From: Candidatus Latescibacterota bacterium
Lineage (GTDB): Bacteria; Krumholzibacteriota; Krumholzibacteriia; WVZY01
DNA: 64,000 nucleotides
Reading direction: 5' to 3'
NCBI GenBank assembly: GCA_963791045.1
Contig: CAWBQK010000017.1
Span: 32,001 to 96,000, forward strand
Of this stretch, positions 1 through 64,000 are shown piece by piece. The first letter of the stretch is position 1. Every line of letters starts with the position of its first letter. The notes beneath the pieces are model-generated. The model did not search any database. It worked only from the letters and a program-made list of their open reading frames with translations, and was not told the origin of the DNA. The translations under genes and the position numbers were made by a program.

Positions 1-701
1 ACGACTACGTGTTGAACGGCGCGAAGATGTGGATCACCAACGGTTCTTACGCCGACGTTGCGATAGTCTGGGCCAAGGTCGACGGGGAGATTCGCGGGTT
101 CATCGTCGAGAAGGACCGGCAGGGTTTTGAGGCCAGGGAAATGAAGTACAAGCTCTCACTGCGGGCGAGCGACACGAGCGAGCTGATGTTTTCAGACTGC
201 CGAGTGCCGAAGGAAAACATGCTTCCCGGCGCCGGCGGATTGAAGAGCCCGTTGATGTGTCTCAGCCAGGCTCGGTACGGGATCGCGTGGGGAGCCGTGG
301 GCGCCGCCCTGGCGTGCTTCCACGAGGCGGTGGAGTACGCCAAGGAGAGAGTCCAATTCGATAAACCCATTGCCGCGTATCAGCTGACTCAGAAAAAGCT
401 TGCGGACATGGCGACGGAGATCACCCTCGGTCAGCTCCTTGTCCTCCAACTCGGGCGGGTCAAGGATCGCGGGCAGGACACGTTCAAGCAGATTTCGATG
501 GCCAAGAGAAATAACGTCCGCAAGGCCCTGGAAATCGCCCGCCTCGCCCGTACCATCCTCGGGGCGAACGGCATCAGCGGCGAGTATCAGAGCATGCGAC
601 ATATGTGCAATCTGGAGTCGGTCGACACATACGAGGGGACTTACGACATACACACGCTGATTATAGGCCACGAGGTGACGGGAATCGATGCGTACAGCTA
701 G
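1..701 (+). CDS. Acyl-CoA dehydrogenase (glutaryl-CoA dehydrogenase-like), 5' end outside the window
   Basis: LNGAKMWITNG, KLSLRASDT, RVQFDKPIAAYQLTQKKL, ILGANGISGEY and TYEGTYDIH motifs; frame is open to the window edge. Confidence 0.9.
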   Translation, partial: DYVLNGAKMWITNGSYADVAIVWAKVDGEIRGFIVEKDRQGFEAREMKYKLSLRASDTSELMFSDCRVPKENMLPGAGGLKSPLMCLSQARYGIAWGAVGAALACFHEAVEYAKERVQFDKPIAAYQLTQKKLADMATEITLGQLLVLQLGRVKDRGQDTFKQISMAKRNNVRKALEIARLARTILGANGISGEYQSMRHMCNLESVDTYEGTYDIHTLIIGHEVTGIDAYS

Positions 702-897
702 ATGGATGGGCGATTACGTAACACATGTGATGGCAATGGGATGTGGTGTTGTCTTAATGTGGTTTGGCGTTTGGCGGCCCACGTCCGCCCGCTTTATTTG
801 ACTTGACCGCCCTTCCAGGCGATTCATACTATTGCCGTCGGGCCGTCACGGCTGTATATTGCCAAAATATTTGACGTTCCGGCGAGGAAACGAATCG

Positions 898-985
<88 letters not shown>

Positions 986-1001
986 CAAACTGGAGAGACT
1001 T

Positions 1002-2315
1002 ATGGCTAAAGAGTTTACAGATAATATGAAATCAGAAAGAAAATTTACCGTGACGGTATCGAGCCCGTCGCAATGCAAGCGGGTGCTTGCGCTCCAAATC
1101 TCCAAAGAGGAAGTCGAGAAGGAGAAGGCTTTAGCCATCGATGAACTGCGCCGCGACCTCAAGGTGCCGGGTTTTCGTAAGGGCAAGGTGCCGCTCAAGT
1201 TCATAGAAAAGAATTACGGTCCCGTAATCCATCAGGATGCGGTCCGAAACCTGCTACCGGCGGTATTGGACGATGCGCTTATCAACGAGAATATTTTCCC
1301 GGTCGGAGATCCGAAGTTCGAGAACTTGAAGGCCGAGGAAGGGGAGGACATCACCGTCGATGTCGAGGTGGAGGTTCGCCCCGATCTTGAAATCAAAGAT
1401 TACACCGGTGTGAAGGTTCTGGTCGAGAAGCGTGTGATCGAGGATAAGGACGTCCGTGAAACCCTCGAAAGGGTGGCCGAGCAGAAAGCGGTTTTGACCG
1501 TCGTAGACCGCCCGGCCAAAGAAGGCGATTTTGTGCTGATCGATTACGCGCCGGTTCTTCCCGATGGCGAGGTCGACTTGACCAACCTGGCGGAGAACTA
1601 CCCGATCGATCTCGGGGCCGAAGCGGTGTTGCCGGAATTCAGGAAAGCGCTTGTCGGCCTGGAGATTAAGGAAGAAACGGACGTGACGGTCAAGTATCCC
1701 GAGGATTTCCCGGAAAAAGAACTCGCCGGGACCGAGAAGGTTTTTCACGCGACGGTAAAAGAGATTAAAGAAAAGAGACTTCCAGAGATCAACGACGAAT
1801 TTGCCAAGGAGCTCGGTGGACAGTTCGAGTCCCTGGCGGCTCTCGAAGGGCAGATCAAGGATGATCTCGAGCAGGAAGAAGAAAAGAGACGCGCGCACGA
1901 TGTCGAAGAGAAGATCGTCGACGGTGTGATAGCGGCCAACGAGTTTGATGTGCCGGACGCGATGGTTGATAACTATATCGCGTCGATTCTCGAACAGGAC
2001 AAGAAGAGGCGGCCGGATGTGCCCGACGAGGCCGAACGGGAGAAGGAAGTGCGGGAACATTTCCGCGAACCCGCTGTACGCACCATTAAGAAGTTTTTGA
2101 TTCTCGATGCCATCCGAAAACAAGAGACCATCGAGCTTGGCGCGGAAGAGGTTGAAGAGCGAATCGAGGATTTGACCAAAGACGCCGGCGACAAAGCGGA
2201 TGAAGTGAGGGCTTACTTCGCCCATCCCGAACGGCGCCGTAATCTCGAAAACGAGCTTATGGACAAGAAGGTTATGGACTTTTTACGCGAGAAGGCGGAA
2301 GTGAAAGTTACTTGA
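1002..2315 (+). CDS. tig: Trigger factor
   Basis: VPGFRKGKVP ribosome-binding signature and FKBP-like middle domain; ATG at 1002 follows GGAGA (the track start at 906 lies inside the tRNA). Confidence 0.96.
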   Translation: MAKEFTDNMKSERKFTVTVSSPSQCKRVLALQISKEEVEKEKALAIDELRRDLKVPGFRKGKVPLKFIEKNYGPVIHQDAVRNLLPAVLDDALINENIFPVGDPKFENLKAEEGEDITVDVEVEVRPDLEIKDYTGVKVLVEKRVIEDKDVRETLERVAEQKAVLTVVDRPAKEGDFVLIDYAPVLPDGEVDLTNLAENYPIDLGAEAVLPEFRKALVGLEIKEETDVTVKYPEDFPEKELAGTEKVFHATVKEIKEKRLPEINDEFAKELGGQFESLAALEGQIKDDLEQEEEKRRAHDVEEKIVDGVIAANEFDVPDAMVDNYIASILEQDKKRRPDVPDEAEREKEVREHFREPAVRTIKKFLILDAIRKQETIELGAEEVEERIEDLTKDAGDKADEVRAYFAHPERRRNLENELMDKKVMDFLREKAEVKVT

Positions 2316-2370
2316 TGATTTAGCTTCTAACGTTTAATTAGACCGGTTATATTGCCACTGGAGAAAGGAA

Positions 2371-3000
2371 ATGTCAAAGATGCCGCAGAATCAGTACCCA
2401 ATACCGTTTGTCGTGGAGCAGACAGGCCGTTACGAGAGGTCCTATGATATCTATTCCAGGCTCCTCAAGGACCGGATCGTATTTCTCGGCCTGCCGATCA
2501 ACGATATGGTTGCGAATCTCGTGATAGCGCAAATGCTGTTTCTCGAGGCGGAGGACTCAGAAAGGGACATTTTCCTGTATATCAACAGCCCCGGCGGGGT
2601 TATCTCTTCCGGGATGGCGATCTATGATACGATGCATTATATTGCTCCAGACGTGGCGACTATATGTATGGGCCAGGCGGCGAGCATGGCCGCGGTTCTT
2701 CTCGCTTCGGGGACTAAGGGCAAACGCTCGATCTTGCCTCACGGCCGCGTAATGATCCACCAGCCTTCGGGCGGGTCGGAGGGCCAGGCGGCTTCGATCG
2801 AGATCTACACCAAGGAAATCCTCAAAATGAGGGATCAGCTCAATGGAATTCTCGCCGACCATACGGGTCAGCCGGTGAAGAGGATCGCGAAAGACACCGA
2901 TCGGGATTATTTCATGTCGGCGGATGAGGCCAAAGAGTACGGAATTATCGATAACATTTTCCAGCATCGTTCTGACGAAGTCGACATGAGCGGCGAATAG
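2371..3000 (+). CDS. clpP: ATP-dependent Clp protease proteolytic subunit
   Basis: [25 protein letters not shown] (catalytic Ser), MIHQP, DTDRD. Confidence 0.98.
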
Positions 3001-3019
3001 CAACACAACAGGAGCTTTG

Positions 3020-4273
<1,254 letters not shown>

Positions 4274-4379
4274 TATCGCGCGCCGCCATCTTGTTGCGGG
4301 TTAATCGGATTTTACTTTCCAGACGTGATATTGTGTTCTACAATCCGGACGTTTAGTTTAACGTTCCGAAGGTGAAAGC

Positions 4380-6815
4380 ATGGCTATTCTTGAGAGAGAA
4401 GACGAAGTTATAGAAATTCCCGATTCGCTGCCCGTTCTGCCACTGCGCGATGTCGTGATTTTCCCCGGTATGATTACACCGCTGCTCGTCGGGCGGCCGA
4501 AATCGCTTGCCTCGCTCGATGAGGCCATGAAAGGCGACCGGCTCCTGCTGGTTATAACGCAGCGCGAGATGAATGTCGATGAACCCGGCACCGACGACCT
4601 GTACAAGATGGGTACCGTGGTCAAGATCCTCCAGATCATGCGTCTCGTTGAGGGGACGATGAGGATTCTCGTCGAAGGGCTCACGCGTGCAGAGGTGAAG
4701 CGTTTCCTCGCTTCGAAGAAGTATTTCAAATCGAAGATCGCACTCCACATTCCGCCCGCCGTATCGAATCGAAAAATGCAGGCGCTGGTGCGGAGTGTGA
4801 CCAACCAGTTTACCGAGTATGTTCAGTTGAACAAGCGTATACCGGACGAAGTCTTGCGGACCGTTCTTCCCATCGAGGACTTCGACAGGCTTGCGGACTC
4901 GATGGCGGCGCATCTGGTGACCAAGATCGAGATCAAACAGCCCGTGCTCGAGGCGGTGGACGTAGAGTCTCGTTTTAAGACCATCGGGATGCTTTTGGCG
5001 GAAGAACTTGAGATTCTCAAACTCGAGAAAAAGATCGAGAGCGACGTCAAAAGCCAGGTGCAGAAGAATCAGAAGGAGTTCTATCTCCACGAACAATTAA
5101 AAGCAATCCGTAAAGAGCTCGGCGACAACGCCGACGAATCTTCGGAAATCGAAGAACTCGGTGAAAAGATCGAGAAAAGCGGAATGCACGCCGAAGCCTA
5201 TGAAGTGGCGATGAAAGAGCTCGACCGCCTGGCGCGGATGCCGAGCATGTCGCCCGAGGGGACGGTTGTCAGGAATTACTTGGACACGATGCTGTCGCTG
5301 CCCTGGCAGATCCGGACCGGTGACCGGCTCGAGATCAAGGCGGTAAAACGGCGGCTCGACGCGGACCACTACGGTCTCAAAAAGGTCAAGGAACGGATTC
5401 TTGAGTTTCTTGCCGTTCTCAAGCTGTCAAAGACGCTTAAAGGCCCGATTCTTTGTTTTGTCGGCCCTCCCGGTGTTGGGAAAACGTCGCTCGGACGGTC
5501 AATCGCCGAAGCGCTTGGCCGGCGGTTCGTTCATTTCTCGCTGGGTGGCGTTCGGGACGAGGCGGAGATACGCGGCCACAGGCGCACCTATATCGGGTCG
5601 ATGCCCGGTCGAATCATCCAGTCGCTCATAAAGGCGCAGAGCAAGAACCCCGTACTGCTTCTTGATGAGGTCGACAAGATGTCGAGCGATTTTCGCGGCG
5701 ATCCCGCCGCGGCGCTGCTTGAGGTGCTGGACCCAGAGCAGAACCACACGTTCAGCGACCATTACCTCGAAGTCGAATTCGACCTCAGCGAGGTAATGTT
5801 CATCACCACGGCCAACGTGACCCACACGATTCCGCCGGCTCTCCAGGACAGAATGGAAATGATTAGGCTTCCCGGTTATCTCGAGACCGAGAAAGTCAAG
5901 ATCGCGCAGAATTTCCTGCTCCCTCGGATGTTGTCGCGTCACGGGCTCAAGACTTCGGATCTCAAGGTAAGCGATCCCGGGGTCAAAAAAATCATTCAGC
6001 TCTATACCCGTGAGTCGGGTGTGCGGAATCTGGAACGCGAGCTTTCAAAGATCCTGAGAAAAACGGCGGTTAACTTCGCTTCCGCCGGAAGAAGATCGAA
6101 TGTCTCGGTGACACCGAAAAACCTGGAGCGCTTTCTTGGCGTGCCGCACTTCACCGAGAAGGAACTCCCCGGAACGCCGATGATCGGTGTGGTGACCGGT
6201 CTCGCGTGGACCAGTTCGGGTGGGGACATCCTCAGAATCGAAGTCGGTTTTATGCCGGGTACAGGAAAGCTGTCTTTGACGGGACTTCTCGGGGATACGA
6301 TGAAAGAGTCCGCCCAGATCGCGCTGACGTATGCCCGCGGAGTGGCGGAAGTGCTCCCGCTCAAAAAGAATTTCTTCAACGAGATCGATGTTCACATCCA
6401 TGTGCCCGAAGGCGCGATTCCCAAAGATGGCCCCAGCGCCGGTGTTGCCATGGCGACCGCGCTCGTGTCGAATTTCTTTGGAATCCCGATAAAGAAAGAC
6501 ATCGCCGTCACGGGCGAATTGACGCTTAAGGGTGAGGTGCTAGCCGTCGGTGGGCTCGCCGAAAAAACCGTCGCGGCGCTACGTGCCGGTGTCAAAGAGG
6601 TGATCCTCCCCAAGGCCGTCGCGCAGAGCATCAAGGAACTGCCGAAAGAGGTGCGGGCCGGACTCAAATTACACGCGGTGTCCGACATGCGGGATGTTCT
6701 CAAGATCGCGCTTGCGAAGCCTCTTCCGCGTTCTCCGCGCAAGGCTGCTAAAAGGAATCTGGAGGGCGAGGTTGGATTCTTCGAATACATGAAGAAAACA
6801 TCGACCGCTCACTAG
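4380..6815 (+). CDS. lon: Lon protease
   Basis: LPVLPLRD N-domain, GPPGVGKTS, HRRTYIG, PKDGPSAG catalytic Ser, GGLAEK Lys. Confidence 0.98.
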   Translation: MAILEREDEVIEIPDSLPVLPLRDVVIFPGMITPLLVGRPKSLASLDEAMKGDRLLLVITQREMNVDEPGTDDLYKMGTVVKILQIMRLVEGTMRILVEGLTRAEVKRFLASKKYFKSKIALHIPPAVSNRKMQALVRSVTNQFTEYVQLNKRIPDEVLRTVLPIEDFDRLADSMAAHLVTKIEIKQPVLEAVDVESRFKTIGMLLAEELEILKLEKKIESDVKSQVQKNQKEFYLHEQLKAIRKELGDNADESSEIEELGEKIEKSGMHAEAYEVAMKELDRLARMPSMSPEGTVVRNYLDTMLSLPWQIRTGDRLEIKAVKRRLDADHYGLKKVKERILEFLAVLKLSKTLKGPILCFVGPPGVGKTSLGRSIAEALGRRFVHFSLGGVRDEAEIRGHRRTYIGSMPGRIIQSLIKAQSKNPVLLLDEVDKMSSDFRGDPAAALLEVLDPEQNHTFSDHYLEVEFDLSEVMFITTANVTHTIPPALQDRMEMIRLPGYLETEKVKIAQNFLLPRMLSRHGLKTSDLKVSDPGVKKIIQLYTRESGVRNLERELSKILRKTAVNFASAGRRSNVSVTPKNLERFLGVPHFTEKELPGTPMIGVVTGLAWTSSGGDILRIEVGFMPGTGKLSLTGLLGDTMKESAQIALTYARGVAEVLPLKKNFFNEIDVHIHVPEGAIPKDGPSAGVAMATALVSNFFGIPIKKDIAVTGELTLKGEVLAVGGLAEKTVAALRAGVKEVILPKAVAQSIKELPKEVRAGLKLHAVSDMRDVLKIALAKPLPRSPRKAAKRNLEGEVGFFEYMKKTSTAH

Positions 6816-6879
6816 ATACTCCGTGCAGGCCTCGTGTGTGCGAGTATCGTCCACGAGGATCGCGAGGAGGAGAAACCGC

Positions 6880-7473
6880 GTGAAAATAAAAGCCGTTAAG
6901 TATCTCGGGTCGTTTGGGGATGCCGGATCGTTTCCTGCTCCTCAAGGGCCCGAGATTGTTTTTTTGGGACGATCGAATGTTGGGAAGTCCTCGTTGATAA
7001 ATTCCCTGGTTGGAGGGCGCCGCGACGTGGCGCGAACATCCAACACTCCGGGAAAAACCCGCACGGCGAACTACTATCTTGTAAACGAAGAGTTCTGTTT
7101 TGTTGACATGCCGGGGTACGGGTATGCCCAGGTATCGAAGAACGAACGGGCACAGTGGACACGGCTGATAAACAGTTATGTGACTGAGCGTGAGGTGCTG
7201 AAAGGGGTCGTTCTTCTTCTCGACATCCGGCATTCGCCCAGCACAGCGGACAAGGAAACCGCCGAATCACTTAGAGAGTCAGGCAACCGTTGTTGTCTGG
7301 TATTTGCCAAGATGGACAAAATCAAGAAGAGCGCTGTAGACAAAAACATCACCGCGCACCTTAAGGGGTTTCCGGTCAATCCGGACACCGGTGTCGTCGC
7401 ATATTCGAGCGAAACGGGGCAGGGAAGACGCGAGCTGTGGGCATGGATATCCGAAAGTTTTGAAGCGGAATAG
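6880..7473 (+). CDS. engB: Ribosome biogenesis GTPase YihA/EngB
   Basis: GRSNVGKSS, TPGKT, DMPGYG, KMDK; GTG start after AGGAGG; conserved position after lon. Confidence 0.93.
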   Translation: MKIKAVKYLGSFGDAGSFPAPQGPEIVFLGRSNVGKSSLINSLVGGRRDVARTSNTPGKTRTANYYLVNEEFCFVDMPGYGYAQVSKNERAQWTRLINSYVTEREVLKGVVLLLDIRHSPSTADKETAESLRESGNRCCLVFAKMDKIKKSAVDKNITAHLKGFPVNPDTGVVAYSSETGQGRRELWAWISESFEAE

Positions 7474-7534
7474 TGTCGTTGTTGGCTTCGCTTCGCTCGC
7501 CCGTTGTTTGTATTTAGAAACTCAGAGGTAACGA

Positions 7535-8677
7535 ATGAACCACCAAAGACTATTTACTCCGGGACCGACAGAGGTCCCGTCGCAGGTTCGCGAGTGTATG
7601 GCGAGACCCCTCGTTCACCACAGAACGGAGGAGTACCGGACTATCCAACGCGAAGTTATCGAAAACCTCCAGTGGTTGATGAAAACCAAGAACCCCATCT
7701 TTCTTCTCGCGTCATCGGGGACGGGTGCGATGGAGGCCGCAGTCAGTAATTTGACGGGTCCGGGGGACAAAGTGCTCGTCACCGCATTGGGTAAGTTCAG
7801 CCATCGTTGGAAAGAGATTGGCGAAGCGTTTGGTCTGGATGTCGTGACAATAGATACGACCTGGGGCGACGCCACGACTCCGGAGCTGGTTGCCGCGGCC
7901 TTCGACGCGAATCCGGGGATCAGTGTTTTGTTCACCACGCATTCCGAGACGTCGACGGCCGTCCTCCAGGACGTCAAATCGATGGCGCGAATCGCGCACG
8001 AACGCGGCGCTCTCATCGTCGTGGATGGAATCACCAGCATCGGTGCGGAGGTTCTCGAAACGGACGCCTGGGGGCTCGACGTGGTGATCGGCGGGGCTCA
8101 GAAAGGCGTGATGATTCCGCCGGGTCTGGCCTACTTGTCGATGTCGCAGGCCGCGCGGGAGAGAACGGAACGCGGTCGGCATCCTACATACTATTTTGAT
8201 TTGAACAAGGCTTTGAAATCGTATGAGGACGGGGACACACCATGGACTCCTCCGATTGTCCATGTGGTAGGTCTTCACAGGGCACTGGAAATGATGAAGG
8301 CGGAGGGACTTGACAACGTCATCGCCCGCCATCAACGCAACGCGGGAGCGACGCGCGCCGCCGTGGAGGCGCTTGGCCTACGACTTCTGTCGTCGTCACC
8401 CGCGAGCTGTACCACGGCGGTTGTTTTCGATGATGGGAACGCGGACAAAGTCCGCTCTCACCTCAACGATGCGTACAGTATTAGAGTTGCCGGCGGGCAA
8501 GCACGGTTGAAGGGGAAGATCGTGCGCCTCGGCCATCTCGGATATTATTTCGAAGCGGACATTCTGATGATGATTACCGCTTTTGAATCAACCCTTCTCG
8601 ATCTGGGTTTGATAGAGAACGCGGGGCGTGGAATCGAAGCGGCGCTAAAAGAATTTCATCGCGCGAAGAAGGGTTAA
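7535..8677 (+). CDS. Class V PLP aminotransferase (alanine-glyoxylate/serine-pyruvate family)
   Basis: LFTPGPT, SSGTGAME, HSETST, GAQKG PLP-lysine, RLGHLG. Confidence 0.92.
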   Translation: MNHQRLFTPGPTEVPSQVRECMARPLVHHRTEEYRTIQREVIENLQWLMKTKNPIFLLASSGTGAMEAAVSNLTGPGDKVLVTALGKFSHRWKEIGEAFGLDVVTIDTTWGDATTPELVAAAFDANPGISVLFTTHSETSTAVLQDVKSMARIAHERGALIVVDGITSIGAEVLETDAWGLDVVIGGAQKGVMIPPGLAYLSMSQAARERTERGRHPTYYFDLNKALKSYEDGDTPWTPPIVHVVGLHRALEMMKAEGLDNVIARHQRNAGATRAAVEALGLRLLSSSPASCTTAVVFDDGNADKVRSHLNDAYSIRVAGGQARLKGKIVRLGHLGYYFEADILMMITAFESTLLDLGLIENAGRGIEAALKEFHRAKKG

Positions 8678-8695
8678 GCGGTGGGGATGTCTTCG

Positions 8696-9649
8696 ATGGC
8701 AAAATTCAAAGTGCTTCTCACAGACAACATTTCGAGCGAAGCGGTCGATGTGTTTTCGTTCCACGATGACATCGAAACCGTCGCCGTCGGCACACTCGAT
8801 CCGCGCGAGCTGGAGGAGTTGATCGATGGGTTCGACGCGGTGATCGTGAGGAGCCCGACGAAATTGACCCGCGAGATCATCGCCGCGGGGACGCGGCTCA
8901 AGTTTATTGGCCGCGCGGGGGTGGGCACCGACAACATCGACATCGAAACCGCCAAAGAAAATGGGGTCACAGTCATGAATGCTCCGGGCGGCAATGCCGT
9001 GTCGACGGCCGAGCACACCGTCGGAATGATCCTCGCCCTGGCAAGGCGAATCCCCGAGGCGGACAGGTCCCTGAGAGCGGAAAAATGGGACCGTAAAGCC
9101 CTTCGCGGTGTAGAACTCGAGGGAAAGACACTTGGGATCATCGGGTTAGGCCGAGTGGGCCGGGAAGTGGCCCGGCGTATGCATGCTTTCTCGATGGAAG
9201 TACTCGCGTGTGATCCCTACGTCTCCGAATCGGATGCCGCAAATGCCGGTGCGAACCTTGTCGAGCTAGGGGAACTGATTGCCCGAAGTGACGTTATAAC
9301 CATTCACGTGGGGCTCACGCCGGAGACGAAGTCGCTTATCGCCGAGGGCGAGATTGAAGCCATGAAAGACGGCGTTTTTCTCGTGAATTGCGCCCGCGGC
9401 GGGATTGTTGACGAGACCGCGGTTCGAACGGCCCTTGAGAATGGAAAAGTGGCCGGGATTGCATTTGATGTTTATTTATCGGAACCACCGGGAAAAAGTC
9501 CGCTATTCGAACATCCGCGCTCGGTGTTTACACCCCATGTCGGGGCCGCGACACCGGAGGCCCAGGTGAGGGTGGCTGTTCAGATCGCGGAAACCGTCGC
9601 CAACGCCTTGATGGGAAAAGGATTACGAAACGTCGTCGGCGGGAATTGA
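8696..9649 (+). CDS. serA: D-3-phosphoglycerate dehydrogenase-like protein, short form with no ACT domain
   Basis: GRAGVGTDNID, NAVSTAEH, GLGRVG, NCARGG, TPHVGAAT; alternative starts at 8681 and 8687. Confidence 0.8.
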   Translation: MAKFKVLLTDNISSEAVDVFSFHDDIETVAVGTLDPRELEELIDGFDAVIVRSPTKLTREIIAAGTRLKFIGRAGVGTDNIDIETAKENGVTVMNAPGGNAVSTAEHTVGMILALARRIPEADRSLRAEKWDRKALRGVELEGKTLGIIGLGRVGREVARRMHAFSMEVLACDPYVSESDAANAGANLVELGELIARSDVITIHVGLTPETKSLIAEGEIEAMKDGVFLVNCARGGIVDETAVRTALENGKVAGIAFDVYLSEPPGKSPLFEHPRSVFTPHVGAATPEAQVRVAVQIAETVANALMGKGLRNVVGGN

Positions 9650-9687
9650 ACTGCATGATCGTCCCGAATCAAAACAGGTCTCGATGG

Positions 9688-9716
9688 TTGACGAATCACG
9701 TGATTAGGCTTATAAT
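9688..9716 (+). promoter_or_regulatory. Sigma70 promoter with a palindrome in the spacer
   Basis: TTGACG-17 nt-TATAAT; the spacer holds the perfect palindrome AATCACGTGATT (9694-9705). Confidence 0.65.
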
Positions 9717-9732
9717 TAAATAGGTTACGAAC

Positions 9733-10242
9733 ATGTTGGACAAGTCTACCCATAGGATCATCGGCGCCGTAATCGTCGTTCTGGCGTGCCTGGCTCCGGT
9801 GGCGGCACTCCTGGGACCTCAGGATGCGGTTGGTACGACGGAGTTCATGATCGAACTCCCCGCGTACAGCAAGTACCAGTGTGCCCTCTGCCACACCTCG
9901 GCCACGCCCACAGCGGGAGCGGCCGACCTCAATGTATTCGGAGTGGATTTCCAGAATAACGAGAATATCTGGGACGCGACTCTTGCCCTCCTCAATTCCG
10001 ACAATGACAAGTGCCTGAACGGCTTCGAAATTGGCGATCAGGACGGGGACGGGGTATATGACTACCAGGGCCAGGCCGTCGAGCACGCCAACCCGGGCGA
10101 CGGGGCGGATTGTTCGATCGCACTGACCATCCAGACCTGGGGCAAGATTAAAGACGTTTTCCGCAGCGAACTGCCCAATTACCTGGACGGTTGCGAAGGC
10201 GACGAGGATTGCTTCGCCGACTGGCGCGCCCATTTCCCTTGA
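9733..10242 (+). CDS. Secreted monoheme c-type, temptin-like protein with a TWGKIK motif
   Basis: Signal peptide, CALCH, LNVFGVDF..W..L.NSDND..NGFEIGD..NPGD, QTWGKIKDVFR. Confidence 0.6.
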   Translation: MLDKSTHRIIGAVIVVLACLAPVAALLGPQDAVGTTEFMIELPAYSKYQCALCHTSATPTAGAADLNVFGVDFQNNENIWDATLALLNSDNDKCLNGFEIGDQDGDGVYDYQGQAVEHANPGDGADCSIALTIQTWGKIKDVFRSELPNYLDGCEGDEDCFADWRAHFP

Positions 10243-10356
10243 TTTTCCCACGCGAACGTAGTATAAATACCTGGTTTTGAACGTCTAACCGCCTGCACGA
10301 GCGGTTGTTTTTATGTCTGTTTCGCGAGACTTTTCAGAGTTATCAAGGAGTCATTC

Positions 10357-11631
10357 ATGGCGGTAACGCTGGTTGTCGGCGGCCAATGGGGCGACGAGGG
10401 CAAGGCTAAGATCATCGACTTCCTCGCAGAGGATGCCGATTTCGTCGCGAGATATCAGGGCGGCGCAAACGCCGGCCACACCGTCGTCGTCGGCGATGAC
10501 CGTTTTGCGTTTCACCTGGTGCCGTCCGGGATTCTGTATCCGCACGCGAGTTGTATTCTCGGCGGCGGGATGGTCATCGACCCTTCCGCGTTGACTCGTG
10601 AGATAGACGGGATCGTGGAAAAGGGAATCGATGTCGGGGGGCGCATTTTTATCAGCGAACAAGCCCACATCGTCCTTCCTTATCATATCGCTATGGATTG
10701 CGGCTCCGAAGAGAGTTTGGGCGATTCGTCGATCGGCACGACAAGAAAAGGGATCACCCCGGCATATGTGGACAAGATCGGACGGCGCGGAATCCGGATG
10801 GGTGACTTGCTGCGGCCGCGCGCGGATCTCGAACGTCTCCTCGAGACGAGAATCAGGGAAAACAACAAACAACTGCGGGCTCAAGGCCACAAAACAATTC
10901 CTGTTAAAAAAACCATAAAAACATTGTTTGAAATCAAGAAGAAGATCGGGCCGATGATCACCGACACGAGACTCATTCTGTGGGCGGCGCTCGAGAAGAA
11001 GAAAAACATTTTGTGCGAAGGCGCCCAGGGCACGCTTCTCGACATCGACCATGGGACTTACCCATTCGTCACATCGAGCTCGGCGTCGGCCGGGGGCGCT
11101 GTATCAGGAACGGGGTTGCCGCCGTCAGCCTTCACTCGCGTGATTGGAATTTTCAAAGCGTACTGCACTCGTGTGGGGAACGGGCCGTTTCCGAGCGAGG
11201 ATGAAGGGAAAGCGGGCAACACGCTGCGTGACATCGGAAATGAATACGGTACTACCACGGGCCGGCCGCGGCGCTGCGGTTGGTTCGACGCCGTCGCCGC
11301 AAGGACCGTCGTCAAATTGAACGGCCTCACGGAGATCGCGTTGACGAAGCTCGACGTTCTCGATGATTTCGATGAAATAAAGGTGTGCACGCAGTACAGG
11401 ATGGGGAAAGAACGACTGGATTATTTTCCGGTCAACACGAGGACACTCGAGAATTGCAGGCCCGAGTACGATGTGATCGATGGCTGGAACAAAAAATCGT
11501 TCACGAGTGGATCGGACAGGCTACCGGGCAAGGCGGCGTCCTACGTAAGATATCTGGAAAAACTCGTAGGATGCAAGATTCGCCTCGTCTCCCTCGGCCC
11601 CGAAAGAAGCGCGATGATCGATCGTGGTTGA
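10357..11631 (+). CDS. purA: Adenylosuccinate synthetase
   Basis: GQWGDEGKAK, GGANAGHT, EGAQG, GTYPFVTSS, GTTTGRPRRCGWFD, LTKLDVL. Confidence 0.98.
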   Translation: MAVTLVVGGQWGDEGKAKIIDFLAEDADFVARYQGGANAGHTVVVGDDRFAFHLVPSGILYPHASCILGGGMVIDPSALTREIDGIVEKGIDVGGRIFISEQAHIVLPYHIAMDCGSEESLGDSSIGTTRKGITPAYVDKIGRRGIRMGDLLRPRADLERLLETRIRENNKQLRAQGHKTIPVKKTIKTLFEIKKKIGPMITDTRLILWAALEKKKNILCEGAQGTLLDIDHGTYPFVTSSSASAGGAVSGTGLPPSAFTRVIGIFKAYCTRVGNGPFPSEDEGKAGNTLRDIGNEYGTTTGRPRRCGWFDAVAARTVVKLNGLTEIALTKLDVLDDFDEIKVCTQYRMGKERLDYFPVNTRTLENCRPEYDVIDGWNKKSFTSGSDRLPGKAASYVRYLEKLVGCKIRLVSLGPERSAMIDRG

Positions 11632-11735
11632 CGGGGGAGAGAATATCTTCGTCAAGTGACAGAGTTTATAACCGGCTTGACATGACAGGTTCATCTTATT
11701 ATCCTGCAGACAAAATTAAGGTCACCACGTAAGGT

Positions 11736-11811
11736 GAGTCGCTAGCTCATCTGGTAGAGCACATGCCTTTTAAGCATGGGGTACTGGGTTCGAGTCCCAG
11801 GCGACTCACCA
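11736..11811 (+). tRNA. tRNA-Lys (TTT)
   Basis: GAGTCGC/GCGACTC stem, CATGC-CTTTTAA-GCATG arm, GGTTCGAGTCC, CCA; upstream TTGACA-17-TATCCT promoter at 11677-11705. Confidence 0.97.
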
Positions 11812-11838
11812 TTTTTTTTGCCCTCCGGGAGGGGTGAA

Positions 11839-12768
11839 ATGGAGTTCGCGCGGTTTGTGGAGGATCACGCCGTGGTTCTCACCGAGGGATCGATAATCGA
11901 GAGGGTGAGGCGTTCGTTCGATGTTGCGCTCGACCCGCACATCGAAAATACCGGGTTGGTTTTTGATGACCGAGGCCGGGATATCCTGACGACTATTTAC
12001 CGCGAGTACCTTGACGTTGGTCGGGATACCGGTATGCCGATGATCATGTTGACGCCGACGTGGCGCGCGAATCCCGAGCGGCTCGCCAGGGCCGGTATTG
12101 TCGACGTGAAAGTGGTTCACGGCGAGTGCTTTGATTTGGTGTCATCGATACGGACTGGATACGGGGGATACGCGTCGAGCGTTCCGATCGGCGGGCTCAT
12201 GGGTTGTCGCGGAGACGCGTATCGTCCTGAAGAGGCGTTGGGAATAGATGAGGCGGAACTATTCCACTCGTCGCAGGTTGAGGCTCTTTCGGAGGCGGGG
12301 GTTGATTTCTTGTTGGCATCGACATTGCCGGCAAGAACCGAAGCCGTTGGAATCGCAAAGGCATTGGCGCGGAGCGGTCTCCCTTACATTCCCAGTTTTA
12401 TAGTGCGGCCGGACGCAACTCTTCTCGATGGATCGCCTCTGTGTGATGTGATCGAAGAGATAGACAGCACGGTCGATCCGTCGCCGGTTTTTTACATGAT
12501 GAATTGTATCCATCCCGCCGTGTACATACGCGCGCATTCGGCGCTGGAATCCGAACATGCGAAGCGGCGTGTGCTGGGCCTCCAGGCGAACGCGTCGCCC
12601 AAAACCCCGGAGGAGCTGGACAATCTGGACAGGCTGGACGCCGCGGACCCCGACGATTTCGGGGGGGCGATGATCGATGCCCACCAGGAGTGCGGCGCGA
12701 AAATACTCGGAGGGTGTTGTGGGACGGACTCACGGCACATCCGGAGTATCGCCCGGAAGCTCGCTTGA
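11839..12768 (+). CDS. Homocysteine S-methyltransferase family protein
   Basis: TPTWRAN, GDAYRP, MNCIHP and GGCCGT zinc-binding cysteines; ATG after GGAGG, downstream of the tRNA. Confidence 0.88.
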   Translation: MEFARFVEDHAVVLTEGSIIERVRRSFDVALDPHIENTGLVFDDRGRDILTTIYREYLDVGRDTGMPMIMLTPTWRANPERLARAGIVDVKVVHGECFDLVSSIRTGYGGYASSVPIGGLMGCRGDAYRPEEALGIDEAELFHSSQVEALSEAGVDFLLASTLPARTEAVGIAKALARSGLPYIPSFIVRPDATLLDGSPLCDVIEEIDSTVDPSPVFYMMNCIHPAVYIRAHSALESEHAKRRVLGLQANASPKTPEELDNLDRLDAADPDDFGGAMIDAHQECGAKILGGCCGTDSRHIRSIARKLA

Positions 12769-12914
12769 TCTCCTCGGACACACTACTCGGACCACGGTTC
12801 GTCTTCCATCCCACCCGTTTTCCGGTAAATATTGACACCGCCCCATCAGTGTGGTTGCCTCGTTCATAGAGACTTGTGATTGACAATACGATCAAGGAGC
12901 AAGGGAGGCTCGAG

Positions 12915-14561
12915 ATGTTCCTGATAACAAAAAAACTTCTGAGCGCAGTGGCTGTCGTCATCGCGTTCGCTTGTGTGGCGGGTGTGGCTTGGGCTCAACC
13001 GGGCACTGCGGTCGAGACGTTCGATACGCCAAGCAAGTACCCCGGCGGAATCGCCTTTGACGGAACATATTTCTATGTCGCCGACTGGCGGGAGGCGGCC
13101 ATCTATCGGGTGGATCCTTCCGATGGCGCCGTGGTTGACAAGAAGATAGCGCCGACACTCAAGCCCAAAGGGATGACGTTCGGAGACGGGCACCTCTTTG
13201 TGTCGGACGATCGTACCGGCGCCGTATTTGCCTGGAATTTCGATACGGGGATGGTGGATTGGACCTTCGCCGCCCCGGGCAAACAAGCTGCCGGTCTGGC
13301 GTGGGCCGGAGACGCGTTGTACATCCTCGAGAAGCGGAGCCGCAAGGTGTACAGGGTGTTGCCCGAGGACGGAACCATCCTCGCGAATTTTCCCGTTCCC
13401 AGCAAGTACTGCGAGAACCTCGCGTTTGATGGAAAGTATCTTTGGATTTCCAACCGCATTGACGACGAAATCTACATGGTCGATCCGGACACGGGGACGG
13501 TGATCGGCGTGATCGACGCGCCGGGGCCGTATGCTTCAGGTGTCGAATGGGTGGATGGATTTCTGTGGAATGTTGATTTCCAGAACCGATCGGTCTACAA
13601 GCTCGTGATCGACGCGGACAAACCGTACAGGTTGACCGATACTCGCATCGCCAGAGTGGAGTACTACTGGGGGCTGAATAACTATGGCCCGGGGGAAGTC
13701 AAAGACGTCGTTTTGAATATCGCCGTGCCCGAGACGCTTCCCAACCAGGAGCTACTGTCGGATATGACGTATTCAGCGGCGCCGGCTAAGCTGGACAAAG
13801 ACAAGTGGGACCAGCCGTGCGCGGTTTTCAACCTTGGTGGTGTCCGGGCGGGGAGCAAGGCGGAACTCTCGTACTCCGTCCAGGCGAAGGTATCGGCGAT
13901 CCGCTATTTGATCATTCCTGAAAAGACAGGCAAGCTCAGCGACATCCCGCGGGACGTGCGGGACAAGTACCTGGCCGACGGGTCGAGATACCGCATCTCA
14001 TCGCCTTATATCAAAAAGACTGCAAGAGAAATTGTGGGAGACGAAACCAACCCCTATTGGATCGCGCGCAAGATCTACAATTTTGTGATCGACAGACTCT
14101 ATTACGAGATGATCGGTGGGTGGGACGTGCCCGAAGTGGTGTTGAAACGGGGAAGCGGTTCGTGTTCCGAATACACGTTCTCGTTCGTCGCGCTTTGCAG
14201 GGCTGCCGGACTCCCCGCGCGTTACCAGGGCAGTGTCGTGGTTCGCGGTGACGATGCAAGTATAGACGAAGCGTTTCACCGATGGGCGCAAGTTTATCTT
14301 CCCAACTATGGCTGGGTCCCCGTGGACGCCAACAGGGGCGACAAAGAATCTCCGGTAGGCCAGGCGAAGGGGATTGGCGAACTCGCCAACAGATTTCTTA
14401 TTACAACGCACAGCGGGGGAGGATCGGAATATCTTTCCTGGGGATATAATTCGTTTGCCAGTTTCAAGATGAACGGCTACTGCAAGATCGAAGAGGACAA
14501 TCTAGGATTCTGGGAACCCCTGGATGGAGAAGGGGTCGAGTCGGCGTCGGTAAAGCCGTGA
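12915..14561 (+). CDS. Secreted beta-propeller + transglutaminase-like domain protein
   Basis: Signal peptide; repeats such as GIAFDG, GLAWAG, NLAFDG; Cys-His-Asp triad GSCSEY / HRWAQ / VPVDAN. Confidence 0.85.
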   Translation: MFLITKKLLSAVAVVIAFACVAGVAWAQPGTAVETFDTPSKYPGGIAFDGTYFYVADWREAAIYRVDPSDGAVVDKKIAPTLKPKGMTFGDGHLFVSDDRTGAVFAWNFDTGMVDWTFAAPGKQAAGLAWAGDALYILEKRSRKVYRVLPEDGTILANFPVPSKYCENLAFDGKYLWISNRIDDEIYMVDPDTGTVIGVIDAPGPYASGVEWVDGFLWNVDFQNRSVYKLVIDADKPYRLTDTRIARVEYYWGLNNYGPGEVKDVVLNIAVPETLPNQELLSDMTYSAAPAKLDKDKWDQPCAVFNLGGVRAGSKAELSYSVQAKVSAIRYLIIPEKTGKLSDIPRDVRDKYLADGSRYRISSPYIKKTAREIVGDETNPYWIARKIYNFVIDRLYYEMIGGWDVPEVVLKRGSGSCSEYTFSFVALCRAAGLPARYQGSVVVRGDDASIDEAFHRWAQVYLPNYGWVPVDANRGDKESPVGQAKGIGELANRFLITTHSGGGSEYLSWGYNSFASFKMNGYCKIEEDNLGFWEPLDGEGVESASVKP

Positions 14562-14576
14562 TTGTTCGATAAATGA

Positions 14577-14622
14577 AAAAGGAAAAGTCCTGTCACACAA
14601 TGGCGACAGGGCTTTTCCTTTT
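14577..14622. terminator. Bidirectional intrinsic terminator
   Basis: AAAAGGAAAAGTCCTGTC...GACAGGGCTTTTCCTTTT between convergent genes. Confidence 0.8.
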
Positions 14623-14636
14623 GTATCCGCGTGCGG

Positions 14637-16226
14637 TCACTCGATCTCAAAAACACGGGAATGCGAGAAAACGTTTCCGTACTCGTCGGTGGTGCGAACG
14701 GTGATCGTATGTACGCCGGTTTCGAGATCGAGCGGGAGTTCCGCGGTCCAGATGTGTGATGCCGGAATGGGTTGGATCCAATCCGGATACTTTTTGGGGT
14801 TGTTTTTGATAAGACTCTCGATGAACGGATCGTTCATCACGGTTCTCTCCATGCGGACATACTCGGCCCCGCCAAGCCGGTACTCGACGGTCGAATGTTT
14901 ATTGCCGTTGAAGACGTTGGCGACGACGTCGATGTTGCTCTCCGAGGTGAGTTTGACGCGGCCCGCCGGCGCGCTGATTCGGATCTGAAGGTCCTCATCG
15001 AATCCGGCCGCTTTGAATCTCTGTGTGTATTTGGAGCCGTCGAAGCTAAAAATGTGATAGCCGTTTGGTGCGCCGTCACGTTGTTCGGTCGACGGGATGC
15101 CCCTCTCGTTCCGAGGGCCGCTCCACCATGATCCAGAAACGGCTCCGCAGGTAATCTGCTGGAATCTGCGGTCACCCATCCATCCGGCGTTCTCGTCCAG
15201 GTCGTACTGCTCGATCAGGTGCATATGACCGGTCACCGCGAGAAGGTGGCTCCTGTCCTTCAACAAATCAAAGAGATCGTCCCTGTCAATGACGTTGACG
15301 TCCTCCTCGGAGCTTCCCGGTGAGTAAAGTGGGATGTGCATGGTGAACACGATCAGGCGGTCCGAGGACACATGTTCGAGGTAGTTTTCAATCCAGGCGG
15401 TCTGCCGGTTGCCGAGTTTGCCCCTGTAATTTCCTGTTTCCTTTTCTTCGTCCTCTCCCATCCACTCGACGTTATCAAGAACGATGAAAGAAACCTTGCC
15501 GTATTCGAAAGCATAGTATGTGGGGCCGAAATGACGCCGGAAGGTCTCCAGGGCAAAGCGATCGTCCTCGGCGTCGAAATTCATGTCGTGGTTGCCGGGA
15601 ACGTTGAAGAAAGGAATCCCCGCGGCCGCTACGATCCCGTTATACCGGTCGTAGAGGGAGAGGTCGTTGTACATGATATCGCCGAGTGTAATGCCGAACG
15701 CGGCTTGGGTTCCCACGAGTTCGGAGACGACATCGTCACGTATATAGTCGATCTCACGATTGGATCGTGGTTGGGGGTCGGAAAAAACCACGACATCAAA
15801 CTTGTTGGTTTTGTTTTTCGCTTTCAGTAGAGGAAAGTCCACGGACTCCGGCAGCGGTCCCGTGGGCAGCAACCCCTCATGTTTGAACTCGGGTGATCCT
15901 TCGGGCCGATGAACGTAGTAAAATCTTGGGATATGATTCTCGTCGAGCGAGAGATCATAGTCGGCGGGTTTGACAACAAAAATGGTGGCGTTCTCACCAT
16001 GGAGGGAGATTTTGTAGTGTCCCTTTCGGTTGGTTTTGACGACGTCAAACTGGTTCGATACGAGAACACCGCCGACACCTTTTTCCCCGTCGTCCCTTTG
16101 GGCGTTGTCATTCGTATCTTCGAAGACGACACCCTCGACAAATTTGAGCTCCTTCGTGTCTTTTCGCCCGCAGCCGAGGATCAGCATGGACGCAGCGATT
16201 ATGATCATGACACCAAGCGATTTCAT
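14637..16226 (-). CDS. Calcineurin-like metallophosphoesterase lipoprotein with N- and C-terminal accessory domains
   Basis: Lipobox ILGC, GVVFEDTN N-domain, SDPQ, LGDI, PGNHD, GHMH, DGAPNGY. Confidence 0.9.
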   Translation of the reverse strand: MKSLGVMIIIAASMLILGCGRKDTKELKFVEGVVFEDTNDNAQRDDGEKGVGGVLVSNQFDVVKTNRKGHYKISLHGENATIFVVKPADYDLSLDENHIPRFYYVHRPEGSPEFKHEGLLPTGPLPESVDFPLLKAKNKTNKFDVVVFSDPQPRSNREIDYIRDDVVSELVGTQAAFGITLGDIMYNDLSLYDRYNGIVAAAGIPFFNVPGNHDMNFDAEDDRFALETFRRHFGPTYYAFEYGKVSFIVLDNVEWMGEDEEKETGNYRGKLGNRQTAWIENYLEHVSSDRLIVFTMHIPLYSPGSSEEDVNVIDRDDLFDLLKDRSHLLAVTGHMHLIEQYDLDENAGWMGDRRFQQITCGAVSGSWWSGPRNERGIPSTEQRDGAPNGYHIFSFDGSKYTQRFKAAGFDEDLQIRISAPAGRVKLTSESNIDVVANVFNGNKHSTVEYRLGGAEYVRMERTVMNDPFIESLIKNNPKKYPDWIQPIPASHIWTAELPLDLETGVHTITVRTTDEYGNVFSHSRVFEIE

Positions 16227-16588
16227 ACGGAAAAGCCCCCTCGTCAAATACGCACAGCAAGAGAACGCAATGTGTTGCGATTGTTATTTGTGAGCATGAG
16301 AATTACACAACTGCCGGTTGAATGCCGATATTCTAATGGTTTCGGCCCTGTACGTCAAAGCAACGGTTTGCGTGAATGGCGGAATTTCTGGTGTGGGCCA
16401 ATTGCCGCCCTCCAAGAATGGCCTTGAATTCAACTCCGACGGGCGCTACATTCGCTCCTCATGGGGGGGGCAGGCCCCCGGCCGTTGCCTCTTGGCTTTG
16501 AAGTTGCGATTAGGCGATGGGTGTATGATGTTGTCAGTATATGAGTTGCGGTGGTCGATGTGGCGAGTTTGACCTGTTGAGGATTCAG

Positions 16589-18040
16589 ATGTCAGACGAC
16601 AAAATTGGGAAAAAGCCGGGCATTGTTATGATCGTGGTCGACACGCTCAGGGCCGATTTCTTGGGCTGTTACGGCTACCACGAGCCCATAACCGAGAACA
16701 TCGACCGCCTGGCCGCCGGGGGAGCGCGTTTTACCAGGGCGTGGTCTGCCTCTAATTTCACCGCGCCGGCATTCGCTTCTCTCTTTACGTCGCTATATCC
16801 GACGCACCACGGCGTCTACGACTTCAACATCAAGAAACTCCCCGAGAGCCCGCTGATGCGGATCGTAAAAAATGCCGGTTACATGCGCAAAGCCGTCGTT
16901 GATTTTGGCTTTTTCAAAAGCTATCTCGGCGAGTCTTTCGATCATATGGAATCACTGACCGACCTTGGGCCGAACTGGTCGACTGAAGGGCCGGTCCTCG
17001 AGACCGAGCGGGCAGTGGATTGGCTCAAAGAAAACAGCCGCGCACCATTCTTTCTTTTTCTTCACTTGTCTCCGCCGCATACACCGTACCGGTTTCCGGA
17101 TGAGTTCTACACGATTCTACGGGCGAGTCAAAGTTGTTCGGATGGGATGGAGAGGCTTCGCGCTCATGAGATACTCGGCTCGCTTCTCCCAACGCCGGAG
17201 GATGGTAAGATCTCAGACGATCAGATCGACAGGTTCAACCGCTGCTCGCCGCTTTTGGGCGACGTGGATGTCGGCGAGGATCTTGTAGCTATCATTAAGA
17301 ATCTCTACCGTATGGAAGTAAAGGTGGTCGACGAAATGATCGGGCGCGTGATGAGGACGCTCGAAGATATCGGAATTCTGGACGATACGATCGTGAGCGT
17401 ATCGTCGGATCACGGGGAGGAGTTCTGGGAGCACGGTGGTTTCAGTCACGGGGCATCGGCCATGCACAACGAGGTGATCCGGACTCCGTGGGTGGTGAGT
17501 TGTCCGTCGGTGATTTGCTCAACGGCTGAAATCAACTCGAACGTATCTCACACGAATATCCTTCCGACCCTGATGGATCTTGCGGGGATCGATCTGCCCG
17601 TTTCTGCAAGAAGAAAGAGTGTGCGGGGTTTGATCGAAACACAGGGAGACGGCGGCGAGGAAGCGCGGTCAAAGGGAAGAACTGTTTACTGTGAGACGGC
17701 GACACGGATCAGCGTCATGGATGGGGAGATGAAATTGATCGCGCCAAATGAACGCGCTCGATATCGCGGCACGAAAGAGAAGTTGAAATATCGGATGTCT
17801 CTGGCCAAGAAACGTTTGAAGGGTTCGGGTGGGGAGCAGGTCGAACTGTACGATCTCGGGGATGATCCCGGCGAACGAAAGAATATTGCGGATTCGAACC
17901 CGGATGTGGTCAAACGGCTGAAGGGCTTGATCGATGAATATCATGCGAGTGATGACACGACACTGGGGGCGGGGGAGGACCTGACGCCGGAAGAAGAAGA
18001 GCGTATTAAGAAGGAACTCGAAGGTCTCGGTTATTACTAG
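16589..18040 (+). CDS. Sulfatase-like hydrolase/transferase
   Basis: VVDTLRAD, TAPAFASLFTSLYP, PHTPY, SSDHGE, ELYDLGDDPGE. Confidence 0.88.
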   Translation: MSDDKIGKKPGIVMIVVDTLRADFLGCYGYHEPITENIDRLAAGGARFTRAWSASNFTAPAFASLFTSLYPTHHGVYDFNIKKLPESPLMRIVKNAGYMRKAVVDFGFFKSYLGESFDHMESLTDLGPNWSTEGPVLETERAVDWLKENSRAPFFLFLHLSPPHTPYRFPDEFYTILRASQSCSDGMERLRAHEILGSLLPTPEDGKISDDQIDRFNRCSPLLGDVDVGEDLVAIIKNLYRMEVKVVDEMIGRVMRTLEDIGILDDTIVSVSSDHGEEFWEHGGFSHGASAMHNEVIRTPWVVSCPSVICSTAEINSNVSHTNILPTLMDLAGIDLPVSARRKSVRGLIETQGDGGEEARSKGRTVYCETATRISVMDGEMKLIAPNERARYRGTKEKLKYRMSLAKKRLKGSGGEQVELYDLGDDPGERKNIADSNPDVVKRLKGLIDEYHASDDTTLGAGEDLTPEEEERIKKELEGLGYY

Positions 18041-18047
18041 GCCGTGG

Positions 18048-19517
18048 TTAATACAGGCGCCATGCTGGGAGTGATTCCACTCCGTGACGCGCAGCGTCTT
18101 CCGTCATGATGACCAACAGTTTGTCGATCAACTCTTCGGACGCTTTTGAGAGCGAGGGGTTTTCGAGAAGTTTCTGTGCCGTGTCATGCGCCCGTGCTGC
18201 CGCAGTCTTGCCACCCGCCATCTCCCAATCACCATATGTGCCGCGATCCACGACATCCGACGGATAATACACTTCGTCTCTGAAATGACTCCGTGTGTGC
18301 TCGGAGGTCATAAACGTTTTTGCTCCCGATGTCACAAACTCGCGGAGAACATCGATTCCAGCGGTCGCGTCTTTAAAGGTGATGCCTTCCTTGAGCCGGC
18401 GGGCCATCATGCACACTTCCGCGTCGAGAACGAGTTTCTCCAGGCTCTGACAGGCGACAAAGTCAAGGATGCCGGGCCCCGATACAATATTGACGCCGGC
18501 AATTGCGGCAAGCACGGCGCCTATCCCCGTTTCGAAGCCGGCCTGGTAGTCGGGGCTCTTGGCGTCGCTGAGAGCCATGTAGGCGTGTACGGGAAGTCTC
18601 AGCGATTTGCCGATTTGGGCGTAGCCGATATCAACCATCATGGTCTCAATCGCGCCCAGCGGTGTCGTGGCCTTGCGCATGTCAAAAATCGCGGGAGCTC
18701 CGCCGTACACAATCGGCGCGCCGGGATTGGTGAGTTGATGGATGACGAGACCGCTCAAGCTCTCCGCCGTGTGCTGAACGAGTGACCCTGTGAGTGTGAC
18801 CGGGGCGGTGGCGCCGGACAGCGGCATCGATACCGTCTCCGCCGGAACTCCGTGGGCGGCACAATCCATAAGTGCCTGGCATGTAAGATCGCTCCATGAC
18901 AACGGTGGAGAGGGGCAACAATCGAAGATGGCGAGCGGTTTGTCTCGGAGCGCGTCGGCGCTCCCGCGGGCGGCGACGAGCATGTCGAACATTACGGGAA
19001 ACGCTTCCTTCAAAAATGTGCCGGTGATGACCGGCTTCTTGCTGTAGACAAGAGCGAGAAAAAGTCTGTACCTGTCGGCAAGTTTATCGGGCAGGTCGGA
19101 AGGGACAACGCCCGTGCTCTGAACATCGAAAGCCGGCGTCTGGTCGGTGACCGCGATGAATTCGACAACGTCTTTGGTTGTTGGTTTAACTGCTTTGTTG
19201 TTTTGAAAGTCAAAAACGGATATTGCCGCGGAGCCGGGGTCAAAGATCAGGTTGTTCCGCCCGACACATCCGACCTCGTCGCCATCGCGATCGTAGAGGA
19301 AAAAATGATCGGGAGCGGTACGAAGACTCTGGTCGACGAGGTTTTCACTTATGAGAACGCGAGTCCCGTCGTCGCTCGCCTTTGCGCCGCCCGCGCTTAA
19401 CCGTTCGACCGCTTCTTTATTCTCGACAATGACGCCGACTTCGGAGAGAACAGAAATCGCCTCGCCGACGATTTGCTCGATCTGTGCGGGGGACAGAAGC
19501 AGCGGATTTGACGACAT
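18048..19517 (-). CDS. Trimethylamine methyltransferase (MttB) family protein, non-pyrrolysine
   Basis: SPPLSW, SGATAPVTLTGSLVQHTAESL, PGAPIVYG, SDAKSPDYQAG, SLEKLVLD; no in-frame TAG. Confidence 0.9.
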   Translation of the reverse strand: MSSNPLLLSPAQIEQIVGEAISVLSEVGVIVENKEAVERLSAGGAKASDDGTRVLISENLVDQSLRTAPDHFFLYDRDGDEVGCVGRNNLIFDPGSAAISVFDFQNNKAVKPTTKDVVEFIAVTDQTPAFDVQSTGVVPSDLPDKLADRYRLFLALVYSKKPVITGTFLKEAFPVMFDMLVAARGSADALRDKPLAIFDCCPSPPLSWSDLTCQALMDCAAHGVPAETVSMPLSGATAPVTLTGSLVQHTAESLSGLVIHQLTNPGAPIVYGGAPAIFDMRKATTPLGAIETMMVDIGYAQIGKSLRLPVHAYMALSDAKSPDYQAGFETGIGAVLAAIAGVNIVSGPGILDFVACQSLEKLVLDAEVCMMARRLKEGITFKDATAGIDVLREFVTSGAKTFMTSEHTRSHFRDEVYYPSDVVDRGTYGDWEMAGGKTAAARAHDTAQKLLENPSLSKASEELIDKLLVIMTEDAARHGVESLPAWRLY

Positions 19518-19533
19518 GAACGTGATCCCCGGT

Positions 19534-20178
19534 TTAAGTTTTATCTTCGTGCTTGAATCGGCAGTTCACCATTCCGCAGTACTCGCACACGTCGGTATTG
19601 CGCATGTCGATGGGGTGATCACCAATGGCGACGGCGAACGTTATCGATTTTCTGGGGACCATCATCGCGCCTTCGGTCAGGTGAACGCCCAGCGAGTCGC
19701 CCTCGACCGCCGCGTAGAGCCATTTTTGCTCGGCGACATTCCAGCCCCCGTAGCCAGGACTGAACCGGCGGCTGCATTTAAGGCCCGACTTCGAGATCTT
19801 GTCACATATGATTTTGTTCGCCTGGTCGGCGGCCGCTTCGGTTGCCGCGGAACCGTAACTATCGAGGATGAGCGCACGGCTCAGGTCGCCGGCAAACTTG
19901 AACTCGTTGACGACTTCTTCGAGCTTGGGACCAATGGTGACGAGGCAAACAACGAGTGCGCTGATATGACAGACAAAATGCGAGTGGAAATACTCGTCGC
20001 TCGTCATCGTGCGAAACGCGCACACGGGCGCCAGAAGAGTCGGAGCAATCTTTTCAATTTCATCTATTGCCGTCATCACCCTGGGTGGAATTTGGGTTTC
20101 GCCATACCCCAGGCAACGCGCGATCTCGTCGCGGGCTACTGTGATTTGAAATCCGTCGACTCTTTCGATCTTGCTCAT
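19534..20178 (-). CDS. Stand-alone B12-dependent methionine synthase activation-domain protein
   Basis: VTIG, LDSYGSAATE, RFSPGYG, MMVPRKSIT, C-terminal CEYCGMVNC. Confidence 0.85.
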   Translation of the reverse strand: MSKIERVDGFQITVARDEIARCLGYGETQIPPRVMTAIDEIEKIAPTLLAPVCAFRTMTSDEYFHSHFVCHISALVVCLVTIGPKLEEVVNEFKFAGDLSRALILDSYGSAATEAAADQANKIICDKISKSGLKCSRRFSPGYGGWNVAEQKWLYAAVEGDSLGVHLTEGAMMVPRKSITFAVAIGDHPIDMRNTDVCEYCGMVNCRFKHEDKT

Positions 20179-20211
20179 TGCTATACCTCTGTTATTGGTT
20201 GGTATCTGATT

Positions 20212-21159
20212 TCAAACTGACACCCGGTCTGACACTTCTTGAATAAATGCCGGTGTCGTCCCGCAACACCCGCCCACCGCGTTGATTCCGATCTCAAACA
20301 TTTGTTCGACATCGTCGGCGAATTCCGCCGGGGTCTGGTCGTACGCCGGCATACCGTCGCGAACGGTGGGCTGCCCGGCGTTGGGCTGACACAGAAGAGG
20401 GAGGTTCGTACCATCGCGCAGAACGCGTGCGAGTTGCGTCATGTCGGAACTCGTGAGCGTGCAGTTTGCGCCGACGACATCCGCTCCGGCGTTCTCGAGA
20501 ACTCTGAGAGATTCGCACACTTCGTTTCCCATGACCGTATAGAAACCGCGAGGGTTCTTGTTGTATGTCAGCGTCACAACTGTGACGGCGGCAAGAGATT
20601 TCCTTGCGACCTCGAGGGCGATCAGCGCTTCTCTAATATCGAACATTGTCTCGATGAGAACAATATCAACCGCCGCGTCCAACCCCTCGATCATTCCGGA
20701 AAACTCTTTTTCGAGCTCAGGCTCGGTGGCATTTCCGACCGGTGGCAGCATTTTACCGGTTGGGCCGATCGAGAGGGCGACGAATCGCTCGCGTGCTCCG
20801 GGTCGGGTCCTGCCGCCGGGGGAACCGCACGGAGCGCAGGTATCGTGGATCGAGTTGAATCGTGACACGGCGTCGCGCGCGAGACGGACCCCGGCTGTAT
20901 TGATGGCGCCGGCATCGCGGCCGAGTTTGAAGCCCTCGAGCCGTGACGGCGTCGAACCAAAGGTGTTGGTTCCGACAACATCCGCACCGGCCTCGAGGTA
21001 TGCGGCGTGGACATCCCGGATCACCGACGGACGGGTGATGTTCCACTCTTCCGGCGATTTGCCGGGAGCGAGCCCTTCAGCGATCAGCATGGAACCCATC
21101 GCTCCGTCGAAAAGAACGCCGCCGTTTGTGATTCGATCGAGTACGATTTGTTTTCTCAC
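20212..21159 (-). CDS. Homocysteine S-methyltransferase (stand-alone MetH Hcy-binding module)
   Basis: FDGAMGS, AGADVVGTNTFG, SIGPTG, IETM, GANC, QPNAG, GGCCGTTP. Confidence 0.92.
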   Translation of the reverse strand: MRKQIVLDRITNGGVLFDGAMGSMLIAEGLAPGKSPEEWNITRPSVIRDVHAAYLEAGADVVGTNTFGSTPSRLEGFKLGRDAGAINTAGVRLARDAVSRFNSIHDTCAPCGSPGGRTRPGARERFVALSIGPTGKMLPPVGNATEPELEKEFSGMIEGLDAAVDIVLIETMFDIREALIALEVARKSLAAVTVVTLTYNKNPRGFYTVMGNEVCESLRVLENAGADVVGANCTLTSSDMTQLARVLRDGTNLPLLCQPNAGQPTVRDGMPAYDQTPAEFADDVEQMFEIGINAVGGCCGTTPAFIQEVSDRVSV

Positions 21160-21171
21160 ATTATTCCGATT

Positions 21172-21813
21172 TCAGGAAAGCAGCGAACGGGCTTTCTTGA
21201 CCGCCTCGACCGCGTTTTCCGCATACGCGTCCGCTCCGATTTCGTTTGCCCACGAGGCGCTTGCCGGCGCGCCACCGACGAGTATCTTGACTTTGTTTCT
21301 AAGCCCTTCGTCGGCCAGTTTGTCGATGACTGTTTTCTGGCCGGCCATCGTGGTGGTCAGGAGCGCCGACATGCACACAAGGGACGATGGATGCGGGCGC
21401 GCCTCTTCGACGAAACGGTCATAGGCGACGTCGGCGCCAAGGTCGATTACACGATAACCATTGGCGGCGAACATCGTCGCGACGAGCGTTTTGCCAATAT
21501 CATGAATGTCACCCTGCACGGTGCCGATAATCACGAGTCCCCTGGAATCAATTTTGGCCTCGTCGTCGAGAAGGGCGGGTTGGAGGACGTCCATCGCCGC
21601 CTTCATTGATTCAGCGCTGAAGGCGAGTTCGGGAAGGAAATACTCGCCCTCTTCCCACAGTTCACCGGCGCGGCGTATCCCCGGAGAAAAGCCGTTCTCG
21701 ATGATATCGAGCACGTCGTATCGATTATCCAGGGTGTCGGCCGCCAGCTGAACGGCACGCTCACGGTCGCCTTTGAGCACGGCGTCTTCGCACTGTTTCA
21801 GAAACTCCATCAT
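21172..21813 (-). CDS. Corrinoid (B12-binding) protein
   Basis: Cap domain GELWEEGEYFLPEL, GTVQGDIHDIGK, SALLTTT, VGGAP. Confidence 0.94.
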   Translation of the reverse strand: MMEFLKQCEDAVLKGDRERAVQLAADTLDNRYDVLDIIENGFSPGIRRAGELWEEGEYFLPELAFSAESMKAAMDVLQPALLDDEAKIDSRGLVIIGTVQGDIHDIGKTLVATMFAANGYRVIDLGADVAYDRFVEEARPHPSSLVCMSALLTTTMAGQKTVIDKLADEGLRNKVKILVGGAPASASWANEIGADAYAENAVEAVKKARSLLS

Positions 21814-22007
21814 ATTTGCTATCCCAGGTTAATCATTCTCAGTGCGGGTGCCGCGTCTCGGCGTCGTAACCTTTAAGGATTCTATGGGATAAACCGTTTC
21901 ACTGTCAAGGTGCCCGCGTTTCGGGGGAGCGTCAATTCGGGCGGACAAACACCAAAAAACCGCGATATAAGAAAAGCCCGATTGTGGCTTACGGACGGGC
22001 AAAATCG

Positions 22008-22036
22008 TTGATTCGATTCAGGTTGTGTGATATAAT
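22008..22036 (+). promoter_or_regulatory. Sigma70 promoter with extended -10
   Basis: TTGATT-17 nt-TATAAT preceded by TGn. Confidence 0.6.
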
Positions 22037-22206
22037 GCCAGGCGCAAGCGATGGGGGCTTACGAACCGGGCTTTTTGGTGCGGCCTGGAAATATTGGATT
22101 CACCAAAATTGATAAGCCTGTTTGTAGGCGGTGACGCGGTTCTGGCGGCACACGTAGCGTGTGCTAGCATGGGGCGAAACTCTGACGATAACAGCAGGAG
22201 GTTGTC

Positions 22207-22950
22207 ATGCGCCGTTTGTTACTTGGTTTTCTTTTTGTAGGTGTCGTATCGATGCTTGCGTTCGCGCCGGCTCTTGCAGAGAGGGTCGTGGATCCGCAGC
22301 CTATCGATCGGGCTACGGTGACGGAAATTAACTTAGGGCCCGCCGGATATTCAGAGGCCTGCCAGGTTGGAAACTTGAATTCGCCCGCTTTCGCGTTAGG
22401 GGACTTCGCCGCCGCGCCTGAGGAATACAAGTTGGTTTTCGATCCGAAGGCAACGTGTTCAGTGTGTCCAATTGGTTTTCTTGTGAACACCGTGCATTTT
22501 CTCGTCCAGACATCCGAAGCGATGGATATGGTGTGCGCGGTGAACGTGGAAGAGGCCATTTTCCCGACGAGCCCGGATTGTCCCGAACCGGGCCAGGTTC
22601 TTTGCCAGTCGGGGTTCTTCACTGTGAACCTCCCAGGCGCGGGTCTGTGGGACATAGCGCTCCCGATCGCCTGCGAGTGCTACACGATGGAGAGAATCTA
22701 TCTCTTGAGCGTTCATTTTGACTCGTTCACGAGTGCGACCGGAGCCGTTCCCGATCTGATTACGGATGCGGGTCCGGCAACGCTTTGTACGAACTGGAAC
22801 AACTATGGTGCGGGTTGGTACGATCTCGTTTCGGCCTTCCCGACCTGGCCGGGTCAGCTGATATTTTTTGCCGATGCCGAATGCTGTACACCACCAGTAC
22901 CGGTTGAGGGCAAAACGTGGGGCGCCATAAAGGACCTCTACGATAATTAA
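22207..22950 (+). CDS. Secreted Cys-rich hypothetical protein ending in TWGAIKDLY
   Basis: AGGAGG RBS, signal peptide (APALA), C-terminal PVEGKTWGAIKDLYDN. Confidence 0.8.
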   Translation: MRRLLLGFLFVGVVSMLAFAPALAERVVDPQPIDRATVTEINLGPAGYSEACQVGNLNSPAFALGDFAAAPEEYKLVFDPKATCSVCPIGFLVNTVHFLVQTSEAMDMVCAVNVEEAIFPTSPDCPEPGQVLCQSGFFTVNLPGAGLWDIALPIACECYTMERIYLLSVHFDSFTSATGAVPDLITDAGPATLCTNWNNYGAGWYDLVSAFPTWPGQLIFFADAECCTPPVPVEGKTWGAIKDLYDN

Positions 22951-23022
22951 CGGATCACCTCGCAGCATTCCTGTGTGGCGAGGCGTGAATATTTGCGCCG
23001 GACCGACACGGGAAAAGTGAGT

Positions 23023-23058
23023 AAACGGGACCTTCGATTTTCGAAGGTCCCGTTTTTT
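23023..23058 (+). terminator. Intrinsic terminator
   Basis: AAACGGGACCTTCGA-TTT-TCGAAGGTCCCGTTT followed by a T run. Confidence 0.85.
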
Positions 23059-23198
23059 GTGGTGTGATGGGAGTGATGTCCGGACCACCGATTTCCGGAA
23101 TGCGGGGCCGAGCAGGCCATCGCTTCTGTTCGACGATTCGTCCGATATATGTTATATTTTCCCAGGTACAAGATCGACCCCGCAGCGGAAATCTATTT

Positions 23199-25958
23199 AT
23201 GGCGCCATTGAACAACCCTATATCCGACATCCCCAAATACACACACCTCAAGGTCCACTCGTCATTCAGTCTCGGTGTGGGTCTGAACACGCCCGCTGAG
23301 ATCTGCGCACACGCTCATAGAATGGGTTATGAGAGCGTTGCAATTACCGACAATGATGGCACTTATGGGTTTGTTGAGATGCACCTTGCGGCGAAGAAAT
23401 ACGGGATAAAGCCGATCTACGGAGTCGTCGTCCGTCACCATCCCGTGGCGAACAGCGGTGAAGACCAGTTCGCTTTGACGTTGATTGCGCTTTCTCCCCT
23501 CGGGCTAAAGCACATCGCCGCGCTGGCCAGTTTTTCCGCCGCGGGCCTGGAGGGTGGGGGCGCGCTCGATCTCGACGTGATGGCGCCCCACACGGATGAT
23601 GTCGTCGCTTTTGCCGGGGGGGCGGACAGTGAGATCGGACGGATGCTTTTGGAGGGGGACGAGGAGAGTGCCGGACGTGTGGCCGGCGCGTTCAAGGAAC
23701 TCTTTGCCGACCGCTTCTTTATTGAAATCCACGATCACGGCATAAGCGACGAACGAGCGCTGGCCGACAAGCTTCTCTCGATTTCCGCCGCCACGCAATC
23801 GGCGCCGCTGCTTACGCAGGAAGTCCGGTACATGGAAAAGGGAATGCGCGAAATGTACGGGACGCTTCGTGGAATCCGGCAGCCGGACGGCGAGAGGGAT
23901 TTCTTCAAGATCGACAGACGGCTTGCGGATTGGAGCATGAAGTCCGCGTTGGAGGTCAGTCAGCTTCATCCGTTTTATGAAGCGGCATACGAGAACACGC
24001 GTCTTGTTGATGAAATGATCCCCGGTGACCTTCTGGCCGGCGCGACCGAAGCGGGGAAGGCCGGGGCGCTACTCGATTCCGGAGAGGTTACGCGTGATGA
24101 TGTTCGTGATTTGTGCACCAAAGTAATCCGAAGACAGTATGAGAACTTGTCCAACACCGAGATTCTTCGTTATCAGGGCCTCCTGGACGGTGAGCTCGAC
24201 CGGGCGTTTTCAGCAGGGATCGGACCCACGCTGTATCTGTATCACCGCATCGTGGGAAGCTTGAGAGAAGCCAACGTCGAGCTTGGCCCCGCGACGGGCC
24301 TCGGTATACAGTCGTTGTGCGCGTATCTCCTCGGAATCACGCTATTCGACCCCTACCGTTACGACCAGGGCTTCGAACCGATACTCGACGCGGAGTCGAG
24401 AGAGTTCGGGGAATTCGAACTCCAGCTGACCGGCGAAACCCGCGACACCGCAATAAACACTCTTTTCGAACTCTTCGATTTTGGCTCTGTGGCCTACCTT
24501 CCCGCGATTGAGCGCGTGACACCCGCACGTGCGGTTCGGATGGTATCGAGTGTTGTCGAAGCGCCCGAGGGAGAACTTCAAGAAATCCTTCGGATCATCG
24601 GTCGTCATCCGGGCGTTTCACTAAAGAAACTCAATGAGCAGGACTGGCAGCTGGGACGGTTGTACAAACGCTCGCTGCCGGTGAGGGATCTTCTGTCGAG
24701 GGCGGCGCTTCTCGAGAACCTGCCGATTGGTTTTATCCGGTCGAGGCGGAGTATGGCTCTGTCCGCGCTGCCGCTCACCGATTTTCTCGGGCATTCGATT
24801 GACTCGGATACCGGGGACTTGTTTATCCAGGCGGGACGGGATTGCTTTCCATTCGAGAGTGTGTTCCGTCTGGACGTTTCAACGCTCAGCGCGCTTAGCG
24901 TCGCGACGGGTGCCGACGTCGAACTGCGCAAGGCGCGGATTGCCGACTACGGGTGGGATGGTTTTTCCATCAATGACGACGACGTGTGGCGCATGGTGCA
25001 GCGAGGAGATACCACCGGGGTGTTTCTTTTTGAAGGACCCGCGACGCTTCAGCAAAGGGAAAATTTCCCGCTGGGGTCGATGGCCGATCTCACGAGTTTT
25101 CTTGCGTTGATGCGGATCCGCGAGGACGACCAGTCATTGAGCGAGCGTTTCGCGGCGTTTCTCGAGGAGCCCAGTGAGCAGAGCGAAGACGACGCTCTGT
25201 TGGGACATGTTCTTCGGAGCACGCGCGGTCACGTTCTCTTCCACGAACAGATACGTGAAATCATCGAAACGCTCACTTGCGAGAGCGGACCCGACGCATG
25301 GAGAATGATGGATGAAATGCGTTCCTCGTCGCCCGCCGATTTGTCGTCGGCGAGGAAGCATTTCATGATGGGGACGGCGGAAAAGAATGTGCCCCTGGAC
25401 ACGGCGAACAAATGGTTCGAGCGGCTTTTGCATTTCGTCAACTTCACCATCAGCAGAAAACGCGTGTTCGCGGACGCGCTTCTCGTTTACAAACTGTTCT
25501 TCCAAAAAACAAAACACGAGATCGAATTCTTTGCGGCGCTTCTCAATGCAAATCTTGCCAATGAAAGCAAGCGACGTCGCTACATGGGACCCCTGCGCGA
25601 ACGGGATCTGATTCGGGAACTTGACGTGAACATAAGCGAGCCTGAATACGCCGTTGAAGACGGGCGGATTCGTGTCGGGCTGCGATCGGTAACGGGTGTG
25701 GACCGGGACATGGCCGTGAGGATTGTCAGAGCGCGCGGTCGGGGGGCGTTTCAATCTCTCGAAGATTTTATAAAGAAAGTCGGAGCGAAGCACATCGGCA
25801 GGGATGAGGTTCGCCGGATTGTCGACGCCGGCGGGTTTGATTCAGCCGGCGTGGATCGCGCGCATCTCCTCAAGGTTTTGCCGAGGCTGTATGAAAGCAG
25901 GAAACCGGTTGTTGAGGCGAGGAAGAAGGGACAGATGGAGCTTCCTTTCGACGCTTAG
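23199..25958 (+). CDS. DNA polymerase III alpha (DnaE) paralog with degenerate catalytic motifs
   Basis: PHP domain (HLKVHSSFSL, AITDN, GIKPIYG), colinear palm/thumb/fingers and HhH (IRVGLRSVTGV, FQSLEDF); no OB fold; C-terminal QMELPF. Confidence 0.85.
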   Translation: MAPLNNPISDIPKYTHLKVHSSFSLGVGLNTPAEICAHAHRMGYESVAITDNDGTYGFVEMHLAAKKYGIKPIYGVVVRHHPVANSGEDQFALTLIALSPLGLKHIAALASFSAAGLEGGGALDLDVMAPHTDDVVAFAGGADSEIGRMLLEGDEESAGRVAGAFKELFADRFFIEIHDHGISDERALADKLLSISAATQSAPLLTQEVRYMEKGMREMYGTLRGIRQPDGERDFFKIDRRLADWSMKSALEVSQLHPFYEAAYENTRLVDEMIPGDLLAGATEAGKAGALLDSGEVTRDDVRDLCTKVIRRQYENLSNTEILRYQGLLDGELDRAFSAGIGPTLYLYHRIVGSLREANVELGPATGLGIQSLCAYLLGITLFDPYRYDQGFEPILDAESREFGEFELQLTGETRDTAINTLFELFDFGSVAYLPAIERVTPARAVRMVSSVVEAPEGELQEILRIIGRHPGVSLKKLNEQDWQLGRLYKRSLPVRDLLSRAALLENLPIGFIRSRRSMALSALPLTDFLGHSIDSDTGDLFIQAGRDCFPFESVFRLDVSTLSALSVATGADVELRKARIADYGWDGFSINDDDVWRMVQRGDTTGVFLFEGPATLQQRENFPLGSMADLTSFLALMRIREDDQSLSERFAAFLEEPSEQSEDDALLGHVLRSTRGHVLFHEQIREIIETLTCESGPDAWRMMDEMRSSSPADLSSARKHFMMGTAEKNVPLDTANKWFERLLHFVNFTISRKRVFADALLVYKLFFQKTKHEIEFFAALLNANLANESKRRRYMGPLRERDLIRELDVNISEPEYAVEDGRIRVGLRSVTGVDRDMAVRIVRARGRGAFQSLEDFIKKVGAKHIGRDEVRRIVDAGGFDSAGVDRAHLLKVLPRLYESRKPVVEARKKGQMELPFDA

Positions 25959-26114
25959 AGCCTGTCGCCGGGATGTTGACCGGGAGGGGTGTTTTTTGGG
26001 AATCGGCGGGGTTAAAGTCTGACTCCTTGCTGACGCGGAAAATATTTGACTTTTCCGATCTAAGGTGTTATTTGTATGTAACTTCACAAAAATAGCTTAC
26101 TTAGATCTCTGAGC

Positions 26115-26192
26115 GTCCCCATCGTCTAGCCTGGCCTAGGACACCGCCCTTTCACGGCGGCGACAGGGGTTCAAATCCCCTTGGGGACGCCA
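26115..26192 (+). tRNA. tRNA-Glu (TTC)
   Basis: GTCCCCA/TGGGGAC stem, CCGCC-CTTTCAC-GGCGG arm, GGTTCAAATCC, CCA. Confidence 0.97.
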
Positions 26193-26306
26193 CCGTCTTC
26201 TCCAGACGTTCTTCGTCTGATTCAAACCGACTTCGGCTTTGCCAACAGGGCCTTCGCACCTACGTTTCCAGGTTCGAGCACATTCACCCTCTCAGGAGGA
26301 CTCGCC

Positions 26307-27388
26307 ATGTCGATTCTCTACTCACAAACCAGTCTCGGCCCTCTGACGCTACAAAACCATCTGGTCATGGCGACCGATGACGCGCAGCCGCGCAACCGAC
26401 AATATTCCCAACGAGCTCATGATGGAGTACTACGCGCAACGCGGCTCGGCGGGACTGATTATTGCCGAGGGTACGTCGCCCTCACCGAATGGGTTGGGTT
26501 ACCCGCGCATACCGGGAATATTCTCCCCGCCCCAGGTCGAAGGCTGGAAACGTATTACCGATGCAGTGCACGCCAAGGGCGCGAAGATGTTCATCCAGCT
26601 CATGCATTGCGGACGGATTGCTCATCCACTGAACTTGCCCGCGGGGAATCGTGTGCTGGCGCCTTCGGCCGTGGTGGCCTCGGGCGAGATGTTCACAGAT
26701 GAGGAGGGCTATGAAGCCTCATCCGGTGCCGCAGGCGATGACCGCGGAGGACATTACGGCCACGATCGCGGAGTATGCTCAGGCCGCCAAGAATGCCGTG
26801 ACAGCGGGGTTTGACGGCGTCGAGTTGCACAGCGCCAACGGCTATCTGCTGGAACAGTTCATCCGCCCGAATACGAATCAGCGCACTGATGGATATGGCG
26901 GTCCGATCGAGAACCGCGCACGTTTCGTGCTGGAAGTGGTTGAGGCGGTAATTGGTGCTATTGGCAAGGACAAGGTGGGCATCCGGCTTTCGCCATTCGG
27001 CGTGTTCAACGATATGCCGTCGTACGACGCGATGGAGACGGATTATACCTACCTGGCGCAACAACTCGACGCCAGCGGGCTGGTGTATATCCACCTGGTG
27101 GATCACTCGTCAATGGGAGCGCCGCCGGTGCCCGATGCCATAAAGGAAATGTTCCGCACGGAATTCAAGCGCACGTTGATTCTCTCCGGCGGTTACGATG
27201 CCGAGCGCGCTGAAAGCGATCTGGCCACTGGCAAATGCGATCTAATCGCCGTGGGGCGGCCGTTTCTTGCTAATCCCGACCTGGTGGATCGATGGAAAAC
27301 CGGTGCGGCTGTGAACGAGCCGGATATGGATACGTTCTACACGCCGGGACCGAAGGGCTATACCGACTACCCGGCGTTGAAGAAATAG
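26307..27388 (+). CDS. Old yellow enzyme / NemA-like alkene reductase, split by two +1 frameshifts (~26372, ~26710)
   Basis: Reconstructed MAPMTRSR, YYAQR, QLMHCGR, ELHSANGYLL, GIRLSP, GRPFLANPDL, FYTPGPKGYTDYP across three frames; AGGAGG RBS. Confidence 0.85.
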
Positions 27389-27536
27389 GGCTCGACAATG
27401 AAGGCAGCCAAATGAACAAAATGGAAGACCAATGTGCTGCCCACAAATCGGGTCTTCATGAGTTGAATGAGGACCTGAATGAGGGACCGTTCTAAGGGGA
27501 CGGGATCGAAATTGTATGCTTCCGGCGGGTGCTAGG

Positions 27537-27812
27537 TTATTTTGGTTTATTTTCCGACCGGATGCGATCGAGAGCGGCTTCGATGGGTTGCGGGTCTATA
27601 TGTCGCATGAGTGCGCCGATGTACCGAACCTGCCTTCGCCGGGCGCCATGCTTGCGTATTTTGCGTGCGAATTCAATGGCTGTCAGAAGTTCATCCGGAA
27701 GCTCCATGCTCTCAAGTTGGCTGGACGACAGGGCGACCAGTTGTTCGGCCAGGCGTTGCAGGGCTCGGTCTTCATTTTATTTTCGGGTTCTGCTTTTATA
27801 ATCCTTATCCAT
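27537..27812 (-). pseudogene. yjgA: Short YjgA/DarP (DUF615)-like gene with an in-frame TAA at codon 12; absent from the ORF track
   Basis: Manual translation MDKDYKSRTRK*NEDRALQRLAEQLVALSSSQLESMELPDELLTAIEFARKIRKHGARRRQVRYIGALMRHIDPQPIEAALDRIRSENKPK; AAGGAGG upstream. Confidence 0.7.
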
Positions 27813-28070
27813 TTTGCAGGCATCCTCCTTTCGGTGTACTCAATATCACCACCCGTTTATATTGTTCTCAAGCGACGCACTGGCGTTCTTTCTGCCGAAG
27901 CACGGACTTTCCCGCAATTCAATTGATTTTCCATCCAATCTCTTGCATCATCTATCCCTGTGTGGCAGGGCAGGTTTCATTCAGGCACGTAACAGCTAAT
28001 ATTGCAGAAGATATGAAATGATCAAGCGATATCTCAAGTGTTCTTGCCGAACCAAATTGAAAAGGAATCA

Positions 28071-29217
28071 GTGACAAACATATCAATATCAGAAGGATTG
28101 CCGCTATTTTGCTAAGGTAGCCGACGGCTTAGAAGAAGCCGGCGTGGGGGAACTAGCTGAACTCGGCGCAGAAGATGTCAGACCGGAATTCAGCGGAATT
28201 AGTTTCAAGGCGGACAAATCAACCCTGTATCGAATTAATTATCTGACCAGGTTTCTTTCACGGTGCCTTGCCCCCTTAATATCCTTCGCTTGCCATGATA
28301 CCGATACGCTGTATCAGAAGGCTAAACAGATCGAGTGGGAAGATTTTTTTGCGGAAGGCAATACCTTTGCTGTATCGGGGGATGTCTCCAACAGTGCGAT
28401 CTCGCATTCGAAGTTCGCGTCCCTGCGCCTTAAAGATGCGGTTGCCGACTATTTCAAGGAAAAAACCGGTCAGCGTCCGAATGTGTCGGTAAAAAGTCCG
28501 GATATCTTGCTGAACCTTTATATAAGGAACGATAAGGCAGTAATAAGCCTCGACACTTCCGGCGGCGCGCTTCACCGGAGAGGATACAGAGAGGAGACAG
28601 TTCCGGCACCGATGCAGGAAACCGTTGCTGCCGCGATTATCCGATACAGCGAATGGGACGGTTCTGTTCCTTTATATGATCCTTTGTGCGGTTCGGGAAC
28701 CCTTTTGTGTGAAGCGCTCATGCGGTATAGCAATATTCCTGCGGGTGTTTTCAGGAAACAATTCGGTTTTGAATTTCTGCCCGATTTTGGTGGCGCTGTC
28801 TGGAAGCAGGTAAAAAAAGAGGCCGACGGACACATTCGGGAACTGCCGGCAGGCTTGATTGCGGGCAGTGATGTGTCCGCGAAGGCTGTCAGTGCGGCGC
28901 GAACAAACTTGATGAGGCTTCATTACGGAAATAACGTAAGCGTAGGAAAGGCGGACTTCAGAAAGCTTCCCGCCCTTGAAGAGCATGTAATTGTAACCAA
29001 TCCGCCTTACGGTATTCGGTTGGGGAGAGACGAGAACCTTGAAATGTTTTATAAATATCTTGGCGATTTTCTGAAACAGAAATGCAAAGGCTCGGCCGCT
29101 TTTGTTTATTTCGGAGAACGGGAGTATATCAAAAAAATAGGGCTGAAAACATCATGGAAAAAACCGATCAAGGCCGGCGGGCTTGACGGCAGGCTGGTCA
29201 AATACGAGATGTACTGA
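28071..29217 (+). CDS. THUMP-domain rRNA m2G methyltransferase (RlmL-like); probable GTG start at 28071 with a +1 slip at ~28076
   Basis: LDTSGGALHRRGYR, APMQETVAAA, DPLCGSGT, VTNPPYG; the frame upstream of 28144 reads YQYQKDCRYFAKVADGLE. Confidence 0.88.
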
Positions 29218-29369
29218 GAACACTAAGGGGGACTGCACCTGGTATTTGAAAAACCGGGTCCAAGGATACAATCTAGACGGATATTGATAAGATTCCGAGC
29301 AAATGGCATAACAAAATGATTGAGCAGAAGCCCAAATCGGGCATTCTGCGGGCGATTGTCTGTCAGATC

Positions 29370-29679
29370 AAGCTGCGATCCGTTTTCCCTCCGCGAAGCA
29401 AGAATGTGTTGGCGTTCTGGCTCTACAGCTGGTTGACGTTCGGCAAACCGCCCTATTTGAATTTGCCGTCAAATGGTTGGGATACCTATGGTCGTGGTGG
29501 CCGCGGATATCTCGCTGGGCGGATCCGGACTCCGGGGAGTGTTTTCGGCTTGATCCCGGCGCCGGGATTAGTTTGCGTATCAAGTTCAACAAGAATACAG
29601 GCACGAAATTGAGTCTCGACTACGGTTGGGGCCGCGCAGATTCCCATTTTTTTTCCTCGGCATGACCGAGGTATTCTAG
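29370..29679 (+). pseudogene. Degraded C-terminal remnant of an Omp85/BamA-TamA-like beta-barrel gene
   Basis: Fragments in shifting frames: VLAFWLYSWLTFGKPPYLNLP..GRGGRGY, PGAGISLRIKFNK..LSLDYGWG, FLGMTEVF*. Confidence 0.5.
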
Positions 29680-29749
29680 GAACGCGAAGAAATCCGAATG
29701 TAGCTTCGGATAAGCCCCTTAAGACAGAGATAAGCAAAAGGGAAATGAT

Positions 29750-30892
29750 ATGAATCCGTATGAGCTTTCTCTCGAAGCCATCGAGCAACTGGTCCATCGT
29801 CACGGAACGCCCATCTACATCGTAAGCAAAAGTAAACTCATTGAGAATTTCCAACGGCTGGACAGGGCGCTGCCCGGAGTGAGTCTCTTCTACGCGATGA
29901 AGGCGAATCCACACGAGGAAATCCTTAAGATCCTCACCGGAATCGGGGCGGGTTTTGATGTGGCGTCGAAGGGTGAAATCCTCGCGGCGATCAAGGCCGG
30001 CGCCAACGCCAGAGATGACTTGATCTTTGCCGATACGGTGAAGGATCCCAAGCAGATTGCTTTCGCGTTCAGTATCGGACTGGATGATTTCACGTATGAC
30101 AACATGTCGGAAATCCATCAGATCGCGAAGCATGCGCCGGGATCGAACGTCCACCTCAGGATCGCTGTTTCCAATAAGGGAAGCGTGGCGCACCTCAGCA
30201 AAAAGTTTGGCGCCCAGGTCGAAGATGCCGTACCTCTTCTTCTCGCCGCTCGAGACCAGGGACTGAAGCCCCGGGGAATCAGTTTTCATGTGGGCAGTCA
30301 GTGCCTCGACGCGATGCGTTATGTGGAGGCGCTTGACTCGACCAGATACATTTTCGAGAAGGTCAAGAGGGAAGGACTGACGCTCGAAATGATCGACATC
30401 GGCGGAGGGTTTCCCGTCAAGTATATCGACGAGAACATAAACCTCGAAAAGATGTGCGGTACGATTGTCGATCACGGCGGGAAATTGTTCGGCGAGGAAG
30501 TCAAGTTTGTGGCGGAGCCGGGCCGGAGTATCGTTGGCGATGCCGTGATCCTCGTCACCAAGGTTATCTCCGAGTCGGTTCGCGAGGGAAGAAACTGGCT
30601 GTATTTTGACGACGGCACCTACGGGAGTTTTATGGAGGTGCTTCTGTACAAAATGAAATTCCCGATGAGAACCAACACGTCGGGCGATATGACGAAATAT
30701 GTGCTGGCGGGCCCCACTTGTGACTCAATCGACGTATTCTCAAGGGATGCGCAGGGCGAAGTCTGTGAGGTTGATCTGCCCGAGATGCACGTCGATGACC
30801 TGTTGATTGCGGGAAGCATGGGTGCCTACACATATTCGGAATCGACACGGTTCAATGGCTTCGACCCGCCGAAGTTTGTTTATATCGACTGA
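29750..30892 (+). CDS. Fold-type III PLP ornithine/lysine decarboxylase
   Basis: FYAMKAN, FDVASKGE, KFGA, SFHVGSQ, DIGGGFP, EPGR, GPTCDSID, MGAYT. Confidence 0.93.
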   Translation: MNPYELSLEAIEQLVHRHGTPIYIVSKSKLIENFQRLDRALPGVSLFYAMKANPHEEILKILTGIGAGFDVASKGEILAAIKAGANARDDLIFADTVKDPKQIAFAFSIGLDDFTYDNMSEIHQIAKHAPGSNVHLRIAVSNKGSVAHLSKKFGAQVEDAVPLLLAARDQGLKPRGISFHVGSQCLDAMRYVEALDSTRYIFEKVKREGLTLEMIDIGGGFPVKYIDENINLEKMCGTIVDHGGKLFGEEVKFVAEPGRSIVGDAVILVTKVISESVREGRNWLYFDDGTYGSFMEVLLYKMKFPMRTNTSGDMTKYVLAGPTCDSIDVFSRDAQGEVCEVDLPEMHVDDLLIAGSMGAYTYSESTRFNGFDPPKFVYID

Positions 30893-30980
30893 GAGCCCTT
30901 TCCAGGGCCGATATTGACACGGGTTCCGCGATTGTTTATGGTTCGAGGGGTGAGTCCGAAATTCTTAAAAGGAGAGAACA

Positions 30981-31175
30981 ATGGCTATCTACAAATGTGA
31001 CAAATGCGGGATGAGCGTCGGAACAATGACATGTGGCGAGTGTGGCAAAGAACTCGTGCACGACACGCTCGACCTGGATTCGGGCGTCAAAGTAGACATC
31101 GCCAAATGTCCGGATGGACACGGCAAGGTCAAATCACCGCAGTGTTGTGGTGAGGACATGACCTGTTCTATTTAG
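30981..31175 (+). CDS. Small Cys-rich metal-binding protein (64 aa)
   Basis: AAGGAG RBS; CDKC, CGEC, CPDGH, CCGEDM. Confidence 0.75.
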   Translation: MAIYKCDKCGMSVGTMTCGECGKELVHDTLDLDSGVKVDIAKCPDGHGKVKSPQCCGEDMTCSI

Positions 31176-31229
31176 TTAGGCGGCGATTCGCGTTATGAGA
31201 GATTGCCGGTCAGAACGAACATGACAATG

Positions 31230-31265
31230 AAAAGAGGGCCGAAGCAGCATTGCGCTTCGGCCCTC
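31230..31265 (-). terminator. Intrinsic terminator between convergent genes
   Basis: 12-bp stem GAGGGCCGAAGC/GCTTCGGCCCTC with a flanking A run. Confidence 0.7.
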
Positions 31266-31296
31266 GATGTATTTCTAGGTGGTTTTGCGTAAGACG

Positions 31297-32556
31297 CTAC
31301 TTGCCGACGATCAACATGCACTCGCTGGCCTCAAACGTCGTACCGTCACTGAGCATGCCGGTGAGTGTGAGCTCAATGACATCGCCGCGTGACAGGGGAC
31401 CCAGAGTGGCGACAATCGCCTGGGTCGAGAACTTCAATGTCAGGTCGGTGATGCCGTCTTCGTAGCCTTCCGCACACTCGCAATCCTCGGTGGTTTCTCC
31501 CGCGGGTCCGGCTACGTCCTCATGATTGGAACGAAGCGGGGACACGCCATTGATTTCGATCGAAGATACGTCGATATCGTCGATGTCCATGCCGTCACTT
31601 CCGAGGAGCGCCATTGGAAGCACGCCTTTGGATCTGGGATTCAACGGGTTGGGGCAGCCTCCAGGCTTGATCACGAGAGTCATTTCAGCGACTTCGGGGT
31701 CGCCACAGTCGCCGCCGCCCTGGCCGCAAACTGGCGCAAAACCCATGCCCTGGGGGGTTGTACCGGTGACGGGAATAATATTTGAGACGGCCGCGGTTGC
31801 GACGTCGATCTCAAACAGTTCGCCGCCGCTGTATTTCGCGGTACCGTAGAGGGTATTGCCGGTGGGGTCGAAAGCGATCGTGCCGATTATGCTTTGGCCA
31901 AGGGCAAGAGTGTCGATCTCCGTGAACGCGGCGGTCTCAATGTCGATAGTGCCGAAACGATTGGTTCCTCCCAACTCGGCGCCGTATAGAACGCCGGTCA
32001 CCGGGTGGAAATCAGCGCCACCAATGCGCACGCCTATATTGCCAATTTCCATGACCTCGCCGGTTGCCGGGTCGATTTCAACGAGCCTGGAGTCGGTACC
32101 GAAGAGCCGGTCGTCTGGATGGAACGCCAGGGCCATCAACTGTCCCTGCGATTCGAGTCCCGCATTCACCGCAGTACCAAGCCCCGTGCAGGGATCGACG
32201 GTGAGGAGGCGGCCATCGGGGACTGTGCTGTTGGGTTCTTCGCCTCTGTTTGAATTATTCCATACGTAGATTCCGCCGTTGCATGAACGGATCGCCATGG
32301 CTATGGGCGTTATAAATATATTTGGATCGGGATCCAATGGTCCGACGAGCGTTGACACGCCGGTTGCCGGATCCAGGATTGACAGGGCGTCGCCACTTGA
32401 ACTAACGCCGTAAAGAACATAGTCAACACTGGCGGAGACGGGCACCATGCCAGTGAAACCCGTTGAATTGTTCTGGGGTAAAGTCGTCGAATCCTGGCAG
32501 CCAAAAAGAAAAACGCCAACCAATGTGGCGATTAGAAAAAACCGGAGTACGTTCAT
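31297..32556 (-). CDS. Beta-propeller lipoprotein with an acidic C-terminal domain
   Basis: Lipobox LFGC; repeats (L/I)DP.TG and AF(H/D)P; C-terminal IKPGGCPNPLNPRSKGVLP..DGITDLTLKF. Confidence 0.75.
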   Translation of the reverse strand: MNVLRFFLIATLVGVFLFGCQDSTTLPQNNSTGFTGMVPVSASVDYVLYGVSSSGDALSILDPATGVSTLVGPLDPDPNIFITPIAMAIRSCNGGIYVWNNSNRGEEPNSTVPDGRLLTVDPCTGLGTAVNAGLESQGQLMALAFHPDDRLFGTDSRLVEIDPATGEVMEIGNIGVRIGGADFHPVTGVLYGAELGGTNRFGTIDIETAAFTEIDTLALGQSIIGTIAFDPTGNTLYGTAKYSGGELFEIDVATAAVSNIIPVTGTTPQGMGFAPVCGQGGGDCGDPEVAEMTLVIKPGGCPNPLNPRSKGVLPMALLGSDGMDIDDIDVSSIEINGVSPLRSNHEDVAGPAGETTEDCECAEGYEDGITDLTLKFSTQAIVATLGPLSRGDVIELTLTGMLSDGTTFEASECMLIVGK

Positions 32557-32704
32557 CGTGTTCCCCCCTGTGGTTGCTATGCGGTGCCTGCCCGCCGCTT
32601 CGTAGCAAGGAGCGGGAAAGAGCGTTAAGCATGTGGAATAGCACTGATTATAGCATGCCGACGGGGATTTTGCACGGTCTATCTATTGGCCGCCCGGTCG
32701 AGAA

Positions 32705-33295
32705 TCATCTCGAGAATGATCCGATCCTGGCCCACCATGCATTGACATCCATGGACTGTGCGAGTTGCCACAGCGATTTCGCGCTTTTTGTTTTCAGATG
32801 TTTGGGCGCCTTTGTCATAAAAAGCGCCGCGCCCTTGTGTCCGTGTTCGGTATATTCCTTTGCCTGGATGAGACACTCGAGGATGTCGCAGTCGCGGGCG
32901 ATGATGCTCTCGGGTGAGTCCTGCTGCCGGTAATCGCCCCGAATATCTGTCATCTCGTCTTTGATGACTTTGGGTAACGGATCCATCTGGTGTTCGAACG
33001 ATGCGTCCTCTGCCGCTTCCGCGTCGATATAGCGCTGGGCCATTTTGTGCAAATCGGTGATGCGCGCTTCGTGGATGTCGTTGAATAGCGTCATGAGTAA
33101 AACACGATAGACCGACACGTTTTCCATGTGTGCAATCATGTAGCCGATCACAGCACACCTGAAACTGTGATCCGCGACGCTTTCGGGGCTGTCGATCCCA
33201 AGGACCGACCATCCCGACCTTGGGACGCGTTTGAGTGCGCCCGCTTCGAGTATGAACTCGACGACGCTCTTGTTCTTTTGGTTCGATTCCGGCAT
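32705..33295 (-). CDS. HD-domain hydrolase (YfbR/HDDC2-like)
   Basis: LKRVPRSGW, ESVADHSF, NDIHEARITD (His of HD reads Asn), DCDILE. Confidence 0.85.
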   Translation of the reverse strand: MPESNQKNKSVVEFILEAGALKRVPRSGWSVLGIDSPESVADHSFRCAVIGYMIAHMENVSVYRVLLMTLFNDIHEARITDLHKMAQRYIDAEAAEDASFEHQMDPLPKVIKDEMTDIRGDYRQQDSPESIIARDCDILECLIQAKEYTEHGHKGAALFMTKAPKHLKTKSAKSLWQLAQSMDVNAWWARIGSFSR

Positions 33296-33311
33296 AAGGG
33301 CTCCCGCGTGT

Positions 33312-34043
33312 TTATTGTTTCTGTCTTGTTATCTCGTGGCAGAAGATTGCGCAGGCCATGCTGACATTGAACGAGAGCGGCGCTCCCCGCATCGGTATTC
33401 GCGCCTGGATGTCGATCCGTTTCTGGAGCCCCTTTCGGATTCCCGTGCCTTCGGAACCCAGAACCACGCCCAGGGGGAAAGGGAAGGACACCTTCGTAAT
33501 ATCGTCTCCTTCTTCGTCGACGACGGCGCCGGCAATCCAATATCCAAGCTGCTTTGCTTTATCGATTGCGGGTGCGAGGTTGTTTGTCGTCGCCACTGGG
33601 ACGTAATTCTCGCCGCCTGAGGCCACGTGAAGAACTGTTTCGTTGACCTGGCAAGCCTCGCGGCTCGGAATGATCAGCGAAAACCCGCCAAAGCATGCGG
33701 ACAACCGAATTATCACACCCAGGTTGTGGGGATCGTTCACTCTGTCGAGGAAAATTATCGTTCGTTTCTCATCAAGGGCGTTTTGTATGAGATCTTCTGT
33801 GGGCGTGTACTCGTACATGTCGACCTTGGCCACGATGCCCTGGAGGTCCTTTTGGGGTCGCATCTTGTCAAGATCGGAAGACGGAAGGCGCTCACAGGCC
33901 ACTCCGTTTTGCCTTATTGCCTTCTCAAACGAGGGAAGGGAGAGCCCTTCTCTCAAGTAGATTTGTCTGATCGATTCCGGGTGGGCTTTTAAACGCTCCG
34001 CGATGGAATTTTTTCCGTAAAGATAGATGTGGTTTTTTGCCAT
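33312..34043 (-). CDS. rlmB: SPOUT rRNA 2'-O-methyltransferase (RlmB/TrmH family)
   Basis: LDRVNDPHNLG, VLGSEGTGI, IPMRG..SFNVS. Confidence 0.85.
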   Translation of the reverse strand: MAKNHIYLYGKNSIAERLKAHPESIRQIYLREGLSLPSFEKAIRQNGVACERLPSSDLDKMRPQKDLQGIVAKVDMYEYTPTEDLIQNALDEKRTIIFLDRVNDPHNLGVIIRLSACFGGFSLIIPSREACQVNETVLHVASGGENYVPVATTNNLAPAIDKAKQLGYWIAGAVVDEEGDDITKVSFPFPLGVVLGSEGTGIRKGLQKRIDIQARIPMRGAPLSFNVSMACAIFCHEITRQKQ

Positions 34044-34251
34044 ATGTGTCCTTTCGCGATTATTGTATCACGTTTTATGGTTTGTGTCGTGCTGACGGAT
34101 GGCTGTGTAAAAAACGCATTCACAATGGGTTGTAATGCGGGCCGGTAAGGGTTCGATTTGGGCCGGGTAGCGGACGAGCCACTTGATTTCACTCGACCGA
34201 TCCTGTATATTGGCAACTCTTTCCAAAATCAGACATAACCGGGAGACAATA

Positions 34252-34734
34252 GTGGAACATTATTACTTTACAGAAAAAGGCTACCGAAAAATCAAGGACG
34301 AGATCGACAAGCTCGAGAAGTTTATCAAGCAGGATATTGCGAAGGAAATTGGGACGGCGCGCGAGCACGGCGACATCAAAGAAAATGCCGAATATCACGC
34401 TGCAAAAGACAAACAGGCGAATTATATGGCGAAGTTGGGCCAGCTTCAGCAGCGATTTTCGAGGGCGAGAATCGTGCGCAAGGAAGAACTGGCGCCTGAT
34501 GTCGTTACATTGGGCAAGCGCGTGGAAATAAGAGACGTTGATACTGATGAATTGAAAGTTTACACAATTCTCGGCGAGGGAGAGACGGACATTAGCAAGG
34601 GAATCATCAGCTATCAGTCGCCTATGGCGAAGGCGCTTCTGAGCCACAAGGAAGGCGACGTCGTGGAGGTTCAGCTACCCCGAGGTATTAAAAAATTCGA
34701 GGTCCTATCGGTTGTGTTCTTTGAAGACGAATAA
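34252..34734 (+). CDS. greA: Transcription elongation factor GreA
   Basis: AREHGDIKENAEYHAAK, ISYQSPMAKAL; GTG start after GGAG. Confidence 0.95.
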   Translation: MEHYYFTEKGYRKIKDEIDKLEKFIKQDIAKEIGTAREHGDIKENAEYHAAKDKQANYMAKLGQLQQRFSRARIVRKEELAPDVVTLGKRVEIRDVDTDELKVYTILGEGETDISKGIISYQSPMAKALLSHKEGDVVEVQLPRGIKKFEVLSVVFFEDE

Positions 34735-34770
34735 CATCCCCCCTGTGGCGCCGAACCGACGATAAACGAG

Positions 34771-34810
34771 AAAAAACCCCGGCTTGATTCGAAAACAAGC
34801 CGGGGTTTTT
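34771..34810. terminator. Bidirectional intrinsic terminator
   Basis: AAAAAACCCCGGCTTG...CAAGCCGGGGTTTTT. Confidence 0.85.
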
Positions 34811-34835
34811 GAATGTTCAGAATCAGGTCCGCGAC

Positions 34836-35342
34836 TTAAAAGAACGGCAAAACGACGCCGACATTTGCGCCGATTCCGCCCATATCCACGGATCCGCCAA
34901 TATCGTCATGCCCGTCGGCATCGAGAACAAGATAGCGGGCCTCCGCAAACGCACCCAACCCGAAGAGTGTAAACTCCGCTCCGGCAAGGATGGAAAAGCC
35001 GACAGTGTTTTTTGGCGAATAGTCACCGGACATTAAGTAATAGCCGAGACCGACGCCGCCGTAAAAGAGGCCGAGCTTAGCGCGGCCGACAGCCTCAAGC
35101 GGGAACATGTTGAGATCTCCCGCGTCTCCGTCGCTTCCATAGTTGAGCCACGATGCGCGGGCTTCAACGGCGACTATCGGGATGATCTGAAACTTGTGTT
35201 TGACGCCGAATCCGAAGCCGGAGTCTGCGTCTTTCGAATCCTGCCACTGCGCAAAGACACCGATCGCTTTCGCAGACGACACGCCGCCCGTCAGGACTCC
35301 GGCCATTATCATAACGGCCAACATAATTCGTAGGTTTTTCAA
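34836..35342 (-). CDS. Small outer-membrane beta-barrel protein
   Basis: Signal peptide, amphipathic Gly/aromatic beta strands, terminal Phe; TTG start after AAGGAG. Confidence 0.75.
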   Translation of the reverse strand: MKNLRIMLAVMIMAGVLTGGVSSAKAIGVFAQWQDSKDADSGFGFGVKHKFQIIPIVAVEARASWLNYGSDGDAGDLNMFPLEAVGRAKLGLFYGGVGLGYYLMSGDYSPKNTVGFSILAGAEFTLFGLGAFAEARYLVLDADGHDDIGGSVDMGGIGANVGVVLPFF

Positions 35343-35459
35343 AATCGATCTCCTTTTGTTACCGAAAGAGGACTATTCCGTGTTCGCCGAGCTAATACCA
35401 TTTGTGTCGGTTCGTCAAGTGTATTGAACCCTTACGAAGCCTGTGCGGCAAGACAAAAA

Positions 35460-36032
35460 TCACTCGAAATCAACCGCACCGCTCTCGAGGTGGTAGAACG
35501 CCGTGATGATCCGTACATCGTCGTGTTCAACGGCGTGTTTGATGATGTCAGACTCACTGGTCAACCTCTCGGCTGTGAGTCTGGCGTTGCGCCGGGCTGT
35601 GTCGTCGACATCCCCGCCGAAGGACGTGTCGATCGCCGCCTTTATGAGAGCGAGCAAATGATCCAGGTTGGCGCTGGGGGGAGGGCCTTCGAGCGCCGCC
35701 GTCACAGCTCCGCAGCTTTCGTGCGCGAGGACGACGACCAGTTTGGTCTTGAGGTGGGCGACGGCGTACTCAATGGTGGCAATTGTAGAAGTGTTGGCCA
35801 CATTGCCGGCCACCCGTATTACGAAGAGGTCGCCAATTCCCGTATCGAAAATGATTTCCGGCACGATCCGGCTGTCGGCGCAGCTCAGGATTGTCGCGAA
35901 CGGGAATTGTCCGTCAAGCAGCTCCCGCCGACGCGCCTCATCACGCCTCGCGGCTTTGATCCGGCCCGACTGGTTGCGTTTGTTTCCTTGTTTGAGCCTA
36001 TTGAGGGCCTCTTCCGCCGTCGGGACATCCAT
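35460..36032 (-). CDS. Beta-class carbonic anhydrase
   Basis: CADSR, GDLFVIRVAGN, HESCGAV zinc ligands. Confidence 0.93.
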   Translation of the reverse strand: MDVPTAEEALNRLKQGNKRNQSGRIKAARRDEARRRELLDGQFPFATILSCADSRIVPEIIFDTGIGDLFVIRVAGNVANTSTIATIEYAVAHLKTKLVVVLAHESCGAVTAALEGPPPSANLDHLLALIKAAIDTSFGGDVDDTARRNARLTAERLTSESDIIKHAVEHDDVRIITAFYHLESGAVDFE

Positions 36033-36198
36033 GTCGCTGCACCCCTTGTTGATTTCGTGTTTGATTGCTCAAGATTCAATCTTATCAGGAGCTGAGTGGG
36101 ATGACAGGTGTTTTTTACAATGGATTGACACACAACCGGCAATTTTGGTAAAAGTCGAACAAGAGTCGTCAAACAAAGCCCAGCAGAAAGGACTCGAT

Positions 36199-36732
36199 AT
36201 GAAGGTTGTTTATTTTGTTTTATTGGCGATCGTTGTGGTCATCGCCTGCGCCCCTCCTGGTGTGTCAGCGCAGGAGACCAAGCCGATCAATCTCGCCCTG
36301 TGGGATCCCGTCCAGATTTACAACCACGATTACGTCATTCACGGTCTCCGTCTGAACATCTATGGGAATAATGCGGGTCTCAAAGGCGTGGATATCGGCA
36401 TCGCCAACTGGATCACAGGTGATGTCACGGGTATCCAATGGGGATTTGTCAACAAAACTGCCGGTAACTTTACCGGCTGGCAAAGTGCTCCCATCCAGAT
36501 GGTCGAGGGACACATGGCGGGGCTGCAGACGTCATGGCTGGTGTCGATGAACGGTAGCGGAGAGGGTCTGCAATGGGGTGGGGTGACGATTTCGGACGAT
36601 TTTACGGGAGTGCAAATCGGTATCGTGAACTATGCGATCGAGTTTCACGGTATCCAACTGGGTTTGATCAATATCATCAAAAAGGGTGGAATGCTACCGG
36701 TGTTCCCGTTTTTCAACTTCAGCTTTGACTAG
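36199..36732 (+). CDS. Secreted/outer-membrane protein with GxQxGxxN repeats
   Basis: Signal peptide; GIQWGFVN, GLQWGGV, GVQIGIVN, GIQLGLIN; terminal FPFFNFSFD. Confidence 0.75.
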   Translation: MKVVYFVLLAIVVVIACAPPGVSAQETKPINLALWDPVQIYNHDYVIHGLRLNIYGNNAGLKGVDIGIANWITGDVTGIQWGFVNKTAGNFTGWQSAPIQMVEGHMAGLQTSWLVSMNGSGEGLQWGGVTISDDFTGVQIGIVNYAIEFHGIQLGLINIIKKGGMLPVFPFFNFSFD

Positions 36733-36754
36733 ACCTTGAACCGATACGATGAGT

Positions 36755-36795
36755 AAAGGAAAAGGGCATCCTCGATGAGGGCGCCCTTTTCCTTT
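36755..36795. terminator. Bidirectional intrinsic terminator
   Basis: AAAGGAAAAGGGC...GCCCTTTTCCTTT. Confidence 0.8.
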
Positions 36796-36818
36796 GCTGG
36801 TTTATGAGGCAGTGTTCG

Positions 36819-37232
36819 TTAGTGCTTTCCCGGAGCCAGCGCGACGCCCCGGCGTTCGTAAGTGATGTAGGCCTCGATCGCAACCAAATCGGGATCATCA
36901 AGAGCCAGTGGCGCCCCTTCGAGGGGTTGCTGAAGGCACCAGTTGATCATTTCGCGAAGGGCGATAACACGTCCGAGCTGCTGTTGGAATTTCGGATAGG
37001 TTTCCGGGTGTGTGTTGGCGGCATTGGGATGGCACTGCGCGCACGCGACGCCGTTCGTTCCAAGCTCTCCGCTCACCCATAACGCACGTCCTTTTTCCAC
37101 GACGCTCATGTATTCGGACTCCCACCGTTGCAGGTCTTCTTTCGAGAATTCATCGGCCTTTATTGCTACATCACCGGCGATAGCCAGGAATATAACGAGA
37201 AGCAACAAAGTGCCCAAGATCTTCAAAGACAT
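36819..37232 (-). CDS. Monoheme cytochrome c with a SoxA/TsdA-like domain
   Basis: Signal peptide, CAQCH, TYPKF..LREMINWC..PLEG. Confidence 0.8.
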   Translation of the reverse strand: MSLKILGTLLLLVIFLAIAGDVAIKADEFSKEDLQRWESEYMSVVEKGRALWVSGELGTNGVACAQCHPNAANTHPETYPKFQQQLGRVIALREMINWCLQQPLEGAPLALDDPDLVAIEAYITYERRGVALAPGKH

Positions 37233-37244
37233 TGCGTCCTCCTC

Positions 37245-38321
37245 TTAATAGTGAATTTGAGGCTCGATCCTCCCAGCCTCATCCTGGAATTCCTTGTCTT
37301 CCGGATGTCCCTTATCCGGATTGTAGGCGACGGTGCGGTTGGTGTTGCTGTAGAGGTTGTACTCCATAGTGACCCGGCCGTTTTTCATGTCGATGAACTG
37401 CCAGCCCGTCGCATCCCGCTCAAAGAACGGATCGGCCCGATTCATGGGCACGGTCAGTTTCGGCAGGTGACTCTCGGCCTGGGCATAACTCTGGGGATAC
37501 GGCCACGGCCATGCGGTCGCCATCACTGCGTGAAAGCTGATATTGTCGATCTGGTTGTACTGGACCTGGTGGACGTGACCGTATACGACCGTTACGTCGG
37601 GGAAGGGCTTGAGGAGCGCCTGGACCTGTTCAGCGTCTTCCGTCCAGAAATTCCATCCTTTGTAGATTTTCTGAATCGGTGAGTGCGAAAAGAGCACGAT
37701 GGGTGTGTTCTTTTTCACCTTTTCGAGGTCCTTGCGAAGCCATTCGCGCTGCGCGTCGCCCACCATGAATGGCGATCCGTTCGGGTTGTCGAGGCCCGCC
37801 ATTTCGAGCATTCTCTGTTTGGCAGACGGCCACCTGTTGTGCGTCCACTCGTCGTACGTGAGAACGCTGTTGAGCGTGATGAAATGAACGCCTTTGTGGT
37901 CAAAGCTGTAGTGCTGAGGCCCAAAGAGCTTGGACCAGTACTCTCCGAGGTCAAAATAGTAATCGTGTTCGCCCATGACGCAGTGGGTCTTGTAGTCGAG
38001 CTTGGAAAGAATTTCTGCTCCGTGATCGAGTTCTTCCTTCGTCCCGAGCTGGGCGAGGTCGCCCCCGAACATAACGAAGTCGGGTTTGGGAACGAGAAGG
38101 TTCGTCTCCGCGACGGCGCGGATCAGTCCGCGGTCCCAGTTGCGAACAAACTTGCTGCCCCCAATGTGCTGGATGTGCGCGTCGGAAATATACGCAAACA
38201 TGAAATTCTTGCGCGTGTCTGCGAACGCGAGCTCCACCATGCTTAACGGCAGGCAGCTCACGGCGGCGAACGCGCCGGTCGTCTTGAGAAATTCGCGGCG
38301 GTTCATCTTGTTCGTGGACAT
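37245..38321 (-). CDS. Tat-exported metallophosphoesterase
   Basis: NRREFLK signal; SDAH, GGD, GEHD, SH, GHVH metal motifs. Confidence 0.88.
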   Translation of the reverse strand: MSTNKMNRREFLKTTGAFAAVSCLPLSMVELAFADTRKNFMFAYISDAHIQHIGGSKFVRNWDRGLIRAVAETNLLVPKPDFVMFGGDLAQLGTKEELDHGAEILSKLDYKTHCVMGEHDYYFDLGEYWSKLFGPQHYSFDHKGVHFITLNSVLTYDEWTHNRWPSAKQRMLEMAGLDNPNGSPFMVGDAQREWLRKDLEKVKKNTPIVLFSHSPIQKIYKGWNFWTEDAEQVQALLKPFPDVTVVYGHVHQVQYNQIDNISFHAVMATAWPWPYPQSYAQAESHLPKLTVPMNRADPFFERDATGWQFIDMKNGRVTMEYNLYSNTNRTVAYNPDKGHPEDKEFQDEAGRIEPQIHY

Positions 38322-38332
38322 GTCTGCCTCCC

Positions 38333-39484
38333 TTACTTTGAATCGGAATTTGATTGGGCAAGGCCCTCGAATTCCGGACTTGTGAGTGCTTCCATAAACG
38401 CTACCAGAGCGTCGATCTCAGAGTCAGTGAGATTGAGCGGGCGGATACCTCCGCTCAAGAAATCATTGACGGGATCGCCCTCGTTGGTTACACCGCCATT
38501 GTTGTAATGGACGACGACTTCGCGAAGGGTTTTGATGCTTCCGTCGTGCATGTACGGAGCCGTGACGGCAATGTTGCGCAAGGTTGGTGTTTTGAAAGAG
38601 CCGAGATCGTCAAAGCCGCGTGTTACCGCGAAACGGCCGATCTCGGATGTTTTGGCATCGGAGAGCACCTTGAAGTCAACCTCTTTGAGCGTGTATGCCG
38701 CTTCGAGAAACGTACGGGCGAGTTCGGGGACTTCTTTCTGGATGTCGTTGATCCCAACACCAATGTTGTGAAACCGGTTGTCGGTAAAAAGAGCCTGCGT
38801 CTGTTCAATCCTGTGGCAGGATACGCACCGCCCTGTATTGACGAACAGGTCGAATCCCTGCTTCTGGAGCGAAGTCAGCGCGTCTTTATCTCCGCCGTAG
38901 AAAAACCGGTCGAATGCCGAGTTGCCGCTTATTTGAGTGCGTTCGAACGCGGCGATGGCCTTGGTTACTTCGTCCATCGTTATCGCGTCACCCGTTTTCC
39001 CGAACACCGCCTTGAATGCAGCCACATAATCGGGATCCGTTCGAACCACCTCGAGAATCGGTTGATGGTCCTTGAGGCCCATTTCAACTGGATTCAGAAA
39101 AGGGTGCAGGGCTTGATCTTCGAGACTGGGGGACCGCCCATCCCAAAACTGGGTCCGGAAATACAAAGCGTTGACCACGGTCGGGGCGTTTCGAGTGCCG
39201 GTGAGCTTGTTGATCCCTTCGGATACTTTCAGAGGACTGTCCGTGAAGGCTTTTTCAGCGTCGTGACACGTGGCGCAACTCACTTCGCCGTTGGAACTGA
39301 ATCTCTTATCGTGAAAGAGCTTGTCACCGAGCGCAATTTTTTCCGGAGTCTGGGGATTGTCCGGCGTGTCCGGCGGAGGGGGAAGTCCCAACGGGGGGGC
39401 TGTCGCGGCCTCCAAAGTAAGAACGGCGCCGAGCATGAAAACGAATACTCCGGCGAGAAACACACCAAAAAGAAATTTCTTCAT
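38333..39484 (-). CDS. Diheme cytochrome c peroxidase/MauG family protein
   Basis: LGDKLFHD, CATCH, RNAPT, QFWDGR, CVSCH, FKTPTLRNIAVTAPYMHDG, HYNNGG. Confidence 0.92.
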   Translation of the reverse strand: MKKFLFGVFLAGVFVFMLGAVLTLEAATAPPLGLPPPPDTPDNPQTPEKIALGDKLFHDKRFSSNGEVSCATCHDAEKAFTDSPLKVSEGINKLTGTRNAPTVVNALYFRTQFWDGRSPSLEDQALHPFLNPVEMGLKDHQPILEVVRTDPDYVAAFKAVFGKTGDAITMDEVTKAIAAFERTQISGNSAFDRFFYGGDKDALTSLQKQGFDLFVNTGRCVSCHRIEQTQALFTDNRFHNIGVGINDIQKEVPELARTFLEAAYTLKEVDFKVLSDAKTSEIGRFAVTRGFDDLGSFKTPTLRNIAVTAPYMHDGSIKTLREVVVHYNNGGVTNEGDPVNDFLSGGIRPLNLTDSEIDALVAFMEALTSPEFEGLAQSNSDSK

Positions 39485-39809
39485 GGCTCCTCCTGTTCGT
39501 CGCGGTCAAAGCGCTTGCTTGGGCGATTTATAGTGGGAAATGTGTAATATGGGATTGGTCGACCGGAATCGACCTGCGGGAAACGGGCTGTTGTGAAGTG
39601 TTCATTCATGGTCACAAAATCGACCAGGACAAGTTTTGGGAAAAGACTTAGGGTTTACGGTAAATGAGACAAACCCAGAATGTCAAGTAATTCGTTCATT
39701 CAATTCGATCTGGCTGGAGTCGGGAAAGAATAGTATGATCGGGTTTAGATATCGATTGGACACTGGTTGCGAGAAGTGTGTGCTGTTCACGATTTATGGT
39801 ACGGAGCAA

Positions 39810-40331
39810 ATGGTGAAGGCTTCGATGAAAAACGTAAATGTCACCGCGGGTCCGGGGTGGTCCGTTCTGGTGTGCGCTCTTCTCTTGTGTGTGGGCCTGG
39901 TTCGCCTGGTATCCTATTCCAGGGGCGCATTCTCCAATTTGGTGTGTGGGTCTGCGATCGGTTTTCTGTGTTACGACCCGGCATCTCTCCTCAACGCGCA
40001 ATTCTTCAAAATTGTATCAACACCTACGATAATCGCAGGTATTTACTTCTTTTTCAGATGGCGAAACGCGGGACGGCCCGGGGGAAGGTTTGATGAGAGA
40101 CTTGATTTTAAATCGCCGTTGCTGAGGGGCATCCTGACCACCACGATAACACTCCACTGGTTTGCGTTGGAGTGGTGGAAGTTCAATGCGGAGCATTTTT
40201 ATCCCTGGTCTCCGTTGGAAGGCCGATGGGTGAACGTCGCCGTCCTCGTGGCCAGTCAGCTGCTTGCATTTTGGGGTATGAAATATCTGTCGTTCGATCC
40301 GATCTTCCGGGGTAAACAAGGTCGCAAATAA
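39810..40331 (+). CDS. Hypothetical membrane protein
   Basis: About four hydrophobic segments; start uncertain (39810 or 39825). Confidence 0.55.
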   Translation: MVKASMKNVNVTAGPGWSVLVCALLLCVGLVRLVSYSRGAFSNLVCGSAIGFLCYDPASLLNAQFFKIVSTPTIIAGIYFFFRWRNAGRPGGRFDERLDFKSPLLRGILTTTITLHWFALEWWKFNAEHFYPWSPLEGRWVNVAVLVASQLLAFWGMKYLSFDPIFRGKQGRK

Positions 40332-40379
40332 GCAAAGTTTGAACTCCGCAGGCGAAGACGCTCACGGGAAGGATGTTCA

Positions 40380-41294
40380 ATGGCATTTCAGCAAATCACA
40401 AGAGATGGGCGTGGAGACGATCTATTGGAGTTGTTGCTTGTGTTTGCGGTGGCCACGATACTCTGCATTCGGGGTTTTCTGGCAATGACCGGCTATCCGC
40501 AGCTTGGCGGGGGCGGCCTTCACATTGCCCACATGTTGTGGGGCGGCTTGGCGATGCTGGCGTCGATCGCACTGTTGCTCAGTTTTTGGAACATCGCCAT
40601 GCGGCAACTGGCGGCTGCGATCGGTGGAATCGGGTTTGGTTTTTTTGTCGACGAATTGGGAAAATTCATCACTTCTGATAACAACTACTTTTTTCAACCA
40701 ACGATTGCGCTTCTCTATATAATGTTTATCCTCCTGTTTCTTTTGGTTCGAGTTCTGAGGACGCGACCGTTGAGCCTCCGTGAGATAGAAGCGAACGAGG
40801 GTATAATAGCCGCCATGTCGGGCGAAGACGAGGATTCAAACGTGTATCGTGTGTACACACGGATCCAGCAAGCATTATCCGGCGGATACCGATATCTCGT
40901 GACACGAAGGTGGTTCGCCCCTGGATTGAGCGCGCTGTTTTTAGCCGTTGCGATCGGGCAGGCCGTTACAATAGTTTCATACTTGACCGGTTCGGAGGAT
41001 TTGGGGGCCACACGCAATATCCCTTTGTTCGAGCAGGGAGCATCGGTTGTGAGCGTGTTGTTGATGCTGATGGGTGTGATGAGGCTGCCAAAGTCTCGGC
41101 TGTCCGCGTACCTGTGGTTCCAGCGTTCAACCTTGGTTACGATATTTGTAACGCAGGTGTTCATGTTCTACTATTCGGAGCTTGCGGCCCTCGGTGGTTT
41201 GCTGATTCATTTGTTGTTGTACGTCGCGCTTCGAATTTTGATTTCCCAAGAGGAAGGGATTTCCACGAGCACGCCGGGGGCGCGCCGGGATTGA
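40380..41294 (+). CDS. Conserved multi-pass membrane protein
   Basis: GYPQLGGGGLHIAHMLWGG, GIGFGFFVDELGKFIT; about 8 TM segments. Confidence 0.75.
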   Translation: MAFQQITRDGRGDDLLELLLVFAVATILCIRGFLAMTGYPQLGGGGLHIAHMLWGGLAMLASIALLLSFWNIAMRQLAAAIGGIGFGFFVDELGKFITSDNNYFFQPTIALLYIMFILLFLLVRVLRTRPLSLREIEANEGIIAAMSGEDEDSNVYRVYTRIQQALSGGYRYLVTRRWFAPGLSALFLAVAIGQAVTIVSYLTGSEDLGATRNIPLFEQGASVVSVLLMLMGVMRLPKSRLSAYLWFQRSTLVTIFVTQVFMFYYSELAALGGLLIHLLLYVALRILISQEEGISTSTPGARRD

Positions 41295-41429
41295 TTAGAG
41301 AGTCGGAAGTAATCCAGGATGTGTTGATGAGAGTTTAAGTGGCCACCAATATCGCAAATGGATTTGACCCCAGGTCTGAGGAGATAAATGTCACTAATGG
41401 CTGTCATTCATTGTGGATGATCGCCCCGC

Positions 41430-42545
41430 CTATTCAAAATCCACAAAAAGAGTGAACTCGCCGGGCGTATCGCTCGAACTGTCGATGGCGATATAGTAGA
41501 CCCCCGCAAGGAGTTCCTTTGTCATTCTATTGTCCGCTTTCTCGAGGCAATTCGTTGCCAATAAAACCTCGTCGAGCACGTCGAGCGAGCCGAGGAGGTG
41601 AATGTCGTTGTTTATTCCCTCGTCCTTGATGTCGGAAACGATAATGGTGACCGCTCCCGCATTTTTCAATCTCAGCTCGTAAATAACCTCCGGGCCGGTC
41701 TGAATCGAACCTGGGTCCACGGAGTAGCGGTCGATCACCATGCTGACAACGTCGCGGGTGTTCCCGTCGTGGACGAAAGGAAACGCATCCGAGTCTATCG
41801 GGATCGGGTTGACGGTGGTTCCCGGGGGATCGGGGTCTTTCTCGATGTTGTGGTAACGGATGGCCTTGTATCCGGAGTCATTGAGGTATTCCCAGCTAAC
41901 TTCTCTGAACCGGACTCCTTCGATGGAAGAGTCGATGATACAAAGATTGCCGTCTCGGGTTTCGTAGACAAAAAGGATGGTGTGATACACGTTTATAAAG
42001 GCATCGCCTTTTTTGAGGTCGCCGGCGTCGTGATTCCCGAAGTCTATGTCGACGATGTCCTCAGAAATGTCACACAGTTTTCTGGGAATGTCGGGGTCCG
42101 CGTAACACAACGTGTATTTCTCCTTGAGATGCCACGCTCGCGATACGAGTCCGGTGCAAGAGACCCCGACGACACAGTCGATCGAATAGTTGTCGTAGGT
42201 GTTTGCGCCTCCACCCGTCCCGGTGCCGAACCCTTCGTCAATTTTCAAGAGGAAGTTCTCGATGTCCGTCCAGCCGCCCCATTTGTATCCCATCCCAATG
42301 CGGGTTCCTGTGGGGTAGTCACTCGAAAACCCTCCGCCGCAGGAAACCCCCGTCTGGTTTGTCGCCGACATCGTCCAGTGGAGCCTCGCGTACTCGTCGG
42401 CGGTGAGAATGATTTCGCTACGGGTGACAGGAGGGCCAACGTGGTCGCCGGTGCCGTTTGTGTCGACAACCGTGGCGCCGTCGTCCCCACAGGCGGGAGC
42501 AAAAGACAGCAGCGCTGCCAGGAAGATTATGGTGTGAATTCGCAT
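41430..42545 (-). CDS. Lipoprotein with an NlpC/P60-like Cys-His domain and C-terminal beta-sandwich
   Basis: Lipobox APAC, GYKWGG, GVSCTGLVSRAW, LKKGDAF..HTILF. Confidence 0.7.
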   Translation of the reverse strand: MRIHTIIFLAALLSFAPACGDDGATVVDTNGTGDHVGPPVTRSEIILTADEYARLHWTMSATNQTGVSCGGGFSSDYPTGTRIGMGYKWGGWTDIENFLLKIDEGFGTGTGGGANTYDNYSIDCVVGVSCTGLVSRAWHLKEKYTLCYADPDIPRKLCDISEDIVDIDFGNHDAGDLKKGDAFINVYHTILFVYETRDGNLCIIDSSIEGVRFREVSWEYLNDSGYKAIRYHNIEKDPDPPGTTVNPIPIDSDAFPFVHDGNTRDVVSMVIDRYSVDPGSIQTGPEVIYELRLKNAGAVTIIVSDIKDEGINNDIHLLGSLDVLDEVLLATNCLEKADNRMTKELLAGVYYIAIDSSSDTPGEFTLFVDFE

Positions 42546-42649
42546 CCAACCTCCGTATGCAATATAACTGACTAATGCGAATAATCAAATATGCGAATTG
42601 TGAGACGCTCGTGGCGTTGGTATTGCCGGCTGTGAACTTCGGGGCAAAG

Positions 42650-42678
42650 AAAAGGCCCGAGCTGAGCCCGGGCCTTTT
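42650..42678 (-). terminator. Terminator downstream of ahcY
   Basis: AAAAGGCCCG...CGGGCCTTTT. Confidence 0.7.
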
Positions 42679-42701
42679 GTCACGGTGTAATCAGCAGCTT
42701 T

Positions 42702-44192
42702 CTAGTAGCTGTAATGGTCGGGCTTGTACGGCCCATCAACCGGAATACCGAGATAGTCCGATTGTTCCTGGGTCAGGCGGGTGAGCTTGACGCCAAGGTG
42801 GTCGAGATGAAGCCGGGCGACTTCCTCGTCGAGCGATTTGGGCAGGCGATAGACTTTTTTCTCGTATTTTCCGCGGTTCTTGTACAGCTCGATCTGCGCG
42901 AGAACCTGGTTGGCAAACGACGTCGACATCACAAAACTCGGATGACCGGTCGCGCAACCGAGGTTCAAAAGACGGCCCTCAGCCAGCATGAGGACACTGT
43001 GGCCGTCGGGGAAATTCCACTGGTCGTACTGAGGTTTGATGTTCTCGACCACGGCGCCGTTCTTCTTCAGGCTCGCGATATCGATTTCATTGTCAAAGTG
43101 ACCGATGTTTCCGACAATCGCTTTGTCCTTCATCCTGTTCATCATCTCGAAGGTGATGACGTCTTTGTTGCCCGTAGCCGTCACGAATATGTCGGCTTGT
43201 TCGATGACATCCTCGATCGGTTTTACCTCGTAACCTTCCATGGCGGCCTGGAGGGCGCATATCGGATCGATCTCGGTCACGATAACACGGGCGCCCTGGC
43301 CCTTGAGCGACTGGGCGCAGCCTTTACCGACTTCGCCGTAACCGCAAACCACGGCGACCTTGCCGCCGATCATCACGTCACTGGCGCGGTTGAGTCCGTC
43401 GATGAGCGAATGACGGCAACCGTAGATGTTGTCAAATTTGTGTTTCGTGACAGAATCGTTGACGTTTATGGCGGGGAAGAGAAGTGATCCGGCCTCTTCC
43501 ATTTGAGAAAGGCGGATCACTCCGGTGGTTGTCTCCTCGGAAACGCCCTGGATAACCTCGGCCACATTGGTCCAGCGCTTCGGGTTCTTTGAGAGTTCTT
43601 CTCGTAGGACACCGAGGATGGATCCCCACTCTTCGGGGTCCTTATCCGCGTCGAACTCGGGGACCGCGCCGGCGTCTTCGAATTCTTTGCCTTTGTGTAC
43701 GAGCAGAGTCGCGTCGCCGCCATCGTCCACGATCAGATCGGGGCCGCTGCCATCGGGCCACATGATGGCCTCGTTTGTACACCACCAGTACTCGTCTAGC
43801 GTCTCGCCCTTCCAAGCAAAGACGGGTACGCCCTTCGGATCGTCAACGGTGCCGTTGGGACCGACAACCGCGGCGGCCGCCGCATGATCCTGCGTGGAGA
43901 AAATGTTACAGCTTACCCAGCGGACATCCGCGCCGAGATCGACGAGTGTCTCTATCAGAACGGCCGTCTGAATGGTCATGTGGAGGCTTCCCATGATCTT
44001 CGCCCCGGCAAGCGGTTTTTCGCCCGCGTATTTTTTGCGAACGGAAATCAAACCGGGCATCTCATGCTCGGCGAGTTCGATTTCTTTACGGCCGTGGGCC
44101 GCGAGTGAGAGATCCTTGACTTTGAAGGGCTCTCGGCCGGCCTTTTTTGCATCGTCGAATCCGGTCGATGAGTTGTTCACGTTGATACTCAT
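42702..44192 (-). CDS. ahcY: S-adenosylhomocysteine hydrolase
   Basis: [45 protein letters not shown]. Confidence 0.98.
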
Positions 44193-45148
44193 TTCTTTTC
44201 GCTCCTTAATTGCGCCGAAACGGCGAACAGGTTTGGTCCTTTGGCTTCCGGGGCGGGCGGCAGGTTTTGAAAACGCACCGAATCAAACCCGGCGGCCAAA
44301 AGGTACTCTTCGATTTCATCCTCTGAAAAACCAAGCCACACGTGACCTTTGTCCAACCGGTATTCGGCGCGGTCGTGTGGCAGCATATCTACTATTAAAA
44401 TAAGTCCGCCGGGACGAAGACAGCGCGCTGCTTCGCGAATGGCGGCGTCGGGTCGTTCGAGATGGTGTAATACCAGAATCATCGTTGTGACGTCAACGTT
44501 ATTGTCATCGAGCGGGAGGGCCTCGAGCTCGGCGAGCCGAAGCTCCACGTTGTCAAATCTTTCGAGTCGTTGGCCGGCTAGCTCGAGCATTGGGGCCGAG
44601 GCATCGATGCCCACAACGCGTGTGACGAACGGAGCCAGCGCTTCGGCCACCGTTCCCGTACCGCAGCCCAAATCGGCGACCGACCACTCCGTCGGCAGCA
44701 GCCCCGGCAAGGCATACAAATAAAATTGACTCCCGTACAACTCATCCCGGATGACATCCCAACGATCGCTCGTGGCGTCAAAAAACTCCTGCGATCTGCT
44801 GCGGTGGCGGGCGAGTACGCTTCTGAGCCGCTCGAGGTCGAGGCGCCGAGTGGACGTTTTTTCGATCTCAGCCCGTGTCAACTGCCAAAGACTCTGCGCT
44901 GTTCCGTCCAGGTCGCGGATTGTCGCATGGTACAATCTCCTGGTCCCGTCGGGTCGTGAATCAACAAAACCTTTGTCCGCCAACGCTTTAAGGTGCCGGC
45001 TCACTGTGGACTGAGGGAGTTGAACGACGGCGCACAGATCGGACACCGTGAGCTCGTGGTCCTCCAGAATCGCGAGGGCGCGGCATCGCACACTCTCGGC
45101 GAGAAGAGCCATCTGATCGAGAATTATTGGATCGTTGTTATTTGTCAT
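44189..45148 (-). CDS. sahR: ArsR HTH + SAM-binding methyltransferase-fold regulator (SahR/SamR-like)
   Basis: [32 protein letters not shown]; stop overlaps the ahcY start. Confidence 0.85.
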
Positions 45149-45152
45149 CGCA

Positions 45153-45172
45153 ATATCCGTCCATCCGCATAT
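45153..45172. promoter_or_regulatory. Candidate SahR operator
   Basis: Imperfect 20-bp palindrome ATATCCGTCCATCCGCATAT, 4 nt upstream of the sahR start. Confidence 0.45.
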
Positions 45173-45360
45173 AAAGATATACTACAATCTCGTGTTTTGC
45201 AAGAGGGAATTGCCACCATCTGAATTCCCGGCGCGACCGGTAGATATATTCTTGTAAGGGTTAACCGTTTTTAACTTTACACCCGCTGGGACCGGGTGTT
45301 AAATGATCGTCGAGGAGGGGATCGGGGAGTCGGACAACGGGCCACGAACAGGAAACAATC

Positions 45361-45942
45361 ATGGATATACTTTCTGTCTCAGTTACGCTTTTTCTTATCA
45401 TGGATCCTTTTGGGAATCTGCCTGTATTTTTGCCGATTCTCGAGAGGGTGCCGGAAAAGCGCCGCCGTGCTGTTCTCGTCCGTGAACTTCTTCTCGCACT
45501 TGTTGTCATCGCGATATTCATTTTTGGCGGCCGTTATCTTTTGGGATTCCTTGGAATCAAAGAGGATTCGGTGAGCATTGCCGGTGGGATCATCCTGTTC
45601 TTGATCGCGGTGAGAATGGTGTTTCCGCCGGAAAAGCGCACCGAAGCGGAGTTTGCCGGCGAACCGCTTCTCGTACCGATCGCGATACCCCTGACCGCCG
45701 GACCATCGCTTCTCGCCGTTCTGCTTCTGTTTTCGACGGGGCATCCGGAGAGGTTATTTGACCTTCTGCTTGCCGCGCTCATCGCCTGGGGTGCCACGTT
45801 TATCATACTTTTCAGCTCGACGTTTATCGTTCGATTTCTGAGGAAAAGGGGATTGATTGCCGTTGAAAGGCTTATGGGGATGGTGTTGGTTGCGCTTGCC
45901 GTGCAACTCTTCCTGGACGGTGTTACCGGGTACCTGGGGTAG
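45361..45942 (+). CDS. MarC family membrane protein
   Basis: IMDPFGNLP, IAGGIILF, VPIAIPLTAGP, ERLMG. Confidence 0.92.
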   Translation: MDILSVSVTLFLIMDPFGNLPVFLPILERVPEKRRRAVLVRELLLALVVIAIFIFGGRYLLGFLGIKEDSVSIAGGIILFLIAVRMVFPPEKRTEAEFAGEPLLVPIAIPLTAGPSLLAVLLLFSTGHPERLFDLLLAALIAWGATFIILFSSTFIVRFLRKRGLIAVERLMGMVLVALAVQLFLDGVTGYLG

Positions 45943-45957
45943 CGAGCGGGAATTCTG

Positions 45958-46557
45958 TCAGTTATCGCTGGCGAGCGATGTGTGTTTCCGGAGTCTCTCC
46001 AGTCCGTTATAAATCCTGTGTTTGACCAGCTTTTCGGGAATGTGGAGGACTTCCGCGATTTCCGCTCGTGATAAACCCTCTGTATAGCGGAGCAGCAACA
46101 CCTCACGCTGCTCGTTGGGGAGCGAGGCGAGGCGTTTTACCAGGAGCTCTCGCTTTTCAGTTTTGACGAGGCGGCTCAATTGCCCGGTCAACTGTCCGTT
46201 GATCATTGAGGATTCGGGGAGGGTCTGATCGTCGAGTCGGCGGTTTTGCGCCCGCAATCGATCGAGACATTTGTTTCGGCAGATCTCATACACCCATGGC
46301 CTGAACCGTCCGGGTACCGTCGGATTCTCCAAAACCTTGCAGAATACGTCCTGGACCACGTCCTGCGCGTCCTCCCAACGGCCGAGATAGCCGAGGCAGA
46401 ATCGCGTAAGACGAGGCCTGTATAACCTGTCGAGCAGCTTTCCCGCATCAGCACTACCCTCGCGTAGCTCCACAACCAGCGAGGGGGTCAGATCGGCGGG
46501 CGATTGCTCGCGGCTCTTCTCGTCCGACAATTCGGGTGGCCTCCTGTTTTCCATCAA
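45958..46557 (-). CDS. ECF sigma-70 factor
   Basis: Region 2 DAQDVVQDVF..FRPWVYEICRN; region 4 LPNEQREVLLLRY..EIAEVL. Confidence 0.9.
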   Translation of the reverse strand: MMENRRPPELSDEKSREQSPADLTPSLVVELREGSADAGKLLDRLYRPRLTRFCLGYLGRWEDAQDVVQDVFCKVLENPTVPGRFRPWVYEICRNKCLDRLRAQNRRLDDQTLPESSMINGQLTGQLSRLVKTEKRELLVKRLASLPNEQREVLLLRYTEGLSRAEIAEVLHIPEKLVKHRIYNGLERLRKHTSLASDN

Positions 46558-46731
46558 CCCCTACATTGATAAGACGCCGGGAATCTGTTTTCGACGCTGA
46601 CAATTTGCGAAATCAGGGGGCTTTTGTGCCTCCAAACCGCAAGTCGAGGGCCTTGCCTCTTGTGCGGACTTAGGGTAAGATTATAACGCGTCGGGTGGTA
46701 TCTGCAACAGTGTGGTTTTCGGAGGACTGCA

Positions 46732-49098
46732 ATGGGCTGCGACATATCCGGTGAAAAGCTTTGGAGCATGATCGATCGGGATGCCCCAGAGCTGGAGGAG
46801 CATCTTGCCGTCTGTCCCGTCTGTCGGATGGAGGCAGCGAAAATCCGCGAAAGAATCGGATTCCTGGTCGACGATCCGGATCAGGAATTTCCCCTGCCAG
46901 ATAACATAGGTCCCTACAAAGTGTTAGGTGTTCTGGGTGAAGGCGGACAGGCCCTGGTATATGAAGCCCTGCAGTCCAAACCGAGCCGCCGCGTCGCCGT
47001 GAAGCTTTTGAAAGGTGGGCATTTTATTGAAAAGGCCCGCCTGCGACACTTCCGCCGGGAAACGCAAACACTCGCTCGGCTGAACCATCCTTACATAGCA
47101 ACTATTTACGAGGCCGACCGAACGCCCGAGGGTCTCTACTTTTTTGCCATGGAATTCATCGACGGCGAACCGTTGCACGTTTTCATCAAAAAAAGGAAAC
47201 CGTCGCAAAAGACGCTGGTAGCGTTCATGGCAAAGGTCTGCGGAGCGTTGGAATATGCTCACTCGCAGGGGGTTATTCACAGGGACCTCAAGCCTTCCAA
47301 CATAATGGTCGATTCAGCCGGCAACCCGAAAATTCTCGATTTCGGACTGGCAAGACTCGCGTATAACGAGGGTGAGCCCAGCTTCACCGCCACAAAGGAT
47401 GGACGCATCGAGGGGACCCCGCGCTATATGAGCCCCGAGCAAATCATTGGGCTTCAAAGCAAAATTGACGAGCGTTCGGACGTGTACGCGCTTGGTGTTA
47501 TTTTATATGAAATTATTACTGGGGCCCCACCCAACCGGGTAACCACCATTACACCGGACGCCGTGAAGATTATATGTGAAGATCTTCCGCGCAAGCCAAG
47601 TGACGTCGACCCGTCGGTCGATGAGGATCTTGACGCGATCGCGCTGAAGGCGCTTGAAAAGAACCCGAAGGATCGATACCAATCGGCCGGCGATCTGGGG
47701 AGCGACCTTGAAAACTTTGTCGACGGTGAACCGGTTTCGGTGAGACCCCCGAGCAAATTTTACTACGCAATGAAACGCGTCAAGAAACGCCACGCCATGG
47801 GGTGGATTGGCGCCATGGTTGTTATCTGCGTCGCCCTGGGATTATGGTTTTATCCGAGAGAGTCATTTGATAAACAAGCCGCCAGGTTAGAAGCTCTCGA
47901 CATCCGAATGTCTCTTTTGAAAGAAGGACCCCGGGACCTGGTTTATCACCGGGCCAGGGAAATTATCTATAAGTACCCCGAACTCGTTGAGGCCAACCTG
48001 GCCTGGGCCCAGGTGCAGAGTGAGCACCACGAACAAAACAACGCGATCAGCAGTTTGGTTCAAGGTGTGAGAGCTGATTCGACGGCGTGGTACTTCCGGA
48101 TTCTCCTTCATGATATTCGGACAATGAATAATCTCCCGAGCGACGATGGGGTGGGAGCGGCATATTGGCCTGAGAACGTGCCAACATCGGCCGATGCGTG
48201 GTTCGTTCGCTCGTTCTCGACACTCAAACCCGATAACGCTCTGAAATGGGCGAGGGAAGCGGTGTCACTCGAACCGGGAAATGAGTTATATCTCACCAAC
48301 CTTGCGTGTCTGGCGGAAATCGAAGAGGACTTCGAGACTGTCATTGACGTGGCCGGCAAACTGGCAGATAGCGGAGTTCGTGGAACTTACTGGCATCTTT
48401 ATCGAGCGAAAATATTCTGCAAGTTCGGGCGTTACGCCGAAGCGCTCGAAGAGGGTTACAAAATAATTGAAATTTCGCCGGATTCCTATTCCGGTTACAG
48501 CCTCTGTGGAAAAATCCACAGGCGGACAAAGAATTTTGAAGCGTCGGTGAGCGAGTTGACAACGGCCATCGAGAAGCAGGGCGTGGACAATCCCGCCACC
48601 GCGTGGCACTATTATCATCGCGGTACGGTTCGATGGTTGGCGGGCGACCGGGATGGAGCGATATCGGACTACAGGGTTGCCCACACGAGATTGACCTTCG
48701 CGAGCTTTGTGAATGCCCGTCTTTTTATTTTTCTGAATGAAATGAATCGTCCCGGTGAGGCCAACGAAGCCCTTGCGAATGCCCGCAGAAGTCCAAAGTA
48801 TAACGAGTGGATTCAGAACATTCTTTTCTGTCTGGCGGGTGACATCACGCCGGACGTTCTCGTCGAAATTGCCGAAAGGTCGGCAAATCCGGTCCATGCT
48901 TGCGAAGCCTACTATTATGCGGGAGAGGTTTCGTTGCTGCACGGAGAAGTGGAGAATTCTCGCGGCTGGTTTGAGAAGTGTGTCGGCTCCGGCGTTGAAT
49001 ACGAGGGCGAAAACTACCTCGACCCCATCAGCGAGGTCGAACTCGCCGAGTGGCGGCTCGGAGTGCATCAAGCAGCCCGGCTGGAAAACGCCAAATAG
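46732..49098 (+). CDS. Membrane Ser/Thr kinase with N-terminal zinc-finger (anti-sigma-like) motif and C-terminal TPRs
   Basis: HLAVCPVC; LGEGG, VAVK, HRDLKPSN, DFG, GTPRYMSPEQ; one TM; TPR/NlpI-like tail (CEAYYYAG). Confidence 0.9.
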   Translation: MGCDISGEKLWSMIDRDAPELEEHLAVCPVCRMEAAKIRERIGFLVDDPDQEFPLPDNIGPYKVLGVLGEGGQALVYEALQSKPSRRVAVKLLKGGHFIEKARLRHFRRETQTLARLNHPYIATIYEADRTPEGLYFFAMEFIDGEPLHVFIKKRKPSQKTLVAFMAKVCGALEYAHSQGVIHRDLKPSNIMVDSAGNPKILDFGLARLAYNEGEPSFTATKDGRIEGTPRYMSPEQIIGLQSKIDERSDVYALGVILYEIITGAPPNRVTTITPDAVKIICEDLPRKPSDVDPSVDEDLDAIALKALEKNPKDRYQSAGDLGSDLENFVDGEPVSVRPPSKFYYAMKRVKKRHAMGWIGAMVVICVALGLWFYPRESFDKQAARLEALDIRMSLLKEGPRDLVYHRAREIIYKYPELVEANLAWAQVQSEHHEQNNAISSLVQGVRADSTAWYFRILLHDIRTMNNLPSDDGVGAAYWPENVPTSADAWFVRSFSTLKPDNALKWAREAVSLEPGNELYLTNLACLAEIEEDFETVIDVAGKLADSGVRGTYWHLYRAKIFCKFGRYAEALEEGYKIIEISPDSYSGYSLCGKIHRRTKNFEASVSELTTAIEKQGVDNPATAWHYYHRGTVRWLAGDRDGAISDYRVAHTRLTFASFVNARLFIFLNEMNRPGEANEALANARRSPKYNEWIQNILFCLAGDITPDVLVEIAERSANPVHACEAYYYAGEVSLLHGEVENSRGWFEKCVGSGVEYEGENYLDPISEVELAEWRLGVHQAARLENAK

Positions 49099-49199
49099 CC
49101 ACGGATTGAGACACGCGATTCTGCCCATACCCACGCCATATTATTGCCATTGCAAAACATAGACACAGAGAACTCCGCATACGGACGGGCCAAAACAGT

Positions 49200-49228
49200 T
49201 TGACCAATCCGGGGGTTTCCGGTATAAT
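49200..49228 (+). promoter_or_regulatory. Sigma70 promoter
   Basis: TTGACC-17 nt-TATAAT upstream of 49360. Confidence 0.6.
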
Positions 49229-49359
49229 CGCTTTCCCAATTGTCCACCATCGTTGGGGTAGCGACTTAAAGCGATACAATTTTGGAAGTATTCTGCCGGC
49301 ACACATCGGGTGCACGGTAAGTTGCGTGTTTATAACGTATTACGTCAGGAGGCGTTGGT

Positions 49360-51086
49360 ATGTTGAAGTTACGTTTGGTCTTGCTGGTGGCGCTGTTGGC
49401 GCTGCCGCTGATTGGCGGCTGCTCCAGTGACGACGGCGATTCTCCGATGGATCAGGGGAGTTTTGTCGTCGGCTCGTCCGCGGCGCCCGTGAATATTGGT
49501 CCCAGTGACATCGTGTTTTGTGTCGATGTCTCGGACACCGTGTCCGCCGATCAGCTGAAGTCGATCGTCGACGCGCTCGGCGCCTGCCTTGCCGATCCTG
49601 ACTTGATCCCTCAGGACGGGACGATATTGATCGGCGCGTATGTGTACGGTGATACGGTCGCACAGCTTGTCGAACCGGGCACCGCCGTCGACGCGACGAG
49701 TTTGAAGGATGTTATTGGGCCGGCTTTCCAGGGGCTGCTCACCGACCGCATTGTTGGTGGAGGCGGAATCGACCTGGCCGGCGCGATGGGAATGGCGCGT
49801 ACCGCACTTGGTGCTGCGACGAACCTGGATCGCCATGTGTTGCTCATGGGCAGTGGCGAGGCCGACGATGAAGCAGGTGCCGAGAATGAATGTACCGAAC
49901 TTAAGAACATCGGCGTGATGGTGTCGGCAATCGGCACGGTTCCGGCAAGTGCCGGAGTCTTTCAATCATGTGCCGTTAATACCGGCGGCTTTCTTGGTTA
50001 CGGAGAGGGAAGCCTGAACGAGGTGTGCGCCGTGGCATTTGCCTACATGCTCCAGGTGGACATCGATCTCGAACCGGAAACAGCCGAATTAAAACGCGGC
50101 GAAATGCACGAAGTCATGGCGATGGTGTTTCGTGCTGGCGACGCTGAAAACTATCCCGAAGCCGGCAGCGACGTTACCTTTATGATCGTCGATGGTCCCA
50201 ACATGGGCGACTCGACCGCAACCGTGGTGACGGATACCACCGGTTTGGCGAAGTGGTCGTACACGGGCGACAGTGGGCCGGGAATCGATTATATCGTTGC
50301 GGAGACTATTCATCCCGGTACGGGAAACATGTTAACGGATACGGTCATGGTCAACTGGCTCAATGAGCCGCCGACCTGCGATGCAGGCGGACCTTATGAA
50401 GTTGTTGTCGACAGCGACAGTGCGTACGTGATGCTCGACGCGACGGCCTCGTCCGATCTCGACGGTGATTCGTTGACATTTCATTGGGCCGTGGATTGTT
50501 CGGACGGTGCGTACTTCGACGATGAGACCGCTGCGATGCCGGTTCTTATGCTCACCGGTGATTGTCTCTGTGTGGATTCGTTGACGGTAACGAGCTGACG
50601 GTCAGTGACGGGTTCGACGAGACGATGTGCGAAGCCGTTGTGAGTATTAATGACATGCGTCCTCCGGTGGTCACGCTTCGGGATGAGCCAATCCGTATGT
50701 GGCCGCCCAATCACAAGTATCACACGATCACGCCCGAGATGTTTGTCGAATCGATCGAGGACGCTTGCGGCCGCCCGCTCGAAATCGACGCATCGGTCAG
50801 GATCATGATCGTCTATAGCGACGAGCCGGAAGATGGTGCGGGCGACGGCAAGACCGTCAATGACATCATTGTCGAGTGTCCCAATGACGTTCAGCTACGC
50901 GCCGAGCGCATGGGTGGAATGATGGGTCGTGTGTATACCATCACCTACTATGCGACGGGAGAAAACGGCGCGAGTGCGGTTTTCGAAGGGGAAGTTGTTG
51001 TCCCACATGATATGTCCGGGCGCGACGTGATGCCCAATCCGTTCGGCGGATACTCGGTCACGCCGGACTGCGGCGACGCGGACTGA
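49360..51086 (+). CDS. vWA + Ig-like/PKD-domain lipoprotein; one gene split by a frameshift near 50590
   Basis: Lipobox IGGC, MIDAS-like DVSDT, PTCDAGGPY..SSDLDGDSLTFHW continuing as ELTVSDG in the next frame; MWPPNHK..LRAER domain. Confidence 0.75.
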
Positions 51087-51147
51087 ACCGATCCTGGCCT
51101 CGATTCGTTCGGCTCAAAGCCGAGCGGAAAACAATGAAGGCCTCACG

Positions 51148-51180
51148 AAAAAGACCCCGGGGCGTTACGCCCCGGGGTCT
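51148..51180 (-). terminator. Intrinsic terminator for the rhodanese operon (likely bidirectional)
   Basis: AGACCCCGGGGCG-TTA-CGCCCCGGGGTCT with a flanking A run. Confidence 0.8.
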
Positions 51181-51216
51181 CACATCATCCCAACCACACA
51201 CATTTACAAACGACTA

Positions 51217-53102
51217 CTACTGCATCGCGTAGACCGGGGTCGCCACGAGCGGGAAGTCGTTTTTCTGCGCGTCGGTCCACTTGTGGGCCGTCAAGTCGGT
51301 ATGGAACAGGTTGTTCGATCCGAACTTGAGACTGTAGGCCTCGTAGCCCAGCATGTTCAGGTACGCGGTGATCTGCGACGAATGCTGACCGGTCCAGCAG
51401 TAGACCACGATCGGCATGTCGGTCGGCAGGTTGGCGAGCATCTCACCCATGCCGAGACTCGCGTACGGGGTGAACTGGAAGGCGCCGGGGATGTGCCCGG
51501 GAACGCCGCTCGTGCCCGTGCCCAAGTAGTCGGCCTCACCGAAGTAGTTAATGACGAAGTAGTCATTCAGGTTGTCCTGGATGTCCGTGTACGAAATTCC
51601 CTTGAAGCCCGCGGCCAGCATGGCGTCGACGCGATCCTCCACGACCGTCGCCCGTTTTCGCCGGCGAGCGTCGGATACTGATGCCAGGCCAGGTTGCCGT
51701 TCTGGTTGGCCGTCTCGGCCACGTGAGATTGTCAGCCACGTTGTTAGTCCCAGGAACCAGCGAGGGTTGAGTTCCACGCGGACATGCCGAAGTTGAGCGA
51801 CTTGACATCTTCGTAGCCCATGAGCTCCAGGGCGATCTTGGCGTGGCCGGCAGCACTGGCCGGAGTAGCAGGCGATGACGATAGGCATGTCGTCGGGGAT
51901 CGTGCCGGTGCCGAGATCGTTAACGATCGTTGTAAGGGTGGAGTGATAGGCGCCGGCGATGTGGCCGGCGTCGTAGTCTGCGATTGCGCGAATGTCGATG
52001 ACCGTATAGTTGGCCAGGTTGTCGTGCAGGGCCGTGGCGGAGAGTACGCCGGGGCAGTCGGCCGTGTCGTTGATGTACGCAGCGCCTGCTGCGGCCATCG
52101 CTTCAAAAGCGGTGGTGCCACGGGGACCGGTTTCGAGCTCGAAGTCGTGCTGCGCATCGTCGGTCCACTTGTGGGCCGTCAGATCGGCATGGAACAGGTT
52201 GTTCGAACCAAACGAGAGGCTGTAGGCCTCGTAGCCGAGCATGTTCAGGTAGGCGGTGACCTGCGACGAGTGCTGGCCCGTCCAGCAGTAGACGATGACG
52301 GGCATGTCCGTCGGAATGTTCTTGAGCATCTGGTCATCGGCCAGGCTTGCGTAAGGCGTGAACTGGAAGCGCCGGGGATGTGACCCGGAACGCCGCTTCC
52401 GCCCGTGCCTTCGTAGTCGGCCTGGCCGAAGTAGTTGATGATGAAGTACTCAGACGAGGTTGTCTTTGATGGAATCGTAGGATTTGCCTTTGAAACCGGC
52501 GGCGAGCATCGCCGAAACCTGGGTGGCAACGATTGTGTTCGCGTCACCGGAAAGGGTCGGAAAGGCGTGATCCGTGAGATCACCGTTGTTGTTGGTGGTC
52601 TCGACGACAAGTAGTTTGTCATCGACATTGTTGTCCCAAGAGCCCGACAGTGATGAATTCCAAGAAGACATACCGAAGAGAAGCGAATACGTATCCTCGT
52701 AACCCATGAGTTCAAGGGCGATCTTTGCGTGACCGGCCGACTGTCCCGAGTAGCACGCGATGACGAACGGTTTGTTCGTCGGGATGGTCGTTCCGACATC
52801 CGTCAAAAGGGTCGCCAGTGTCGAATGATACGCGCCTGCAATATGTCCGTCCAGGTAGGCGCCTTCGGCGCGAATATCGATGACGGTGTAATCTTCGAGA
52901 TGGTCAAAGACGTCCTGCGCGTTGACCACGCCGGGACAGTCCGCGCTGTCATTAATGTAGGCCGAGCCGGCGTCGACCATTACTTCAAACGCCGTTCCCG
53001 TGGTGGGTGGTGTGGTCGTGCCGTTATCATCGTCATCCGAACAGCCGATAAAGGCCACCATCGCGATGGCCAACATGGCCACCAACATCCAGTGTTTCTC
53101 AT
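51217..53102 (-). CDS. Four-domain rhodanese (sulfurtransferase) lipoprotein, broken by several frameshifts
   Basis: Lipobox FIGC; IDIR..Y..GHIAGA and GHIPGA; active-site loops CYSGQ, CWTGQ, CYSGQ, CWTGQ; GAAGGAG RBS. Confidence 0.85.
51250..52990 (-). repeat. Intragenic tandem duplication with a period of about 888 nt (two rhodanese domains per unit)
   Basis: GTCGGTCCACTTGTGGGCCGTCA at 51271 and 52159; protein repeats AYINDxADCPGV and SSQxTAYLNMLGYEAYSL. Confidence 0.85.
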
Positions 53103-53175
53103 TCTATCTGCTCCTTCGCTATGGGCCGTTTGGCCCGGTTGTGGGGCGGTGAGCATCGCCCTCGTGACTTCTGAG

Positions 53176-53202
53176 GCCCGGCGGCGATCTTCGCCGCCGG
53201 GC
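53176..53202. other. Perfect 12-bp GC hairpin between the cytochrome and rhodanese genes, with no U tract
   Basis: GCCCGGCGGCGA-TCT-TCGCCGCCGGGC. Confidence 0.6.
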
Positions 53203-53212
53203 ATTCAAAGAA

Positions 53213-54614
53213 CTATCTTGCTGCGGGGAAATCCTCCTCGATTACCACACCGATGTTGGCATCATAATCCGGCAGTTTGGTCATTCCGTCCTCTTCATAG
53301 AGATCGGACTCTCTGAGGAGGAAGCCGTCCGGACCACTCTGGCGTGTAGTGGCACGCGTCAAAACACGCGGCGTCTCCGACAGTGGTCTGCGGTGTCCAA
53401 CGGAGGATGTTGTGCGGGGAGGCATAAAGCCAGGTCGGTTTGTCGAGGTAACCCGGCAGTGACAGTCCCCAACCGGAGTATGTATCCGGGTCGATCGGCA
53501 CGTGGCGTACGATCGAATAGTCATACTCGGCACGGTAGGGGCTGGCATTTTTCCCGATCTTCAACTGCACGACACTCGGATCGATTTCATAATCGGGCGT
53601 GTCGAAACCGTGACAGTTTGTGCAATTCTTGTAAGGCTGCGAATGACAGACTTGACACTGGAGCTTGGGACCGGAGCCGGTCACGTGGGCCTGATGGTAC
53701 GTGTTCCCCCCGGTTGTTCCGTGGCAGTCCTCGCAACGGGGCATCGTTTTGACCTCGTAGCGGTGGTTGTAATGATCGCCATCGGAGAGACCATCGCCGT
53801 GGATCTCCTCTTTGGTGTGACAGAACTCGCATTTGTAGCCGCGGGAGCGGTGAACGTCAGGCTGGTTGCCTTCGATTTCACCCTTGTAGTCCGTGCCGAT
53901 GCGGCTGCCGTGGCATGCCGTGCATTGTTCGTTCATGTCGGGTGATTGCGGAAACGGTGCGAGTAGTAGGACCCAATCTTCGGGAATCCGCCGCCCACGC
54001 TGTTCGGCCGGCTGATGTGGCACTGTCCACATGTCGTGTGACAGCCGCCGCATCTGCCGTTGTACTGTTCTTCAATTCCCGATCCATCGAAGGCCATACG
54101 CGCGCGAATTTCGATGGCGTTTTTTTAGCCCCACAGGTTCGAATGAAGACTGTTGGCGGTTGCTCGGGCTTCCCTGGTAGGCTGACAGGCCATCTCGCAT
54201 GCACCGAAGGCGCTCGGGTCAGGGACCATGTCGACATGCGCCTCTTCCATCGTGGTGAAGGTGCTGTCGGCCTGGCCGTTGTGACAGCTCTGACATGGCC
54301 CTCTTCCCGTGAACGCTGCTGAGGAAGATGTCACCGTTGTTTCCGGTGATGATGACTTTTTCCCAAGCTTCCAGCTCGGGTACGTCGCCGCCTCAGCCAT
54401 CGTCCATGGCGACAAGCCTGATCGGGGGCATCGATGAACTCCCAAGTGACGCCTTCAAGCTAGACTCACTCGAGTGACACCCCAAACAGGTCGCCGTGGA
54501 GGCGATCGGTGGATCAACCGGCGGGTTGGTCACCGAATCATCGTCGTCTGAGCATCCCCAGAACGCGATCGCCAAAAGAAGAGATAATGCGCTGAGAGCA
54601 AAAAGCTTCTTCAT
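53213..54614 (-). CDS. Multiheme (~10-11) cytochrome c lipoprotein, probable selenoprotein (UGA at 54393-54395); several indel errors
   Basis: Lipobox FWGC; CLGCH, then DDG-TGA-GGDVPELEAWEKV in frame; CQSCH, CGGCH, CGQCH, CTACH, CEFCH, CEDCH, CQVCH, CTNCH, CFDACH and one garbled motif. Confidence 0.8.
54354..54386 (-). promoter_or_regulatory. Bacterial SECIS-like hairpin
   Basis: Starting 12 nt after the UGA: CCCGAGCT-GGA-AGCTTGGG (8 bp, one G:U, G-led loop), with a possible lower GAC/GTC stem. Confidence 0.7.
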
Positions 54615-55258
54615 GCACTCCTCCCTGGTTGCTGCCGACCGTTTCCGGGTGTCAGGTCAAGTCTGAGACCCTTCGCGAAGATCGGCACGTTGTTACAAAT
54701 CACATCGCCTGGATTAAACTCAAAATCTGAAATCTTACTCCATGTATCTACGGATAAGGCGCAGTCCATGACCATCCCAATAAAACAACGGCTGGTGATA
54801 AAAGGGTCGACTTCGATTACCTCTTGGGTCTCGATACGTCGTTCGAGTTCCCGTTGGAGATATGTGATGTAGGGAAGGCGGACTTCCCTGAAAAGAACAG
54901 CCGCGACTGGCCCACTTTCCAAAGAATTCACGTGCATGAGCCGCAATAGCTCCGGGTCGGTTTCGATGAAACCGAGAATGTGTTCGGCAACCGTCGTAAG
55001 AACATCTTCTAATTCGCCGCAGTCGCTGCATTTCTCAAGAAAGTCCGCGATGTCGTGCTGATCGGCCTTCCGGTGGATGACGGCCTCGTACAATGTGATC
55101 TTGCTGGGGAAGTGTCTGTAGATGGCCGCTTCGGTGATAGCGCACGCCTTCGCGATCGAACGGAGCGATGTTCCCGTGTACCCACTCTGGGCAAAGAGAC
55201 GCGTGGATTCGTGAAGAATCTGTTCGCGACGGTTTTTCGGTTTAGAAGCTGTGGCCAC
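54611..55258 (-). CDS. TetR/AcrR family regulator
   Basis: LFAQSGYTGTSLRSIA..AIYRHFPSK; stop overlaps the cytochrome start (ATGA). Confidence 0.92.
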   Translation of the reverse strand: MATASKPKNRREQILHESTRLFAQSGYTGTSLRSIAKACAITEAAIYRHFPSKITLYEAVIHRKADQHDIADFLEKCSDCGELEDVLTTVAEHILGFIETDPELLRLMHVNSLESGPVAAVLFREVRLPYITYLQRELERRIETQEVIEVDPFITSRCFIGMVMDCALSVDTWSKISDFEFNPGDVICNNVPIFAKGLRLDLTPGNGRQQPGRSA

Positions 55259-55277
55259 GTTGCACGTCCGAAAAAAA

Positions 55278-55297
55278 GTTAGTAAGCGATAACAAAC
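55278..55297. promoter_or_regulatory. Candidate TetR operator
   Basis: Imperfect palindrome GTTAGTAAGCGATAACAAAC (14/20 symmetric), about 20 nt upstream of tetR. Confidence 0.4.
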
Positions 55298-55513
55298 ATA
55301 CGCAAGATATCAGCTTGTGAAACATGGCGCAAGCACTTTATTCTATTGCTATTAAATCATTTATGGATTAGGATTGCCTATTAGTTCAGCTGTCTGTCAA
55401 GACAACTCAACCGGATCTTTGCCAGCGGGCGAAGGCACTGTATAATGTGGTTCATTTTTGTGGGTGGTTGTGATGGTTGTTCGGAACTTGTATTGAACCA
55501 AAAGAGGTCTGAT

Positions 55514-56557
55514 TTGAGAGCGGTGCTATACGAGGATTTTGGAAAGCCGTTGAGAGTCGAAACGGTCGATGACCCCACGTCGGGCGAAGGCGACGTGATC
55601 GTCAAAGTAGAAGCGAGCGGCATATGCCGGAGCGATTGGCATGGCTGGCTCGGACATGATCCCGATATAGTAGAATTGCCTCATGTTCCGGGTCACGAAC
55701 TTGCCGGAACCGTTGAGGCGGTTGGCGCCGGCGTTGAACGATTTGCTCCGGGGGACCGCGTGACGGTGCCTTTCGTATCCGGATGCGGCGCCTGCCCGGA
55801 GTGCAAAACTGGAAATCATCAAGTATGTGATTACCAGTATCAACCTGGATTCACGGGGTGGGGTTCCTTCGCGGAATTTGTGTCGATCAAATATGCAGAC
55901 ACAAATCTTGTTCGACTGCCGGAAGAGATTGATTTTGTGACGGCGGCAAGTCTCGGATGCAGGTTCGGAACATCATATCGCGCTGTGACGGCGCAGGGCC
56001 GCGTTACCGAGGGGGATTGGGTCGCCGTTCACGGTTGTGGTGGTGTAGGGCTCTCCGCTGTAATGATCGCGAATGCGCTTGGCGCTCGTGTTATCGGTGT
56101 CGACATTGACAAGGGAGTTCTCGATCTCGCAAAGGCGCTTGGCGCCGATGAGACTATCGACGCATCGTCGGGTATCGATATCCCGGGCGCGATCCGCGAG
56201 CTAACGGGGCGTGGGGCCGATGTCTCCATCGATGCACTCGGCAGCTCGGTGACATGCGCGAATTCGATCCGGTGTCTGAGAAAGCGAGGACGTCATATTC
56301 AGGTTGGATTGCTCGCGGGGGAGGATTATCATCCGAGTCTGCCTATGGAATGGGTGATTGCCTGGGAACTCGAAATCGTCGGCAGCCACGGGATCCAGGC
56401 GGCAAAATACGAGACTATGTTTGAAATGATAGTTTCGGGCCTTGTCGACCCGCGCCGGTTGATAGGCGGAACCGTGTCTTTGGATGACGCGCCCAAAATA
56501 ATCGAGAATATGGGAAACTTCGGATCGGTTGGAATTATGGTAATCGATCGGTTTTGA
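55514..56557 (+). CDS. Zinc-dependent alcohol dehydrogenase family protein
   Basis: [29 protein letters not shown] start after GAGG. Confidence 0.92.
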
Positions 56558-56592
56558 ACTGACAACCATCGGAATAGCACCGGGAGTGCACA

Positions 56593-58773
56593 ATGATGAG
56601 TCAATCGAGTTCGATACAAGAATTGAAGACACCCGACTTTGCCGGCGTTGTTGCGCAAGAGTTGGGGCTCCGGAAACAATCGGTCGAAGCGGTGATCGCG
56701 CTTTTAGACGACGGCTGTACTGTCCCGTTCATCGCGCGTTACCGCAAGGAAGCCACCGGGGGCGTCGAGGATGTGGCGGTTTCCGGAATATCCGAACGTG
56801 TCGAGTTCCACAGGGACTTTTTCGACCGGAAAAAAGTTATTTTTGAAAGCATCCGCGACCAGGGAAAGTTGACGCCCGAGCTTCGGGATGCGATCGAGGC
56901 GGCCACGACGCGCACGGTACTCGAGGATCTCTATTTGCCGTATCGCCCGAAAAGAAGAACCCGGGCGACGATCGCGAAAGAAAGAGGACTTGAACCTCTT
57001 GCCGACCGCATGTGGGAACAGGAGGATACCAGGGGTTCCCCGGATGAGTTCGCCGCCGCGTTCGTCGATGCGGAGAAAGAAGTTGAGTCGTTGGATGATG
57101 CGCTCCAGGGAGCCCGTGATATCGTCGCTGAACGTATCGTCGAGACTGCGCAGTGGCGATCCGAGATCCGCGAGTTGACATGGAAGAAAGGTTTCTTTTA
57201 CGCCCAGGCGGCGCGGGGAAAAGCGGAGGAGAACAGCAAGTTCACCGACTACTATGATTTCAGCGAACCTGTGTCGAAGATACCGACGCATCGAGTTCTC
57301 GCGATCCTTCGCGGAGAAAAGGAAGGGTTCATCTCACAAAATATCATGCCCGATCCTGAGAGCGCGAAGGCGGTTCTCTGCCGTTATTCGGTGCGAAACG
57401 AGAATTCGATTTGGGCGAATCAGGTGAGAGTAGCGGCGGAGGATGCTTATGACAGGCTTTTGTGTCACCAGATCGCGACGGATATCCGCGGAGAATTGAA
57501 ATCGCAGGCGGACCTTGAGGCGATTGATGTGTTTGCTTCGAACTTGCGCGATTTATTGATGGCTCCACCGTTCGGGACGCGACCCGTCATGGCGATAGAT
57601 CCCGGTTTCCGTACGGGATGTAAAGTAGTCGTTCTCAATTCTACGGGACGTCTGCTCGAACAAGGCGTCGTATATCCCACTATCCCCAGGGAAGACATCA
57701 AGGGCACGAAGAAAGCATTTGATGGATGGTTCGGAAAGTATCCCGATATTGCCGCCGTCGCCGTAGGGAATGGGACGGGTGGAAGGGAAACGTTTGCCGT
57801 GGTCCGTGATTATTTGAAAAATCACGAGAGCGACGCGAAGGTCGTTCTCGTCAATGAGTCCGGAGCGTCCGTGTACTCGGCGTCGGAGGTGGCGCGCGAG
57901 GAACTTCCGGATTATGACGTGACCGTACGCGGAGCAGTGTCGATCGGACGGCGGCTACAGGACCCGTTGGCCGAGCTGGTCAAGATCGATCCGAAATCGA
58001 TAGGGGTCGGTCAGTACCAGCATGATGTCGATCAAAAACTACTCAAACAGAAGCTCGAAGACGTTGTCACGAGTTGCGTCAACCAGGTCGGGGTCGATCT
58101 CAATACGGCATCGGTTTCGCTGTTGGGTTTTGTTTCCGGATTGAGCGGGCGTCTCGCGAAGGAGATCGTTGCGCGCCGGGACCAGGATGGTGCCTTTGTA
58201 TCACGAGAACACCTCAAGAGTGTGCCGGGGCTGGGCAAGAAAACGTTCGAGCAGGCCGCTGGGTTTCTGCGCATCAAGGGGGGCAACCCACTGGACGACT
58301 CGGCCGTCCACCCGGAACGGTATACGCTCGTGGAAAAGATTGCGGGCGACGCCGGCTGCCGCGTAACGGATCTGGTCGGCAATGTCGAAGCTGTTCGCTC
58401 CGTTGATATCGGTCGATACGTCGACGAATCGGTGGGCGAGTATACGCTCAATGATATCCTGGCCGAGCTTGAAAAGCCGGGAAGAGACCCCCGCGAAGAT
58501 TTTGAGATCGTCGAGTTTCGGGAGGATATCCAGGATATCGGGGCACTGAGCGAGGGCATGAAACTCAACGGTGTTGTCACGAATGTGACGCACTTCGGAG
58601 CGTTCGTGGACATCGGCGTTCACCAGGACGGGCTCGTCCATGTGAGTCAAATAGCCGATCGTTTTGTGCGCGATCCGGCCGACGAGTTGAAGGTGGGACA
58701 AAAGGTAAGGGTGAAGGTGCTTGAGGTTGATGTCGAAAGGCGCAGGATCAGTCTGTCGATAAAAGACGCGTGA
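56593..58773 (+). CDS. tex: Tex-like RNA-binding transcription accessory protein
   Basis: TVPFIARYRKEATG, IDPGFRTGCK, GNGTG, ESGASVYS, IGVGQYQHDV, S1 domain. Confidence 0.96.
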   Translation: MMSQSSSIQELKTPDFAGVVAQELGLRKQSVEAVIALLDDGCTVPFIARYRKEATGGVEDVAVSGISERVEFHRDFFDRKKVIFESIRDQGKLTPELRDAIEAATTRTVLEDLYLPYRPKRRTRATIAKERGLEPLADRMWEQEDTRGSPDEFAAAFVDAEKEVESLDDALQGARDIVAERIVETAQWRSEIRELTWKKGFFYAQAARGKAEENSKFTDYYDFSEPVSKIPTHRVLAILRGEKEGFISQNIMPDPESAKAVLCRYSVRNENSIWANQVRVAAEDAYDRLLCHQIATDIRGELKSQADLEAIDVFASNLRDLLMAPPFGTRPVMAIDPGFRTGCKVVVLNSTGRLLEQGVVYPTIPREDIKGTKKAFDGWFGKYPDIAAVAVGNGTGGRETFAVVRDYLKNHESDAKVVLVNESGASVYSASEVAREELPDYDVTVRGAVSIGRRLQDPLAELVKIDPKSIGVGQYQHDVDQKLLKQKLEDVVTSCVNQVGVDLNTASVSLLGFVSGLSGRLAKEIVARRDQDGAFVSREHLKSVPGLGKKTFEQAAGFLRIKGGNPLDDSAVHPERYTLVEKIAGDAGCRVTDLVGNVEAVRSVDIGRYVDESVGEYTLNDILAELEKPGRDPREDFEIVEFREDIQDIGALSEGMKLNGVVTNVTHFGAFVDIGVHQDGLVHVSQIADRFVRDPADELKVGQKVRVKVLEVDVERRRISLSIKDA

Positions 58774-58790
58774 GAGTTGCTAAAAGCAAT

Positions 58791-58824
58791 AAAAAAGGCG
58801 GCGTGTATACACGCCGCCTTTTTT
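58791..58824. terminator. Bidirectional intrinsic terminator
   Basis: AAAAAAGGCGGCGTGT-AT-ACACGCCGCCTTTTTT. Confidence 0.9.
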
Positions 58825-58843
58825 CGTTGCCTCGATCGAATTA

Positions 58844-59317
58844 TTAGTCGACGAGGGGAATCTGAGCGGCGAGGTCGTAATCGATGACCGCGCGGATCTT
58901 ATTTTCGAGCTGGTAATAACGGGCGGCCTTCTTCGCCGTGATGACTTTGGCGAACTTCGAGAAGTACTTATCCTGGAGCTTCAAGCGTTCGCCGCGGTTG
59001 GCCAAAGACTTTTTGGTGAGTTTCTCGGCGATCTCATCCGTCATGCTGTCCATATTCCAATTGGTGGCATATTCTTCGATGAGTTTGATGTCCGAGTCAT
59101 TGATGACCTTGAGGGCGCCCTGATACTCTTCATAGATCGGCCAGAAAGCTGTGGCTTCGCTCTCGGTCAGGGGCATGTTTTCGGCTATCAGGACCTTTTT
59201 CTGTGCGCGGAGCGCGTCACGGACGATATCCATGTTGTCGGCCGGCGTATCCTGTGCGATCGCGGGAACGGCGACGAGACAAATCATGATTACCGCGAGA
59301 ATTCGAAGTGTTGTCAT
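58844..59317 (-). CDS. Secreted alpha-helical hypothetical protein
   Basis: Signal peptide (VPAIA), LTESEATAFWPIYEEY, YYQLENKIRA. Confidence 0.75.
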   Translation of the reverse strand: MTTLRILAVIMICLVAVPAIAQDTPADNMDIVRDALRAQKKVLIAENMPLTESEATAFWPIYEEYQGALKVINDSDIKLIEEYATNWNMDSMTDEIAEKLTKKSLANRGERLKLQDKYFSKFAKVITAKKAARYYQLENKIRAVIDYDLAAQIPLVD

Positions 59318-59770
59318 TACGAAACTCTCCAAGGGTTTGGGTTAAAAAGACCCCATCGACCGATTGTCCGGTCCATGCCTCTATGCGCTTAAAAGTGATG
59401 ATTCACAGTGGATGCTGCGCGAAACCGCTTTGGGTTCATTTAGGCGGCAGTTCGGGGCTTTTCAATAGCTATTGGCGACAAGTTACATCGTTCAGAGCTT
59501 CAATGCAACCACTATTTAAGCGAAATCGCCACATAGGGTTCCGTCCACGGCAATGCGGGGGAAAAAACGGGCAAACCACGTCTTATCCTTTAGTTCTTTC
59601 TCTTTGAGGGCGAGAAGTTGCTTGATTCTGTCCAGTTCGTCGAGATTCTACTATGTGCAAAGTAGAGGGTAAAAAAAAGATCGAGGGGATATTGCGATTA
59701 TGACTGAAATCCTTTATGTTTCTGCCAGTAAACAAATTACCATCTCTGGAACAAACGGAGGTATCTCACC

Positions 59771-60376
59771 ATGCGAGTGATCGCATGTTTGATGGGGTTT
59801 CTTATTGTCGTGGCTGCGGGGTGCTCGCGGCGGGACGATGTTAAGCGAATCATGGAATCGCCGATCACATACCAATCGCACGTGTCGCCGTGGGCGGATT
59901 TCGACAGCTATAAAACATGGGACTTTGTTCCTGCTCCCAGGACCAAGCCCGAAATGACCCGAACCGAAGACCCGGCGGTTGACGCGGTAATCAAAGAAGG
60001 GATCGCCAAGCAGCTCAACCTGAGGGGTTACAAACAAACAACGAGCGTTCCCGATTTCGTGGTGAACTACCATGTCGTCGTCGAAACAATCGATAAGGAC
60101 TACATAAAGAAGATGTACGACGGCAAGTATTACCCGGAGTACAGGATGGATTTCTCCGGTCCGAGGAGCGCCCGCAACAGGTGGGAGGAAGGCTCGCTCA
60201 TCGTTTTTGTTTTTGAGACCGTGTCGAGAAAGATCGTCTGGCGTGGAACGGCTCTGGCCGAGGTTGCCGATGACGCGCCTATTGAAATGCGGGAAACTCG
60301 GATTAACGAAGCGCTGAAATGGATGTTTACGAGTCTGCCGGGAAAACCAAGATGGGAAGACAAGATCATTCGTTGA
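59771..60376 (+). CDS. DUF4136-like lipoprotein
   Basis: Lipobox AAGC, DFDSYKTWDF, PDFVVNY, EEGSLIV..VWRG. Confidence 0.75.
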   Translation: MRVIACLMGFLIVVAAGCSRRDDVKRIMESPITYQSHVSPWADFDSYKTWDFVPAPRTKPEMTRTEDPAVDAVIKEGIAKQLNLRGYKQTTSVPDFVVNYHVVVETIDKDYIKKMYDGKYYPEYRMDFSGPRSARNRWEEGSLIVFVFETVSRKIVWRGTALAEVADDAPIEMRETRINEALKWMFTSLPGKPRWEDKIIR

Positions 60377-60401
60377 TATCGGAGGAAGGGTTCGGTTCGA
60401 T

Positions 60402-61430
60402 ATGAAAGCAATGGTGTTGAAAGAGCTATGCGCGATCGAAGAGAACCACACGCCGCTTGTGTTGATGGATATGCCCGACCCGACACCCGGCGAGGACGAC
60501 ATCCTGGTGCGCGTAACAGCGTGCGGCGTTTGTCACACCGAACTCGATGAAATCGAAGGGCGAACTCCGCCGCCGCAGCTGCCGGTGGTGCTCGGACACC
60601 AGGTCGTTGGCGTTGTCGAAGAGACGGCGCTCGGCGGCAGTCAATTTGAAACCGGTGATCGCGTGGGTATAGCCTGGGTCTACTCGGCGTGCGGAAAATG
60701 CAACTACTGCCTCACCGGTAACGAAAACCTCTGTCATGATTTCAAAGCGACGGGCAGGGACAGAGACGGGGGCTATGCGGAATTTATCGCCGTCCCCGAA
60801 AAGTTTGCCTATCGAATTCCCGACGTATATTCGGACACCGATGCGGCTCCGCTTTTGTGCGCCGGTGCGATCGGTTACCGATCCCTGCGGCTCACGGGCC
60901 TGGAAGACGGACAAAAGCTTGGGCTTACTGGTTTCGGAGCGTCCGCCCATCTCGTTCTCAAGATGGTCCGGCACAAGTATCCGTACACGGATGTTTATGT
61001 GTTCGCTAGAAGCGAGCCGGAGCGTGAGTTCGCGAAGGAACTCGGCGCCGTTTGGGCGGGCGACACCGCCGACAGGGCGCCGGACAAACTCGACTGCATA
61101 ATCGATACGACGCCCGCCTGGAAACCGATCGTCGAAGCGCTCGAAAATTTGGACGCCGGTGGTCGGCTGGTGATCAATGCGATCAGGAAAGAAGACAGGG
61201 ACAAGTCCGATCTCGCCAGGATTGATTACACGCGCCACCTGTGGATGGAAAAGGAAATCAAGAGCGTGGCAAATGTGAGCCGACGCGACGTGACGGAGTT
61301 TCTCGAGCTGGCCGCGGAAATACCCATAATACCCGAGACTGAAAAGTTCGCGCTCGAGGATGCGAACCGGGCGCTTGTCGAACTCAAGCAAAGGAAAATA
61401 CGGGGGGCGAAGGTTCTGGTGATTGGTTGA
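60402..61430 (+). CDS. Zinc-dependent alcohol dehydrogenase family protein
   Basis: GVCHTE, LGHQ, CGKCNYC..C, APLLCAGAIG, GFGASA. Confidence 0.92.
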   Translation: MKAMVLKELCAIEENHTPLVLMDMPDPTPGEDDILVRVTACGVCHTELDEIEGRTPPPQLPVVLGHQVVGVVEETALGGSQFETGDRVGIAWVYSACGKCNYCLTGNENLCHDFKATGRDRDGGYAEFIAVPEKFAYRIPDVYSDTDAAPLLCAGAIGYRSLRLTGLEDGQKLGLTGFGASAHLVLKMVRHKYPYTDVYVFARSEPEREFAKELGAVWAGDTADRAPDKLDCIIDTTPAWKPIVEALENLDAGGRLVINAIRKEDRDKSDLARIDYTRHLWMEKEIKSVANVSRRDVTEFLELAAEIPIIPETEKFALEDANRALVELKQRKIRGAKVLVIG

Positions 61431-61463
61431 CGTCAAGTCACGTTCTTTTGTGGAAGGGGCGGT

Positions 61464-62330
61464 GTGGAAGATACAAAACAATCGTCAGGCGGTCTCCGCT
61501 ACATGCTGGCGGCGGCGTTTTTTTTTAGTTTGATGAGCGTGATCGTCAAAATCGCGGGGCGGCGGCTTCCGACGGCAGAGATCGTTTTTGCCCGAAGTGT
61601 CGTCATGCTCGCGATATCGTTTGTGATGGTTCGCCGCCTGGGGCTTCCGTTGTGGGGGAATAGAAAGGCTCTGCTGATACTCCGGGGTGTATCCGGGTTT
61701 GGCGCGCTTTTTTGTTTCTTTTATGCGATAACGAAACTGCCGCTTGCCGATATCACCGTTATTCATTTTACCAACCCTGCTTTTACGGCCGTTTTCGCGG
61801 CCATCTTTCTCAAGGAATCGATGCGTCCGCTGGAAGTGTTGGGACTTTTAATCTGTCTCACCGGCGTAATCCTGGTCGCGCAACCTGACTTTATCTTTGG
61901 GGAGAACGCGAGGAGCCTGGATTTGTTCGCGGTCGGCGTGGGGATAACCGCATCGGTATTGTCTTCGATCGCGTACACAACAGTGCGCAAGCTCGGGGAA
62001 TCCGAACACCACATGGTTGTGATCTTCTATTTTCCGTTGATTTCCGTGGGGGCGGTGATTCCGTTCATGATGGGCGGGATGCTCACCCCGACACCGGTCG
62101 AGTGGCTGCTGTTGCTCGGTGTCGGCATCGTGACCCTCATCGCCCAGGTATTCCTGACGAAGGGGCTTTACAGGGAACGGGCCGGCCGGGCGATGTCCGT
62201 CAGTTACGTGCAAGTGATATTCGCGGCCGTGTGGGGAATTCTTTTCTTTAACGAGTCACCCAACTCGATTGCAGTGGCGGGTGCGCTCTTGATATTCGGA
62301 GGGACTTTGTTCGTGGCGCGGAGATCTTGA
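61464..62330 (+). CDS. DMT/EamA family transporter
   Basis: About 10 TM segments in two EamA repeats; EIVFARS, FTNPAF..FLKE. Confidence 0.9.
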   Translation: MEDTKQSSGGLRYMLAAAFFFSLMSVIVKIAGRRLPTAEIVFARSVVMLAISFVMVRRLGLPLWGNRKALLILRGVSGFGALFCFFYAITKLPLADITVIHFTNPAFTAVFAAIFLKESMRPLEVLGLLICLTGVILVAQPDFIFGENARSLDLFAVGVGITASVLSSIAYTTVRKLGESEHHMVVIFYFPLISVGAVIPFMMGGMLTPTPVEWLLLLGVGIVTLIAQVFLTKGLYRERAGRAMSVSYVQVIFAAVWGILFFNESPNSIAVAGALLIFGGTLFVARRS

Positions 62331-62426
62331 GACCGTCGTGGTGGTTTTCACTCTTATGCCTTGAAGAAAAGGGAAAATAGAGTGATAATGTCTACCGCGG
62401 AAAAGCCCTTTTGGAGGTAATTATAC

Positions 62427-64000
62427 ATGAGGTTCGAGTTTAAGCCATTTGGTGAGATGACGCCGGAGGACTACGACAAGATAGGCCTCAAGGCCGGTCT
62501 GGAAATCCACCAGCAACTCCTCACTGAGAAAAAGCTGTTTTGCCGTTGTCCGGCCGGCCACTACAGCAACGAGTACGACGCCGAGATACTCCGTCACATG
62601 CGCCCCACGCTATCGGAACTGGGCGAGTACGACGGGACGGCGCTCATGGAATTCAAGACAAAAAAAGAAATCATCTACCGAATCAAAAGCGAGACCGTTT
62701 GTACATACGAGATGGATGATACGCCCCCGTTTATGATCAACGAGCAGGCGCTTGATATCGCTGTTGAAGTCGCGCTCCTTCTCAATTTGAATTTGGTAAA
62801 TGAACTCCATATTGCCCGCAAACAATATCTCGACGGGAGCATCCCGACCGGTTTCCAGCGCACAACCATCCTTGGCGTCGATGGATGGATTCCGTACAAA
62901 GACAGAAAAATCGGGATCACTCAACTGGGTTTGAAGAGGACGCGTGCAGGGAAGTGTCTGATATCGGTCATGAGCGGATTTACCTGACGGATCGGCTCGG
63001 AATGCCGTTGATCGAACCGGTAACACAACCGGATATGCGAACACCCCAGGAAGTGGCGGAAGTCGGCGAAGATGTTGCGCAAACTCGTGAGGGCGACGGG
63101 CAAGGTTCGGACCGGTCATGGCGCCGGCCGGGAAGATGTCAATGTGAGATATGGAGGGTGGCCGAAGAGTCGAGATCAAGGGCGTCCCGAGCCTCGTCCG
63201 CGTGCCGTTCTTGATATACAACGAGGCGATGCGGCAGTGGAATCTTTTGAGGATCCGCGACATCCTTGCCGACCGCGGGATCACGACGGAGACATTTTCC
63301 TCCGCGAGTGAAAACGTTACGCGGGCGTTGTCCGGTGTTCAGTACGCGCCGATTGAACTGGCGCTGGAACGCGGCGAGGAAGCTTTTTGTGTCAAGCTCG
63401 AAGGGTACGCCGGAATACTGAACGAGAAGACGCAGACCGACACAACGTTCGCCAAAGAAATTTCGGACAGAATCCGGGTCATCGCCTGTTTGACGAGTTT
63501 GCCGAATATGGCCCATTCGGGTTTGGCGTCCGAAACGCTGGCGCCACCGCGGCCTGGAAAAAAATCCGGCAAAAGGTTCGTGCAACGGAACGCGATGCGG
63601 TCGTTCTGGTGTGGGGCCATCGGGTCGATGCCGAGTGCGCCTGTTTGGAGATCGTGTCGAGGGCGAAAGAGGCTCTCGAAGGTGTCCCAAGCGAGACCCG
63701 GCAAGCTCTCACCGATGGCACCAACGGGTTCGAACGGATTCTCCCCGGTCCGGACGGATGTATCCGGATACGGATCTCCCCCCGATGGCGCTCAGCAGTG
63801 AGCGCGTGGAAAAAGCGAGGGCATGCATGCCCAAACCACCGTGGGAGAGGGGTGTCAAAGTTACGAGTCGCGATTGGGCTTCCCGACGACATGATGGAAA
63901 CGTTGACGTGTCGCCGAGGGCCGTTTGTTCGATCGATTGACGAACGGACCTTGATGTGGCACGCCGGTTCTACCGCGGCCATGTTTAGCCAACACGCCAA
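62427..64000 (+). CDS. gatE: Glu-tRNA(Gln) amidotransferase subunit GatE (archaeal type); 3'-truncated and multiply frameshifted
   Basis: GLKAGLEIHQQL, KLFCRCP, MRPTLSELGEYD, DDTPP, RKQYLDGSIPTGFQRT, EEDACR, DRLGMPLIE, G.GREDVNV, RVEIKGV, GVPSETR, RMYPDTDLPP. Confidence 0.88.

Follow-up and report, generated by a model that had tools for sequence, protein, structure and literature searches.

The window analysed here, a stretch of 64,000 nt from a Candidatus Latescibacterota genome, carries a series of apparent open-reading-frame fragments on its minus strand, raising the question of whether these belong together, what the TGA codon inside them encodes and what their products might do. The fragments are one operon encoding a TetR regulator, an eleven-haem selenocysteine (Sec) lipoprotein cytochrome and a four-domain rhodanese lipoprotein (Table 1). 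With somewhat better than even confidence, we read it as a TetR-controlled, two-gene exported enzyme module of Sec cytochrome and rhodanese for sulfane-sulfur reduction, in which the breaks are assembly errors.

Operon layout and state of the window copy

A preliminary description had proposed a hidden minus-strand operon of a TetR gene, a cytochrome c lipoprotein gene of about 465 aa, a rhodanese lipoprotein gene and a terminator, and this layout held throughout. The N-terminal HTH domain of the TetR gene passes the PF00440 cut-off of 24, and the translational coupling suggested for this gene and the cytochrome gene is visible as an overlap of the TetR stop with the cytochrome ATG (ATGA). Among 70 related loci, 69 have a rhodanese gene downstream in the same orientation, and a TetR homologue precedes the cytochrome gene, likewise on its strand, in 43 of the 69 loci with room for it, a linkage found within one clade; flanking genes are variable at 10 other loci. 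The operon contains no quinol dehydrogenase or porin gene. At its end, the predicted terminator was recovered as a hairpin (GACCCCGGGGCG-TAA-CGCCCCGGGGTC) followed by TTTTT, and a consensus terminator scan gave a different, overlapping site at 51158-51137.

Three-frame translation of 54614-53210 and tblastn with intact homologues agree in joining the cytochrome fragments into a single gene, as had been done by manual translation. It is read through one UGA (Sec) and broken in the assembly by three frameshifts and one TAA, matching the damage reported before (about three indels and the same TAA), and its product shares 65-67% identity with P0002, an intact homologue of 475 aa. Frame 1, from 54614 to about 54303, holds the lipobox AFWG/C, haem 1 (CLGCH) and the TGA in the context MDDG-TGA-GGDVPELEAWEKV; a shift near 54307-54303 opens frame 2, with CQSCH, the degenerate CEMACQ, the TAA, CGGCH and CGQCH. 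After the second shift, near 53954-53939, the gene is back in frame 1 with CTACH, CEFCH, CEDCH, CQVCH, CTNCH and CFDACH, and the third shift, near 53337-53332, opens the C-terminal 39 residues, which end at the stop codon 53215-53213. The earlier count of nine CxxCH motifs, one Cx3CH motif and one garbled site is correct for this copy. At the garbled haem-3 site, the H-to-Q change is the sole loss of a family-invariant residue, accompanied by two extra residues; homologues carry E or Y at the position of the TAA, and frameshift 2 probably arose from AAA read as AA.

The rhodanese lipoprotein (lipobox AFIG/CSDDDD) consists of a two-domain unit repeated in tandem, with copies at 53100-52129 and 52113-51247 that each align in tblastn with the whole 321-aa rhodanese of another locus (L012) at 57-58% identity, and the window gene therefore has four domains, as had been proposed. 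All four have the catalytic-loop Cys (IACYSGQ twice, VYCWTGQ twice). At least five frameshifts, unmentioned in the preliminary description, interrupt the gene near 52455, 52368, 51857, 51745 and 51650, and there is probably one more in the A-run just 3' of the ATG at 53102.

Table 1. Features of the operon, in the order of transcription (window coordinates)
Feature	Position	Strand	Basis
TetR-family regulator gene, 215 aa, intact	54611..55258	-	ORF; PF00440 TetR_N 53.5 bits
Multihaem cytochrome c lipoprotein gene, about 465 codons	53213..54614	-	three-frame translation and tblastn with intact homologues
In-frame TGA, very probably read as Sec, motif D-G-U-G-G	54393..54395	-	aligned TGA in 76/80 loci
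SECIS-like hairpin, CCCGAGCU-GGA-AGCUUGGG	54362..54380	-	fold; covariation among homologues
Frameshift 1, an extra base between SVHG and CQSCH	54303..54310	-	tblastn HSP boundaries and sequence reading
Haem-3 site, CEMACQ instead of CxxCH	54176..54193	-	translation, tblastn, invariant-residue comparison
In-frame TAA in LWG-TAA-KNAIE, directly before an A run	54125..54127	-	translation, tblastn
Frameshift 2, one base missing, in RFR(K)SPDMNEQC	53939..53954	-	tblastn HSP boundaries and sequence reading
Frameshift 3, between CFDACHYTPE and GPDGFLLRESDL	53332..53345	-	tblastn HSP boundaries
Four-domain rhodanese lipoprotein gene	51217..53102	-	PF00581 45.4 and 75.3 bits; tblastn
Intrinsic terminator, 12-bp G+C-rich stem, loop TAA, then TTTTT	51148..51179	-	read from sequence

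Errors of long-read assembly are the likeliest source of the frameshifts and the TAA, and probably also of the spoiled haem-3 motif. About 9 to 10 disruptions within 3.4 kb, next to intact neighbours (TetR, 215 aa; ADH, 370 aa; Tex, 726 aa), could instead mark a real pseudogene whose mutations are genuine and whose module is dead here, with the family functional elsewhere. CEMACQ combines a 6-nt length change with the H-to-Q exchange, unlike a homopolymer error, and none of the 12 genomes of family f1 gave a strong match to the cytochrome; as most relatives of the same family lack the gene, loss in this lineage is plausible. We nonetheless consider decay unlikely, because the window cytochrome keeps 68 of 69 family-invariant residues and rpoB of the same genome, essential and single-copy, is equally shattered, cut into nine pieces over three frames, which makes error patches a property of the assembly. 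There are no large deletions, and at least two of the frameshifts fall within short homopolymer runs. A gene of the OYE family in the window is split as well, and the genome comprises 21 contigs, yet its completeness is 80.9%.

The in-frame TGA

Comparison with related loci indicates that the TGA at 54395-54393 very probably encodes selenocysteine. A scan of the genome collection found 554 related loci, of which 80 were kept, and 76 of these, from several phyla, show TGA in the aligned column; a codon shared at one position by so many loci is not due to chance. Separately from this count, the window and the loci of four relatives all have the TGA in frame. Sec would be residue 74 of the window protein and residue 80 of P0002, out of about 470, and in 50 aligned sequences G79, U80, G81 and G82 are invariant and the protein is conserved on both sides of the UGA. 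The preliminary description had asked what homologues carry at this G-x-GG position: Cys occupies it in none of the 80 closest loci and in 15 of 42 more distant full-length relatives, nine of them in the same G-C-G-G context. Other residues (W, Y, P, A, S, R, H, Q and others) stand there in 27 of the 42 relatives and in four of the 80 loci, suggesting that some lineages can do without this residue or have a protein of different function; part of the W may reflect TGA decoded under another genetic code.

A SECIS-like hairpin begins 13 nt 3' of the UGA. Its fold energy in the window is not significant on its own (-17.7 kcal/mol, z -1.72; 15 of 200 shuffles fold equally well). When sequences were sorted into two groups by the register that fits them, which favours the pairing counts, 95.0% of cells were paired in 62 sequences, with pair 20-30 being CG in 29, AU in 26 and unpaired in none, and in a shifted register 94.3% were paired in 15 further sequences, with four of seven pairs changed on both sides; none of 500 shuffles reached the covariation score. 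The Sec machinery, also raised earlier as a point on which the reading depends, is present in the genome, with every component above its curated cut-off: tRNA-Sec (66.1 bits; ARAGORN call SeC(tca)), selA (460 bits), selB (374 bits) and selD (373 bits). Across related genomes, selA exceeds its cut-off in 36 of 41, including all four with the cytochrome gene.

Gene callers split the gene at the TGA and most database entries start just 3' of it, as if the codon were a true stop between a 73-aa monohaem lipopeptide and a separate ten-haem protein. This is exceedingly improbable. The frame changes at the TGA in none of the 76 TGA-bearing loci, and the part behind it lacks a separate signal peptide, yet haem attachment requires export; a separate start and signal peptide for this part had been named beforehand as evidence against a single chain. 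The invariant G-U-G-G context, the covarying hairpin and the existence of single-chain relatives with Cys likewise argue against a stop.

Family, fold and export

The window cytochrome is a member of a selenoprotein family that is widespread and uncatalogued, and whose probable role is the extracytoplasmic reduction of sulfur compounds. Record titles of related loci name Krumholzibacteriia/-ota, Eisenbacteria, Gemmatimonadetes, Latescibacterota, Calditrichia and Phycisphaerae. Relatives with an intact gene carry 11 haem motifs (10 CxxCH and one Cx3CH), invariant in 50 sequences, as against nine invariant and one nearly invariant non-motif His, so that one haem lacks a distal His; in the same alignment, no Cys is invariant beyond the haem motifs and the lipobox. 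The predicted model (pLDDT 81.7, pTM 0.78) is nearest in the PDB to 1sp3_A, the octahaem tetrathionate reductase (OTR) of Shewanella oneidensis (Z 8.9, rmsd 4.2 Å over 265 aligned residues, model residues 105-475); the next structural match has a Z of 3.6, and Mtr is weakly alike (Z 3.4). Foldseek alone was not significant against 1sp3 (E 1.9), and there was no PDB sequence match. OTR, a multihaem enzyme with sulfur compounds as substrates, has eight haems compared with 11 in the window family, whose N-terminal 100 residues (haem 1 and Sec) lie outside the OTR-aligned range. OTR is not known to be paired with a rhodanese. The haem without distal His and the OTR-nearest fold count for an enzyme rather than a wire.

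By a crude pattern, 73 of 76 homologues have lipobox-like N-termini, and 58 of these 73 carry at least two acidic residues (D/E) at positions +2 to +6. The mature N-termini of cytochrome and rhodanese both read C-S-D-D-D-D, equal to the SDDDD surface-export consensus of Bacteroides fragilis, which also worked in Capnocytophaga (available part of PMC5080379). This suggests that both lipoproteins may be displayed at the surface of the cell, with the proviso that the signal was defined in Bacteroidota (same source) and may not work in this lineage.

Proposed function and comparison with known systems

As the function of the module, we infer rhodanese-fed polysulfide or sulfane-sulfur reduction and, with it, substrate, direction, partner contact and localisation. 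The TetR regulator would control the module, and SelB and tRNA-Sec would decode the UGA as Sec, aided by the hairpin 13 nt downstream. Both products would be exported beyond the cytoplasmic membrane, the cytochrome as a lipoprotein with 11 covalently bound haems. The rhodanese domains would then bind zero-valent (sulfane) sulfur, drawn from polysulfide, elemental sulfur or thiosulfate, in the form of cysteine persulfides and pass it to the Sec selenolate in the flexible G-U-G-G loop, and the Se-S adduct would be reduced to sulfide with electrons from the respiratory chain delivered via the haem chain.

The Geobacter precedent named in the preliminary description is borne out: ExtKL corresponds to MccSep, a pentahaem cytochrome with Sec whose gene neighbours that of the rhodanese ExtH and which reduces polysulfide and selenite (available part of PMC13510729). 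MccSep (GSU2937-2936 of G. sulfurreducens), with both activities proven, is the functional model for the window family. The two have in common a UGA-read Sec in a multihaem cytochrome c, a gene that annotation divides in two, the local motif D-G-U, a SECIS-like hairpin after the UGA, Cys-type relatives, a nearby gene for a rhodanese lipoprotein and a location outside the cytoplasm. Homology to ExtKL, however, did not hold up. MccSep has indeed fewer haems, as had been stated (five versus 11), and its Sec is residue 325 in a C-terminal Ig-like domain, whereas that of the window family lies at about 74-80, just after haem 1. MccSep needs the conserved haem-ligating Cys239; the window family has no conserved free Cys equivalent to it, so that the MccSep mechanism cannot simply be copied. 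MccSep is further a soluble periplasmic tetramer rather than a lipoprotein, and occurs mainly in Desulfobacterota and Nitrospirota, whereas record titles place the window family in other phyla. In model searches, the MccSep/ExtKL model NF040886 (cut-off 250 bits) gave no match to P0002 at E<=10 or, in a genome search, to the window gene at E<=1; the tetrathionate-reductase model TIGR04315 (cut-off 375 bits) left P0002 unmatched at E<=10 and had its only weak match in the genome, at 18.9 bits, on another contig. The rhodanese does not reach the ExtH model NF040901 (22.6 bits versus a cut-off of 200). With NF040886 and TIGR04315 unmatched and the fold nearest to OTR, the likeness to MccSep and ExtH is one of analogy, not membership.

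The module could be real and its chemistry a different one, which we consider possible but rather doubtful: reduction of tetrathionate or thiosulfate in the manner of OTR, reduction of selenite or tellurite, or an oxidative reaction that feeds the haem chain with electrons from sulfide or thiosulfate. OTR is the nearest solved fold, a selenoprotein member of the TIGR04315 octahaem tetrathionate-reductase family appears in a 2026 review table (available part of PMC13188914), the ext genes of Geobacter are entered in NCBIfam as a "selenite/tellurite reduction operon", MccSep itself also reduces selenite, and thiosulfate is oxidised by the His/Cys-haem enzymes TsdA and SoxAX (cited in the available part of PMC13510729). 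TIGR04315, however, matches neither homologue nor window gene, and the near-obligate rhodanese (69 of 70 loci) points to persulfide or sulfane sulfur and not to an oxyanion; between the two directions of reaction, the evidence at hand discriminates neither way. Quite improbable, in our view, is a protein like those of the MtrC/OmcA type that does no more than conduct electrons to extracellular acceptors, with Sec serving structurally or as an unusual ligand of a haem and with an unrelated rhodanese next to it, even if the precomputed Pfam matches on homologues include PF22113 (MtrC/MtrF domains II/IV) and PF14522, the lipoprotein bears a surface-export-like signal and the ligand of the haem without distal His could be Sec. 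Sec is a costly residue and almost always catalytic, the fold is nearest a catalytic octahaem enzyme and resembles Mtr weakly, and a rhodanese linkage that recurs across phyla is hard to credit to chance.

Going beyond the favoured reading of rhodanese-fed sulfane-sulfur reduction, we tentatively raise the possibility, less likely in our judgment, that a second class of selenium-haem sulfur reductases arose independently of the first, namely an OTR-fold eleven-haem surface lipoprotein whose Sec would act without a Cys partner of the MccSep type and may double as sixth ligand to the haem lacking a distal histidine. Its hosts would be FCB-group bacteria such as Krumholzibacteria, Eisenbacteria and Gemmatimonadota, with a dedicated multi-rhodanese lipoprotein delivering the sulfane sulfur, and, if true, uncultured phyla would gain a molybdenum-free respiration of extracellular elemental sulfur. 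In the Sud-Psr system of Wolinella succinogenes, a periplasmic rhodanese-type carrier reportedly gives sulfane sulfur to the respiratory polysulfide reductase Psr, which is said to be a molybdopterin enzyme. The window module would resemble it in having a rhodanese carrier that feeds a reductase, here based on haem and Sec and not on molybdopterin. Psr is also named in the available part of PMC13510729.

Layout of the operon and its lipoproteins

The ORF listing and three-frame translation reveal three genes on the minus strand between 55258 and 51217, encoding a TetR protein, a multihaem cytochrome c lipoprotein and a rhodanese lipoprotein (see table). The fragmentary ORFs previously proposed to form a single cytochrome gene were indeed joined by three-frame translation and tblastn with intact homologues. 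The N-terminus of this gene shows a lipoprotein signal (…LAIAFWG↓CSDDDD) followed by the haem motif CLGCH, and the haem count first made is borne out with nine CxxCH, one Cx3CH (CFDACH) and one spoiled site (CEMACQ). The TetR and cytochrome genes overlap in the sequence ATGA, where the former ends and the latter starts, in line with the translational coupling claimed for this pair, and a search of 55240-55450 for a TetR operator palindrome gave none. As described earlier, the downstream lipoprotein has four rhodanese domains: besides its lipobox, it consists of a two-domain rhodanese unit present as two tandem copies, either of which aligns with the full 321-aa rhodanese of a relative at 57-58% identity (tblastn), and all four catalytic-loop cysteines are kept, with the gene interrupted by at least five frameshifts. 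The terminator reported behind it was recovered as well.

Features of the operon in the window
Feature	Position	Strand	Remarks
TetR gene	55258-54611	-	GTG start; PF00440, 53.5 bits
In-frame TGA of the cytochrome gene	54395-54393	-	Context MDDG-TGA-GGDVPELEAWEKVIITG; frame continues after the TGA
SECIS-like hairpin, 8 bp	54380-54362	-	Starts thirteen bases downstream of the UGA
Frame changes in the cytochrome gene	near 54307-54303, 53954-53939 and 53337-53332	-	tblastn with intact homologues
In-frame TAA in the cytochrome gene	54127-54125	-	tblastn with intact homologues
Rhodanese lipoprotein gene	53102-51217	-	Second lipobox, …VAFIG↓CSDDDD
Terminator: hairpin with 12-bp G+C-rich stem, then TTTTT	51179-51148	-	Sequence reading

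Both lipoproteins share the mature N-terminus C-S-D-D-D-D, and earlier work gives SDDDD as the consensus of the signal by which B. fragilis exports lipoproteins to its surface, a signal also functional in Capnocytophaga (PMC5080379). Among the 73 homologues whose N-terminus resembles a lipobox, as picked by a crude pattern with a few mis-picks, 58 have at least two acidic residues at positions +2 to +6. Both lipoproteins may plausibly be displayed on the surface in these FCB-group lineages, judged by a signal consensus that is that of B. fragilis.

The conserved in-frame UGA and its probable reading as selenocysteine

In a set of 41 genomes (the source genome plus 40 relatives), close homologues of 54-72% identity occur in four relatives, each with an open frame of 349-395 aa downstream of the in-frame stop, and D/E-G-TGA-G-G was read in the DNA of all four as well as in the window; intact relatives have 11 haem motifs, comprising ten CxxCH and one Cx3CH. 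A scan of 185,579 species genomes, one per species, yielded at least 554 loci encoding relatives, and among the best 80 of these the aligned column holds TGA in 76 and TGG, CAA, CGG or ACC in the other four, with a Cys codon in none. Because the same TGA is conserved across related loci, it is not accidental. In 50 aligned read-through proteins, the lipobox cysteine, every haem motif and G79-U80-G81-G82 are invariant (numbering of P0002, an intact 475-aa homologue; U80 corresponds to residue 74 of the window copy). Database protein entries mostly represent the portion downstream of the TGA, without a name or wrongly named.

A profile search against 1.84 billion representatives gave 1461 matches (E<=0.001), the best 150 of them being considered. 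The residue at column 80 was tallied over 267 database proteins (P0003-P0269), 42 of which have a residue aligned to U80: cysteine in 15, nine of them in a G-C-G-G context, tryptophan in six, tyrosine in four, P, A and S in three each, R and H in two each, and Q, M, L and V in one each. The preliminary description had asked whether homologues hold TGA or Cys at the G-x-GG position, and both occur, the former at the best-matching loci and the latter among these database relatives. Redox-active selenoprotein sites are classically marked by the occurrence of both Sec and Cys at the same column. The residues that are neither Sec nor Cys would reflect either the loss of Sec in some lineages or imprecise low-scoring alignments.

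The folding energy of the SECIS-like hairpin in the window is unremarkable by itself (z -1.72). Across 62 sequences sharing its register, 95% of cells are paired, a percentage flattered by the assignment of sequences to hairpin groups according to the fitting register. Pair 20-30 is C-G in 29 of these sequences, A-U in 26 and unpaired in none. When it switches between C-G and A-U, the 5' change is non-synonymous and the matching 3' change is a synonymous one in an Ala codon. In another 15 sequences the hairpin has 7 bp and lies three bases away from this register, with four of the seven pairs changed on both sides. The window and all 76 TGA loci fall in one of these two groups, and the hairpin is absent from the MFE structure of the four loci without TGA.

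The machinery for Sec insertion that had been suggested as a check (selA, selB, selC and selD) is fully present in the source genome, with a tRNA-Sec of 66.1 bits (ARAGORN: SeC, anticodon tca) and profile scores of 460 bits for selA, 374 bits for selB and 373 bits for selD. Occurrence of selA in 36 of the 41 related genomes, including all four carriers, is consistent with the Sec reading but without discriminating power, and selA as a marker of carriers was rejected since nearly all relatives have it. The selD gene (contig C6:361456-362382) contains one in-frame TGA, so that the selenophosphate synthetase of the source organism is probably itself a selenoprotein.

Family identity, partner genes and comparison with MccSep

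No curated family matched the cytochrome. NCBIfam searches even at E<=10 gave only an 18-bit DmsE-family match, the models for ExtKL/MccSep (NF040886) and octahaem tetrathionate reductase (OTR; TIGR04315) matched neither the homologue protein nor the window gene, Pfam and NCBIfam searches with the window fragments returned weak cytochrome matches only (ExtM at 23.8 bits against a cut-off of 800; Cytochrome_C7 below cut-off), and a PDB sequence search matched nothing relevant. A fairly confident AlphaFold2 model built from the 50-sequence alignment (pLDDT 81.7, pTM 0.78) had no Foldseek match in the PDB at E<=0.001. Exhaustive structural alignment ranked Shewanella OTR (1sp3) at the top with Z 8.9 and an rmsd of 4.2 Å over 265 residues (model residues 105-475; runner-up Z 3.6), and haem 1 and the Sec loop fall N-terminal to this OTR-aligned core. 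The 50-sequence alignment contains no conserved free cysteine and, outside the haem motifs, nine invariant and one nearly invariant histidine for eleven haems, which suggests that one haem should have an open or non-His sixth position; the Sec is a candidate ligand or neighbour of that haem. Other multihaem cytochrome genes of the source genome at C15:254372-254674 (L017) and C15:260140-261363 (L103) show weak matches to the family (39% over 113 aa) and to the OTR model (18.9 bits).

The proposed synteny is near-universal for the rhodanese, whose gene lies downstream on the same strand within 600 nt at 69 of the 70 TGA loci with room. Its two-domain form is about 1 kb long and its four-domain form about 1.85 kb. 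Upstream of the cytochrome, 43 of 69 loci have a homologous TetR gene; these loci are essentially those of the clade closest to the window. In the flanks of 10 related loci no second neighbour is universally conserved, and some of them contain sigma-54 activators, another multihaem cytochrome, ~630-aa unknown proteins or an AIR-synthase-like gene. In some loci, a NapC/NirT-like multihaem cytochrome and a ~630-aa unknown protein are encoded upstream of TetR (L043:14-2838 and 7045-8205; L027:690-2585; L055:106-2055), and L043 has an AIR-synthase-family (SelD-like) gene 3' of the rhodanese.

The precedent first named for a Sec-containing multihaem cytochrome, ExtKL of Geobacter sulfurreducens, proved correct. 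According to a 2026 report, ExtKL is MccSep, a Sec-containing pentahaem cytochrome presented as the multihaem cytochrome c selenoenzyme of sulfur respiration and essential for this process, in which U325 of a D-G-U-P loop and a Cys239-ligated haem reduce polysulfide and, less well, selenite (PMC13510729). MccSep and the eleven-haem family have in common a haem chain, one Sec and a rhodanese neighbour (ExtH in the case of MccSep), whereas the latter differs in fold, haem number, Sec position and phyla and lacks every defining MccSep feature (NF040886, five haems, Sec position, Cys partner); the eleven-haem cytochrome and its rhodanese are thus analogous and not homologous to MccSep and ExtH. 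The main-text table of prokaryotic selenoproteins in a 2026 review lists ExtKL, a GSU2204-family protein and a tetrathionate-reductase-family octahaem cytochrome, and nothing similar to the eleven-haem family (PMC13188914), of which a literature search outside subscription journals found no description. At C9:59275-61911 of the source genome (L104), several weak tandem NF040886 matches (best 33 bits against a cut-off of 250; one with two in-frame TGA) may represent distant MccSep-like cytochromes.

The first reading of the operon is supported in every testable part, and comparative sequence evidence confirms the window gene as a member of a widespread, uncatalogued family of predicted Sec-containing eleven-haem cytochromes with an obligate rhodanese partner. 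We infer by reasoning that the family would have a sulfur-reducing function. A mechanistic question is whether S-S bonds can be cleaved by Sec and a haem when the haem-ligating cysteine, a requirement of MccSep, is absent. This selenoprotein family is missing from NCBIfam, and its database entries are either truncated hypothetical proteins or misnamed 'thiosulfate/3-mercaptopyruvate sulfurtransferase'; for several uncultured phyla, gene collections therefore underestimate both the use of selenium and the extent of sulfur respiration. The sulfurtransferase name, given by JGI to many truncated entries with cytochrome Pfam domains only (P0004, P0007, P0014 and others), may have been transferred from rhodanese-fused forms.

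Origin of the breaks in the window copy

For the window itself the practical message is smaller: the cytochrome gene is real, and the damage to this copy most likely stems from errors of assembly. We consider this origin of the breaks quite probable because rpoB of this genome (C5:44991-48769), an essential single-copy gene, lies in nine pieces alternating over three frames, so that the assembly has patches dense in indel errors, and because an OYE-family gene (Oxidored_FMN) at 26377-27385 (+) falls into two ORFs that overlap and match profile positions 22-129 and 135-339, which is another frameshift within the window. The genome's mere 21 contigs with a marker completeness of 80.9%, which we take to be typical of long-read assemblies containing indels, point the same way, as do the 68 of 69 family-invariant residues kept by the window cytochrome and at least two shifts in short homopolymers. 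Against assembly error stand the haem-3 site, with its two extra residues and exchange of H for Q, and the intactness of the genes directly adjoining the damaged stretch; we nevertheless consider true decay of the window copy unlikely.

The search for sequencing runs identified only three, with 5-6% of sampled words. Their short identical contigs fall within the TetR gene (54589-55031) and at 52823-53091, contigs from diverged relatives match the rhodanese repeats, and none extends over the TGA, the TAA or the cytochrome frameshifts. Behind 52368, at a point where a base seems to be missing from the window, one diverged contig carries an additional G; being a relative's sequence, it proves nothing.

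At 49360-51086 (+), a VWA-domain lipoprotein-like ORF of 412 aa (N-terminus …LIGGCSSDDGDS) is overlapped at its downstream side by a 174-aa ORF in another frame, and the two may represent one more frameshifted gene, directly adjoining the operon. A gatB-like ORF at 62427-62984 (+) at first resembled a broken essential gene but was discarded as a sign of assembly errors, since contig C21 carries the true gatB intact; with its weak GatB_N match (profile positions 2-121 of 277), this ORF is a paralogue or a remnant.
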